IMG/VR virus record: IMGVR_UViG_2563366953_000006
Span: 1 to 42,424 of that record
Reading direction: 5' to 3' (one strand)
DNA from: a virus
Taxonomy: Duplodnaviria; Heunggongvirae; Uroviricota; Caudoviricetes
DNA: 42,424 bases
Part shown: piece by piece, positions 1-42,424 of the stretch
Position numbering within the stretch: the first letter of the stretch is position 1
Layout: each line of letters starts with the position of its first letter
The notes under the pieces: model-generated
The model's input: the letters and a program-made list of their open reading frames with translations, nothing else
Told to the model about the DNA's origin: nothing
The model's database searches: none
Translations under genes and position numbers: made by a program

Positions 1-39
1 ATGGCACTCATGAATCTGGTATACTTACCGTTACACATT

Positions 40-402
40 GGGGCTGATTCTGGATTCGACGGGATTTGCGAAACCCAAGGTGCATGCCGAGGGGCGGTTG
101 GCCTCGTAAAAAGCCGCAAAAAATAGTCGCAAACGACGAAAACTACGCTTTAGCAGCTTAATAACCTGCTTAGAGCCCTCTCTCCCTAGCCTCCGCTCTT
201 AGGACGGGGATCAAGAGAGGTCAAACCCAAAAGAGATCGCGTGGAAGCCCTGCCTGGGGTTGAAGCGTTAAAACTTAATCAGGCTAGTTTGTTAGTGGCG
301 TGTCCGTCCGCAGCTGGCAAGCGAATGTAAAGACTGACTAAGCATGTAGTACCGAGGACGTAGGAATTTCGGACGCGGGTTCAACTCCCGCCAGCTCCAC
401 CA
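40..402 (+). ncRNA. ssrA: tmRNA (SsrA), complete, ending in CCA
   Basis: Begins GGGGCTGATTCTGGATTCGACGGG and ends GGGTTCAACTCCCGCCAGCTCCACCA; contains the tag-peptide coding stretch GCAAACGACGAAAACTACGCTTTAGCAGCTTAA. Recognised from memory of enterobacterial ssrA (363 nt). Confidence 0.93.
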
Positions 403-539
403 ATCATGATTGGACGGTGTAAGGACAACACCAACAAAAACAGGAAGTTAGCAGTCTCAGCAGGACACCGACCAGACGGTGATGAGACAAAAAAGGATAC
501 GCAAAGGAGCCGCGGCTCTCGAGTGACACAAAAGCCCGC
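372..539. repeat. Left copy of imperfect direct repeat (attL-like): 3' end of ssrA plus about 135 bp downstream
   Basis: Near-identical to 41489..41655; includes a 36-bp perfectly shared block GGGTTCAACTCCCGCCAGCTCCACCAATCATGATTG, with scattered mismatches elsewhere. Confidence 0.8.
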
Positions 540-560
540 TTATGCGGGCTTTTTGTTTTT
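531..560 (+). terminator. Rho-independent terminator downstream of ssrA
   Basis: Hairpin GCCCGC-TTAT-GCGGGC followed by TTTTTGTTTTT. Confidence 0.6.
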
Positions 561-636
561 CCCTTAAGTTCCTAGCCGCTTATCTATAACTATGGAAAAA
601 TGTTAACCCTGACTGTATGTTAACAAAGGGATGTAT

Positions 637-1845
637 ATGTCGGTTTTTCATAACTGGCTGCTTGATATCGCAAGCGGGAATTACTTTATCTACATCAAAC
701 GCCTTTCTGCAAACGACACAGGCGCAACAGGTGGCCATCAGGTCGGACTTTATATCCCCTCAAATATCGTTGAAAAGCTTTTTCCATCTATCAATCATAC
801 TCGCGAACTGAACCCTTCAGTCTTCCTTACTGCGCATGTATCATCCCATGATTGCCCTGATACCCAAGCACGCGCAATTTATTACAACAACCGTTATTTT
901 GGTAAGACCCGAAACGAAAAAAGAATTACGCGCTGGGGGAGAGGAAGTCCATTACAGAACCCTGAAAATACAGGAGCCCTGACAATTCTTGCCTTCAGGT
1001 TAAACGAACAGAACACTGACTGTTCCGAGGTAGATATATGGGTCTGCGTCAATCCCGATGAAGAGGATATCATCGAGTCTGCTATTGGCGAAATCATACC
1101 TGGAACCCTAATTTCCGGCCCTGCCGGACAAATTTTGGGCGGATTGTCTCTTCAGCAAACTCCAGTAAATCATAAATATGTTATTCCTGAAGACTGGAAG
1201 AAGCGTTTTCCTTCTGGAAACGAAATTATTCAATATGCTGCTGGCCATTATGCTAAAAACTCCAAGGATCCAGATGAGCAACTGATTGACCGTCGGCGTG
1301 TCGAGTATGATATTTTTCTACTCGTCGAGGAATTACATGTTCTTGATATTATTAAGAAAGGATTCGATTCTGTAGATGAGTTTATTGCATTAGCCAACTC
1401 TGTCAGTAATCGACGTAAATCAAGGGCAGGTAAATCACTTGAACTTCACCTAGAGAAGCTTTTTATCGAGCACGGACTACGGCATTTCTCCACTCAGGCA
1501 GTTACTGAAGGTAATAAAAAACCAGATTTCCTGTTTCCTTCAGCAGAGGCATATCATAACGTTGAATTTCCTGTAGAAAACTTACGTATGCTGGCAGTAA
1601 AGACCACCTGCAAAGATCGCTGGCGTCAGATACTGAATGAAGCAGATAAAATCCATCAGGTACATTTATTTACGCTGCAAGAAGGTGTTTCTTCAGCACA
1701 ATACCGAGAAATGAAAGATGCGGGTGTCAGACTCGTTGTACCATCAACTTTACATAAAAAATACCCAGAAGCAGTTAGAGAAGAATTAATAACGCTCGGA
1801 GCATTCATTACTGAGCTGATAGAACTTTACGCTGAACTATCATAG
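637..1845 (+). CDS. ecoRIIR: Type IIE restriction endonuclease, EcoRII-like (CCWGG)
   Basis: Protein MSVFHNWLLDIASGNYFIYIKRLSANDTGATGGHQVGLYIPS... is near-collinear with R.EcoRII as recalled (about 400 aa). Start taken at the second ATG (637), which has better spacing from the AGGGA Shine-Dalgarno; the ORF track starts at 631. Confidence 0.8.
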   Translation: MSVFHNWLLDIASGNYFIYIKRLSANDTGATGGHQVGLYIPSNIVEKLFPSINHTRELNPSVFLTAHVSSHDCPDTQARAIYYNNRYFGKTRNEKRITRWGRGSPLQNPENTGALTILAFRLNEQNTDCSEVDIWVCVNPDEEDIIESAIGEIIPGTLISGPAGQILGGLSLQQTPVNHKYVIPEDWKKRFPSGNEIIQYAAGHYAKNSKDPDEQLIDRRRVEYDIFLLVEELHVLDIIKKGFDSVDEFIALANSVSNRRKSRAGKSLELHLEKLFIEHGLRHFSTQAVTEGNKKPDFLFPSAEAYHNVEFPVENLRMLAVKTTCKDRWRQILNEADKIHQVHLFTLQEGVSSAQYREMKDAGVRLVVPSTLHKKYPEAVREELITLGAFITELIELYAELS

Positions 1846-1879
1846 GCTGACTCCCGGCTTAAAAGGCCGGGAGGTGTTC
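1846..1879. terminator. Bidirectional hairpin between convergent R and M genes
   Basis: CTCCCGGC-TTAAAA-GGCCGGGAG inverted repeat between the two stop codons. Confidence 0.5.
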
Positions 1880-3313
1880 TCAAGGCAGCCCAGTCTTACC
1901 AGCATCAGCAGAAACAGCTTTGAGGATATAGGGTTCCAGAAGTCTGGCAACGGCTTCAAATACTGGCACCACAACGGAGTTACCGAACTGCCGATATGAC
2001 TGAGTATCTGAAACCGGAATACGGAATGGTTTCCCTCCAGGTTTTTCAAACCCCATAAGGCGTGCGCACTCTCGGGGAGTCAGCCTGCGTGGTCGACGAG
2101 CCTGGTTACTCTCATTCATAAAGTCAGCCTCTCCCGTTGCCATATCCCAACCACGATCAATAAGAATTTCTGATCCGTCTTTGTGATATCTGGCAGAAAG
2201 TGTGCGTGCAATGCTTTCCTTATTCTCAGGATTGACCAACCCAAAGCCAAAACCATTCCCCTTGGCTGCATGCTTTTTGGCGTAGTTATAAAGGTACTCC
2301 CATAGTTTTGGCGTAAGTATATATTTACTGTCGACTACAGGCTCCAGCAATTCACCAAATGATGGGCGGTGTTCCGGATAAAAACGACTGATATCACGCA
2401 AGGTAAACCCCTTGTGAATATTCAGATCTCGTCTAAATCCGACCAGAACAATGCGTTCACGATGCTGAGGCAAAAAATGCTTCCCATCGATAATCTTTGG
2501 ATCGTTTTTTCCCATTTCTGCAGCATCGGCAACTTCGTAGCCCAGCTCGTCAAGGGTCTCCATAATGACTTTGAAAGTTTTACCCTTATCATGGCTCTTC
2601 AGATTTTTGACATTTTCCAGCACAAAAATTGCCGGTTTTTTTGCTCGTATAATACGTGCCACGTCAAAAAAAAGTGTTCCTTGTGCTTCACATTCAAAAC
2701 CATGCGCACGACCAAGTGAGTTTTTCTTACTAACACCAGCAAGGCTAAATGGCTGGCACGGGAACCCCGCAAGAAGCACATCATGATCCGGCACATGCTC
2801 ATCAATATATGCATAAGCATCCGTTTCCAATACATCGGTTTTATCACTCAGCGTGACTTCCCGAATATCGAGATTGAATTTATGCACCTGTTCATCGTTA
2901 AACCAGTTGGCCTTGTATGTACGCACAGCATCTTTATTCCATTCACTGGTAAAAACACACTGGCCTCCAATGGCCTCAAAACCTTTCCGTATCCCTCCAA
3001 TTCCAGCAAATAAGTCAATGAAGCGGAAAGCATATTCCGGATGGTTTGCAGGTGGTTCTGGTAGCATCTTACGCAGAAGAGACTCTTCTACTGAAGTCAA
3101 CGATTTTGGTAAACACTTGCCATTAATCCAGCGGTTAATGGTTTCACGGCTCCACTCATTTTTTCCGACTTTTCTCAGTAATTCAGCCACATACTTCTGA
3201 TCATAGATTTCCAGCACTTTCTCGATAAGCTTTTTATCATTTTCCTGTCGCAGCTTTTCTTCCGCCTCGGCTTCCTTCAGCAGATGCTGTGCCAACACTT
3301 CAAATTCAGACAT
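1880..3313 (-). CDS. ecoRIIM: DNA cytosine-5 methyltransferase, Dcm / M.EcoRII family
   Basis: Contains [17 protein letters not shown] (motif I), [11 protein letters not shown] (PC catalytic motif), ENVKNL and [10 protein letters not shown]; collinear with Dcm/M.EcoRII. Start placed at MSEFEV (3313), preceded by GGAGG; the ORF track extends to 3355. Confidence 0.88.
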
Positions 3314-3619
3314 AATTCCTCCAAGGGGTCTAATGGGTGAAACTCTATCACTCATTCAACCCAGAAGGAAATGTTTTATCTGGATATTTAAACAGTGACT
3401 ACAACGTAATCTAGCACTGGTGATGCTTTGTTAGGCATAGAGAATCATTCTATATACGACTAATGACAGAAAAACAGCAGACAAGTAGTTTGTTCATAAA
3501 TTAACGCATACTACGTGCCTACGGTTTTCGAGACCGGTCCAATCATCAAACGAAACATAAAATTAGCTCACATTATGAGGAAAGGTATCTTTTTGCGCTA
3601 TGTAAATTCAAAGGGTTAG

Positions 3620-4489
<870 letters not shown>

Positions 4490-4546
4490 GTCTTTAAGTG
4501 ATAAGCATAAACCGCAGCACGATCTTGCATACGACGTGCTACGGTT

Positions 4547-5101
4547 TCATTTATCTCCGACCGGAAACTTCTTATACAGTGTCGATATACCAACATCATA
4601 GATGATCGCCACCTTCTGGCGAGGAACGCCTGATGCAATTAATCGCCCGGCCTGCGCCCATTGTTCTGGTGTAAGTTTGGGACGACGTCCACCAATTCGT
4701 CCCTGTGCGCGAGCAGCTTCCAGTCCAGCTTTTGTTCGTTCAACAATCAGTTCTCGTTCCATTTCAGCCAGGGCACCCATCACATGAAAGAAAAAACGCC
4801 CCATCGGTGTGCTGGTATCAATAGCATCCGTCAGGCTGCGCAAATTAACGCCACGTTCGCGCAACTCCTCAACCAGAATGACCAGATGCCGCATGCTACG
4901 CCCTAGCCGATCCAGCTTCCAGACAACCAGAGTGTCACCTGCCGATAATGTCCTGAGCAGTTTTTTCAGTCCCGGCCTTTCGGACTTTGTACCGCTTATC
5001 TTGTCTTCAAAAATCAGCTCGCATCCTGCACAGTTCAGCGCATTACGTTGTAGATCTGTGTTCTGGTCATTTGTTGACACACGTACATAGCCAATAAGCA
5101 T
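4547..5101 (-). CDS. pin: Serine DNA invertase, Gin/Pin/Cin/Hin family
   Basis: MLIGYVRVSTNDQNTDLQ...LVVWKLDRLGRSMRHL...GRIGGRRPKL is a near match to e14 Pin / Mu Gin as recalled; lies next to an invertible tail-fibre segment. Start at MLIGY (5101). Confidence 0.9.
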   Translation of the reverse strand: MLIGYVRVSTNDQNTDLQRNALNCAGCELIFEDKISGTKSERPGLKKLLRTLSAGDTLVVWKLDRLGRSMRHLVILVEELRERGVNLRSLTDAIDTSTPMGRFFFHVMGALAEMERELIVERTKAGLEAARAQGRIGGRRPKLTPEQWAQAGRLIASGVPRQKVAIIYDVGISTLYKKFPVGDK

Positions 5102-5127
5102 GGTAGATCTCCCTGACAAAAGCAGGA

Positions 5128-5541
5128 ATGATGCCATTTGCTCGTTATTTCTGCATTTTCATAAACGTTGGTTTGGGAGAAGCGGCAAAACGGGATGTAG
5201 GAACAGGGGAAAATCAGATACCGGATATGGCTTCTTTTGCCAGTGGTGATGGATGGATGAAATTACCCAACGGTAAAATCCTGCAATATGGTCGAGGTGC
5301 GGTTACGCCGACATTATCGACGCAAACAATGAGAATTACATTCAGCATCCCTTTTCCTAAAAAAGTGGACTGCGCCATGCTTACTCATTCTGGTGATGGT
5401 GGTGCACCTTTAGGTGCTGGACGGGGATTCGTGATGACCGCAGAAGGTCCAACATTAACCGGTTTTAATTCCGCTTACAGAACTGCATCAACCAGTTCCA
5501 CAGTATCGATGAATTACAGTTGGTGGGCTGTTGGTGAGTAA
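5128..5541 (+). CDS. Alternate tail-fibre C-terminal cassette (Sv'-like), silent in this orientation
   Basis: The frame continues through the crossover site (NVGLGEAAKR) so that inversion would fuse it to the constant N-terminus of the tail fibre; it has no independent promoter or RBS context. Confidence 0.6.
   Translation: MMPFARYFCIFINVGLGEAAKRDVGTGENQIPDMASFASGDGWMKLPNGKILQYGRGAVTPTLSTQTMRITFSIPFPKKVDCAMLTHSGDGGAPLGAGRGFVMTAEGPTLTGFNSAYRTASTSSTVSMNYSWWAVGE
5157..5182. repeat. Invertase crossover site (gix/pix-like), left
   Basis: TTTTCATAAACGTTGGTTTGGGAGAA; its reverse complement matches the site at 7078..7103 over TTCTCCCAAACCAA-GTTT. Confidence 0.7.
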
Positions 5542-5552
5542 TTTTATTAAGG

Positions 5553-6005
5553 GTGATTTATATGAACGAATATGTTTATAGCGCAAGGCATAATGCTTTT
5601 TTCCCTGTGGATATGATTGATAAATATAAATCAGAGGGATGGGATTTATCAGATGCTAAAGAGGTGAATCAAAATATTATCAGTGAATTTATGGCTGAAC
5701 CGCCACAAGGAAAAATCCGTATTGCCGGAGGTGATGGGCAGCCCGCGTGGGCAGATATTCCTCCACCCACGCATGAAGAACTTATTGAAATTACTGAATC
5801 AGAAAGACAGCTACTAATTAACCAGGCCAACGAATACATGAACAGTAAGCAATGGCCCGGTAAAGCCGCTATTGGTCGTCTGAAAGGTGAGGAACTGGCG
5901 CAATATAATTTGTGGCTGGATTATCTGGATGCACTGGAGCTGGTTGATACCTCCAGTGCACCAGATATTGAATGGCCTACGCCTCCGGCAGTTCAGGCCA
6001 GATGA
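5553..6005 (+). CDS. Tail-fibre assembly protein (Tfa, U'-like), alternate
   Basis: C-terminus LWLDYLDALELVDTSSAPDIEWP is the Tfa-family signature; sits inside the invertible segment on the opposite strand to its partner. Confidence 0.75.
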   Translation: MIYMNEYVYSARHNAFFPVDMIDKYKSEGWDLSDAKEVNQNIISEFMAEPPQGKIRIAGGDGQPAWADIPPPTHEELIEITESERQLLINQANEYMNSKQWPGKAAIGRLKGEELAQYNLWLDYLDALELVDTSSAPDIEWPTPPAVQAR

Positions 6006-6579
6006 CATCCGGCGCGGTGCTGGTATCTGTTGCCGTCACCGCGTCAATGTAATCCAGCACAGCGTTAAGGCTGGTTGTTTCTGCCTGCGTCAGTTTACGT
6101 CCGGCCTGCAATTTCAGCTGAATCAGACTGATTGAAGCCATTGCAGTATTAATCAGTGACTGGCGCTGTGCTTCTGCTACATCTACTGCGGCGCTATGCT
6201 GTGCTTCGGTATCCGTCACCCATTTCTCACCATCCCATTTATCGTATGGCGTTAACGGGGCGATAGTGGTTGTATTATCAGGGTAATCACCCGGAGCTGT
6301 GATTTCTTTTGATTCTCCTGTTTCGGTGCTATATACCGTTTCACCGCGATGATCTGGCACATATTCCCATGAGTTAAAATCTGCAGAACGGCAAATTGCA
6401 TAACCAGCTTTATATGAGCCAGGAGCATCTAAACAGGAACATGCCGGAATACCGACGCCAACCGCAAGATATTCAGTTGATGTGGAAATATATTCCCGCG
6501 TTTCACCATCATAATTATAAATAGTAATGTCTCCCGCTTTTATGGCAATGAGTTCGTTATTTAATACGGCTTTATTCAT
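5977..6579 (-). CDS. Tail-fibre assembly protein (Tfa, U-like), expressed orientation
   Basis: C-terminus AVLDYIDAVTATDTSTAPDVIWPELP (Tfa family); immediately downstream of the tail-fibre gene. Confidence 0.8.
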   Translation of the reverse strand: MNKAVLNNELIAIKAGDITIYNYDGETREYISTSTEYLAVGVGIPACSCLDAPGSYKAGYAICRSADFNSWEYVPDHRGETVYSTETGESKEITAPGDYPDNTTTIAPLTPYDKWDGEKWVTDTEAQHSAAVDVAEAQRQSLINTAMASISLIQLKLQAGRKLTQAETTSLNAVLDYIDAVTATDTSTAPDVIWPELPEA

Positions 6580-7379
6580 CAGGCAGCCCTCACGATATAA
6601 TTAAAGGCAATGTTACGAGGACGGTTTTCGTTTGCAGTTGGAACAATTCTTGAAGCATCAAGGCCAATCACTTTTGGGTAAACACCGCCCTCGGACCTTT
6701 CTGTCACCATACTTCTGACTAAGGAGAAATAACTATTGTTCGTTGAGGGGTTCAAAGGCACTACTGCCCCCTTAAACGAGCCTACTGATTCCCATATTGA
6801 ATAATTTTCGGTGTTTACAGTCTTGAACTCACCATAGATATTACGTATGGCATCGCCCTGAGCTGATAATATTGCCCTCCCCGTATCCATACCACGTCCG
6901 TCATCCCAGCCACGAATAAACTCACCACGTAAATCAGGCAATTTATTTGTCGGATAAGCCTTTGCCAGTTCCGGGTATTCTTCAGCAGAAAAAGCCGCGC
7001 CGTTGCATTTCAGCCAGCCTGTTGGCGGAGTGGCGGAAGGCCATGGAACAGGGACACCAACGGGTAATGCAGAGCCTTCTCCCAAACCAAGGTTTTCGAG
7101 AGCCGTTTTCACCGTGCCATCCGATTTGATATCGCTAAACGGATTCTTGCGGCTTAACAGCAGCGCACGAAGCGCGGTAAGCAGCTGGTCATGCCGCCCC
7201 TTCTCCAGGCTGGCACCGGATGCCTCCACAACGCTGCAAAGCTCCTCCTGCAACATGTCAAAGTAGTCATCATCCAGATCGGTGGCAGGCGTGCCGGTCT
7301 GGGGGTTACCACGGGTAAAACCGTTCTTACCCGCGCCGAACTTATCCTTCTGCGCGGTTTTCGTGTCTATACGATGCAT
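6579..7379 (-). CDS. Tail fibre protein (constant N-terminal part plus variable collar-type C-terminus, S-like)
   Basis: Lies between the DUF2313 baseplate gene and Tfa; C-terminal region [24 protein letters not shown] resembles the phage tail-collar domain; the crossover site is at codons ~93-100. Confidence 0.8.
7078..7103. repeat. Invertase crossover site (gix/pix-like), right, inside the tail-fibre gene
   Basis: TTCTCCCAAACCAAGGTTTTCGAGAG, inverted relative to 5157..5182; both sites encode the peptide GLGE in their respective reading frames. Confidence 0.7.
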
Positions 7380-7382
7380 GGA

Positions 7383-7967
7383 TTACTCCGGATATTTAAA
7401 AATCACATAGGTATGCGACGGGCAGAGTTTGTTAAGCACACATTCGACAACGGTGTCCCCCCAGAAGCGCAGCGCGGAATCACAGGGATCGCCACATGTC
7501 ATCCAGGTGGTGTTGGTGGCGGCTGGCATGTTGACCTGCCAGTAATACCGCCATTCCGGCGCATTCACCGCGTCAGTACAGGCCGATGAGCAGGTGAACG
7601 TGCTTTTGTCGTATCGCGTGATGGTGGCGTCTGGTCTGCCCAGGGCAGCAAGCTGTGCAAGATAAAAATCCTCATTGATGCCGCCCGCCAGGTTAACCTT
7701 CGCATCCAGCCGTTGCTGACGCTGGCGAAGGGTCTGCGTCCCTGCCGGAATACATTCATCCGGCAGGCCGCACAGACGCTCCCAGCGGTTTATCAGTTCG
7801 GTGGTGGTGCGCGGATCCAGCTCCTGCATCAGGGCATCCGCACGCTGATGAACACGGGTTAATGACGGTGCCGCACCGGCAATCGCCGGATCGCTGGCTG
7901 ACCACGCCGGACCGGGCGGCAACAGTGCTGACAACAGACGGATGTAATCATCGTTTGTCACGTCCAT
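7383..7967 (-). CDS. Baseplate/tail protein, Mu gp48-like (DUF2313, YmfQ-like)
   Basis: Position between the J-like baseplate gene and the tail fibre, and size (~194 aa), as in Mu-like tail modules; family assignment from memory. Confidence 0.6.
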
Positions 7968-9016
7968 GAAATCGCCCCCAGAACCGCCAGTTCATTTTTC
8001 GCAATGGTGATATTGTCCGCCGGTGCAAGCAACTGATGGCTGTATTCCCCGTTCGCACCGGAAATCGCTTCACTGATACGTGACACCTTCAGTTCTCCCT
8101 GCGGATAACCATCACGCAGCAGGAACGAACGCAACTCCGCGGTGATGGCAGCCCGTATTTCCGGTGTGTCCGGCGTCACACGGATATGAAAATCCACCGT
8201 ATGTGCCACCGGCCTGAACACATACAAATCAGAGCCTGCCACCGGGGCCAGTGGCCCGATATGTTGTCTTGCCGCCGTTTCCGTTGATTCTTCCGGAATG
8301 GGATTAATCAGGTCACTGCTGGCAATCATCACACCGACAGTCCCCGTTCCCATCCAGTGTCGGTATGTCCATGCGCGGGTAATGCCAGGCACTTCTTTAG
8401 CCCAGACGACATAGTCCCCGTCAGCCCCGCCCTGCGGCGTCCAGTAATACCGCTCAATGACGCGGGCGCGCCACGTTTCCAGCTCTTCAGTATCAAATCC
8501 GCCTGTCAGGGTGTCAGCCACACCGGAAGACGGCAGACCATTCACCGGCGTGACCAGGATTAATGCCGTACCGTCGTCAGCGTTACCGACCGCACCTGCA
8601 CTTGAGCAGGCGATCGGCACGCGCAGGACACCACCGGAGCTGATTGCATCGTCAGTTGTCGTGTACTGCACCAGGTCATCGCGCTGAATAACACTCCCGG
8701 CAGTCACCTTCAGGCCATCGCTGACACCTTCCCAGCGCATATACCCGCTGGCAACCGTGGCTCCCTTGCGCGGACACCGTTTCATCGCAGCATGTCGCGC
8801 CAGCCAGGACTCATCGCACAGGTCAGGCAGCATATTCATTGCCAGATAATCGATGTAACCGTAGACCGTATGCAGCGCCGCCGCATACACCTTTGCCCGC
8901 ACGTCTTCATCCATGCGCCGGAGCGTGTCGCTGACGTCCAGCCTGGCGAATAAATCGTTACGGAGCATACTGATATTTTCTGCCAGCGTCGGGCGCTGAA
9001 ATTCACTGTCCGCCAT
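7958..9016 (-). CDS. Baseplate J-like protein (Mu gp47-like)
   Basis: Size (352 aa) and position in a conserved Mu-like baseplate gene order. Confidence 0.65.
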
Positions 9017-9431
9017 GCGTTATCGCACTCCACAGATCATCAAAAGAAATCATTACTGTTCCATCACGACGCCAGAGGGTGATACTGTTACCCAGCTCAT
9101 TAATCCCGGTGCGGCGGATATCCAGATCAATACGGGACACCACGCCGTCATCAGTCATCCATTGCAGGCATTCGCGGATATATCCCCTTACCGTCTGCAC
9201 CAGCTGATTGGTCAGTTTACTGCGCTGAAGCAACCACAGTCGGGAGCCGTAACGGTCATTCTGTACCGCAGGCCAGGTATCCCCCCACCATCCCATCGGG
9301 ACGTCGGCATTGTCATCAGGCTCCGCCCGCCGCCAGGTGAACAGGGAAATCACCACGGCGCGGGTCAGCGGATCCAGCGGTGCGCTGGCGCAGGTGCGTT
9401 TACCGTTCACCGTCAGCCACAGTTCCATCAT
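9003..9431 (-). CDS. Baseplate protein, Mu gp46-like (gp25/GPW-like)
   Basis: 142-aa ORF overlapping its neighbours in the conserved baseplate order. Confidence 0.55.
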   Translation of the reverse strand: MMELWLTVNGKRTCASAPLDPLTRAVVISLFTWRRAEPDDNADVPMGWWGDTWPAVQNDRYGSRLWLLQRSKLTNQLVQTVRGYIRECLQWMTDDGVVSRIDLDIRRTGINELGNSITLWRRDGTVMISFDDLWSAITHGGQ

Positions 9432-9976
9432 GCCTCCATCGCTTTATCAGGTTTGTCGGTGTTACTGCCCTGACCGTTCTCTCTGTGACGATGCCCGTTA
9501 TAGGCAAGCCGCATCGCTGACATGGTGGTGCCGCCGGAGTCGCACAGGTCTTTCACCTGTCCGGTCACTTCCAGATCCATTTCAAAACGTGCTTCAGGTG
9601 CATTGCGAAACGTGATCGTTTTCCCTGCACCGTCCACCACGATCCCCTCCCGGGTCAGCGTCACGGACTGCCCCTGATCGTCATAGACAGCCACCTCACC
9701 CGTTTGCAGCCCTTTCAGGCGGTAGCGCCGGTCCGACACCGTAACAACCACCGCATGAGAACGGTCGCCATCCGGAAACAACACCACCGCTTCCGCACCG
9801 CTGTTTGCCCTTGCGGTAAAACCGTAGGGTTCAAGATGTTCAACCCCGGCTTTGGGTTCACCGGCAATCAGGGACACATCCACGGTCTGACATTTCGTGG
9901 CGGCACTGATGCTTTTCACCACTGCCCGCCCAATCAGGCCGAGAAGTTGTCGCTGCATGGCTTCAATCGTCCTCAT
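9428..9976 (-). CDS. Baseplate assembly protein V-like / spike (Mu gp45-like)
   Basis: 182 aa, position between the hub-like and gp46-like genes. Confidence 0.55.
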   Translation of the reverse strand: MRTIEAMQRQLLGLIGRAVVKSISAATKCQTVDVSLIAGEPKAGVEHLEPYGFTARANSGAEAVVLFPDGDRSHAVVVTVSDRRYRLKGLQTGEVAVYDDQGQSVTLTREGIVVDGAGKTITFRNAPEARFEMDLEVTGQVKDLCDSGGTTMSAMRLAYNGHRHRENGQGSNTDKPDKAMEA

Positions 9977-11055
9977 CAGAACGGGTCCTCCTGTACTCTG
10001 GCTTTTTTCTTTTTCCGCGCGCCGGGGGCTTCGGGTTCAGGCAGATAAGCATCAGGCGGGCCGACACGGATTTCCGTCAGGGTGCCGTTCTGGTCCTGAG
10101 TAAACGTGACTTCCGAAACAAGCAGTTCGGTATTGTCGAAACCACAGACCGGATCGAAGACAATCACCCGCTGGTTGGGCTGCCACAGCGTATCGTTACC
10201 CTGTCGCCAGCCCTGCACCACATAGGTGGTTTCATCCGTCCGCGCCGCCCGTTTTCGGGCTTCAAAGTCAGCACGCGCAATACAGCCTGCCCCCGTGGCC
10301 TGCCCTGTCTGCCTGATATACATCGGACGGTAACGGGCAATAAATGCGTCCTCTGTGCGGGCCCGCAGCGCGGTGGTGGTGGCCTCACCGAAATCATCGT
10401 CGTTTCCGGCACGCTGCCCCACCACCTGGTAAACAGAAAACCGCTCCCGGATACTCTTCTCCGTATCACAGGAAAGGATGTTTTCCCCAAGTACCAGCGC
10501 GGTATGTGCCCGCGTTGAGCCAATACCGCCAATCACCAGCCTGCCGTGCGGGTCGTCGTAAGCCAGCGCCTGCTGCTGACCGAGTATTTTGTTGATTACC
10601 TCAATCACCGTTTCACCGTGATCAGGCTGAACATCAGGAATAACACCCGACGGCGCACCGCTGTTCACCACCTCAATGCCGAAAGGCGCAGCAAGCGCCT
10701 GCGCAATCTGCACCAGCGAGCGTCCGTTAAACTGTGTCGGTTCGGCTGCACAGTCAATCAGGTCAGCCGTCAGACTACGTCCGGCAATACCGGTGCTGAC
10801 CGAACGGGCATCGTAACGAACGGGCGTCGCCTCCACCCAGCCGGTGATCACCAGCTCATCACCAATCAGCACTTCCACTTTTGAACCGTTTTTAATGCGC
10901 GGCTGAAGCGTGGTGATACCCTCATCTCCCGGCCACTGGCGAGTGATCTCCACACTAAAATCCCGCGCCAGCCGTTCAATACCGGCACCGATGCGCACCG
11001 ATGTCCAGCCATTCCACTCCCGGCCATTTACCCGTAGCGTGACATTGTCGTTCAT
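9976..11055 (-). CDS. Tail/baseplate hub protein (Mu P / gp44-like, gpD-like)
   Basis: 359 aa, follows the DNA circularisation protein as in Mu. Confidence 0.55.
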   Translation of the reverse strand: MNDNVTLRVNGREWNGWTSVRIGAGIERLARDFSVEITRQWPGDEGITTLQPRIKNGSKVEVLIGDELVITGWVEATPVRYDARSVSTGIAGRSLTADLIDCAAEPTQFNGRSLVQIAQALAAPFGIEVVNSGAPSGVIPDVQPDHGETVIEVINKILGQQQALAYDDPHGRLVIGGIGSTRAHTALVLGENILSCDTEKSIRERFSVYQVVGQRAGNDDDFGEATTTALRARTEDAFIARYRPMYIRQTGQATGAGCIARADFEARKRAARTDETTYVVQGWRQGNDTLWQPNQRVIVFDPVCGFDNTELLVSEVTFTQDQNGTLTEIRVGPPDAYLPEPEAPGARKKKKARVQEDPF

Positions 11056-12380
11056 TGCACTGGCACCTTCAGAGGGATCACCGGCACAAAGCCGGGATGC
11101 GTAATGGCATTACGCCGGATAATGTCCGCGTCACGCGCCGCGTTATCAAACCAGGTCGCCGCCAGCACCAGCGCGGGTAAAACCTCATCCGGCGTGCGCT
11201 GAATGATCCGTGCAGACTGTTCAAGGCGCGTGTTGATATCCGCATTCAGATCTGCTTTCACCCGGCGCAGCGCCAGAAACAGCGCATCACTGGTTGTACG
11301 GGACAACTCCTTATCAATTGCCGTATTCAGTGTGTCGCGAATGTCGGTCAGTTCTTCCCACGTTGGCAGGTCAACCGTGTTTTTCACCGCCGGTGCATTG
11401 TTCAGTGCCGGATGCGTGACAGAAGGCCAGCCGGTGCTCTGCGCGGGTGTTGTTGACTGCCCTACTGTGGCATTCTGCATCACCGCGGAAGTTGTGGGCG
11501 CAGGCAATCGTGTGACGGCATACGCCGCTTCGCTGATTGCGGTCGTACGAAGGGTGCTGGCAACCACGTTACGCTGCTGCGTCGCCGTGGCGGTAGTTTT
11601 ACTGTCCGTTTTCCAGACGCCGCGCGGTTGCAGATCGCTGCCGAGGCTGACACCGGAAAGCGTTTTGATCATGGTGACCAGGTCGCTGGCGTTACCATAA
11701 AGGCGTTTCCCGGTACGCCACATTTTCTGCACCTGCTCAACGAAATTTTTGCCTGACGATGGTGGCGGCAGAAGTACCGAGATATCCCCCTGCAACAGCC
11801 TGGCGGCATCCGATACGGCAGAATCCACCACTTTCATCGCATCAGAAACATACCCAAGCATTGTGCTGGCATTACCGACGACGTCGTTCTGCACAAAATC
11901 TGCCACGCCATCGATACTGAAACCACTGAAGCTGTCACTGATGCAGTCATCCAGTGCAGAACAGGATGACATCAGCGTCTGCGCCGTCGCCGCACCTGAA
12001 GTGGGGTAAGAGAGTTCTCCCGCTTCGACAAACTTCAGGTCAAAGCGGACAATACGCCCTTCACTCTTCGATGTGCTGACCCGAACTTCCCCGTCAACAC
12101 AGACTTTCAGCTCACCGTAAGTCGGATGGACAAGCGTGCCGGGACCGGGTTTATTCAGCGCGTCAATCAGGCGATCGCGCTGGTCAAAGCAGTCATCTCC
12201 CACCACATAAGCTGTGATGGACGGGCGGAAAGTGATTTTCCCCAGGTCTTCGGTATAGGGTTTGTCGCGGTTCGGGTATTCGTGCGTTTCCACACGACGA
12301 CCGATTCCCGCACTTTCTTCTTCAACCTTAAACGGCACACCGCGAAATGACGCGTCCTGAAGTCTGTCTTTCCACGTCAT
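11052..12380 (-). CDS. DNA circularisation protein N-like (Mu gp43-like), tail-associated
   Basis: N-terminus MTWKDRLQDASFRGVPF is typical of the Mu N family; start placed at 12380 (GGAG 7 nt upstream) rather than the track start 12422, which falls inside a hairpin. Confidence 0.65.
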   Translation of the reverse strand: MTWKDRLQDASFRGVPFKVEEESAGIGRRVETHEYPNRDKPYTEDLGKITFRPSITAYVVGDDCFDQRDRLIDALNKPGPGTLVHPTYGELKVCVDGEVRVSTSKSEGRIVRFDLKFVEAGELSYPTSGAATAQTLMSSCSALDDCISDSFSGFSIDGVADFVQNDVVGNASTMLGYVSDAMKVVDSAVSDAARLLQGDISVLLPPPSSGKNFVEQVQKMWRTGKRLYGNASDLVTMIKTLSGVSLGSDLQPRGVWKTDSKTTATATQQRNVVASTLRTTAISEAAYAVTRLPAPTTSAVMQNATVGQSTTPAQSTGWPSVTHPALNNAPAVKNTVDLPTWEELTDIRDTLNTAIDKELSRTTSDALFLALRRVKADLNADINTRLEQSARIIQRTPDEVLPALVLAATWFDNAARDADIIRRNAITHPGFVPVIPLKVPVQ

Positions 12381-12394
12381 ATAAACTCCGTACA

Positions 12395-12417
12395 TAAAAA
12401 ATCCCACCGGAGTGGGA
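12395..12417 (-). terminator. Intra-operon hairpin/attenuator between the tape-measure and N genes
   Basis: Minus-strand CCCACTCCGGTGGG followed by ATTTTTT. Confidence 0.4.
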
Positions 12418-12440
12418 CTCATTAACAGATTAATTTTTCA

Positions 12441-14276
12441 TTACCTGCCAAAGCGCGTATAGCCAACATCATGGCTGACATCAAAACCGCTGGATCGCGT
12501 TTCCATAACCCGCATACCCGGAGGCGAATTCACAAAAGAGACCTTGATCTCACCATCAACTTTTGGCGCAGAAGCTTTGTTAATCATGAAGGGATTCGGG
12601 CCTGTGGCACCGGAGGCGTTGTTTGACTGAGCCGGATCTACCGCCTGATAAGGTGTGTATCCCCGTGCCGGTATTCCCGTCCCATAAGCATCATAAGCAC
12701 CCGCGCCCCACTGCGCAGAGTTAATGGCATCGACCGTGTCACCGGAACTGTCGGTAAACCACTCAATAATTGGCTTCAGTTTGTCCCACATATCCTGAAA
12801 CCACTTAACAACCGGTCCCCAGTTATTGATTACCATCCCCAGCGGCGACCAGGCAAAAACCTTCTTCAGAAGTTCCCGGCCAGCCTCAAAATAAGGACCA
12901 ATGGTTTCCCAGAGCTTCTTGAAATAAGGTCCGACAACATCCCAGTTAGTGATAATTAATCCCGCAGCCAGGGCTATCGCCGTCGCAATCATTCCAATCG
13001 GCGTCATCGACATGATCCTGCTGACAATACTGATGGCACCGCCAACGCCCATCAATCCCAGTTTCAGAATCGCAAGACCGGCAGCAAGCCCGACGACGCC
13101 GCGAATAACCCGGGGATTTTCATCCGCAAACTTCGTGAATTTTTCCCCTAACTCCCCCAGCCATTGCGTGATATTTTTGGCGTCACCAGAAAATGCGCCG
13201 CCAATAGCCGCAAGGCCGTTAGTTGCGGTCCCCGTCATTGCCTCCCACAGGTTGGACAGCGTACCAAGCTGGGCCTGAACACGTTTATTCAGGCTGGCCT
13301 GTTTATTCATCTTCTGCTGGATCTGATCGTAGCCATCCTTTCCTTTATCGATTAGTGCATTGACCACCTGAAGGGTTTCGGCATCATCACCAAATATTGC
13401 CTTAAGTACACCTGTTCGCTTAACGTCGGTCAGTTTTCGCAGCTTTGCCAGTTGCCTGAACATGTTATCAAGACCGCCAAAACTTCCTTTGCCGTCAGTA
13501 AAATCGAGCTGTACCCCGAGTTTCTGGCGGGCCATGATTTTATTGACGTCCCTGATTTTCTTAACGCTTAATCCGGACTGGATAACTTTTCGCAGGGCGT
13601 TACCTGCCGACTCCCCGTTCATCCCCATCTGATCCATCATGACGCTGATGGGGGCAAGGCTCTGTGCAGCCTGAAGACCGTCCTTGTTCACCATCTTCAG
13701 AACAGAGCTGGTTTTAGTGAAGAAGGACAACATGTTGGTATCGTCAACACCCAGATAAAACGCCTTCTGGATAGTGTCGAACAGCCCCATCATGTCTTCT
13801 GACGCCGTTCCGGTAGCATCCTGCATCTTTGCAGCAAACTCAGCAGCCGCTTCCGGTGTTTTTTTCAGTTGTACCGCAAGATAAGCTGTCGCTTTACCCA
13901 CACCGCCAAGAATGTTTTCTGCCGGGATCCCCTGACGCACCAGCATCTGCATCATGTTCTGGAAATCAGCCGTTGTACCGGGTAGCTGGTTACCCAGGCC
14001 AATAGCCAGTTTATTGATGTCCTGAAAGCTCTTTCCAACCTCGCCGTTCGCATCCATCATGGCGACTTTCAGCCCGGTAGCGGCGTTTTCCTGATCAGCA
14101 TAAGATTTCAGGGAAAGCGTCAGACCCGCTGCCAGTCCGCCACCAAGCGCCAGCCCACCCTGTGACGCTTCTTCCGCCTGGCGTTTAAATCCCCGGATTT
14201 TCTTTTGCATTTTCGACAGCGCGGGAGAAAGCCTGTCGACACCGGTGATCAACGCCTTAAGCTCAAATTCAGCCAT
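12441..14276 (-). CDS. Tail tape-measure protein
   Basis: 611 aa, Ala/Gly-rich with a predicted hydrophobic C-terminal part; lies between the chaperone and baseplate genes. Confidence 0.8.
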   Translation of the reverse strand: MAEFELKALITGVDRLSPALSKMQKKIRGFKRQAEEASQGGLALGGGLAAGLTLSLKSYADQENAATGLKVAMMDANGEVGKSFQDINKLAIGLGNQLPGTTADFQNMMQMLVRQGIPAENILGGVGKATAYLAVQLKKTPEAAAEFAAKMQDATGTASEDMMGLFDTIQKAFYLGVDDTNMLSFFTKTSSVLKMVNKDGLQAAQSLAPISVMMDQMGMNGESAGNALRKVIQSGLSVKKIRDVNKIMARQKLGVQLDFTDGKGSFGGLDNMFRQLAKLRKLTDVKRTGVLKAIFGDDAETLQVVNALIDKGKDGYDQIQQKMNKQASLNKRVQAQLGTLSNLWEAMTGTATNGLAAIGGAFSGDAKNITQWLGELGEKFTKFADENPRVIRGVVGLAAGLAILKLGLMGVGGAISIVSRIMSMTPIGMIATAIALAAGLIITNWDVVGPYFKKLWETIGPYFEAGRELLKKVFAWSPLGMVINNWGPVVKWFQDMWDKLKPIIEWFTDSSGDTVDAINSAQWGAGAYDAYGTGIPARGYTPYQAVDPAQSNNASGATGPNPFMINKASAPKVDGEIKVSFVNSPPGMRVMETRSSGFDVSHDVGYTRFGR

Positions 14277-14436
14277 GTGTGCGTTTCTCCTGCTCTATCC
14301 TGTTTGCCTGACTGACCAGCAAGGGAATTTCACTGATCGGCATATTCAGCAATTCGAAGGGATTAATGCGCCAGTAGCTGGCGCAGTCAAAGAAGCGATC
14401 AGTGAGGTATTCAGCCGTCAGGCCTGGAGGAAAAAA
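14269..14436 (-). CDS. Frameshift extension of the tail assembly chaperone (-1 frame)
   Basis: The -1 frame ORF (14269..14451) overlaps the chaperone 3' end; slippery T_TTT_TTC lies at plus-strand 14430..14436, and the extension continues PPGLTAEYL... Confidence 0.55.
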   Translation of the reverse strand, partial: FFPPGLTAEYLTDRFFDCASYWRINPFELLNMPISEIPLLVSQANRIEQEKRTHG

Positions 14437-14687
14437 CCAGCCACAAGCCACGCCGCTGCATTCAGGTCTGCCGGAGACATCTGGTCGACAGAGCTTTGCG
14501 GCACTTTCGCCAGCCGCACAATGTATTTCGACACCACATGCGCCAGAAGTCTGACGGACTCATCCTGATTCATCTGGTAGGGATACCCCAGCTCGCGGAC
14601 ATCCTTCCCGGTGGGTTCATCAAACTCCAGTACGGAGAGTGTCTCACCATGAGCGATAATCGGTTTCTTTAACTCAAGCTCTTTCAT
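14418..14687 (-). CDS. Tail assembly chaperone (Mu gp41-like), short form
   Basis: 89-aa ORF between the tube and tape-measure genes; overlaps a -1-frame ORF with a slippery heptamer in the overlap. Confidence 0.7.
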   Translation of the reverse strand: MKELELKKPIIAHGETLSVLEFDEPTGKDVRELGYPYQMNQDESVRLLAHVVSKYIVRLAKVPQSSVDQMSPADLNAAAWLVAGFFLQA

Positions 14688-15043
14688 TACTGGTAATCCC
14701 CTTCTTCACCGTGGAACTCAAGATCAACCGTGCCTTCTTCGGCATTATGGTTCGCTTCTCCGTGCAGCCAGGCGGACGACAATACATAGACCTGACCGTT
14801 CGCCAGCTCGGCAGTGATAGTCATCTCATCAGACGAGGTGATTTTGTTCACCGGAAAATTCTTCGGCACCTTGAAAGTCCCTTTGACATAAGGCGCACGG
14901 TGAGTTTCCTTGCGGTCCACTGAACCGTCCAGGCCGATGATGTCATCATTGACCGTCCTGTTCATGGGCACCTCAATGCCGCCGGTCAGCGATAGCTGTT
15001 GACCGTCAATTTTGAAATAACAGGTTCCCCCGATACGGGCCAT
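14687..15043 (-). CDS. Tail tube protein (Mu M / gp40-like)
   Basis: 118 aa, directly downstream of the sheath gene. Confidence 0.7.
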   Translation of the reverse strand: MARIGGTCYFKIDGQQLSLTGGIEVPMNRTVNDDIIGLDGSVDRKETHRAPYVKGTFKVPKNFPVNKITSSDEMTITAELANGQVYVLSSAWLHGEANHNAEEGTVDLEFHGEEGDYQ

Positions 15044-16539
15044 TATGCAGACTCCTCTGAATACTGAAGACGGAACTGGTTAACCACGGCAAAGACACGC
15101 AACTGGTTAACATAGTCAGGCGGGAACAGCGTGTTCAGGCGGTTCGGATCGCTGGCATCACGCTCCACAACCAGGTACTGCTTAAACAGTTCGTAGTTTT
15201 CCACGATCCCCGCACGCTCAAGCTGACGGTAGGTTGCCAGCAGTTCCCCTTTGATCACCGCCGGTGTGACAATCGCCTGACCGGGACCAAAGCGGGTACC
15301 GTCGCTGGCAAGCTTGTGACGCCCGTACTTACTGGTAATGACGGATTTCAGTTTGCGCAGTACATACGCGCTGGTATGCAGCGTCTCGCTGTCGAGGTAG
15401 CTGTTATCCGCAACACCGTAAGCGTTTTTCCTGTACGTGGTGACATCACGCTGAATGCGCAGCACCCCGCTTTCGACATACGCCGTTGCCACGCCATGAG
15501 ACAGCAGGGTCTGTTGTTCGGTCATCGTGAACCGTTTCCCCTTCGGCGCAGGCAGCATACCCACCAGTTCACCGGTCTGCGTGGGACGTGCCGGATCGTT
15601 GCGAATAAACACCGCTGCGCGGGCGGTACGGCTTGCCGCCAGCTCGTCGGCAGGCGTCTGGGTCTCTTTTTCGTATCCCGCCAGGGTAATGTGCTGCTGG
15701 TTAAACTGGTCACCTGCGGTCACCAGTTCTGACAGCGTGCCGATCTTTGCCGTATACACATGACCATACAGCTGACGCGCATAGCTCCAGCGACCGCTGG
15801 TATCGTTCATCTCGGTCACCAGCGTGTTAACGGAGGCCGTGTCGTTGAACGGCAGGCCAATATAATCAAACGGCTCATCCGCCATTGCAGCCACCGCACC
15901 GGTGAGAACCGGAGCGCCCGTTCCGGCGCTCCCCGTCGCCACGGCAATCTGTACGCCCGCTGGCAGCACTTCGCCCCCACCAAAGCCGTAGTAATTGAGG
16001 CTGACAGGAATTTCATTCCCGCAAAGCCCCTTATGACGCGCGGTCAGTGTGACCACGCCAGCCGAAGATGAGGCAGTAAACGGCAGGGTCGGAACGGCAT
16101 TGATGGCATCCTGGATACTGCTGGCAATCGTCGCGACGTTATCGCCGTTGGTCACCGGTGCCTGCACGCGGGTACGTCCCACATAAACATTCACCGTGCC
16201 GGTTTCGGTTGCCGCGCCGGTCACCGTCAGCGTAACCGTTGCCGCCGCGCCTGTGGATTCAGGAACGGCAATCACATACAGCTCGCCAAACGGGTCAGTC
16301 TGGCGATAAGCCTCGACCATACGCGCCAGCTGACTTCCCGCACCACAAATCTGGCGTGCATAGTCTGCCGACGGCATCAGTACCAGACTGTTGGCAACAA
16401 TCTCTGCACCGTTATTCGCATGACCAATCAGCAGCGATGCTCCGCTGTCCTGTGCAGTATTCGCCGCCGAGTTATCCATTTCCGCATAAAACAACGGAAC
16501 CAGCGTATTCGACGGAATGGTGTTAAAGCTTATCGTCAT
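15043..16539 (-). CDS. Contractile tail sheath protein (Mu L / gp39-like)
   Basis: 498 aa, followed by tube and chaperone genes in the standard order. Confidence 0.8.
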   Translation of the reverse strand: MTISFNTIPSNTLVPLFYAEMDNSAANTAQDSGASLLIGHANNGAEIVANSLVLMPSADYARQICGAGSQLARMVEAYRQTDPFGELYVIAVPESTGAAATVTLTVTGAATETGTVNVYVGRTRVQAPVTNGDNVATIASSIQDAINAVPTLPFTASSSAGVVTLTARHKGLCGNEIPVSLNYYGFGGGEVLPAGVQIAVATGSAGTGAPVLTGAVAAMADEPFDYIGLPFNDTASVNTLVTEMNDTSGRWSYARQLYGHVYTAKIGTLSELVTAGDQFNQQHITLAGYEKETQTPADELAASRTARAAVFIRNDPARPTQTGELVGMLPAPKGKRFTMTEQQTLLSHGVATAYVESGVLRIQRDVTTYRKNAYGVADNSYLDSETLHTSAYVLRKLKSVITSKYGRHKLASDGTRFGPGQAIVTPAVIKGELLATYRQLERAGIVENYELFKQYLVVERDASDPNRLNTLFPPDYVNQLRVFAVVNQFRLQYSEESA

Positions 16540-16693
16540 CGGTATTCACCTTTTTATTCACGCGCCGGATATCACCCGCTGCTTCACGGCGCAGCCAGTA
16601 GTTGTTCTCGTCAACATTTCGCCCTTCGGCGGGCAAAAGGTCGCCGCGGGCAGGGTCAGGAACTGACCGCCCTTTAACAGGTTTCACAAACAT
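16523..16693 (-). CDS. Small hypothetical protein (~56 aa) between the gp37-like and sheath genes
   Basis: Hand-derived ORF MFVKPVKGRSVPDPARGDLLPAEGRNVDENNYWLRREAAGDIRRVNKKVNTDDDKL filling an otherwise empty gap; below the ORF-track size cutoff. Confidence 0.3.
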   Translation of the reverse strand: MFVKPVKGRSVPDPARGDLLPAEGRNVDENNYWLRREAAGDIRRVNKKVNTDDDKL

Positions 16694-16701
16694 GAAGATT
16701 C

Positions 16702-17262
16702 TCAGGAAGGAAGGGTTATTTCGGTGTGATGTTCGATATCGCCGTCAGGCCCGTTACCGGGATCGAGATAATCAACATCAATCGCCAGCGTTCGCAGTTC
16801 ATCCAGACTGTTCAGGTCATCCTGCTGGCGGGTATCGTCTTCGGTCAGCTCGCTGATGATCGAAAAATCGAACTGATAAATCAGCTCATGACGATTCAGA
16901 TCCAGCAGCGTGCCGCCGTCATAGTTAATCGGGTTACCGCACGCTTCCGGGTTCCAGCCCAGCAGGGCCTTAAAGAGCATCTGCCGGACATCGTCCACCA
17001 CATCATACGAAGCAAACTGACCGCGCTCATCACGCCCGTTACTCAGTATGACAACCACGGAGAAGCCCTCTTTCAGCTCCTGCCAGTAGTCGGTCTGGCT
17101 TTTGTTTTCTCCCGGAGAATCATCCCCCGGTACCACATACGCCGCCGGGAGTCTCAGCTTTCCGACCTCCGGCAGATTTTTGAACTGTGCCGCGCCTGCC
17201 ACCCGGTTCTCAAAATACGGGCAGCGGGCACGCAGCGCAGCAATAACAGGCGTCAGTTTCAT
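16702..17262 (-). CDS. Tail completion/terminator-like protein (Mu gp37-like, DUF1834)
   Basis: 186 aa, positioned between the head-completion genes and the sheath. Confidence 0.5.
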   Translation of the reverse strand: MKLTPVIAALRARCPYFENRVAGAAQFKNLPEVGKLRLPAAYVVPGDDSPGENKSQTDYWQELKEGFSVVVILSNGRDERGQFASYDVVDDVRQMLFKALLGWNPEACGNPINYDGGTLLDLNRHELIYQFDFSIISELTEDDTRQQDDLNSLDELRTLAIDVDYLDPGNGPDGDIEHHTEITLPS

Positions 17263-17765
17263 CTGTGTCGTCGCTCCGGCTTCAGTGATTTACGCAATTC
17301 CCGCGCCAGAAAATAGCGTGTCCAGCTGCGGTTCTTTTCAAGCGTTTCCACCATGAAGTTATTACGTGGAGCCAGTCGCCAGCCGCTGCCACCGGATGCA
17401 CCACGATGATGGCTGCGACGACGCTTTGCCCCTCGCCTCACGCCATAGAACAAAAAAGCCGGATAAAAATCACCGGTGATACGGCGGTTTCCCTCTCCAT
17501 TACGCTGGTTAGGGGCTATACGTGCCATAAAACCAGGGCGATGTTTACTGGCTCTGGGTACCATGTAACCAATCGAACGAGCCAGGCGTCCGGTCTGATA
17601 ACCGGGGTTTTCACCCGGTGCCGACCGCGCACGGCGCATCACCAGCCGACGGGCATCACGCATATGACGCTGACCAATCGTGACAAACGCCCGCCGGACA
17701 CGGGCGCGGTTAAAGCGCATCTCCGCGGGCTGCTGAACATCAACGTGCAAAAAGGAAGTCGTCAT
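17259..17765 (-). CDS. Virion morphogenesis / tail completion protein (Mu G-like)
   Basis: 168-aa basic protein overlapping its neighbours in the head-tail joining region. Confidence 0.45.
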   Translation of the reverse strand: MTTSFLHVDVQQPAEMRFNRARVRRAFVTIGQRHMRDARRLVMRRARSAPGENPGYQTGRLARSIGYMVPRASKHRPGFMARIAPNQRNGEGNRRITGDFYPAFLFYGVRRGAKRRRSHHRGASGGSGWRLAPRNNFMVETLEKNRSWTRYFLARELRKSLKPERRHR

Positions 17766-18150
17766 TGTTGCCTCCGTGACTCTGCCTACATTCGCCCAGC
17801 TCCGTACACTCCAGCAGCAGAAAGCGCCGCGCCCCGTTCAGATCGCGCTGACGTTTCACCCGGTACACACTGTCACCGCAGACCACCTCATAATCAGCGG
17901 TGATCCCCCGGCGGTAACGAATGGTGATGTAATGGGTGATGGCGTCCCCGGTCTGCGCGGTTTCCTGCCAGGTGGTGGCACTGGTCTGGACAACCTTCGC
18001 CCATGTCCGGAACGCAACCGGGTATTGAGGCTCCACGCCAAAGTTATCCGCGGGCATATCCACCCGCTGGCGGATCAGGACGCGTTTATTCAGTTCACCG
18101 GGGTCCGGCAGAATGTAGGTTGCGCTGGTCTGCGCCTGACGAATTTTCAT
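17740..18150 (-). CDS. Head-tail adaptor / head closure protein
   Basis: 136 aa, position downstream of the connector gene. Confidence 0.5.
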   Translation of the reverse strand: MKIRQAQTSATYILPDPGELNKRVLIRQRVDMPADNFGVEPQYPVAFRTWAKVVQTSATTWQETAQTGDAITHYITIRYRRGITADYEVVCGDSVYRVKRQRDLNGARRFLLLECTELGECRQSHGGNNDDFLFAR

Positions 18151-18470
18151 TGCGGGAAATACCTGTACGGGCCGACAAGCCAGTTAAAGCTCATTGGCAA
18201 CTCCATTTTCTCAACGTCTGTAACCGACGAGCGATTTTCGTAAAAATGGCTGATAAGCATCAGCATCCCCAGACGAATATCATCCGGCAGGTGCAGCCCG
18301 TCCGGATCGCTGTCCGGAATGGTTTCATCCGGAGCATAGAGCTTCCGGTTCAGATACGTTTCCGTCCGCTTTTGCGCCGCACAGGCCAGCAGTTGCAGAT
18401 GGCGGTCATCAGCATCGAAATCCTCATCCAGCCGGAGTTGGGCTTTAATCTCTTCCATTGTCAGAAGCAT
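18147..18470 (-). CDS. Head-tail connector (gp6-like DNA-packaging/connector protein)
   Basis: 107 aa; N-terminus MEEIKAQLRLDEDFDADD is typical of the gp6-like connector family. Confidence 0.55.
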   Translation of the reverse strand: MLLTMEEIKAQLRLDEDFDADDRHLQLLACAAQKRTETYLNRKLYAPDETIPDSDPDGLHLPDDIRLGMLMLISHFYENRSSVTDVEKMELPMSFNWLVGPYRYFPQ

Positions 18471-18472
18471 AC

Positions 18473-18673
18473 TCAGCCCTCTTTACTGGTCGTGGCTTTT
18501 TTCTCTTTTGCCGCTTTACTGCTTTTTGCACTGGTTCCGCGCTCTGCTAACCCGGCCTGAAGTGCAATCTCCTGCACCCGGGCAGGAAGCGCCCCGTCGT
18601 CATACTCACCGGCCCGAATGACCTCAACACGCATACCGTCCGGTGACCATTTCAGATCTTGTTTCAGGATCAT
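18473..18673 (-). CDS. Small hypothetical head-associated protein
   Basis: 66-aa ORF immediately after the capsid gene with a Lys/Ser-rich tail; function not assignable. Confidence 0.4.
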   Translation of the reverse strand: MILKQDLKWSPDGMRVEVIRAGEYDDGALPARVQEIALQAGLAERGTSAKSSKAAKEKKATTSKEG

Positions 18674-18723
18674 GATTCTTCACCCGTCAGAACAGGGGGG
18701 CGCGGTTCCACGCCCCTGAGTGA

Positions 18724-19929
18724 TTACGCCGCTGCAATCTTCAGCAGTTTGATGGCCTGCGAATCGACCAGCATCCCGCCGGTGCGCTTGGTGGTATAAA
18801 AACCGACAAACGGTTTATTGGTGTACGGGTCACGCAGAATGCGGGTGCCGATACGGTCAACGATGGTGTAACCCCGTTTGAAGTTACCAAATGCAATGGC
18901 TTTCGCATCAGCGGCGATATCCGGCATCTGTTCGTTTTCAGCGATACCGTAACCCGCCAGAGAGGACGGCTGCCCCAGTTCCAGCCCCGGACGCCACAGA
19001 TAGTTACCCTCGGTGTCTTTCAGCAGACGGATGGCAAACAGGCTGTTGTTGTTCATCATGAACTTCGCGCCAGTGCGGTGTGCCTTACGCAGCGTGTAAA
19101 TCAGTTTGATAATGGCGTCTGCAGTCACCGAGGTCGCTTCGCCGGATACAATATGCTGAAGTTTGCCGAACGCCCGGACCTTGTCGGTTTCATCAGTGGA
19201 TTCATACGCCAGGAACCCTTTCGGCTTCTTGGTGCCATCGCCTGAGGTAAAGGCAATTTCTTCCTGTTCGGCAAATTCGGTTGCCAGCTCGCTGTTGATC
19301 CAGGCCTCCACGTTGAAGAAGGCATCGTCCAGCATTTTCTGGGTAGCCTGCGGGTTGCCGTAGATTTCCCCCATGAGAGGTTCAATCAGCTCCAGTCTGG
19401 AGGTGGCAGTCTGGGATCGCGTATCCGTTTCCCCCACCCATCCGGAAGCCGTACCGCCCAGATTCACCAGTTTTTTGTAGTCGGAACCGCCAACGGTGAT
19501 CACCGTGGCTTCCTGACGCATCACCACTTCATCTTTCAGCAGGTTAAGAATGTTGCGATCCAGTTCTTCCGGCACGGCGTAGCCACCGTCTTCATCGGTA
19601 CCCACCTGCAATGCCTTACGCTCCAGATCGCGCAGACCGTCTTCACGGCCTTTACGCAGGAAGCCCACAAACGCCTCTTTATGCTCGGTGGCCAGTTTAT
19701 TTTGCGCTCCACCTGCCGGACGTTTCAGCTCAAGCAGCTCTTTTTCAAGGTCGCTTTTGAGATTTTCCAGCTCGCTGAGTTTCCCGTTCAGGGTTTCCAC
19801 CTGCCCGGCAAGCTTGCCTTTTTCCTGCTCAATCGCATCCACGCGCTTGTCGTTCTTTGCTTTGAAGTCGTCAAACTTCTGCTGCAGCTCCTGCGCGACC
19901 TGTTCGACATCTTTAATATCAACCGCCAT
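18724..19929 (-). CDS. Major capsid protein, HK97 fold, with N-terminal coiled-coil delta domain
   Basis: 401 aa; N-terminal ~100 aa is strongly coiled-coil (LNGKLSELENLKSDLEKELLELK); follows portal and protease in HK97 order. Confidence 0.85.
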   Translation of the reverse strand: MAVDIKDVEQVAQELQQKFDDFKAKNDKRVDAIEQEKGKLAGQVETLNGKLSELENLKSDLEKELLELKRPAGGAQNKLATEHKEAFVGFLRKGREDGLRDLERKALQVGTDEDGGYAVPEELDRNILNLLKDEVVMRQEATVITVGGSDYKKLVNLGGTASGWVGETDTRSQTATSRLELIEPLMGEIYGNPQATQKMLDDAFFNVEAWINSELATEFAEQEEIAFTSGDGTKKPKGFLAYESTDETDKVRAFGKLQHIVSGEATSVTADAIIKLIYTLRKAHRTGAKFMMNNNSLFAIRLLKDTEGNYLWRPGLELGQPSSLAGYGIAENEQMPDIAADAKAIAFGNFKRGYTIVDRIGTRILRDPYTNKPFVGFYTTKRTGGMLVDSQAIKLLKIAAA

Positions 19930-19943
19930 CGTATTTCTCCTGA

Positions 19944-20630
19944 TTAGAAGTTCAGATTTTTCAGTGCATTCAGTGCAGAGCCCACATCCTCAGCGTCGCG
20001 CAGGGACAGTGCGCCATAGCCCCCGGCCATGAATGCTTTGGCCTGGGTACGGGAGAGTCCGACATCACGCAGGACTCTTTCGATTTTTTTCTGTTCGGGG
20101 ATTTCCCCGCGGGCCAGCGCGTTCTTGACGTCGCTGATCCGCGCCTCGTCGTTAGACGGAAACGTCACCAGACTGACTTCCCAGAGGTCGATTTCTTTCA
20201 GCAGAAAGGCTTCTTTCGTCCGGTCGTATTCCCAGTCCTTCAGGACGTACCCAATAGAAAGGCCGGTTAACGAACCGGCCTTCATGTGTGCATGTGCGCG
20301 TTTTGCCAGGGGATCATCATCAATGAGCAACCGCCCCCTGACGTAAAGCCCGACATCGTCTTCCTTCATTTCGGTGTAAACACCGATGGGCTCATCCATG
20401 CGGTGCTGCCAGAGCAGCGCAGGTAACGCTTTTCTGTCACTCCACGCCCGCAGGGACGCAGCAAATGCCCCGGACATCACCACATCATCGTGACTGTCCT
20501 TTACACCAAAGACGGAGCCATATCCTTCAAACTCACCGGAGTCACTGACAGATTTCAGACTCAGCGGTACATCAAGACGTTTTTTCGTCTGCATTGGCGT
20601 TATCCTTCTGCTTACCGGCTTTACTGCCAT
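19944..20630 (-). CDS. Prohead maturation protease (HK97 family)
   Basis: Lies between the portal and capsid genes. True start may be MQTKK at 20594; the track start 20630 overlaps the portal gene. Confidence 0.75.
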   Translation of the reverse strand: MAVKPVSRRITPMQTKKRLDVPLSLKSVSDSGEFEGYGSVFGVKDSHDDVVMSGAFAASLRAWSDRKALPALLWQHRMDEPIGVYTEMKEDDVGLYVRGRLLIDDDPLAKRAHAHMKAGSLTGLSIGYVLKDWEYDRTKEAFLLKEIDLWEVSLVTFPSNDEARISDVKNALARGEIPEQKKIERVLRDVGLSRTQAKAFMAGGYGALSLRDAEDVGSALNALKNLNF

Positions 20631-21813
20631 CGGAGGGTTTCGTGGTCATGTTCATCGGTGTGAGATAGACATCACCACCGGGACGCGGATTCATATCTTC
20701 CAGGTCGCGGCAGTCATTGGGAGAGTAAATTCCCCAGTTAATCCCGGTGGCGTAGGCTTCAAAACGGGACTTCATATCCCCGCGCAGTAACGCCCCGGCG
20801 TTAAATTTGGCGTAATAAACACCCTGCTTACTTTTTCGTACCAGTCCGGTGTTGATCCGCTGCTCAATGCGGGTCAGATACGGCACCAGTGAATAGTTGA
20901 TAAATCCGAGCCCCAGCTCTTCGATATTGTTGAAGGTGGCGCGATCGGTGTTCTGCACCATGTGCAATGGCACACGGAACAGACGACAAATTTCTTCAAG
21001 CTGAAACTTGCGGGTTTCCAGGAACTGGCTGTCCTCTGCGTTCAACGCCATCGACTTCCAGTCCAGCCCCATCTCAAGGATCATCGGGCGGTGAGCATTG
21101 CCAAGCCCGGTATGACGCTCCTCAAAATCTTTCTTCAGGCGCTCATAAGCCTGATCTGACAGCGTCTGCTCTGTACGCAACACACCCGACGTCACCGCGC
21201 CATTGCTGAACAGTCTGGCCCCGTGCTCTTCGGTCGCTGCCGCCAGCGATATTGCCTCGCGGGCATAGGCGATGGGATTCAGCCCCACCAGTCCGTCCAG
21301 CGTCAGCGTGCGCACATGCCAGATACCCTCCTGGCTCAGTACATCCGTGGAGCCATCCGGGAATGTGACCTGATAGACCGGCTCCCAGCTACTGTTAAGC
21401 TTCGGTACCACACAGCCGGGATCGACGGGCAGCAGTTCAGCCACTTCGCCAAATGCTTTCACTTTGTAGGCGTAAAAGTTTCCCCGCAGGCACAGACAGG
21501 TGACCACCAGCTCCCAGAACTCCTGCGGCGTCATATAGCCATTGGGATGCGTGGAGATCAGCTTATGCAGACGTTCGCCGGTGGCTCTCTGCTTCAGGCT
21601 GCCGTTCAGGTGATACAGGTTGCAGGGCAACATCCCGACCGACTCCGCCAGCACCCTGACACAGGAAAAAACCGCCGTCAGTCGCATGGCCCGCTGGCTG
21701 CTGATCTGCTTTCCGGTATAGGTGTCGTAGGACAACCCGATAGCATCCGCCAGCTCTGCTGGCGTGGTCACCGGTGCGTCACTTTTTCGTTGAAATAATC
21801 CCGAAAAGAACAC
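20572..21813 (-). CDS. Portal protein (HK97 family)
   Basis: 413 aa, downstream of the large terminase and upstream of the protease. Confidence 0.85.
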   Translation of the reverse strand: MFFSGLFQRKSDAPVTTPAELADAIGLSYDTYTGKQISSQRAMRLTAVFSCVRVLAESVGMLPCNLYHLNGSLKQRATGERLHKLISTHPNGYMTPQEFWELVVTCLCLRGNFYAYKVKAFGEVAELLPVDPGCVVPKLNSSWEPVYQVTFPDGSTDVLSQEGIWHVRTLTLDGLVGLNPIAYAREAISLAAATEEHGARLFSNGAVTSGVLRTEQTLSDQAYERLKKDFEERHTGLGNAHRPMILEMGLDWKSMALNAEDSQFLETRKFQLEEICRLFRVPLHMVQNTDRATFNNIEELGLGFINYSLVPYLTRIEQRINTGLVRKSKQGVYYAKFNAGALLRGDMKSRFEAYATGINWGIYSPNDCRDLEDMNPRPGGDVYLTPMNMTTKPSDGSKAGKQKDNANADEKTS

Positions 21814-21995
21814 TATTTACCTCCGCCGACAGACGACTGTGTACGGTCGAGATATCGCGCCACCAGCCACGACCAGAACAGGCACAACGCCCCGGCAACA
21901 ACAAACCCCGCCGGGGGATAAATCAGCCAGGCACCATACGACAGCAAAAGCGCCCCCAGCACGCCCACCAGAGGCGCGAGAATCAGCATGATCAT
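21813..21995 (-). CDS. Small hydrophobic protein (two predicted TM helices)
   Basis: 60 aa, [49 protein letters not shown]; between the terminase and portal genes. Confidence 0.45.
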
Positions 21996-22006
21996 AATTA
22001 CCTCAG

Positions 22007-23740
22007 TTAAAGCGAGCGGATCCCATAGGACTCAATGTGGTCAGACAGCGTGTCTTCTTTCTCGTACAGCATGGCTCTGCCAACCGCCATAATCAGCGCA
22101 ACTGCACCGTCGATTTTGTTTTCCGCCTGCTCTTTGACGGGCTTCACCACATCATCGTTACCCGGAATGGTTTTGCCGACCACGTTGCCGATACACCAGG
22201 TCATGATGGGATTGCCATCATGATGAAAGCGCCCCGATTCAATTGCCGCTTCCAGCTCTTTCATCGGGTCGGACATGTTGGTGTAGTTCTGAATGATAGT
22301 GATGGGGTTCAGGTCTTCATCAGCAAGGTCATGTGACAACCCGGTCGCCCCGAAGGGGTCGATGGGTGACTCACTGACCGGGCTGATTTTGTTCGCCGCT
22401 TTGGCCACCTCGAGGATGTAGCGATAATCCACCTCCGCACCATCGGTAACGGTCAGAACCCCCATCTCCACCCATTTCTGAAAGCGTTCGGCTGTCCGGC
22501 GATCTTCATTTTTCTCAACGCTGTACACCGTGTCATACGGTACCCAGAAGCACGGAGCCACACTGTAGTAATGCGTTTTACCGTCAATCTCGCGGGTATA
22601 AAGTCGCGCCATACTGTTCATATCCAGCTTACGCGCCAGGTCAAAGGCCAGGATGCACGGTTGCCCCTCGAACTGCTCAAGGGACAGTGATTTATCCTCG
22701 CAGCTCTGCCAGCTCACCAGGTTGAAATACGCCGAACGCGCCGACACCCAGATATTGAGGTGCTTTGTTTTAAAGACGTTTGCCAGACGGGCGTTATTTT
22801 TCGCACGCTGCTGCTGACTTAACAAAAATTCGCGATAAACCGACACGCCAATATTCGGGTTAGCTTTTTCCAGCACCTGCGGGTCGGTCCAGTCGTCACC
22901 TTCATCAACGGTATAGATGATCCCGAACAGTTCATCGTTAGGCACCGAGCCGTTGAGCATCTCGATAACTTCCCGCCGCTTGTCGTAGCACGGCCCCTCA
23001 ATGTTGTACCCGGCAGTAGTAATGGCCCACATCAGTGGCTGACGTCGCGCCCCCATCCCGGTAAGCATCGTGGTGTAAAGCGCATCTGTGGCGTGCTCGT
23101 GATATTCATCCACCACCGCACAGTGGGGTGATGAACCATCACCGGGGTTACCAATCAGCGGTTCAAAACGCGCACCATCCTCCGGACGGTTCATGTTTGA
23201 GGCGTTAACCTCAATCCCGAACGCTTCCGTCAGCATGGGTGTGCGTTTACACATCAGTCTTGCCGGACGAAAGACTTCCCATGCCTGTTTCTCCGTCGTG
23301 GCACCGGAATACACTTCCGCGCCGAACTCGTTATCACAGGCAAAACAATACAGGGCGACACCGGCAGAGATTGCCGATTTGCCGTTCTTACGGGGGATTT
23401 CGGTATACACCTCCCGGAAGCGGCGCAGCCGGGAGCCTTTATTGACCCAGCCAAACGCGCAGCAGATCACAAAGAGCTGCCACGGCTCCAGCGTGATGGG
23501 CATCCTCTTAAATGCCCACTCACCCTTGGTGTGCGGCAACAGCTGAATAAATTTGGCGGCCCGTTCAGCCAGGTCCTTGTCGAAGCGGTAACGAAACGAC
23601 TTACTTTTTTCCGCCATCAGGTCATCAAGATGGCGCTGGCAGGCCTGAATCACAAACTGGCAGGCCACAATCTTTCCGCGCACGACATCCCGGGCATACT
23701 GATTGGCAGCATTTACGTTGGGGTAAGATTTCCGGCTCAT
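22007..23740 (-). CDS. Terminase large subunit
   Basis: 577 aa, follows the small subunit with an ATGA overlap; length and position fit TerL. Confidence 0.85.
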
Positions 23741-24240
23741 GATTCGATGATTTTCAGAAACGGGTTAGTGGCTTTCTTCTTCCCCGCCAGGCCAATCAGA
23801 CGCTGGCGGCTGCTGGGGTCGAGTCCGAGCATTGCCCCCGTACTGCTCATCTCGGACTCCTGTTCTTTTTTGGCGGTCAGCTCCGGATTTTTGACCATAC
23901 CGCCCATTGCACCGGTGATGGTGTTGCCCTGTCTGGCAATATTTTTCACGGCACGTCGCCAGAACTCGTAGGCCACGCACCACCGCTCAAGAACCGCGAG
24001 GTCAGTCACGCACAGCAGGCCCTGACCGCAGAGTTCTTTAGTTGTCAGTTGCCACATGATCGTAGCGAGAGGGAGATCTTCTTCAGCGAACCACTCCGGT
24101 GGCTCAACACCTTTGATGGGCGTAAAAACAGGTTCATCTTTATTCAGGGCTCGCTTGCCGGGGTTTCCGGCCAGCGCCTTGCGCGCCGTTGGCTTGGGGC
24201 GACGCCCGGAACGCCCCGCCGTTCCAGCCATATGCGGCAC
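23737..24240 (-). CDS. Terminase small subunit (P27 family-like)
   Basis: 167-aa basic protein immediately upstream of TerL. Confidence 0.7.
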
Positions 24241-24356
24241 TCCTGGTTAAATTTCATTTTTCGCGGGTATAAAAAAACGATGGGGCGGGCAGTCCGGAAG
24301 ACGTCAGGTCACAGGGATGTGACCCGCCCCTCCCCTCAGACAGTTGAGAGTTATTA

Positions 24357-24707
24357 TCACTTTAACCGTTCACGGGCCGTCTTCGCCTTATGACACGGCC
24401 AACACAGACTCTGCAGATTACAGTCGGCATCAGTGCCGCCATGCGCTTTAGGGATGATGTGGTCAACGGTTTTCGCCTCACGCACCACACCGGCACGCAG
24501 ACATAACTGACATAAACCTTTGTCACGCTTCAGCACACGCGCGCGGATAGCGTCCCACTTCGAACCATAACCGCGCTGATGACGGGACTGACCTGGCTTG
24601 TATTGCTTCCAGCCTTCGCTTTTGTGGCTTTCGCAGTAGCCTGACGGGTCTGTGGTTGTAGAGCGGCAGCCGCGAACACGGCAGGCTTTTGGGGTTCGTG
24701 GTGGCAT
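24357..24707 (-). CDS. HNH endonuclease (terminase-associated)
   Basis: C-terminal HNH motif ...CQLCLRAG...DHIIPKAHGGTDADCNLQSLCWPCHKAK; lies directly upstream of the terminase genes as in HK97-like phages. Confidence 0.85.
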   Translation of the reverse strand: MPPRTPKACRVRGCRSTTTDPSGYCESHKSEGWKQYKPGQSRHQRGYGSKWDAIRARVLKRDKGLCQLCLRAGVVREAKTVDHIIPKAHGGTDADCNLQSLCWPCHKAKTARERLK

Positions 24708-24786
24708 TGGTAAGCTCCAATAAAAAAGCCACCATCGATTGCTAGTGGCTTGGCATCTACTAATGTTACTAATGTGAAGAGTAGGT

Positions 24787-25545
24787 TTATTTTTTCTTCT
24801 TATTTAACTTATCTAAATTGACGGGATCTTTCCCTGTGGCAGCTAAACACCAAAAAGAATAACTCTTTTGCATGACATAGGTTCTAATTCTCTCTAATGT
24901 TTCATTATATTTTTTCTCAACAACCTGTATCGCATGTTCAAATAAATTAATCATATCAACATGCTCGTCCTCGACACCAATCATGCTCAGTTGTTTTCTA
25001 TCTGTCACTGCTTGATAAAATGTTTTCCCATTTTTCCTTATTAGTAACAATGAAGTTTCTGCTGACTCATAGTCTTGGTTGCCGCTATGTGCTGCAAAAT
25101 TATGCCTGTAGTTAATAATACAGTCATGCAACCCAAAATATTCAGAATCAAGCCAATCACGCTCCATCTTTAACTTTCTCCCTTTAGCTTCAGAGAAAGC
25201 TTTACCATAAAACGTTAGGCTTGCCACAAATAACGCTCTAATTTCACTTGATAAATCTAGATCAAGTATATTCCCGTATAACTTGCCATCTGTCCTTAAT
25301 TCGTTTCTCCCTGCCAGTTCATTAGCTATTTGGTACCACTCTTTAGCACTTTTTAAGTCCCTATGAATTAGGGACAGTGAAGATGCTCTATCGGCAATAC
25401 GCCCACTCAATTTTATGCGATCTACAATTTCATTATTGAATGTATAAACCGCTTTAAATTCCCCCGTTTCGGAATCAATATAATATTCAACATCTAACCC
25501 TTCATATGATTCACACCCGGGACCTTCTAATTTTTTTCTTTTCAT
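24787..25545 (-). CDS. AT-rich orphan gene, hypothetical 252-aa protein (moron; candidate accessory/defence function)
   Basis: Single ORF sitting between Rz and the HNH/terminase block; composition visibly more AT-rich than the flanking phage genes; no recognisable family from sequence. Confidence 0.6.
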   Translation of the reverse strand: MKRKKLEGPGCESYEGLDVEYYIDSETGEFKAVYTFNNEIVDRIKLSGRIADRASSLSLIHRDLKSAKEWYQIANELAGRNELRTDGKLYGNILDLDLSSEIRALFVASLTFYGKAFSEAKGRKLKMERDWLDSEYFGLHDCIINYRHNFAAHSGNQDYESAETSLLLIRKNGKTFYQAVTDRKQLSMIGVEDEHVDMINLFEHAIQVVEKKYNETLERIRTYVMQKSYSFWCLAATGKDPVNLDKLNKKKK

Positions 25546-25626
25546 ATAGAATATTCATATACGTTTCAATTCTCAGTCAGCATAGTAGAAAAAAAAGATG
25601 TCCAGATCCATACATCGAAAGCAATT

Positions 25627-26091
25627 TTATTTTTCACACTGACTAGAGATATAGTCCTGCAATGCTCTTATCTGTTTATAACTGATTTCAATTCTCTCTC
25701 TGAGGGTGAAATAATCCCGTTGAGCGGTGTCAGTAAGTCGGGGGGCGGTAGCATCATCCAGGCTGGTGGTAATGGTCGTTGATTGCACTCTCGGGCAACT
25801 AGCGGCGAGGAACAGCCGCTTAGTGCCAACAGCAACATCACGCTGAAGCTGTTCAATAGTTGCTTTAGCATTTGCAAGTTCTCCGGTGTATTTCGCATCG
25901 AGCGCAGAAACATCACGCTGGCGCTGCTGCATCTCAGTAATGGTGGCGTTCGCCTGGCTGAGTTTTTCCTTCGCTTTATCGCGCTGTTCTTTGTAGGCGA
26001 TGGCGTTATCACGATAATGATTAACAGCCCATGATAGGCAGACGATGGTGCAGATAACCAGAGAGGACAGAATCGCAGTTACTCTACTCAT
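25627..26091 (-). CDS. Rz-like i-spanin
   Basis: N-terminal TM helix ([23 protein letters not shown]) then coiled-coil; immediately after the endolysin; contains an embedded +1-frame lipoprotein ORF. Confidence 0.8.
25668..25838 (-). CDS. Rz1-like o-spanin (lipoprotein) embedded in Rz
   Basis: [14 protein letters not shown]... has a lipobox (LSGC) and is proline-rich; fully nested in the Rz gene in another frame. Confidence 0.7.
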
Positions 26092-26566
26092 ATAGCTGAA
26101 TTTCTCTGACCGTTCCGCCCGATTCTTTGAATTTTTCAATCAGGCTGTCAACCTTATGTTCGAACTGACCATAACCAGCGCCCGGCAATGACGCCCAGAT
26201 ATTGCTGCAACGATCAATAGCCTGACGGATATCGCCGCGATCAATCATCGGTAAAGCACCACGCTCTTTAATCTGCTGCAATGCCACAGCATCCTGGCTT
26301 TTTGGAGAGAAGTCTTTCAGCCCAAGCTGCTTACGGTAAGCATCCCACCAGCGTGAAAGAAGCTGATAACGTCCTGCGGCTGTTGATTTAAGTTTCGGGT
26401 TTAGCGTGACAAGTTTGCGAGGGTGATCGGAGTAATCAGTGAACAGTTCACCTCCGACAATAACGTCATAACCGTGGTTACGTGTCGGTTGTCGCCCGTT
26501 ATCCGTTCCTTCTGACCATGCCACCATATCGAGGAAAGCTTTACGCTGGGAATTTAGTACCTGCAT
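26084..26566 (-). CDS. Endolysin, lambda R-like lytic transglycosylase
   Basis: [132 protein letters not shown] is near-identical to lambda R as recalled. Confidence 0.92.
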
Positions 26567-26569
26567 AAA

Positions 26570-26896
26570 TTACTCCTTAGAGCCACCAAACTTATTACCG
26601 ATTACTCTCATTGCAGCCCCACGAATAGCATCGACCCCGATCAGCCCAACGCCGCCACCAATGGCAACAGAAAGAGATTTAGGCCATCCGACATACTCAA
26701 GAGCGGATGCAAAAGTCAGCGTCAGAGCACCACAGAGCAAAATCTCGAGCGTTTTTCGTTTCCAGCCACCACCACCGCCAAAATAGGCAATGCGCAAGCC
26801 AGCCATAACGATCGACATAATCACTGCGCCCAGCGGTGTGTCTCCACGCCACCAGCTCTGGACCAACTCCAGCCAGGTATTTGGGTTATGAGGCAT
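26570..26896 (-). CDS. Holin
   Basis: 108-aa membrane protein with hydrophobic segments and a charged C-terminus, directly upstream of the endolysin. Confidence 0.75.
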   Translation of the reverse strand: MPHNPNTWLELVQSWWRGDTPLGAVIMSIVMAGLRIAYFGGGGGWKRKTLEILLCGALTLTFASALEYVGWPKSLSVAIGGGVGLIGVDAIRGAAMRVIGNKFGGSKE

Positions 26897-27039
26897 TTGT
26901 AGTTATCTCTCACCTCGCTGATACAGCAGGTGCAAATTGAGGGAACATCATGTACCGCAAATCAGAAGCGGAAACATCAAAGAAGCCGAACCGATGGAGA
27001 ACTGCGGAATAGGCCAGGACCAACGAATCCCCAGCCACA

Positions 27040-27075
27040 GAAACGACAAAACCCGCTCGACGGCGGGTTTAAGCT
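27040..27075 (-). terminator. Candidate late-operon terminator (tR'-like) upstream of the holin
   Basis: Minus-strand hairpin AAACCCGCCGTCGAGCGGGTTT followed by TTTGTCGTTTCTGTGG. Confidence 0.4.
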
Positions 27076-27192
27076 GTGTGGCGAAGTAACCACTCTTAAC
27101 AGATTACAATGTTTTTTGCGGACCGCGCTAATGATTTCCTCTTTTTTTTGTTGTATTTTTCACACGGTTGCTAAAATTATTTCGGATCGATA

Positions 27193-28134
27193 ATGAGTAC
27201 AGAAAATAAGAATAAAACCAGGCGAGTGAGAGTTGGTTTTTTCACTGGTAATGGAAGCAAAAAAGATGGCACATCTGCTGCAAAACTAGCCTTTGAGCAA
27301 ATGACCACAGCAGATACTGTAACTTTTCCAATAACTTACACAACAGACACCCCAAATCGAGGGTTAAAGTTAGTTATTCTTCAAAAAGATACCACACTGC
27401 AATGTTACTTTGGTTACGTATCGTGGAGAAGGGAATGCCTACTACCGTTCATCGAGGATGCTACAGGTAGTGAGAGAACAATTCCTTTAAATGATAAAGA
27501 TTCTGTAGTTGAAAGAACATATTTTATCTATTACTACGAAACGGACTTATTAGCTATGACCCTCAACCATATAGGGCCCAAAGTAAATGATCTGGCATTC
27601 ATTTTGTATAACAAAACTGATTTAAAAAGCGTCACTTTTGAAGCCATTTGGAAACAAGAGAGCATGAAGGAACTGCTTGAGGACGGAAATATCCTACGTA
27701 GTTTCGATCTTATAGTTGCTGCTCCAAGAAACTTTAACAAAGCTAATTATAAGATTAAAAACCCTTTAGCTAATGAAATTATTGACATGGTTGTTGGTAT
27801 GGGCGGGTCGCATCTAAGATTAAATATGCGAGGTCGGATTCGCCCGAAAAAACAAGGGTTTAACTATCTAAAAACTTCTGTCACCGATGCTATTAAGGAA
27901 CTACTTGAACTTTTTCCAAAAGGTTCTGGAGGTCTAAAAATTAAAAAAATTGATGTAACAGAGCCATCCAATAGAACGCCCAAAAGTCTACTTGACCAAG
28001 TATTGGTCAGTACAAAGACAATCATTGTCAAAAGCGGTTATCCATCCGATTCTGATATCAGAACGGCGATGATATCTGCTAAAATTGATAACGCGAACTA
28101 TCTTGCACAGTATGAGCTCGCTAGCAGAGACTAA
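27193..28134 (+). CDS. Hypothetical 313-aa soluble protein, first gene of an AT-rich two-gene cassette (candidate defence/abortive-infection sensor)
   Basis: ORF on the strand opposite to all late genes, in the Q-to-lysis moron position; no Walker A motif and no recognised domain; followed 9 bp later by a 4-TM protein gene. Confidence 0.65.
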   Translation: MSTENKNKTRRVRVGFFTGNGSKKDGTSAAKLAFEQMTTADTVTFPITYTTDTPNRGLKLVILQKDTTLQCYFGYVSWRRECLLPFIEDATGSERTIPLNDKDSVVERTYFIYYYETDLLAMTLNHIGPKVNDLAFILYNKTDLKSVTFEAIWKQESMKELLEDGNILRSFDLIVAAPRNFNKANYKIKNPLANEIIDMVVGMGGSHLRLNMRGRIRPKKQGFNYLKTSVTDAIKELLELFPKGSGGLKIKKIDVTEPSNRTPKSLLDQVLVSTKTIIVKSGYPSDSDIRTAMISAKIDNANYLAQYELASRD

Positions 28135-28155
28135 TAACCAAGCATGGAGGACACA

Positions 28156-28605
28156 ATGAGAGAATTAGCCACTTTTCTCTGGAAATGCGTCCTCTGGATT
28201 CTGTTGACCTATGCAGCGACAAAACTGTTTAAACCGATGAAGCATGCTGACGTACTCACAACAGCGGGGGTGCTCTCGACTATATCAGGCATCCTGTTTG
28301 GTTTTGTTCTGGCTGCAATATCTATATTTAGTAGTGCAAACAGCGATAAGGAAGGAGCAATTAATGCCCTTAAGCAAAACAACGTGTTACCAACTCTGGT
28401 AAATAGATTACTTTCAACAGGGTTAACTCTCATCGTCGCATGTATATTTCCATTGATAGCGATGTTTCTACCTGATGATGTTATTGTTGCGGGCAAACCT
28501 ATTGATTTCCTGTTCATACTGTTAGGCTTATCCTCCCTTATAATTTCGCTATATACCTTCGGAAGGTGTTGGTTAGTGTTACGAAAAATCTTCCCCCACT
28601 TGTGA
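28156..28605 (+). CDS. Small polytopic membrane protein (4 predicted TM helices), second gene of the cassette (candidate membrane effector)
   Basis: Four hydrophobic stretches (res ~8-27, 38-62, 88-108, 120-146 of the 153-aa track ORF); start placed at MRELATF (28156), preceded by GGAGG; track start is 28144. Confidence 0.65.
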   Translation: MRELATFLWKCVLWILLTYAATKLFKPMKHADVLTTAGVLSTISGILFGFVLAAISIFSSANSDKEGAINALKQNNVLPTLVNRLLSTGLTLIVACIFPLIAMFLPDDVIVAGKPIDFLFILLGLSSLIISLYTFGRCWLVLRKIFPHL

Positions 28606-28640
28606 CAGGTTGGCCTCATATGGGGCCAACCTGTGCAACC

Positions 28641-29009
28641 CTAAGCGTCCATTTCAAGGTTAACATCCAACATTGAAAGGCAACCATCAATAAATCCTTC
28701 GGCTAGTTGTATTTCTATGCGTACCAATTTTTCATCCTTTCCACGCACCTTTGCAATCTTACGCTTGGATATTCTGTATAAATAATGTGCCACAAGCAGC
28801 GAGTGCTCATCTGGCTTTTTTTGCTTTAGACGAGCAAGACAACCTTCAATAATTAATGCATCACTATCTGAACAAGCCTGACGTGTTTTGCTTGTGTAGG
28901 GAAGAAGCCCCTTAAACCCAGCAGCTATAGGCGAATAGTCTACTCCAGAACTATCACTCGCCGCCCATGCTCCCCAACGCTCCAGAACCATCTGAATATC
29001 ACGCATCAA
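28641..29009 (-). CDS. Antitermination protein Q-like (small Q family)
   Basis: 122-aa protein at the junction of early and late regions, upstream of the lysis genes; resembles the short prophage Q family as recalled. Confidence 0.55.
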   Translation of the reverse strand: MMRDIQMVLERWGAWAASDSSGVDYSPIAAGFKGLLPYTSKTRQACSDSDALIIEGCLARLKQKKPDEHSLLVAHYLYRISKRKIAKVRGKDEKLVRIEIQLAEGFIDGCLSMLDVNLEMDA

Positions 29010-29023
29010 CTTTCTCCACCAAA

Positions 29024-30019
29024 TCAGGCCAACACCCCAATCGCCAGCGCGCGATCGATAAAACGAAATATCAGCTCCAGTTGGGAGCCATACTTCTCTT
29101 CAAATGCCACGGTATCCGCATGCAGCTCGTCGTGATGCTTTCTGCACAAAGGCAACACAAAGAGGTCATGCGCTTTTGTACCCATTCCACCCTGACCGTG
29201 ACCTATCAGGTGGTGGGGATCATCAGCAGGCTTTCCACAACATGCACACGGCTGTGTCTTAACCCAGCGCGTGTACTTTTCATTAACCCAGCGGCGGCGT
29301 TTTGGGCGTAACATAAAAGACTCCAGCGACTCCGGATCCACTTTCAGCGCCAGCACCTTTTTCGCTTTATCCTGGATAATGCTGGTGGCAGGAACCGAAG
29401 GCACAAGGTCACTTTCCCGGGTGACCGCCTGCACAACAGGCTTCGGTAATCTCAGTGCCTTACGGGCTGCACTTTCCGGTAAGGCATCCGCCAGGTCATT
29501 ACGAATCAGCCACCAGCACAGTTCCGGTATTGTCACAACGTGACTATCATCAAAACCGAGATCCCGACGCACAACAGACAACACCCAGCGGGCACAGTTA
29601 TCCGTTGCCATTGATTCCAGCCGTTCCGTGAACTGATCGCGCAGCTGGTTATCGCAGTGCCAGCACAAACGGATTGCGCCCGGAGCGTGTCGCATTGTTG
29701 TCATGTTCTCGCTGTGCCAGTCGGAATGAGGCCACTGGCAGCCTTTTTCACGAAGTAACCAGCTTTCAAGACATTCCACGCCACCAGCACGACGGATCAC
29801 TGCCTCATTGCGGAATACGGCCCGAACGGCAGGATCATCCGCCAGCGGTTGTGATGCCGCCGGAACGGCACCACTGGCGAAAGATGAATAACGTTCCGGC
29901 TCAGGCTCCAGCAGGACACGCCCCTGCATAAACAGGGGCATCAACTCTGAACCTGGCCTGAACAATACGATCCCCATACGCGGGGCAATTTCAGGGGTCA
30001 GTAGTGCTCTCACGGTCAC
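29024..30019 (-). CDS. DUF968-family prophage protein with C-terminal HNH-like Cys/His cluster
   Basis: 331 aa; C-terminus CACCGKPADDPHHLIGHGQGGMGTKAHDLFVLPLCRKHHDELH; conserved partner of Q in lambdoid prophages (family assignment from memory). Confidence 0.55.
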   Translation of the reverse strand: MTVRALLTPEIAPRMGIVLFRPGSELMPLFMQGRVLLEPEPERYSSFASGAVPAASQPLADDPAVRAVFRNEAVIRRAGGVECLESWLLREKGCQWPHSDWHSENMTTMRHAPGAIRLCWHCDNQLRDQFTERLESMATDNCARWVLSVVRRDLGFDDSHVVTIPELCWWLIRNDLADALPESAARKALRLPKPVVQAVTRESDLVPSVPATSIIQDKAKKVLALKVDPESLESFMLRPKRRRWVNEKYTRWVKTQPCACCGKPADDPHHLIGHGQGGMGTKAHDLFVLPLCRKHHDELHADTVAFEEKYGSQLELIFRFIDRALAIGVLA

Positions 30020-30020
30020 C

Positions 30021-30818
30021 TCAATGAACGGTATCGAGCAGCTTTAACAGCTCAGAGAATCGGGATTCGAAGAAATGCGGCTGCGTCTCGCGCGGATTTG
30101 CGGGACTGGTGATGTTCTTGCCGAACATGCAGCCTTTCGCTGTCAGCGACCAGAATTTTTTGATGTTGTTAATCGCGGTACGGCTGTATCGTTCGCGCTG
30201 CTCGACGATCCCCAGCTTCACCATCTGGTGATATGCCTGATTAGCCGTCAGGCGGATACCATACTGTTTCAGCAGTGCACTCAGTGACAGCGTAGGGCGA
30301 CTTGAGCCATCGTGTGCATCAGCAGGAGCATCAATGGCATAGCGCGGTGCCAGATTCGGTAAGCCAACAGCCTCCTGAAGTTTCTGACAGGCTCCAAGCA
30401 CTGAAGAGTTAGACAGATTTAACTCCCGGCGCATAAAGTCCAGCAGAATCACGCCAGCCTGCATCTTGTCAGCAGCCTGTCCGGATAATTTTTCAGGTGC
30501 GCTGGTTACCATGTCGAAAGTACGGATCACCTTCAGATGGAATGACGGGCTGATCCACATTGCATAGGCATACACCAGTTCTTTGCAGACATACGTCCCC
30601 TGGTTATTTCCACCACGAATAACGTTAACTGGCTCTATATTGACCGAGTTGCAAATCTGCAACTCGCTTATTAAACGTTCAGTTTGCTCATTGCGGAGCC
30701 AGAATGCAGGCTTATGCTTATCCAGAGAACCGGCAGCCCTGTGCAGATCGTTCAGGCTGTAACGCCCATAAGCATCACGACGAACTTCAATACCATCAAT
30801 GACCATCAGATTATTCAT
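30021..30818 (-). CDS. KilA-N domain protein (antirepressor-like)
   Basis: N-terminus MNNLMVIDGIEVRRDAYGRYSLNDLHRAAG matches the KilA-N DNA-binding domain pattern. Confidence 0.6.
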   Translation of the reverse strand: MNNLMVIDGIEVRRDAYGRYSLNDLHRAAGSLDKHKPAFWLRNEQTERLISELQICNSVNIEPVNVIRGGNNQGTYVCKELVYAYAMWISPSFHLKVIRTFDMVTSAPEKLSGQAADKMQAGVILLDFMRRELNLSNSSVLGACQKLQEAVGLPNLAPRYAIDAPADAHDGSSRPTLSLSALLKQYGIRLTANQAYHQMVKLGIVEQRERYSRTAINNIKKFWSLTAKGCMFGKNITSPANPRETQPHFFESRFSELLKLLDTVH

Positions 30819-30837
30819 ACTTCGTTTCTCCTCTTAA

Positions 30838-31227
30838 TCAGGCGGCTGCACCCGCCGGTTTCTCGTACTTACTGATAGTGATCTCGACCTTCCCTTCCGG
30901 GATAACCGGTCCCCACTCCACCAGCATTCTTTTCACCTGACTGTCGTCTTCCCACACACCCGCGTGGGTCAGGGCGTCAAACAGCGCCTTGTTATAGTTG
31001 TCCAGATCGCGGATCCGGTTATCCGGAGGAAACAACACGATCTCCACTGAAGCAGGTGCCGACGTTGGTTTCGGCAGACGACGTAACTGCTCAACTATTG
31101 CTGCGCACGCCGCGCTCTGGAATTTTCGCCCCGCCGCGCTTATCAGGCTCTTACCAGCAAACGCCCCTTTGTTGGGGTGTCGCCAGTACGTGTTCACGCT
31201 GGGCGGAAAAGGCAGGATCAGCTTCAT
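30838..31227 (-). CDS. rusA: Holliday-junction resolvase RusA
   Basis: 129 aa with the RusA catalytic region DLDNYNKALFDALTHAGVWEDDSQV. Confidence 0.8.
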   Translation of the reverse strand: MKLILPFPPSVNTYWRHPNKGAFAGKSLISAAGRKFQSAACAAIVEQLRRLPKPTSAPASVEIVLFPPDNRIRDLDNYNKALFDALTHAGVWEDDSQVKRMLVEWGPVIPEGKVEITISKYEKPAGAAA

Positions 31228-31550
31228 GCTTTCAGGCCTCTCTCATGTAACCAGTGGGTTGCACGCAGCCTTGCGTTTTCCTCACCGGCAAGCAGTGAGC
31301 GGATAATCCCGACCGCCTCGCTGTCGTCGTCCTTCACCGCGGTATGAAGCGTTATCCCCCGGGCCACGCCACGCTTTATCGTGATGACGCCTTTTTTCTC
31401 CAGTGCGCGAAGATGCTCCACCGCTGCATTCACTGAACGGTATCCCAGCATGGTTGCCACCTCCTGATTGGTTGGCGGGAAGCCACGTTCTTTCTGGTAA
31501 GAAATCAGCATATCCAGCACCTGCTGCTGGCATTGAGTTAATGTCGTCAT
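31224..31550 (-). CDS. LexA-type winged-helix DNA-binding protein lacking the peptidase domain
   Basis: LTQCQQQVLDMLISYQKERGFPPTNQEVATMLGYRSVNAAVEHLRALEKKGVITIKRGVARGI aligns with the LexA N-terminal domain; the protein ends after ~108 aa. Confidence 0.65.
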   Translation of the reverse strand: MTTLTQCQQQVLDMLISYQKERGFPPTNQEVATMLGYRSVNAAVEHLRALEKKGVITIKRGVARGITLHTAVKDDDSEAVGIIRSLLAGEENARLRATHWLHERGLKA

Positions 31551-32200
31551 GCCGCCATCTCCCTGACCAGTTTTTCTGCCTGCTGGCGAACCTGCGCCAG
31601 AAACGCCTCACCACATGCCTCAAGTTCATCGCGCCCGATGTAGCTGATTGCCGGTCCCTTCCAGGTCTTGTCGAAAACAGCAATAGCACCAGCGAAGAAA
31701 GCGCCTGTCGGCACCTGCTTCTCATCTTTCGGGATAAACCAGGCAGGCAGTTCAAAACCAATACGCCCGCGAATAAAAGCAATATGATCTGCATCTTCCG
31801 GCCACCACACTTCGCTGGTGGCAGCTTTGATCAGGAAAACATAGCGCCCGCCTTTATCACGCATGGCACTGGCATGTTTCATGATGTAACGCATGCCGGT
31901 GATGTATTGCCCCTCATGCTGACTGGCGCGGCTGTATGGGGGATTACCAAAGGCAGCACCTTTAAGCTCCGCAAGACGTTCTGACCAGTCATGCGCCAGC
32001 GCATTGTCTTCCGCCGTGTAATACGCGGTACATTTGGCGTTATCACCGTCAGTAAACAGATCCAGAACAAACGGGCCAAACAGAGTGTTAATTCCCCAGA
32101 AAATGTTATCCGGCGTGCGCCACTGATCGCCCACTTCCTTCAGTTCATGGGCTGGTTTGTTCCGTAGTTCCACCAGCGCCTGGCAATATTTATTACTCAT
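31547..32200 (-). CDS. Phage DNA N6-adenine methyltransferase (orphan, Dam-like)
   Basis: GNPPY motif (AFGNPPYSRAS); start placed at MSNKYCQ where TAATG overlaps the upstream stop; track start is 32233. Confidence 0.75.
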   Translation of the reverse strand: MSNKYCQALVELRNKPAHELKEVGDQWRTPDNIFWGINTLFGPFVLDLFTDGDNAKCTAYYTAEDNALAHDWSERLAELKGAAFGNPPYSRASQHEGQYITGMRYIMKHASAMRDKGGRYVFLIKAATSEVWWPEDADHIAFIRGRIGFELPAWFIPKDEKQVPTGAFFAGAIAVFDKTWKGPAISYIGRDELEACGEAFLAQVRQQAEKLVREMAA

Positions 32201-32694
32201 TAAGCCCCCACGTAATTCCCTGACAGATACCACTCATCACCCGATACAGCGCGCTTGCTGCTTTTCCGTAAACACTGCTCACGACGCGCCAGAAAATTGT
32301 TTCGTTCTGGCTGGGAGTGGCTTTCACGGAATGCCGCCATCCACACCGTTGCAGCACGACGGTATAAGCCCCTGGACTCCAGTTCTTCAGCCTGGCGGGT
32401 CAGGCACAAAATCACCCGGGGGTCGTTAGTGCCGACATAGAAATTGCGCACAGCTCTGGTTTCACGAACAGATTGTGGTTCCGGCTCCTGCGCTCTCTCA
32501 GTCAGGCGCGGGAAATGTCTGCGTGTATCTCCTTCACAACGGTGAGCCACACGCCCACTCTGACGTAACTTGCTTGCTGACTGCAGAACGCGCTGCCGTG
32601 AGTAACCAGCAAAAGCATCCGCAATGTCTCCGGAAGTACACCCCGGATGGGCTTCAATGAATTTCTGAACTTCATTCAAAAGACTCATAATCAC
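32200..32694 (-). CDS. Hypothetical protein, possibly PerC-like regulator
   Basis: 164 aa, translationally coupled to both neighbours; weak recalled resemblance to PerC family (ELESRGLYRRAATVW). Confidence 0.35.
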   Translation of the reverse strand: MIMSLLNEVQKFIEAHPGCTSGDIADAFAGYSRQRVLQSASKLRQSGRVAHRCEGDTRRHFPRLTERAQEPEPQSVRETRAVRNFYVGTNDPRVILCLTRQAEELESRGLYRRAATVWMAAFRESHSQPERNNFLARREQCLRKSSKRAVSGDEWYLSGNYVGA

Positions 32695-33632
32695 CCCCTG
32701 AATCCTGCCGGGATCTGGCTGTAGTCCACGTTGTCGTAACTGGCTTTGAAGTACGGGTCTTCGCGTTTTTCTGTGTGCGTGCTGACGGACGGCGATAAGC
32801 GCAGGGAAAGCTCATCCCATTTTTCCCGCAACTTCGACGGGCTGAGCACGTTACGGCACCAGAACGGATCGCGGCTGACGCGGCTGTACATCTCGCAGAT
32901 TTGTTTGTGAGTACGACCATCCTGCACACACATCAGGCGAATTTCGTTTGCCCAGGCTGTCCAGTTAGGTTCTTTGGGACGAACCACCTCGCCGTCACAT
33001 TCGGCGGCCTGCTCGTACAGGGCGATGATTTTTTTCCAGAGCCACTGTGCGCAGGTCAAATCATCCTGCGTTCCCCACTGGCGCTTTTTAGGGCTGAATA
33101 CAACCGCATCAGGATGGCGAGTTAAAAAATCCTGTTCATCCGTCTGCGTGTCCGGTTGCGAAGCGTCCGGACGAGAAGTTTTTTTATCTGATGGATCATG
33201 TTTTGATTTTACTGACGGATCCCCGCCAGATTCTGACGGGTGAAAACCCGCTTTTTTGCCAGATTTCGACGCATCAAATTTTGACGGGTCAGATTTTGAT
33301 GCGTCAGATTTTGACGGGTCAGAATCTGACAGTTGAGAAAATGCCGCTGCCTGAAGCTTCGCAACGTTAAGCTGATAAACATTCGACGCATTGCGGTTAC
33401 CCTGGCGACGCGCCTTACGCGTTAACCAGCCTTCTGCTTCCAGCCGTGCGATAGCCGTTCTGACGGTACTCATCCCCGCGCCAATCTGGCGTGCAATGGT
33501 TTCAATTGATGGCCAGCACACACCTTCGTCATTACTGAAATCAGCCAGGCGGGCCATAATTGCCACGCTGGATAACTTCATGCCTGACGCAGCGCAACCA
33601 TCCCATACATAGCCGGTTAATTTAGTGCTCAT
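32691..33632 (-). CDS. Replication initiator (O-like), N-terminal HTH with internal low-complexity repeat encoded by iterons
   Basis: N-terminal HTH-like region WPSIETIARQIGAGMSTVRTAIARLEAEGWLTR; central SDSDPSKSDASKSDPSKFDASKS repeat coincides with DNA direct repeats. Confidence 0.65.
   Translation of the reverse strand: MSTKLTGYVWDGCAASGMKLSSVAIMARLADFSNDEGVCWPSIETIARQIGAGMSTVRTAIARLEAEGWLTRKARRQGNRNASNVYQLNVAKLQAAAFSQLSDSDPSKSDASKSDPSKFDASKSGKKAGFHPSESGGDPSVKSKHDPSDKKTSRPDASQPDTQTDEQDFLTRHPDAVVFSPKKRQWGTQDDLTCAQWLWKKIIALYEQAAECDGEVVRPKEPNWTAWANEIRLMCVQDGRTHKQICEMYSRVSRDPFWCRNVLSPSKLREKWDELSLRLSPSVSTHTEKREDPYFKASYDNVDYSQIPAGFRG
33200..33335. repeat. Iteron-like direct repeats (candidate replication origin) inside the initiator gene
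   Basis: Repeated units of the form GATTTTGACGGGTCAGA / GATTTTGATGCGTCAGA, at least 4-6 copies. Confidence 0.6.
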
Positions 33633-33641
33633 GACCGACCT

Positions 33642-33980
33642 CTATTTCCCTGAATTTACGACGAAACTGTTCGAGCGGGCTGAAGCACTCATGCTCATAG
33701 CCTTCGCGGAGGTAGATAACCCGTTGTGTTTCCGGCTCCCAACGAATGACTCTGACGGGTACTCCGTAGTGATCTTTGAACCAGCGGTTAACTTGTCGCA
33801 AAGGACTGTCTCCTTCTGCCGGTTGAAATCACCCACAGCCCACTCTGCAAAGCTGTGGGTTACAATTTCCCTGTCACCTGGTACATTCACTGCATAGCAA
33901 TATTCCACCTTCGCTTTTCCACCCGGTACAGGAAGCGCAATCAGTTGCGAGCGACGGTAGTGTGTTGTTAAACTGTTCAT
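33642..33980 (-). CDS. Hypothetical early protein
   Basis: 112-aa ORF that exactly fills the gap between the CII-like and replication genes on the early-operon strand; preferred over the antisense ORF 33625..33897. Confidence 0.4.
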
Positions 33981-34534
33981 GCGTTAGTTTCTCCACAACC
34001 AGAAGCAATCGACGCCACGACGCCCGGAGCTGCACACTCGCGGGCGTCATTACTTTCTGAAATGCAAAAGATTTTGTAGACAAGTGCTGCATGCTCCTGC
34101 AGCTTCGAAATTGAGAGATACAGCTCGTCGTTAATTGCTGTCTTCTCATGCGGTTCCACTACACCGTCTTCGATTGCTGAACGAATCTGTTTTGAATAAC
34201 TGCCGATCTGTTCAATGACTTCCAGCAGACGCTGGTTAATATCGGCGTTGTCCACATCCTCGACGTCAGGAAGAGACACAAAGACGCCATTTGCAGACTG
34301 CGCCACAGCATCAGCAATGAAGTGAGTGCCACCAGCACGCTGTAAAACCATTGCCCATCCCAGCGGGAAAATCTGATCGCCATCTGCACGAAGGCGGTTG
34401 AATAAAGCGTTTTCTGTTACATCGAGCCAGTCAGCCGCTTCAGCGTAACCACCCGGCAACGCCGCGATAGTTTTTCTGACAGCTTTCACGTACCACTCAG
34501 GCTGTTTTTCTATTTTCCAGTGATGCTTACCCAC
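33977..34534 (-). CDS. Early regulatory protein, possibly CII-like (CP76 family)
   Basis: 185-aa protein directly downstream of the cro-like gene; family assignment from memory is weak. Confidence 0.4.
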
Positions 34535-34787
34535 GGTTCACCTCCTGTTCCTGTGGTTTAAACCCATTCTGGTTTTGGCTAGATTGAAAACGTGCCGGAT
34601 AAAGAATCTGCATTTCGCTGACTTCACCCTTAAAAAAATTGGCTAAACGTTCTGCAAGCTCGATAGATGGAATCTGCTCCAGCCTCTCAATACGACTCAA
34701 CGTCGCTGGATTGACTTGAACACCCGCAGCAACATGCTGCAAAGTGAAACCATGCGCCTTACGCACATTTCGTAATGGTGATTGCAT
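34527..34787 (-). CDS. Cro-like HTH repressor (XRE family)
   Basis: 86 aa, HTH GFTLQHVAAGVQVNPATLSRIERLEQIPSIELAERLANFF; divergent from the cI-like gene. Confidence 0.75.
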   Translation of the reverse strand: MQSPLRNVRKAHGFTLQHVAAGVQVNPATLSRIERLEQIPSIELAERLANFFKGEVSEMQILYPARFQSSQNQNGFKPQEQEVNRG

Positions 34788-34884
34788 ATGCCCTCCAAAT
34801 ATTGCGCGTTATGCATGTTATTTCACGCAATTATTTTGCGCAAGTTGATTTGCTTATCACGCAATAAAGAAATGTAATAAACGC
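34788..34884. promoter_or_regulatory. Immunity-region operator/promoter region between divergent cro and cI
   Basis: Repeated half-sites TTGCGCG / TCACGCAA / TTGCGCAA / TCACGCAA forming inverted-repeat operators within a 97-bp AT-rich intergenic region. Confidence 0.6.
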
Positions 34885-35577
34885 ATGAACATAGGAAACC
34901 GAGTCAGACAACTTCGCCAAGCGAAGAACATGAAAATCGCCGATCTCGCTGAAGCGATAGGAGTAGATGCGGCGAACATCTCGCGCTTAGAAACGGGTAA
35001 GCAAAAACAATTTACCGAACAAACACTGAGTAATATTGCCAAGAGCTTAGGTGTTGATATTGCTGATCTCTTTACCTCTGCCCACAAAAGTAATACTGTA
35101 TATAAAAACAGTAATAATGAGGATGTTGCGCAGGTGAAGGATGTGTTCCGTATTGAAATGCTGGATATCAGTGCCAGTGCGGGAAATGGCCTTATCCAGG
35201 GCGGTGATGTCATTGATGTGATTCATGCCATCGAATACAGAACTGATAATGCTGTATCAATGTTCGGCGGACGACCAGCCAATCACATCAAAGTTATCAA
35301 CGTTCGTGGGGACAGTATGTGTCCAACCATTGAGCCAGGAGATCTCATCTTCGTTGATGTCAGCATCAATCAGTTTGATGGTGATGGTATATATGTCTTT
35401 GGTTTTGATGATAAAATATACGTTAAAAGACTTCAAATGATTCCTGACAAACTGCTGGTGATTTCTGATAACCAGATTTACCGTGAATGGGGAATTACTA
35501 GCGAAAACGAACACCGATTCATGGTCTTTGGAAAGGTCTTAATCAGTCAGTCGCAAACCCTTAAGAGACATAATTAA
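34885..35577 (+). CDS. CI-like repressor (N-terminal HTH plus C-terminal S24 LexA-like peptidase)
   Basis: HTH at N-terminus (IADLAEAIGVDAANISRLETGK); C-terminal VRGDSMCPTIEPGDLIFVD...YVKRL carries the Ser/Lys dyad. Confidence 0.88.
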   Translation: MNIGNRVRQLRQAKNMKIADLAEAIGVDAANISRLETGKQKQFTEQTLSNIAKSLGVDIADLFTSAHKSNTVYKNSNNEDVAQVKDVFRIEMLDISASAGNGLIQGGDVIDVIHAIEYRTDNAVSMFGGRPANHIKVINVRGDSMCPTIEPGDLIFVDVSINQFDGDGIYVFGFDDKIYVKRLQMIPDKLLVISDNQIYREWGITSENEHRFMVFGKVLISQSQTLKRHN

Positions 35578-35594
35578 CCTCAATATCCCATCCA

Positions 35595-35622
35595 TCGGCC
35601 ACCGAAAGGTGGCTTTTTATTA
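35595..35622 (+). terminator. Rho-independent terminator after cI
   Basis: GGCCACCGAAAGGTGGC followed by TTTTTATT. Confidence 0.6.
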
Positions 35623-35629
35623 CCTATAA

Positions 35630-35670
35630 ATTTGCATATCTCGCAAATATCACTTGCATATCTCGCAATT
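35630..35670. promoter_or_regulatory. Tandem 15-bp direct repeats (candidate operator/promoter for the plus-strand early operon)
   Basis: TTGCATATCTCGCAA occurs twice, 9 bp apart, just downstream of the cI terminator. Confidence 0.45.
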
Positions 35671-35875
35671 TAATTTTATCTTTTGTTCCAGACCAACTAC
35701 AGGATTACAACAAAATCTGGTTGCAACACGGTGCATGTGTCGTAAGCAGTCAGTAAATGTCAAAAACGAACAGGCAGGACGCCCACGAAGTAGCCGCCTG
35801 GGGCATATGAAGTCCAGGATGATTCGTTGAGTCATGTTGTGCCACTAGGCACTCATGTTAAAGCAGGTGTATGAA

Positions 35876-36151
35876 ATGAAAGTCCAGATTTTAAACAATA
35901 ACTGTGAAGTCGTTTGGTCATACGACATAGCCGCCCCTGTAGATCAGAGCGGCGATAGCTGGACCAATGGGAAACATCAGATTATGGCTGGAGTTGTGTT
36001 CTCTTTACGCCGTGCTTTGGAACAGGCTGAAGTATTTCCATCAGACCCTGAATGGAAATGGCCTTTTTCTATTTGTCCAAATTCGGAGAGCACATTTCAG
36101 AAAATTGGTCAGAAAGTCGCACTCGAAGAGCATCAGCCAACTGTTTCCTGA
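35876..36151 (+). CDS. Hypothetical small protein (early plus-strand operon)
   Basis: Start at MKVQIL with AGGTG 7 nt upstream; overlaps a convergent minus-strand ORF so only one may be real. Confidence 0.3.
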   Translation: MKVQILNNNCEVVWSYDIAAPVDQSGDSWTNGKHQIMAGVVFSLRRALEQAEVFPSDPEWKWPFSICPNSESTFQKIGQKVALEEHQPTVS

Positions 36152-36314
36152 TTTTTTCAGGTAACTCGTCGGCATCGCAGAAACAACAACGCTCGATCAT
36201 GTTGAAAGCCGATTCGTAGAACTGTTTCTGCTGAGTGTCGCTGAGACAGGAAAAGAGCGACGTTACGATGATTTTATTAATTGCATTATCAAGTTCTTTT
36301 TCATCAAAAGTCAT
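36069..36314 (-). CDS. Hypothetical small acidic protein
   Basis: 81-aa ORF with AAGGA RBS-like sequence 8 nt upstream; overlaps the 3' end of the plus-strand ORF. Confidence 0.3.
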   Translation of the reverse strand: MTFDEKELDNAINKIIVTSLFSCLSDTQQKQFYESAFNMIERCCFCDADELPEKIRKQLADALRVRLSDQFSEMCSPNLDK

Positions 36315-36419
36315 TTGATTTTCCTTTTATGTATACGGGCTTAAAAGGATACCACCGAGCCTGAAGTGGTGAAAAGACAGGCACATAACAGCTAAGTATT
36401 TTCAACCAGAGAGAATCCT

Positions 36420-36745
36420 TAGCGTTGTGGTGAATGCGGCTCAGCGCACGCGGGTTAAGGTTGAGGCTGACAGTCGACCTTCTGTGGATACCCACCCGCC
36501 TGGTGTGCAACCTTCGCCAGGCACCGGGAGGCACCCGGCACCACAACTTTATGCTGTGTGTAGTCCTGGCGGTACCAGTTTGTACCCTTGCTTCCGGCTG
36601 GTACCGTCCTTTTTTGCAAAACAGAGAAGAGCATCACCGGACGACGGGCTCATAACCCAATCCATCCGGGCGGCTGCCACCGCAGGTGTTCTTCTCTGTT
36701 TTGTGGAGAAACCAACCGACCTTGCAGGGTCGATATGATGAGGAG
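36420..36745. other. GC-rich structured non-coding region (candidate ncRNA or regulatory site)
   Basis: No convincing ORF; 14-bp perfect inverted repeat CAAAACAGAGAAGA (36617..36630) / TCTTCTCTGTTTTG (36690..36703) plus CGGTACCAG/CTGGTACCG and other short palindromes. Confidence 0.4.
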
Positions 36746-36752
36746 CAGCAAA

Positions 36753-37115
36753 ATGGCTAGCGAACGCAGTACTGATGTGCAGGCATTTATCGGGGAGCTG
36801 GACGGCGGCGTATTTGAAACCAAAATCGGCGCAGTTCTCAGTGAGGTCGCTTCCGGTGTGATGAACACGAAAACCAAAGGGAAGGTCTCACTCAATCTGG
36901 AAATCGAACCGTTTGATGAGAACCGTGTGAAAATCAAACACAAACTCTCATATGTTCGCCCAACTAACCGCGGGAAAATTTCCGAAGAAGACACCACCGA
37001 AACGCCGATGTATGTCAATCGCGGTGGTCGCCTGACTATTCTGCAGGAAGACCAGGGACAATTACTGACTCTTGCCGGTGCACCTGACGGAAAACTCCGC
37101 GCAGCAGGTCATTAA
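36753..37115 (+). CDS. Hypothetical prophage protein, YfdP-like
   Basis: Start at MASERSTDV with GAGGAG upstream; followed by YfdQ/YfdR/YfdS-like genes in the CPS-53 order as recalled. Confidence 0.45.
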   Translation: MASERSTDVQAFIGELDGGVFETKIGAVLSEVASGVMNTKTKGKVSLNLEIEPFDENRVKIKHKLSYVRPTNRGKISEEDTTETPMYVNRGGRLTILQEDQGQLLTLAGAPDGKLRAAGH

Positions 37116-37179
37116 TATCGTTTTTAATTAACTGATTATTTATCTCATCACTGAATATTTTATATAGTGAGGACTTATT

Positions 37180-38004
37180 ATGTCTCAGAACTTAGACGTA
37201 ACCGCAATTAATCAAATCCATGCCCTTATTTCTGCTCAGGGTGTTAATGAAATTATCAGTAAGATTGGTGCCGATGCTGTGGCATTGCCTGAGAATTTCC
37301 GCATTCATGATCTGGAAAAATTTAATTTAAATCGTTTCCGTTTCCGTGGTGCGCTTTCCACTGCCAGCATCGATGACTTTACCCGTTATTCTAAAGATCT
37401 TGCAGATGAAGGCACCCGCTGCTTTATCGATGCCGATAATATGCGTGCCGTCAGTGTGCTTAACCTGGGTACTATTGATGAACCAGGTCACGCAGATAAC
37501 ACCGCCACTCTCAAACTGAAAAAGACAGCACCGTTCTCTGCTCTGTTGTCTGTTAATGGCGAGCGTAACTCCCAGAAATCACTGGCAGAATGGATTGAAG
37601 ACTGGGCCGACTACCTTGTGGGCTTTGATGCTAATGGTGACACCATTCAGGCAACAAAAGCGGCTGCGGCGGTCCGTAAAATCACGATTGAAGCAAACCA
37701 GACTGCTGATTTTGAAGATAATGACTTCAGCGGCAAACGCTCCCTGATGGAGTCTGTCGAAGCGAAGACCAAAGACATTATGCCAGTGGCATTTGAGTTT
37801 AAATGCGTTCCGTTTGAAGGTCTGAAAGAACGTCCGTTTAAATTACGCCTCAGCATTATCACTGGCGATCGTCCGGTACTGGTTCTGCGCATTATTCAGT
37901 TGGAAGCGGTGCAGGAAGATATGGCTAACGAATTTCGTGATCTGCTTGTTGAGAAATTCAAGGACAGCAAAGTAGAAACCTTTATTGGGACTTTCACCGC
38001 CTGA
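37180..38004 (+). CDS. Hypothetical prophage protein, YfdQ-like (DUF2303)
   Basis: 274 aa, same length and operon position as YfdQ of the CPS-53 prophage; identity not verified. Confidence 0.5.
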
Positions 38005-38132
38005 TTTCATTACTGCAAATGCCCCTGCGGGGGCATTTATGGAAACGTAATTGACTCAATAATCGCCTGAAGGCGAGGGTTTTCTTTAACCAAAATTCAG
38101 CGCGGTGCAGCGCATATAACGTGGAGAACAAA

Positions 38133-38669
38133 ATGTCATTTATTAAAACTTTTTCCGGGAAGCATTTTTATTATGACAGGATAAATAAAGACAACATCGA
38201 TATTAACGATATCGCGGTTTCCCTTTCAAATATCTGTCGCTTTGCCGGCCATCTTTCACACTTCTACAGCGTCGCCCAACATGCGGTGCTTTGCAGCCAG
38301 CTGGTACCGCAGGAATTTGCTTTTGAAGCGTTAATGCATGATGCAACAGAAGCGTATTGCCAGGACATCCCGGCTCCACTGAAACGCCTTCTTCCTGACT
38401 ATAAACGGATGGAAGAAAAAATAGACGCCGTAATCCGTGAGAAATACGGGTTACCCCCGGTTATGAGTACACCCGTGAAATATGCCGATCTCATCATGCT
38501 GGCAACCGAGCGCCGCGATCTCGGGCTTGATGATGGCTCTTTCTGGCCTGTGCTGGAAGGTATCCCGGCAACAGAGATGTTCAACGTGATTCCACTGGCT
38601 CCAGGCCATGCCTACGGGATGTTTATGGAACGCTTTAACGAATTATCGGAGTTACGCAAATGCGCATAA
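38133..38669 (+). CDS. HD-domain phosphohydrolase, YfdR-like
   Basis: H..HDATE pattern (HAVLCSQL...ALMHDATEAYCQDIP) typical of HD-domain nucleotidases; start at MSFIKTF with GGAG upstream. Confidence 0.6.
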   Translation: MSFIKTFSGKHFYYDRINKDNIDINDIAVSLSNICRFAGHLSHFYSVAQHAVLCSQLVPQEFAFEALMHDATEAYCQDIPAPLKRLLPDYKRMEEKIDAVIREKYGLPPVMSTPVKYADLIMLATERRDLGLDDGSFWPVLEGIPATEMFNVIPLAPGHAYGMFMERFNELSELRKCA

Positions 38670-39022
38670 ATGTTTTCGAAATGGAAGGGTTTCTTCGCGG
38701 GAAATGTGTACCGCAAGATCTGAAAGTGAACGAAACAAATGCTGAGTACCTGGTACGTAAATTCGACGCGCTTGAAGCTAAATGTGCGGCACTGGAAAGC
38801 AAAATAATACCAGTGTCAGCTGAACTGCCACCAGCAAATGAAAGTGTTCTGTTATTTGATGCTAACGGAGAAGGCTGGCTGATTGGCTGGCGTTCTCTCT
38901 GGTACACCTGGGGACAAAAAGAAACCGGAGAATGGCAGTGGACATTTCAGGTCGGGGACCTTGAAAACGTCAATATCACTCACTGGGCAGTAATGCCGAA
39001 AGCACCAGAGACTAAGAAATGA
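38660..39022 (+). CDS. Hypothetical prophage protein, YfdS-like
   Basis: 120 aa, overlaps the upstream gene stop; order matches the CPS-53-like block. Confidence 0.45.
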   Translation: MRINVFEMEGFLRGKCVPQDLKVNETNAEYLVRKFDALEAKCAALESKIIPVSAELPPANESVLLFDANGEGWLIGWRSLWYTWGQKETGEWQWTFQVGDLENVNITHWAVMPKAPETKK

Positions 39023-39234
39023 GCGTGATAAAAACTCATACAGGAATTGTTATCACCCGAGACGGTGAAAAGCGGATGAAATTACATTCCACTGAAACGT
39101 CCTGGGTTGCCGGACGTTGTGAATCCTACGACAAAAAGACTGGTTACCGTTGGGGGGCACCTAACATGCGTCGCCGTCTGCTACTGGACAGCATCAGGCC
39201 AATAAAACAGGTAGCAACCAGGGAACAAAATTAA
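39019..39234 (+). CDS. Hypothetical small protein
   Basis: 71 aa, ATGA-coupled to the upstream gene. Confidence 0.4.
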   Translation: MSVIKTHTGIVITRDGEKRMKLHSTETSWVAGRCESYDKKTGYRWGAPNMRRRLLLDSIRPIKQVATREQN

Positions 39235-39293
39235 TTATCAGGACTGGAATTTGATATTACTGCCCGTGTGCAGCGGGCTAAGTGGAGAAACAT

Positions 39294-39500
39294 ATGCTGA
39301 ACCTCGATTGTGTTCCAATCTCAACTTATTGCAAAGAAACTGGCGAAACTCCTGAAGCAATAAACAAACGTGTACAGCGCGGTGTTTGGCGTGAAGGTGT
39401 TCAGGTTTTAAAGGTTGAAGGCGTTAAGGAGAGGTGGATTGATCTTAGTGAGGTTGCAAAATGGGCCAGACAAAACTGCTCAAACTACCGCGCGGCGTAA
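39294..39500 (+). CDS. Excisionase-like protein (Xis)
   Basis: 68-aa protein immediately upstream of and overlapping the integrase; the EAINKRVQRGVWREGVQ segment resembles lambda Xis ETVRRWVRE; GGAG RBS. Confidence 0.5.
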   Translation: MLNLDCVPISTYCKETGETPEAINKRVQRGVWREGVQVLKVEGVKERWIDLSEVAKWARQNCSNYRAA

Positions 39501-40633
39501 CAATCAGGAAACACCGCCTGGGCGAAACGATCAATATAACTTTCACCTATAAAGGAGTTAAATGTCGTGAGCCTCTTTCCAATCTGGAAGTAATACCAAA
39601 GAACATAAAATACGCCGAGCGCACACTCGGCGAAATTCATAATAAGATCGAAAGGGGAACATTCATTTATGCGGAATATTTTCCCCGTTCTGCTCGTTTG
39701 AAAATTTTTGGTAATGCTGCTGCAGGCAAAACGGTAAAAATGTACCTGGACGAATACCTTGAAATCTGCGAAACGAGAAAACTTTCACCCTCTACGATTG
39801 GTGGTTATAAAAAATGCCGTAGTGCGTTAGCCTCACTCCACATTTGCCCTGCAAGTGAATTAACACCAGCAATCCTGAAAGCGTGGATTCAAAGCCAGAA
39901 AACGACCTTAAAAACAATTCGCAACCAGTTATCTTTCCTGCGGTCAGCACTTGATGAAGCCGTAACCGATGGGGTACTTCAAATTAACCCCGTATCGTTG
40001 GTAACTGCTTCGCGCTACCAAAGTGATAAGTCAGAAGCAGAAAGCAGCTACGTGGTTGATCCGCTATCACCAGCAGAAGTTGATGCATTACTAGCAGCAG
40101 CCGGAAACAAACAATGGGAAAATCTGTTCCGGTTCGCTATACATACAGGCCTGCGTAGTTCTGAATTATGTGCCCTTCGATGGCGTGATATCGACTTTGT
40201 TGGAAAAACTGCCCATGTCCAGAGCGCAAGTGTTGTCGGTGTTATCAAAGGGACAAAGACAAAAGCAGGTACTCGGAAAGTTGAACTGACAGAAGAGGCA
40301 ATGTTGGCGCTGATAAATCAGAAGCCATTTACATTCATGAAGGATGCTACTGTCTTTGAAGATCCAAAGACCAATAAGCCTTGGGCAAGTGCTGATGCAA
40401 TTAGGAAAAAAGCATGGGTGCCAACATTGCGAAAAGCAGGTATTCGTTACAGAAACCCATATCAAACCAGGCATACATTCGCCACCAGCCATATCAGCCG
40501 AGGAGCAAACCTGTTTTGGCTTGCAGCTCAAATGGGGCATAAAGGGCCGGAGATGCTTTTCAGGCACTATGGTTCGTATCTTAAAGAGTATGATAACTTT
40601 ACATCGATAAATCATTTGCATAATCATAATTAA
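39461..40633 (+). CDS. Tyrosine site-specific integrase (phage integrase family)
   Basis: 390 aa; C-terminal catalytic residues in TGLRSSELCALRW..., YQTRHTFAT and MGHKGPEMLFRHYGSYL (R...H..R...Y); adjacent to the right repeat. Confidence 0.9.
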   Translation: MGQTKLLKLPRGVTIRKHRLGETINITFTYKGVKCREPLSNLEVIPKNIKYAERTLGEIHNKIERGTFIYAEYFPRSARLKIFGNAAAGKTVKMYLDEYLEICETRKLSPSTIGGYKKCRSALASLHICPASELTPAILKAWIQSQKTTLKTIRNQLSFLRSALDEAVTDGVLQINPVSLVTASRYQSDKSEAESSYVVDPLSPAEVDALLAAAGNKQWENLFRFAIHTGLRSSELCALRWRDIDFVGKTAHVQSASVVGVIKGTKTKAGTRKVELTEEAMLALINQKPFTFMKDATVFEDPKTNKPWASADAIRKKAWVPTLRKAGIRYRNPYQTRHTFATSHISRGANLFWLAAQMGHKGPEMLFRHYGSYLKEYDNFTSINHLHNHN

Positions 40634-40640
40634 TATTTAA

Positions 40641-40670
40641 TAATCCCCGCATTTTTAAAATCGGGGATTT
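40641..40670 (+). terminator. Hairpin downstream of int (possible terminator or int-binding arm site)
   Basis: ATCCCCG-CATTTTTAAAAT-CGGGGAT inverted repeat. Confidence 0.35.
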
Positions 40671-40674
40671 AAAG

Positions 40675-41454
40675 TTGATTACAATTACATTCGACAAACT
40701 AATCACCTACATATCTTCAGTTGGTACTTTCATTTCAGCAATTGCTGCATTATATGCAATATGGTTAACGATATTTCAAAGAAGGCTCTCTTATAAACCC
40801 AATTTAGTGATAGACACTTTAAATGTCAAGATGAATGTTAACGATTTCAACGGTTTTCATGTTGATATCTTACAAGCCCCTACGCTTCCACAAACAAAAT
40901 TTTCAAACATAGGATTGGGGGCGGCAATTTCACTTAGATATCATTGGGATTTTAATTATAAAAAAAACATAAATCTATACTTAGAGTTGTTTTCGAAAAA
41001 ATTCAAAAAAGAAGATAAATCTTTTACAACCGACTCCCAGTATGGAATGTTCAAAATAATAAAAGAAAGAAAAGTATATATGTACAATACTTTATCGACA
41101 CCTTACGATATTGATTTTTCGTTACCATATAGTATAGATAAGAAGTCAAAAAACATTTTTGTACCAACCGCGGCAATTGATATTCTATTGAATATAGCAT
41201 ATCTTTCACATAGACTTAAATTAGTCGGTTCTTCATCATTCACTGGTCCAAAATTAATTATTGAATATCAAGATATAGAGGGTAAAACTAAAAAAGTCAC
41301 TTGGCAAACAAAATTGGAACGTGGAGTGGCACGTTTCAGTGGTGATAATATGGAGGCAGATTTTGCACTACGGTTTACACCTGTACCAGAGAAATGGACT
41401 ACAAAAGGTCTAGAGAAGATACGCAAAAGCGCCGCAAACGCCATGTTCAGATAA
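40675..41454 (+). CDS. AT-rich cargo gene: hypothetical 259-aa protein with N-terminal TM anchor
   Basis: Lies between int and the right repeat; very AT-rich; apparent TTG start; N-terminal hydrophobic helix ITYISSVGTFISAIAALYAIWLTIF; no recognised domain. Confidence 0.5.
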   Translation: MITITFDKLITYISSVGTFISAIAALYAIWLTIFQRRLSYKPNLVIDTLNVKMNVNDFNGFHVDILQAPTLPQTKFSNIGLGAAISLRYHWDFNYKKNINLYLELFSKKFKKEDKSFTTDSQYGMFKIIKERKVYMYNTLSTPYDIDFSLPYSIDKKSKNIFVPTAAIDILLNIAYLSHRLKLVGSSSFTGPKLIIEYQDIEGKTKKVTWQTKLERGVARFSGDNMEADFALRFTPVPEKWTTKGLEKIRKSAANAMFR

Positions 41455-41488
41455 ATATATAATTAAAACAACAGGTTAATATTTTTCA

Positions 41489-41655
41489 GACACGGGTTCA
41501 ACTCCCGCCAGCTCCACCAATCATGATTGAACGGTGCAAGGACAACACCAACAAAAACAGGAAGTTAGAAGTCTCAGCAAGACACCGACCAGACGGTGAG
41601 GAGACAAAAAAGGATACGCAAAGGAGCCGCGGCTCCTGGTGACATGAAAGCCCAC
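41489..41655. repeat. Right copy of imperfect direct repeat (attR-like), carrying a partial duplicate of the ssrA 3' end
   Basis: Direct repeat of 372..539 with about 10 mismatches; lies just downstream of the integrase and the AT-rich cargo gene. Confidence 0.8.
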
Positions 41656-41671
41656 AGATGTGCAATGCCGT

Positions 41672-42424
41672 TCACTTAAGCGGAGCGGTGCTGCGTTTCA
41701 CCGGATAACGGGTTTTTGATATCTTAACTGCCCTCGGCCTTGATGGTCGGGGGCGTTTTGTTATGAACACAACTTCCAGAGCACCCCGCAGATGCTCCAG
41801 TCGTTTCGGGATGGTCCCCGGTGATGCCGTATTTCCCAGCACTATCATTTCTGTCGCGATAAACTGGAACGCGAACTTAAAGCTGATTTCTGACGCCGCT
41901 TTTTTGTGTTTCTCAGCCGCTTTTGTTGCCTCACGCCGTATCAGGTTGTAAGCCAGCAACATGCCCCACACCTCCTGTTCCAGCAGCTCAACCTTACGGC
42001 TTCTCAGCACCAGGGCATTGTTCAGCAGGCTGCTTTTCAGGTTTCTGAACCCGACTTCGATTTCCCATCGTGAATGGTAAAGTTCCGCTACCTCTTTTGC
42101 TTTGTAGCGGTCTGCCGGGAGTGATGTCAGCACCGTTTTCTCCACACCTTTCACCTCATAAGTCACCGCCCGGGCGTACCAGAACTCTGGCAGTGCAGGA
42201 TTCTTTTTCCTCGCCTGCAGCGACACCTTCAGTTTCAGAAGCCTGTCTCCGGGACCGTAACTTTCTTCTGTTTCTGCCGCGATATTCTTCCACGCAGGCA
42301 GTAGCCAGTGGCGGTTACAACCCTGCTGGTTCAGCGTCAGCAGCAGGTCTGCGCTGTAAAAGAGCTTGTCAAACAGCGTAATGGAGTTATCCGGGATGGT
42401 GGCGAGCATGGAGTGAGCCAGCAC
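41672..42424 (-). CDS. IS4-family DDE transposase, C-terminal part (5' end lies beyond the window)
   Basis: C-terminal YHSRWEIEVGFRNLKSSL matches the IS4-family Y-(2)-R-(3)-E-(6)-K signature; the ORF runs off the window edge. Confidence 0.7.
   Translation of the reverse strand: MLAHSMLATIPDNSITLFDKLFYSADLLLTLNQQGCNRHWLLPAWKNIAAETEESYGPGDRLLKLKVSLQARKKNPALPEFWYARAVTYEVKGVEKTVLTSLPADRYKAKEVAELYHSRWEIEVGFRNLKSSLLNNALVLRSRKVELLEQEVWGMLLAYNLIRREATKAAEKHKKAASEISFKFAFQFIATEMIVLGNTASPGTIPKRLEHLRGALEVVFITKRPRPSRPRAVKISKTRYPVKRSTAPLK

Follow-up and report, generated by a model that had tools for sequence, protein, structure and literature searches.

An AT-rich, membrane-anchored cargo gene overlapping probable attP arm sites of an ssrA-integrating prophage is a candidate anti-phage gene

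Prophage setting

The window, by which we mean the whole 42,424-nt stretch of DNA analysed here, comprises ssrA, then an apparently intact ~41 kb prophage, then an IS transposase beyond attR (Table 1). The prophage encodes a terminase, an HK97-type capsid, a tape-measure protein, baseplate J, Rz, a CI-like repressor and early genes of yfdQ/yfdR type, a label that leaves out the neighbouring ORFs at 35855-36151 and 36588-37115. Its last gene, hereafter the ORF, starts 41 nt past the end of the integrase gene int and stops 29 nt short of the right att repeat. In the circular phage, the EcoRII restriction–modification pair and PD-T4-3 (631-4489), at the left end of the prophage, form the other side of attP; both flanks of attP thus hold defence-type cargo.

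Table 1. Coordinates of the ORF, its parts and its landmarks in the window.
Feature	Position	Strand	Remarks
ssrA (tmRNA)	40-402	+	3' end is the integration target, attL side; ARAGORN and Rfam RF00023 (292.8 bits)
Left att repeat copy, 152 nt	367-518	+	Last 36 nt of ssrA and 116 nt beyond; 95% identical to 41484-41635
EcoRII-type restriction enzyme	631-1845	+	Pfam EcoRII-N/C; PADLOC REase_II 2e-234
C5 methylase	1880-3355	-	Pfam DNA_methylase; PADLOC MTase_II 5e-230
PD-T4-3 GIY-YIG protein	3665-4489	+	PADLOC PD-T4-3 3e-140
Tyrosine integrase, ssrA-specific (int)	39461-40633	+	Pfam Arm-DNA-bind_2 and Phage_integrase
Putative sigma-70 promoter	40616-40644	+	-35 TTGCAT at 40616-40621, 17-nt spacer, -10 AATAAT at 40639-40644; in silico
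Hairpin	40642-40669	+	Directly past the -10; 3' arm holds the Shine-Dalgarno GGGGA (40663-40667), 7 nt before TTG
ORF under study	40675-41454	+	259 aa, TTG start; last phage gene; member of phrog_7259
TM helix (about residues 12-34) and QRRLSYKP (35-42)	40708-40800	+	By hydropathy; most conserved part of the protein
Ig-like beta-sandwich with two inserted helices (residues 43-239)	40801-41391	+	Predicted cytoplasmic
Two tandem ARGnnnCGYAAA copies (AAGATACGCAAA, AAGCGCCGCAAA)	41416-41438	+	Probable arm-type Int-binding sites, attP P arm
attR, right att repeat copy	41484-41635	+	41484-41519 is a copy of the ssrA 3' end
DDE transposase of IS element	41672-42424	-	Pfam DDE_Tnp_1; starts 37 nt past the att repeat and runs off the window; outside the prophage

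Where the att repeat extends beyond the ssrA 3' end (403-518 and 41520-41635), attR on its bacterial side shares 95% identity with the phage P' arm, arm-like motif included; earlier integrations may have left this extension as a fossil, or it may be captured host sequence. Part of a query covering 40400-41700 matched 4211 of 5426 E. coli genomes.

The gene and its family

An earlier note on this DNA, made from the letters alone, had described an AT-rich reading frame with a TTG start, and this description proved exact: the ORF has a GC content of 32.7% (GC3 28%), setting it apart in base composition, as is typical of a moron, from int (44%) and from the prophage as a whole (50.1%). Its product is 99% identical to RefSeq WP_127490476.1, the protein annotated at the locus. 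TTG is the earliest possible start past an in-frame TAA at 40627-40629, and the next in-frame starts, GTG at codon 45 and ATG at codon 53, would each remove the transmembrane (TM) segment. The note had allowed that the real start might be the internal Met; this can be ruled out, since the TM segment upstream of it is the most constrained part of the protein in both identity and dN/dS. Because that segment is the best conserved and the reading frames of homologues open at the corresponding codon, be it ATG, GTG or TTG, we take the TTG start and the membrane anchor to be real. The ORF itself is a real gene under selection, as 127 family representatives and a dN/dS of 0.22 are more than chance would give; the confident fold model described below agrees with this.

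The cluster representative P0001 differs from the window protein only at residues ~100-113 (window 40960-41010), where length changes of -2/-1 in the A8 and A6 runs shift the frame and then restore it; the homopolymer tracts have either slipped naturally or been assembled wrongly.

The ORF matches the phrog_7259 profile over its full length (E 1.4e-86, residues 7-259 against profile positions 6-270 of 277). A word-indexed search found 21 relatives, and all six that bear a taxon name are from Enterobacteriaceae; an exhaustive search at E<=1e-3 returned the 127 representatives, 117-324 aa long (the large majority 220-290 aa), most of which align over most of their length and one of which is a Pseudomonas sp. 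protein. The region behind the anchor had been described as a domain without recognisable motif, and profile searches agreed: Pfam and NCBIfam gave nothing for the ORF and only scattered single-member chance matches for 61 family members, while PADLOC-DB v2.0.0 (5027 models) gave 0 matches for the ORF at E<=10 and 0 for the 61 members at E<=0.1. Four PHROGs families matched at E<=10, all of unknown function, and the PHROGs, Pfam and NCBIfam profiles revealed no homology to superinfection-exclusion families (SieA, Sie2009, Imm, Cor, Llp and others). Neither a PDB sequence profile search nor a scan of species-representative genomes with the family alignments A2 and A4 yielded anything useful. 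Two nearby membrane proteins, of 272 aa in locus L005 and 272 aa in L037, were considered as paralogues and rejected, having no HMM match.

Conservation is concentrated in the anchor. In the close set, residues 12-42 have a mean pairwise identity of 85%, against 34-46% for the regions downstream of the TM helix and 52% for the N-terminal tail (1-11); in the broad set, identity is 41% in the TM region versus 13-31% downstream of it. Pairwise Nei-Gojobori dN/dS, an estimate that saturates at larger distances, is 0.04 for the TM region, 0.26 for the remainder of the ORF and 0.03 for int. Q35 and R36/R37 are invariant within the juxtamembrane motif QRRLSYKP, and further family motifs are N78-I-G-L-G-x-A84, W91, L150-P151 and Y198-x-D200-x-x-G203; the columns of the family alignment hold no conserved constellation of His, Cys, Ser or acidic residues that would point to catalysis.

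The soluble domain is under purifying selection overall (dN/dS about 0.26) and gives no arms-race signal. Diversifying selection was considered as the source of the gap in identity between int and the ORF and was discarded, the ORF having a dN/dS of about 0.2-0.26 and the dS of int being saturated at 1.6-2.3; between the window and locus L016, for example, dS is 0.26 for the ORF and 1.79 for int. Relaxed purifying selection together with some recombination is enough to account for the gap. A basic DNA-binding domain was likewise ruled out, as the pI of the domain ranges from 4.8 to 9.6 across the family, a spread that indicates no obvious ligand class.

Membrane topology and fold

Hydropathy supports the single N-terminal TM helix claimed in the earlier note: the best 19-residue window, residues 16-34, has a mean of 1.99, and the runner-up reaches 1.43. 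One face of the helix carries small residues (S21, A22, A24, A25 and A28). Lys and Arg are more frequent C-terminal of the helix, with a mean of 3.6 in the 15 residues after it versus 1.4 before it, a bias found in 58 of the 61 members; by the positive-inside rule this would put the large domain in the cytoplasm, and the topology is probably N-out/C-in with the sandwich domain cytoplasmic. Such a location argues against a classical periplasmic exclusion protein. A Sec signal peptide was rejected because there is no basic n-region and the charge follows the hydrophobic segment.

In an AlphaFold2 model built with a 61-sequence alignment (pLDDT 95.6, pTM 0.86), residues 6-39 form a helix, a beta-sandwich into which two helices are inserted follows, and residues 240-258 make up a C-terminal helix; a BFVD fold search returned only noise, with TM-scores <=0.22. 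The layout of TM helix, linker and Ig-like domain echoes the Kir/KirBac inward-rectifier channels. This resemblance is structural only, and the Kir-type features of two TM helices, a pore helix and a selectivity filter are lacking in the ORF. The conserved TM helix looks like the working part of the protein and not just a passive anchor, and the faster-evolving cytoplasmic sandwich looks like a recognition module.

The cargo slot between int and att

int is present in 396 of 5426 complete E. coli genomes, and downstream of this same integrase (84-100% amino-acid identity) we found at least six different cassettes, or none. The window allele of the ORF occupies the slot in 50 of the 396 int-positive genomes, in every case at least 99% identical, and a second family allele, 28% identical, does so in 10 further ones (family total 60). 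Junction-spanning queries placed PD-lambda-5 in the slot in 85 genomes, a STAS-like three-gene cassette on the opposite strand in 126, and two more cassettes in 16 genomes each. Isolated phages vary in the same way: phage LLS (int 86% identical) has a 26-27%-identical family member before a tmRNA-type attP, phage phiNP (92%) has PD-lambda-5, and the slot of phage Kp4866-6 (88%) is empty. The family member of LLS is its gene 31, which the LLS phage paper leaves without discussion. For this locus, then, the idea that the interval between int and att is a site for morons was right, presence or absence varying among close relatives both in the E. coli genomes and in the isolated phages.

PD-lambda-5 is an experimentally validated, broadly acting defence system (PMC9519451). 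The alternating cassettes, PD-lambda-5 among them, together with the R-M pair and PD-T4-3 across attP, make the attP surroundings in this phage lineage a hotspot of cargo in which defence systems certainly occur.

The slot is most often filled by the STAS-like trio (locus L036, 4165-6035), carried by E. coli PMV-1 and 125 other genomes.

The two ends of the cassette

The earlier note placed the ORF between int and the right repeat. As a reading frame it does lie downstream of int and before attR, but the cassette reaches into both neighbours, starting inside the last ~13-20 codons of int and ending in ~12 codons that are made of probable attP arm-type sites. On the left, nucleotide homology between int alleles with different cargo ends at int nt 1112-1134 of 1173, so the cassette brings its own last ~13-20 int codons.

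A promoter-like element, TTGnnn-N17-AATAAT, was present in every int-linked allele inspected, including those linked to an int remnant; its spacer varies in sequence and its -10 ends 29-35 nt before the start codon. A consensus promoter scan also picks the element at 40616-40644, and a P2-like locus has a similar TTGAAT-N17-GATAAT. The hairpin that follows (MFE -12.3 kcal/mol, z -4.2) has equivalents with different stem sequences in 12 alleles, and compensatory changes occur in 8 of its 9 consensus pairs. Both are absent downstream of int alleles with other cargo, which rules out the hairpin as a generic int terminator; by this comparison of alleles, the promoter-like element and the hairpin appear specific to cassettes of the ORF family. 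From the putative cassette promoter, transcription would begin within the hairpin and leave the ribosome-binding site free, and read-through from int would fold the hairpin and keep the ORF silent; with the promoter so placed and read-through silent, the ORF would be expressed in lysogens independently of int. This promoter model fits the retention of the ORF beside a mere int stub in some genomes (see below).

On the right, every slot variant examined has a tandem motif of ~11 bp at a distance of 55-85 nt to the left of the att core. This holds for the PD-lambda-5, STAS and WAT cassettes and also for the empty slot, in which the tail of int itself contains the motif. ARGnnnCGYAAA has 6 matches in the window versus 1.8 expected by chance, and 4 of the 6 flank att cores, the match in the left att copy lying at 494-505. 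Right of the core, tandem-looking stretches occur at 494-516 and 41611-41633, with only the first repeat exact. Because of this position beside the att cores and the arm-binding domain in Int, the tandem copies AAGATACGCAAA and AAGCGCCGCAAA are probably arm-type Int sites of attP. They encode residues K248-N255 of the ORF (K-I-R-K-S-A-A-N), which thus extends into the presumed P arm of attP, and the 'IRK' conserved at its C-terminus may reflect constraint at the DNA level.

This arrangement bears on whether the ORF might be an accessory of the integration module, in which either the protein or the act of transcribing or translating across the P arm would tune integration or excision. Besides the overlaps with the arm motif and with the last codons of int, such a role would suit the fixed distance at which family members start past int across alleles down to 26% identity (37-44 nt in annotated loci; 26-44 nt with the self-called starts of viral contigs). 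We nevertheless consider it very improbable: ssrA is also the site of the about 85% of prophages that have this int but no family member, one homologue stands behind an unrelated int of P2 type, downstream of a C repressor, and others are without any int, the ORF stays intact after int has decayed, and a membrane anchor has no obvious role in recombination.

Genomic neighbourhoods and prior prediction

Where int is 84-96% identical, the accompanying family member has 25-63% identity with the window ORF or with P0032, the A4 reference. Decay has reduced the prophage in Enterobacter hormaechei and Cedecea neteri to a mini-island with an att core on either side, in which an int stub of 55-118 aa remains beside an intact ORF; in Cedecea an AbiTii gene lies directly upstream of the homologue. 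A distant homologue, on contigs whose protein cluster includes a Pseudomonas sp. member, has as neighbours a type I-C retron, IetAS, SoFic and a gene with Pfam HipA_C, and another is enclosed in a type I R-M locus that also has Hachiman-like PDC-M23 genes. Locus L054 has only unknown genes around the homologue, with no recognisable defence neighbours. The family is thus recurrently co-located with known defence systems in unrelated genomes.

The Enterobacter hormaechei mini-island (L005-L008, 6598-8850) is 2.2 kb long, and all that persists between its two ssrA att cores is an int stub of 55 aa, a protein of 272 aa with an N-terminal anchor and the intact family member, which here has outlived its prophage.

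The family has also been flagged by machine learning, as one of more than 1,000 predicted clusters, and its candidacy will come as no surprise to specialists. In Table S10 of the DefensePredictor study (DeWeirdt, Mahoney and Laub, Science 2026, PMC13092281), WP_127490476.1 is listed as a 'Predicted novel defense gene' with a mean log-odds of 8.59 (range 8.00-9.85), where 4 is the stringent cut-off; WP_000016409.1, the second E. coli allele, has a log-odds of 8.05. Both are absent from the tables of tested units (94 units; Table S6) in that study, where 45% of the tested predictions gave protection and the STAS-like trio of the same slot, at a log-odds of 5.75, gave none in the assay (PMC13092281). 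The failure of the trio is a useful caution for the prediction made of the ORF. If DefensePredictor draws on genomic context, its score may partly reuse neighbourhood information and so not be fully independent of the argument from context.

The same neighbourhoods weigh on the reading of the ORF as a membrane protein of lysogenic conversion or host physiology, which would modulate envelope, transport or stress, or exclude plasmids or other mobile elements. Many att-adjacent genes are conversion genes, PADLOC-DB revealed no defence homology, the co-slot cassette that had been predicted defensive failed its test, and the charge of the soluble domain is not conserved. Against this stand the recurrence of the family beside genuine defence systems in genomes that are unrelated, the high machine-learning score and a slot that alternates with a validated system, and we regard a conversion function as distinctly unlikely.

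Function

We read the ORF as lysogen-benefiting cargo of an ssrA-integrating temperate phage, its product anchored in the inner membrane and most likely anti-phage; we place this reading just on the probable side, and a defence function of any kind, argued as it is from sequence and context, is moderately probable. The earlier note had named the ORF a candidate superinfection-exclusion or defence protein. Defence gains from the variable slot shared with PD-lambda-5, from the distant homologues in defence islands and from the DefensePredictor score; exclusion of the classical periplasmic kind loses, given the predicted cytoplasmic location of the large domain, and the failed STAS-like slot-mate counsels restraint.

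In the mechanism that we slightly favour, the ORF would act as a single-gene, autonomously transcribed, inner-membrane-anchored protein whose fast-evolving cytoplasmic domain would sense, on the inner side of the membrane, some component of a phage. The effector would be the TM helix, which has a packing face of small residues and the invariant Q35/R36 linker; its self-association would perturb or gate the membrane and lead to an outcome resembling abortive infection. A more elaborate version is a speculation that we hold to be unlikely: a one-protein immune device in which the TM helix oligomerises into a channel or lesion, gated by the Ig-like domain through the invariant Q-R-x-x-S-Y-K-P linker and triggered by a phage component, its gene fused to attP such that expression and excision could influence each other.

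The protein could instead act by direct superinfection exclusion, sitting at the cytoplasmic mouth of the entry route and blocking DNA or ejection proteins without killing the cell, like SNIPE minus its nuclease or like P22 SieA or HK97 gp15. On this reading the TM helix would have a conserved membrane protein of the host as its partner, and the variable domain would keep pace with variable tape-measure or ejection proteins of phages. SNIPE (PD-lambda-1; PMC13190303) offers a parallel. It is a single protein with an N-terminal single-pass TM segment, as in the ORF, constitutively at the inner membrane and found on E. coli mobile elements, and its N-out/C-in topology, mapped by experiment, is the one predicted for the ORF; it has DUF4041 and a GIY-YIG nuclease, whereas the ORF has neither by Pfam or PADLOC and no catalytic motif. 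Direct exclusion also agrees with the place of the ORF beside int in the lysogeny region, with a membrane anchor devoid of enzymatic motif and with strong TM conservation, as expected for a conserved host partner. That conservation, however, reaches homologues from Pseudomonas contigs, for which a common host partner is less obvious; moreover, PHROGs and Pfam show no homology to exclusion families, and a cytoplasmic domain cannot touch the tail tip in the periplasm. We judge direct exclusion to be rather unlikely overall. If the function is defence, a direct block of genome entry is a doubtful proposition and a sensor-gated membrane effector a tentative one, slightly favoured, with nothing here that separates the two.

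Comparison with known systems and significance

PD-lambda-5 (Vassallo et al. 2022, PMC9519451) is likewise prophage cargo in the same slot, after an ssrA-type int and before attP, but it is a two-gene system of an ATPase and an adenine methylase that acts in the cytoplasm, its int junction differs, and it has no relation to the ORF in sequence or fold. The superinfection-exclusion proteins P22 SieA, HK97 gp15 and lactococcal Sie2009 of temperate phages (PMC10883804) are prophage-expressed, membrane-located and non-enzymatic, and are encoded in the lysogeny module or beside it; we detected no sequence similarity between them and the ORF, they differ from it in size and fold, and the bulk of the ORF product is predicted to be cytoplasmic. 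phrog_7259 and the DefensePredictor cluster WP_127490476.1 are the same family as the ORF, and neither assigns a function or reports a test.

Should the ORF prove defensive, prophage-borne immunity in E. coli (ST131 lineages among them), in Klebsiella and in Enterobacter would gain a new family with a new fold, a protein that acts at the inner membrane without an enzymatic domain, and the int-attP slot of ssrA phages would be a lambdoid counterpart of the P2/P4 defence hotspots. With at least six cassettes, most of them uncharacterised, the slot is a compact place to seek new systems. The overlap of the cargo with the probable attP arm sites and with the last codons of int shows cassette exchange that leaves integration unbroken, and this anatomy is useful for annotating prophage ends.

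Other features of the prophage

At 4547-7379, a serine invertase adjoins opposed tail-fibre and tail-fibre-assembly genes, which suggests invertible host-range switching as described for phage LLS. Other AT-rich ORFs (36-45% GC), of 313 aa and 153 aa on the plus strand and 252 aa on the minus strand beside the lysis genes, lie in 27193-28605 and 24787-25545; they have no Pfam or PADLOC match and are possible additional cargo. Inside a 313-aa ORF of the early region, a 15-nt unit (CAGATTTTGACGGGT-like) is repeated in tandem at 33260-33334; detected as four 30-nt copies that overlap at a spacing of 15 nt, the array amounts to about five units in 75 nt and looks like the iterons of a replication origin.
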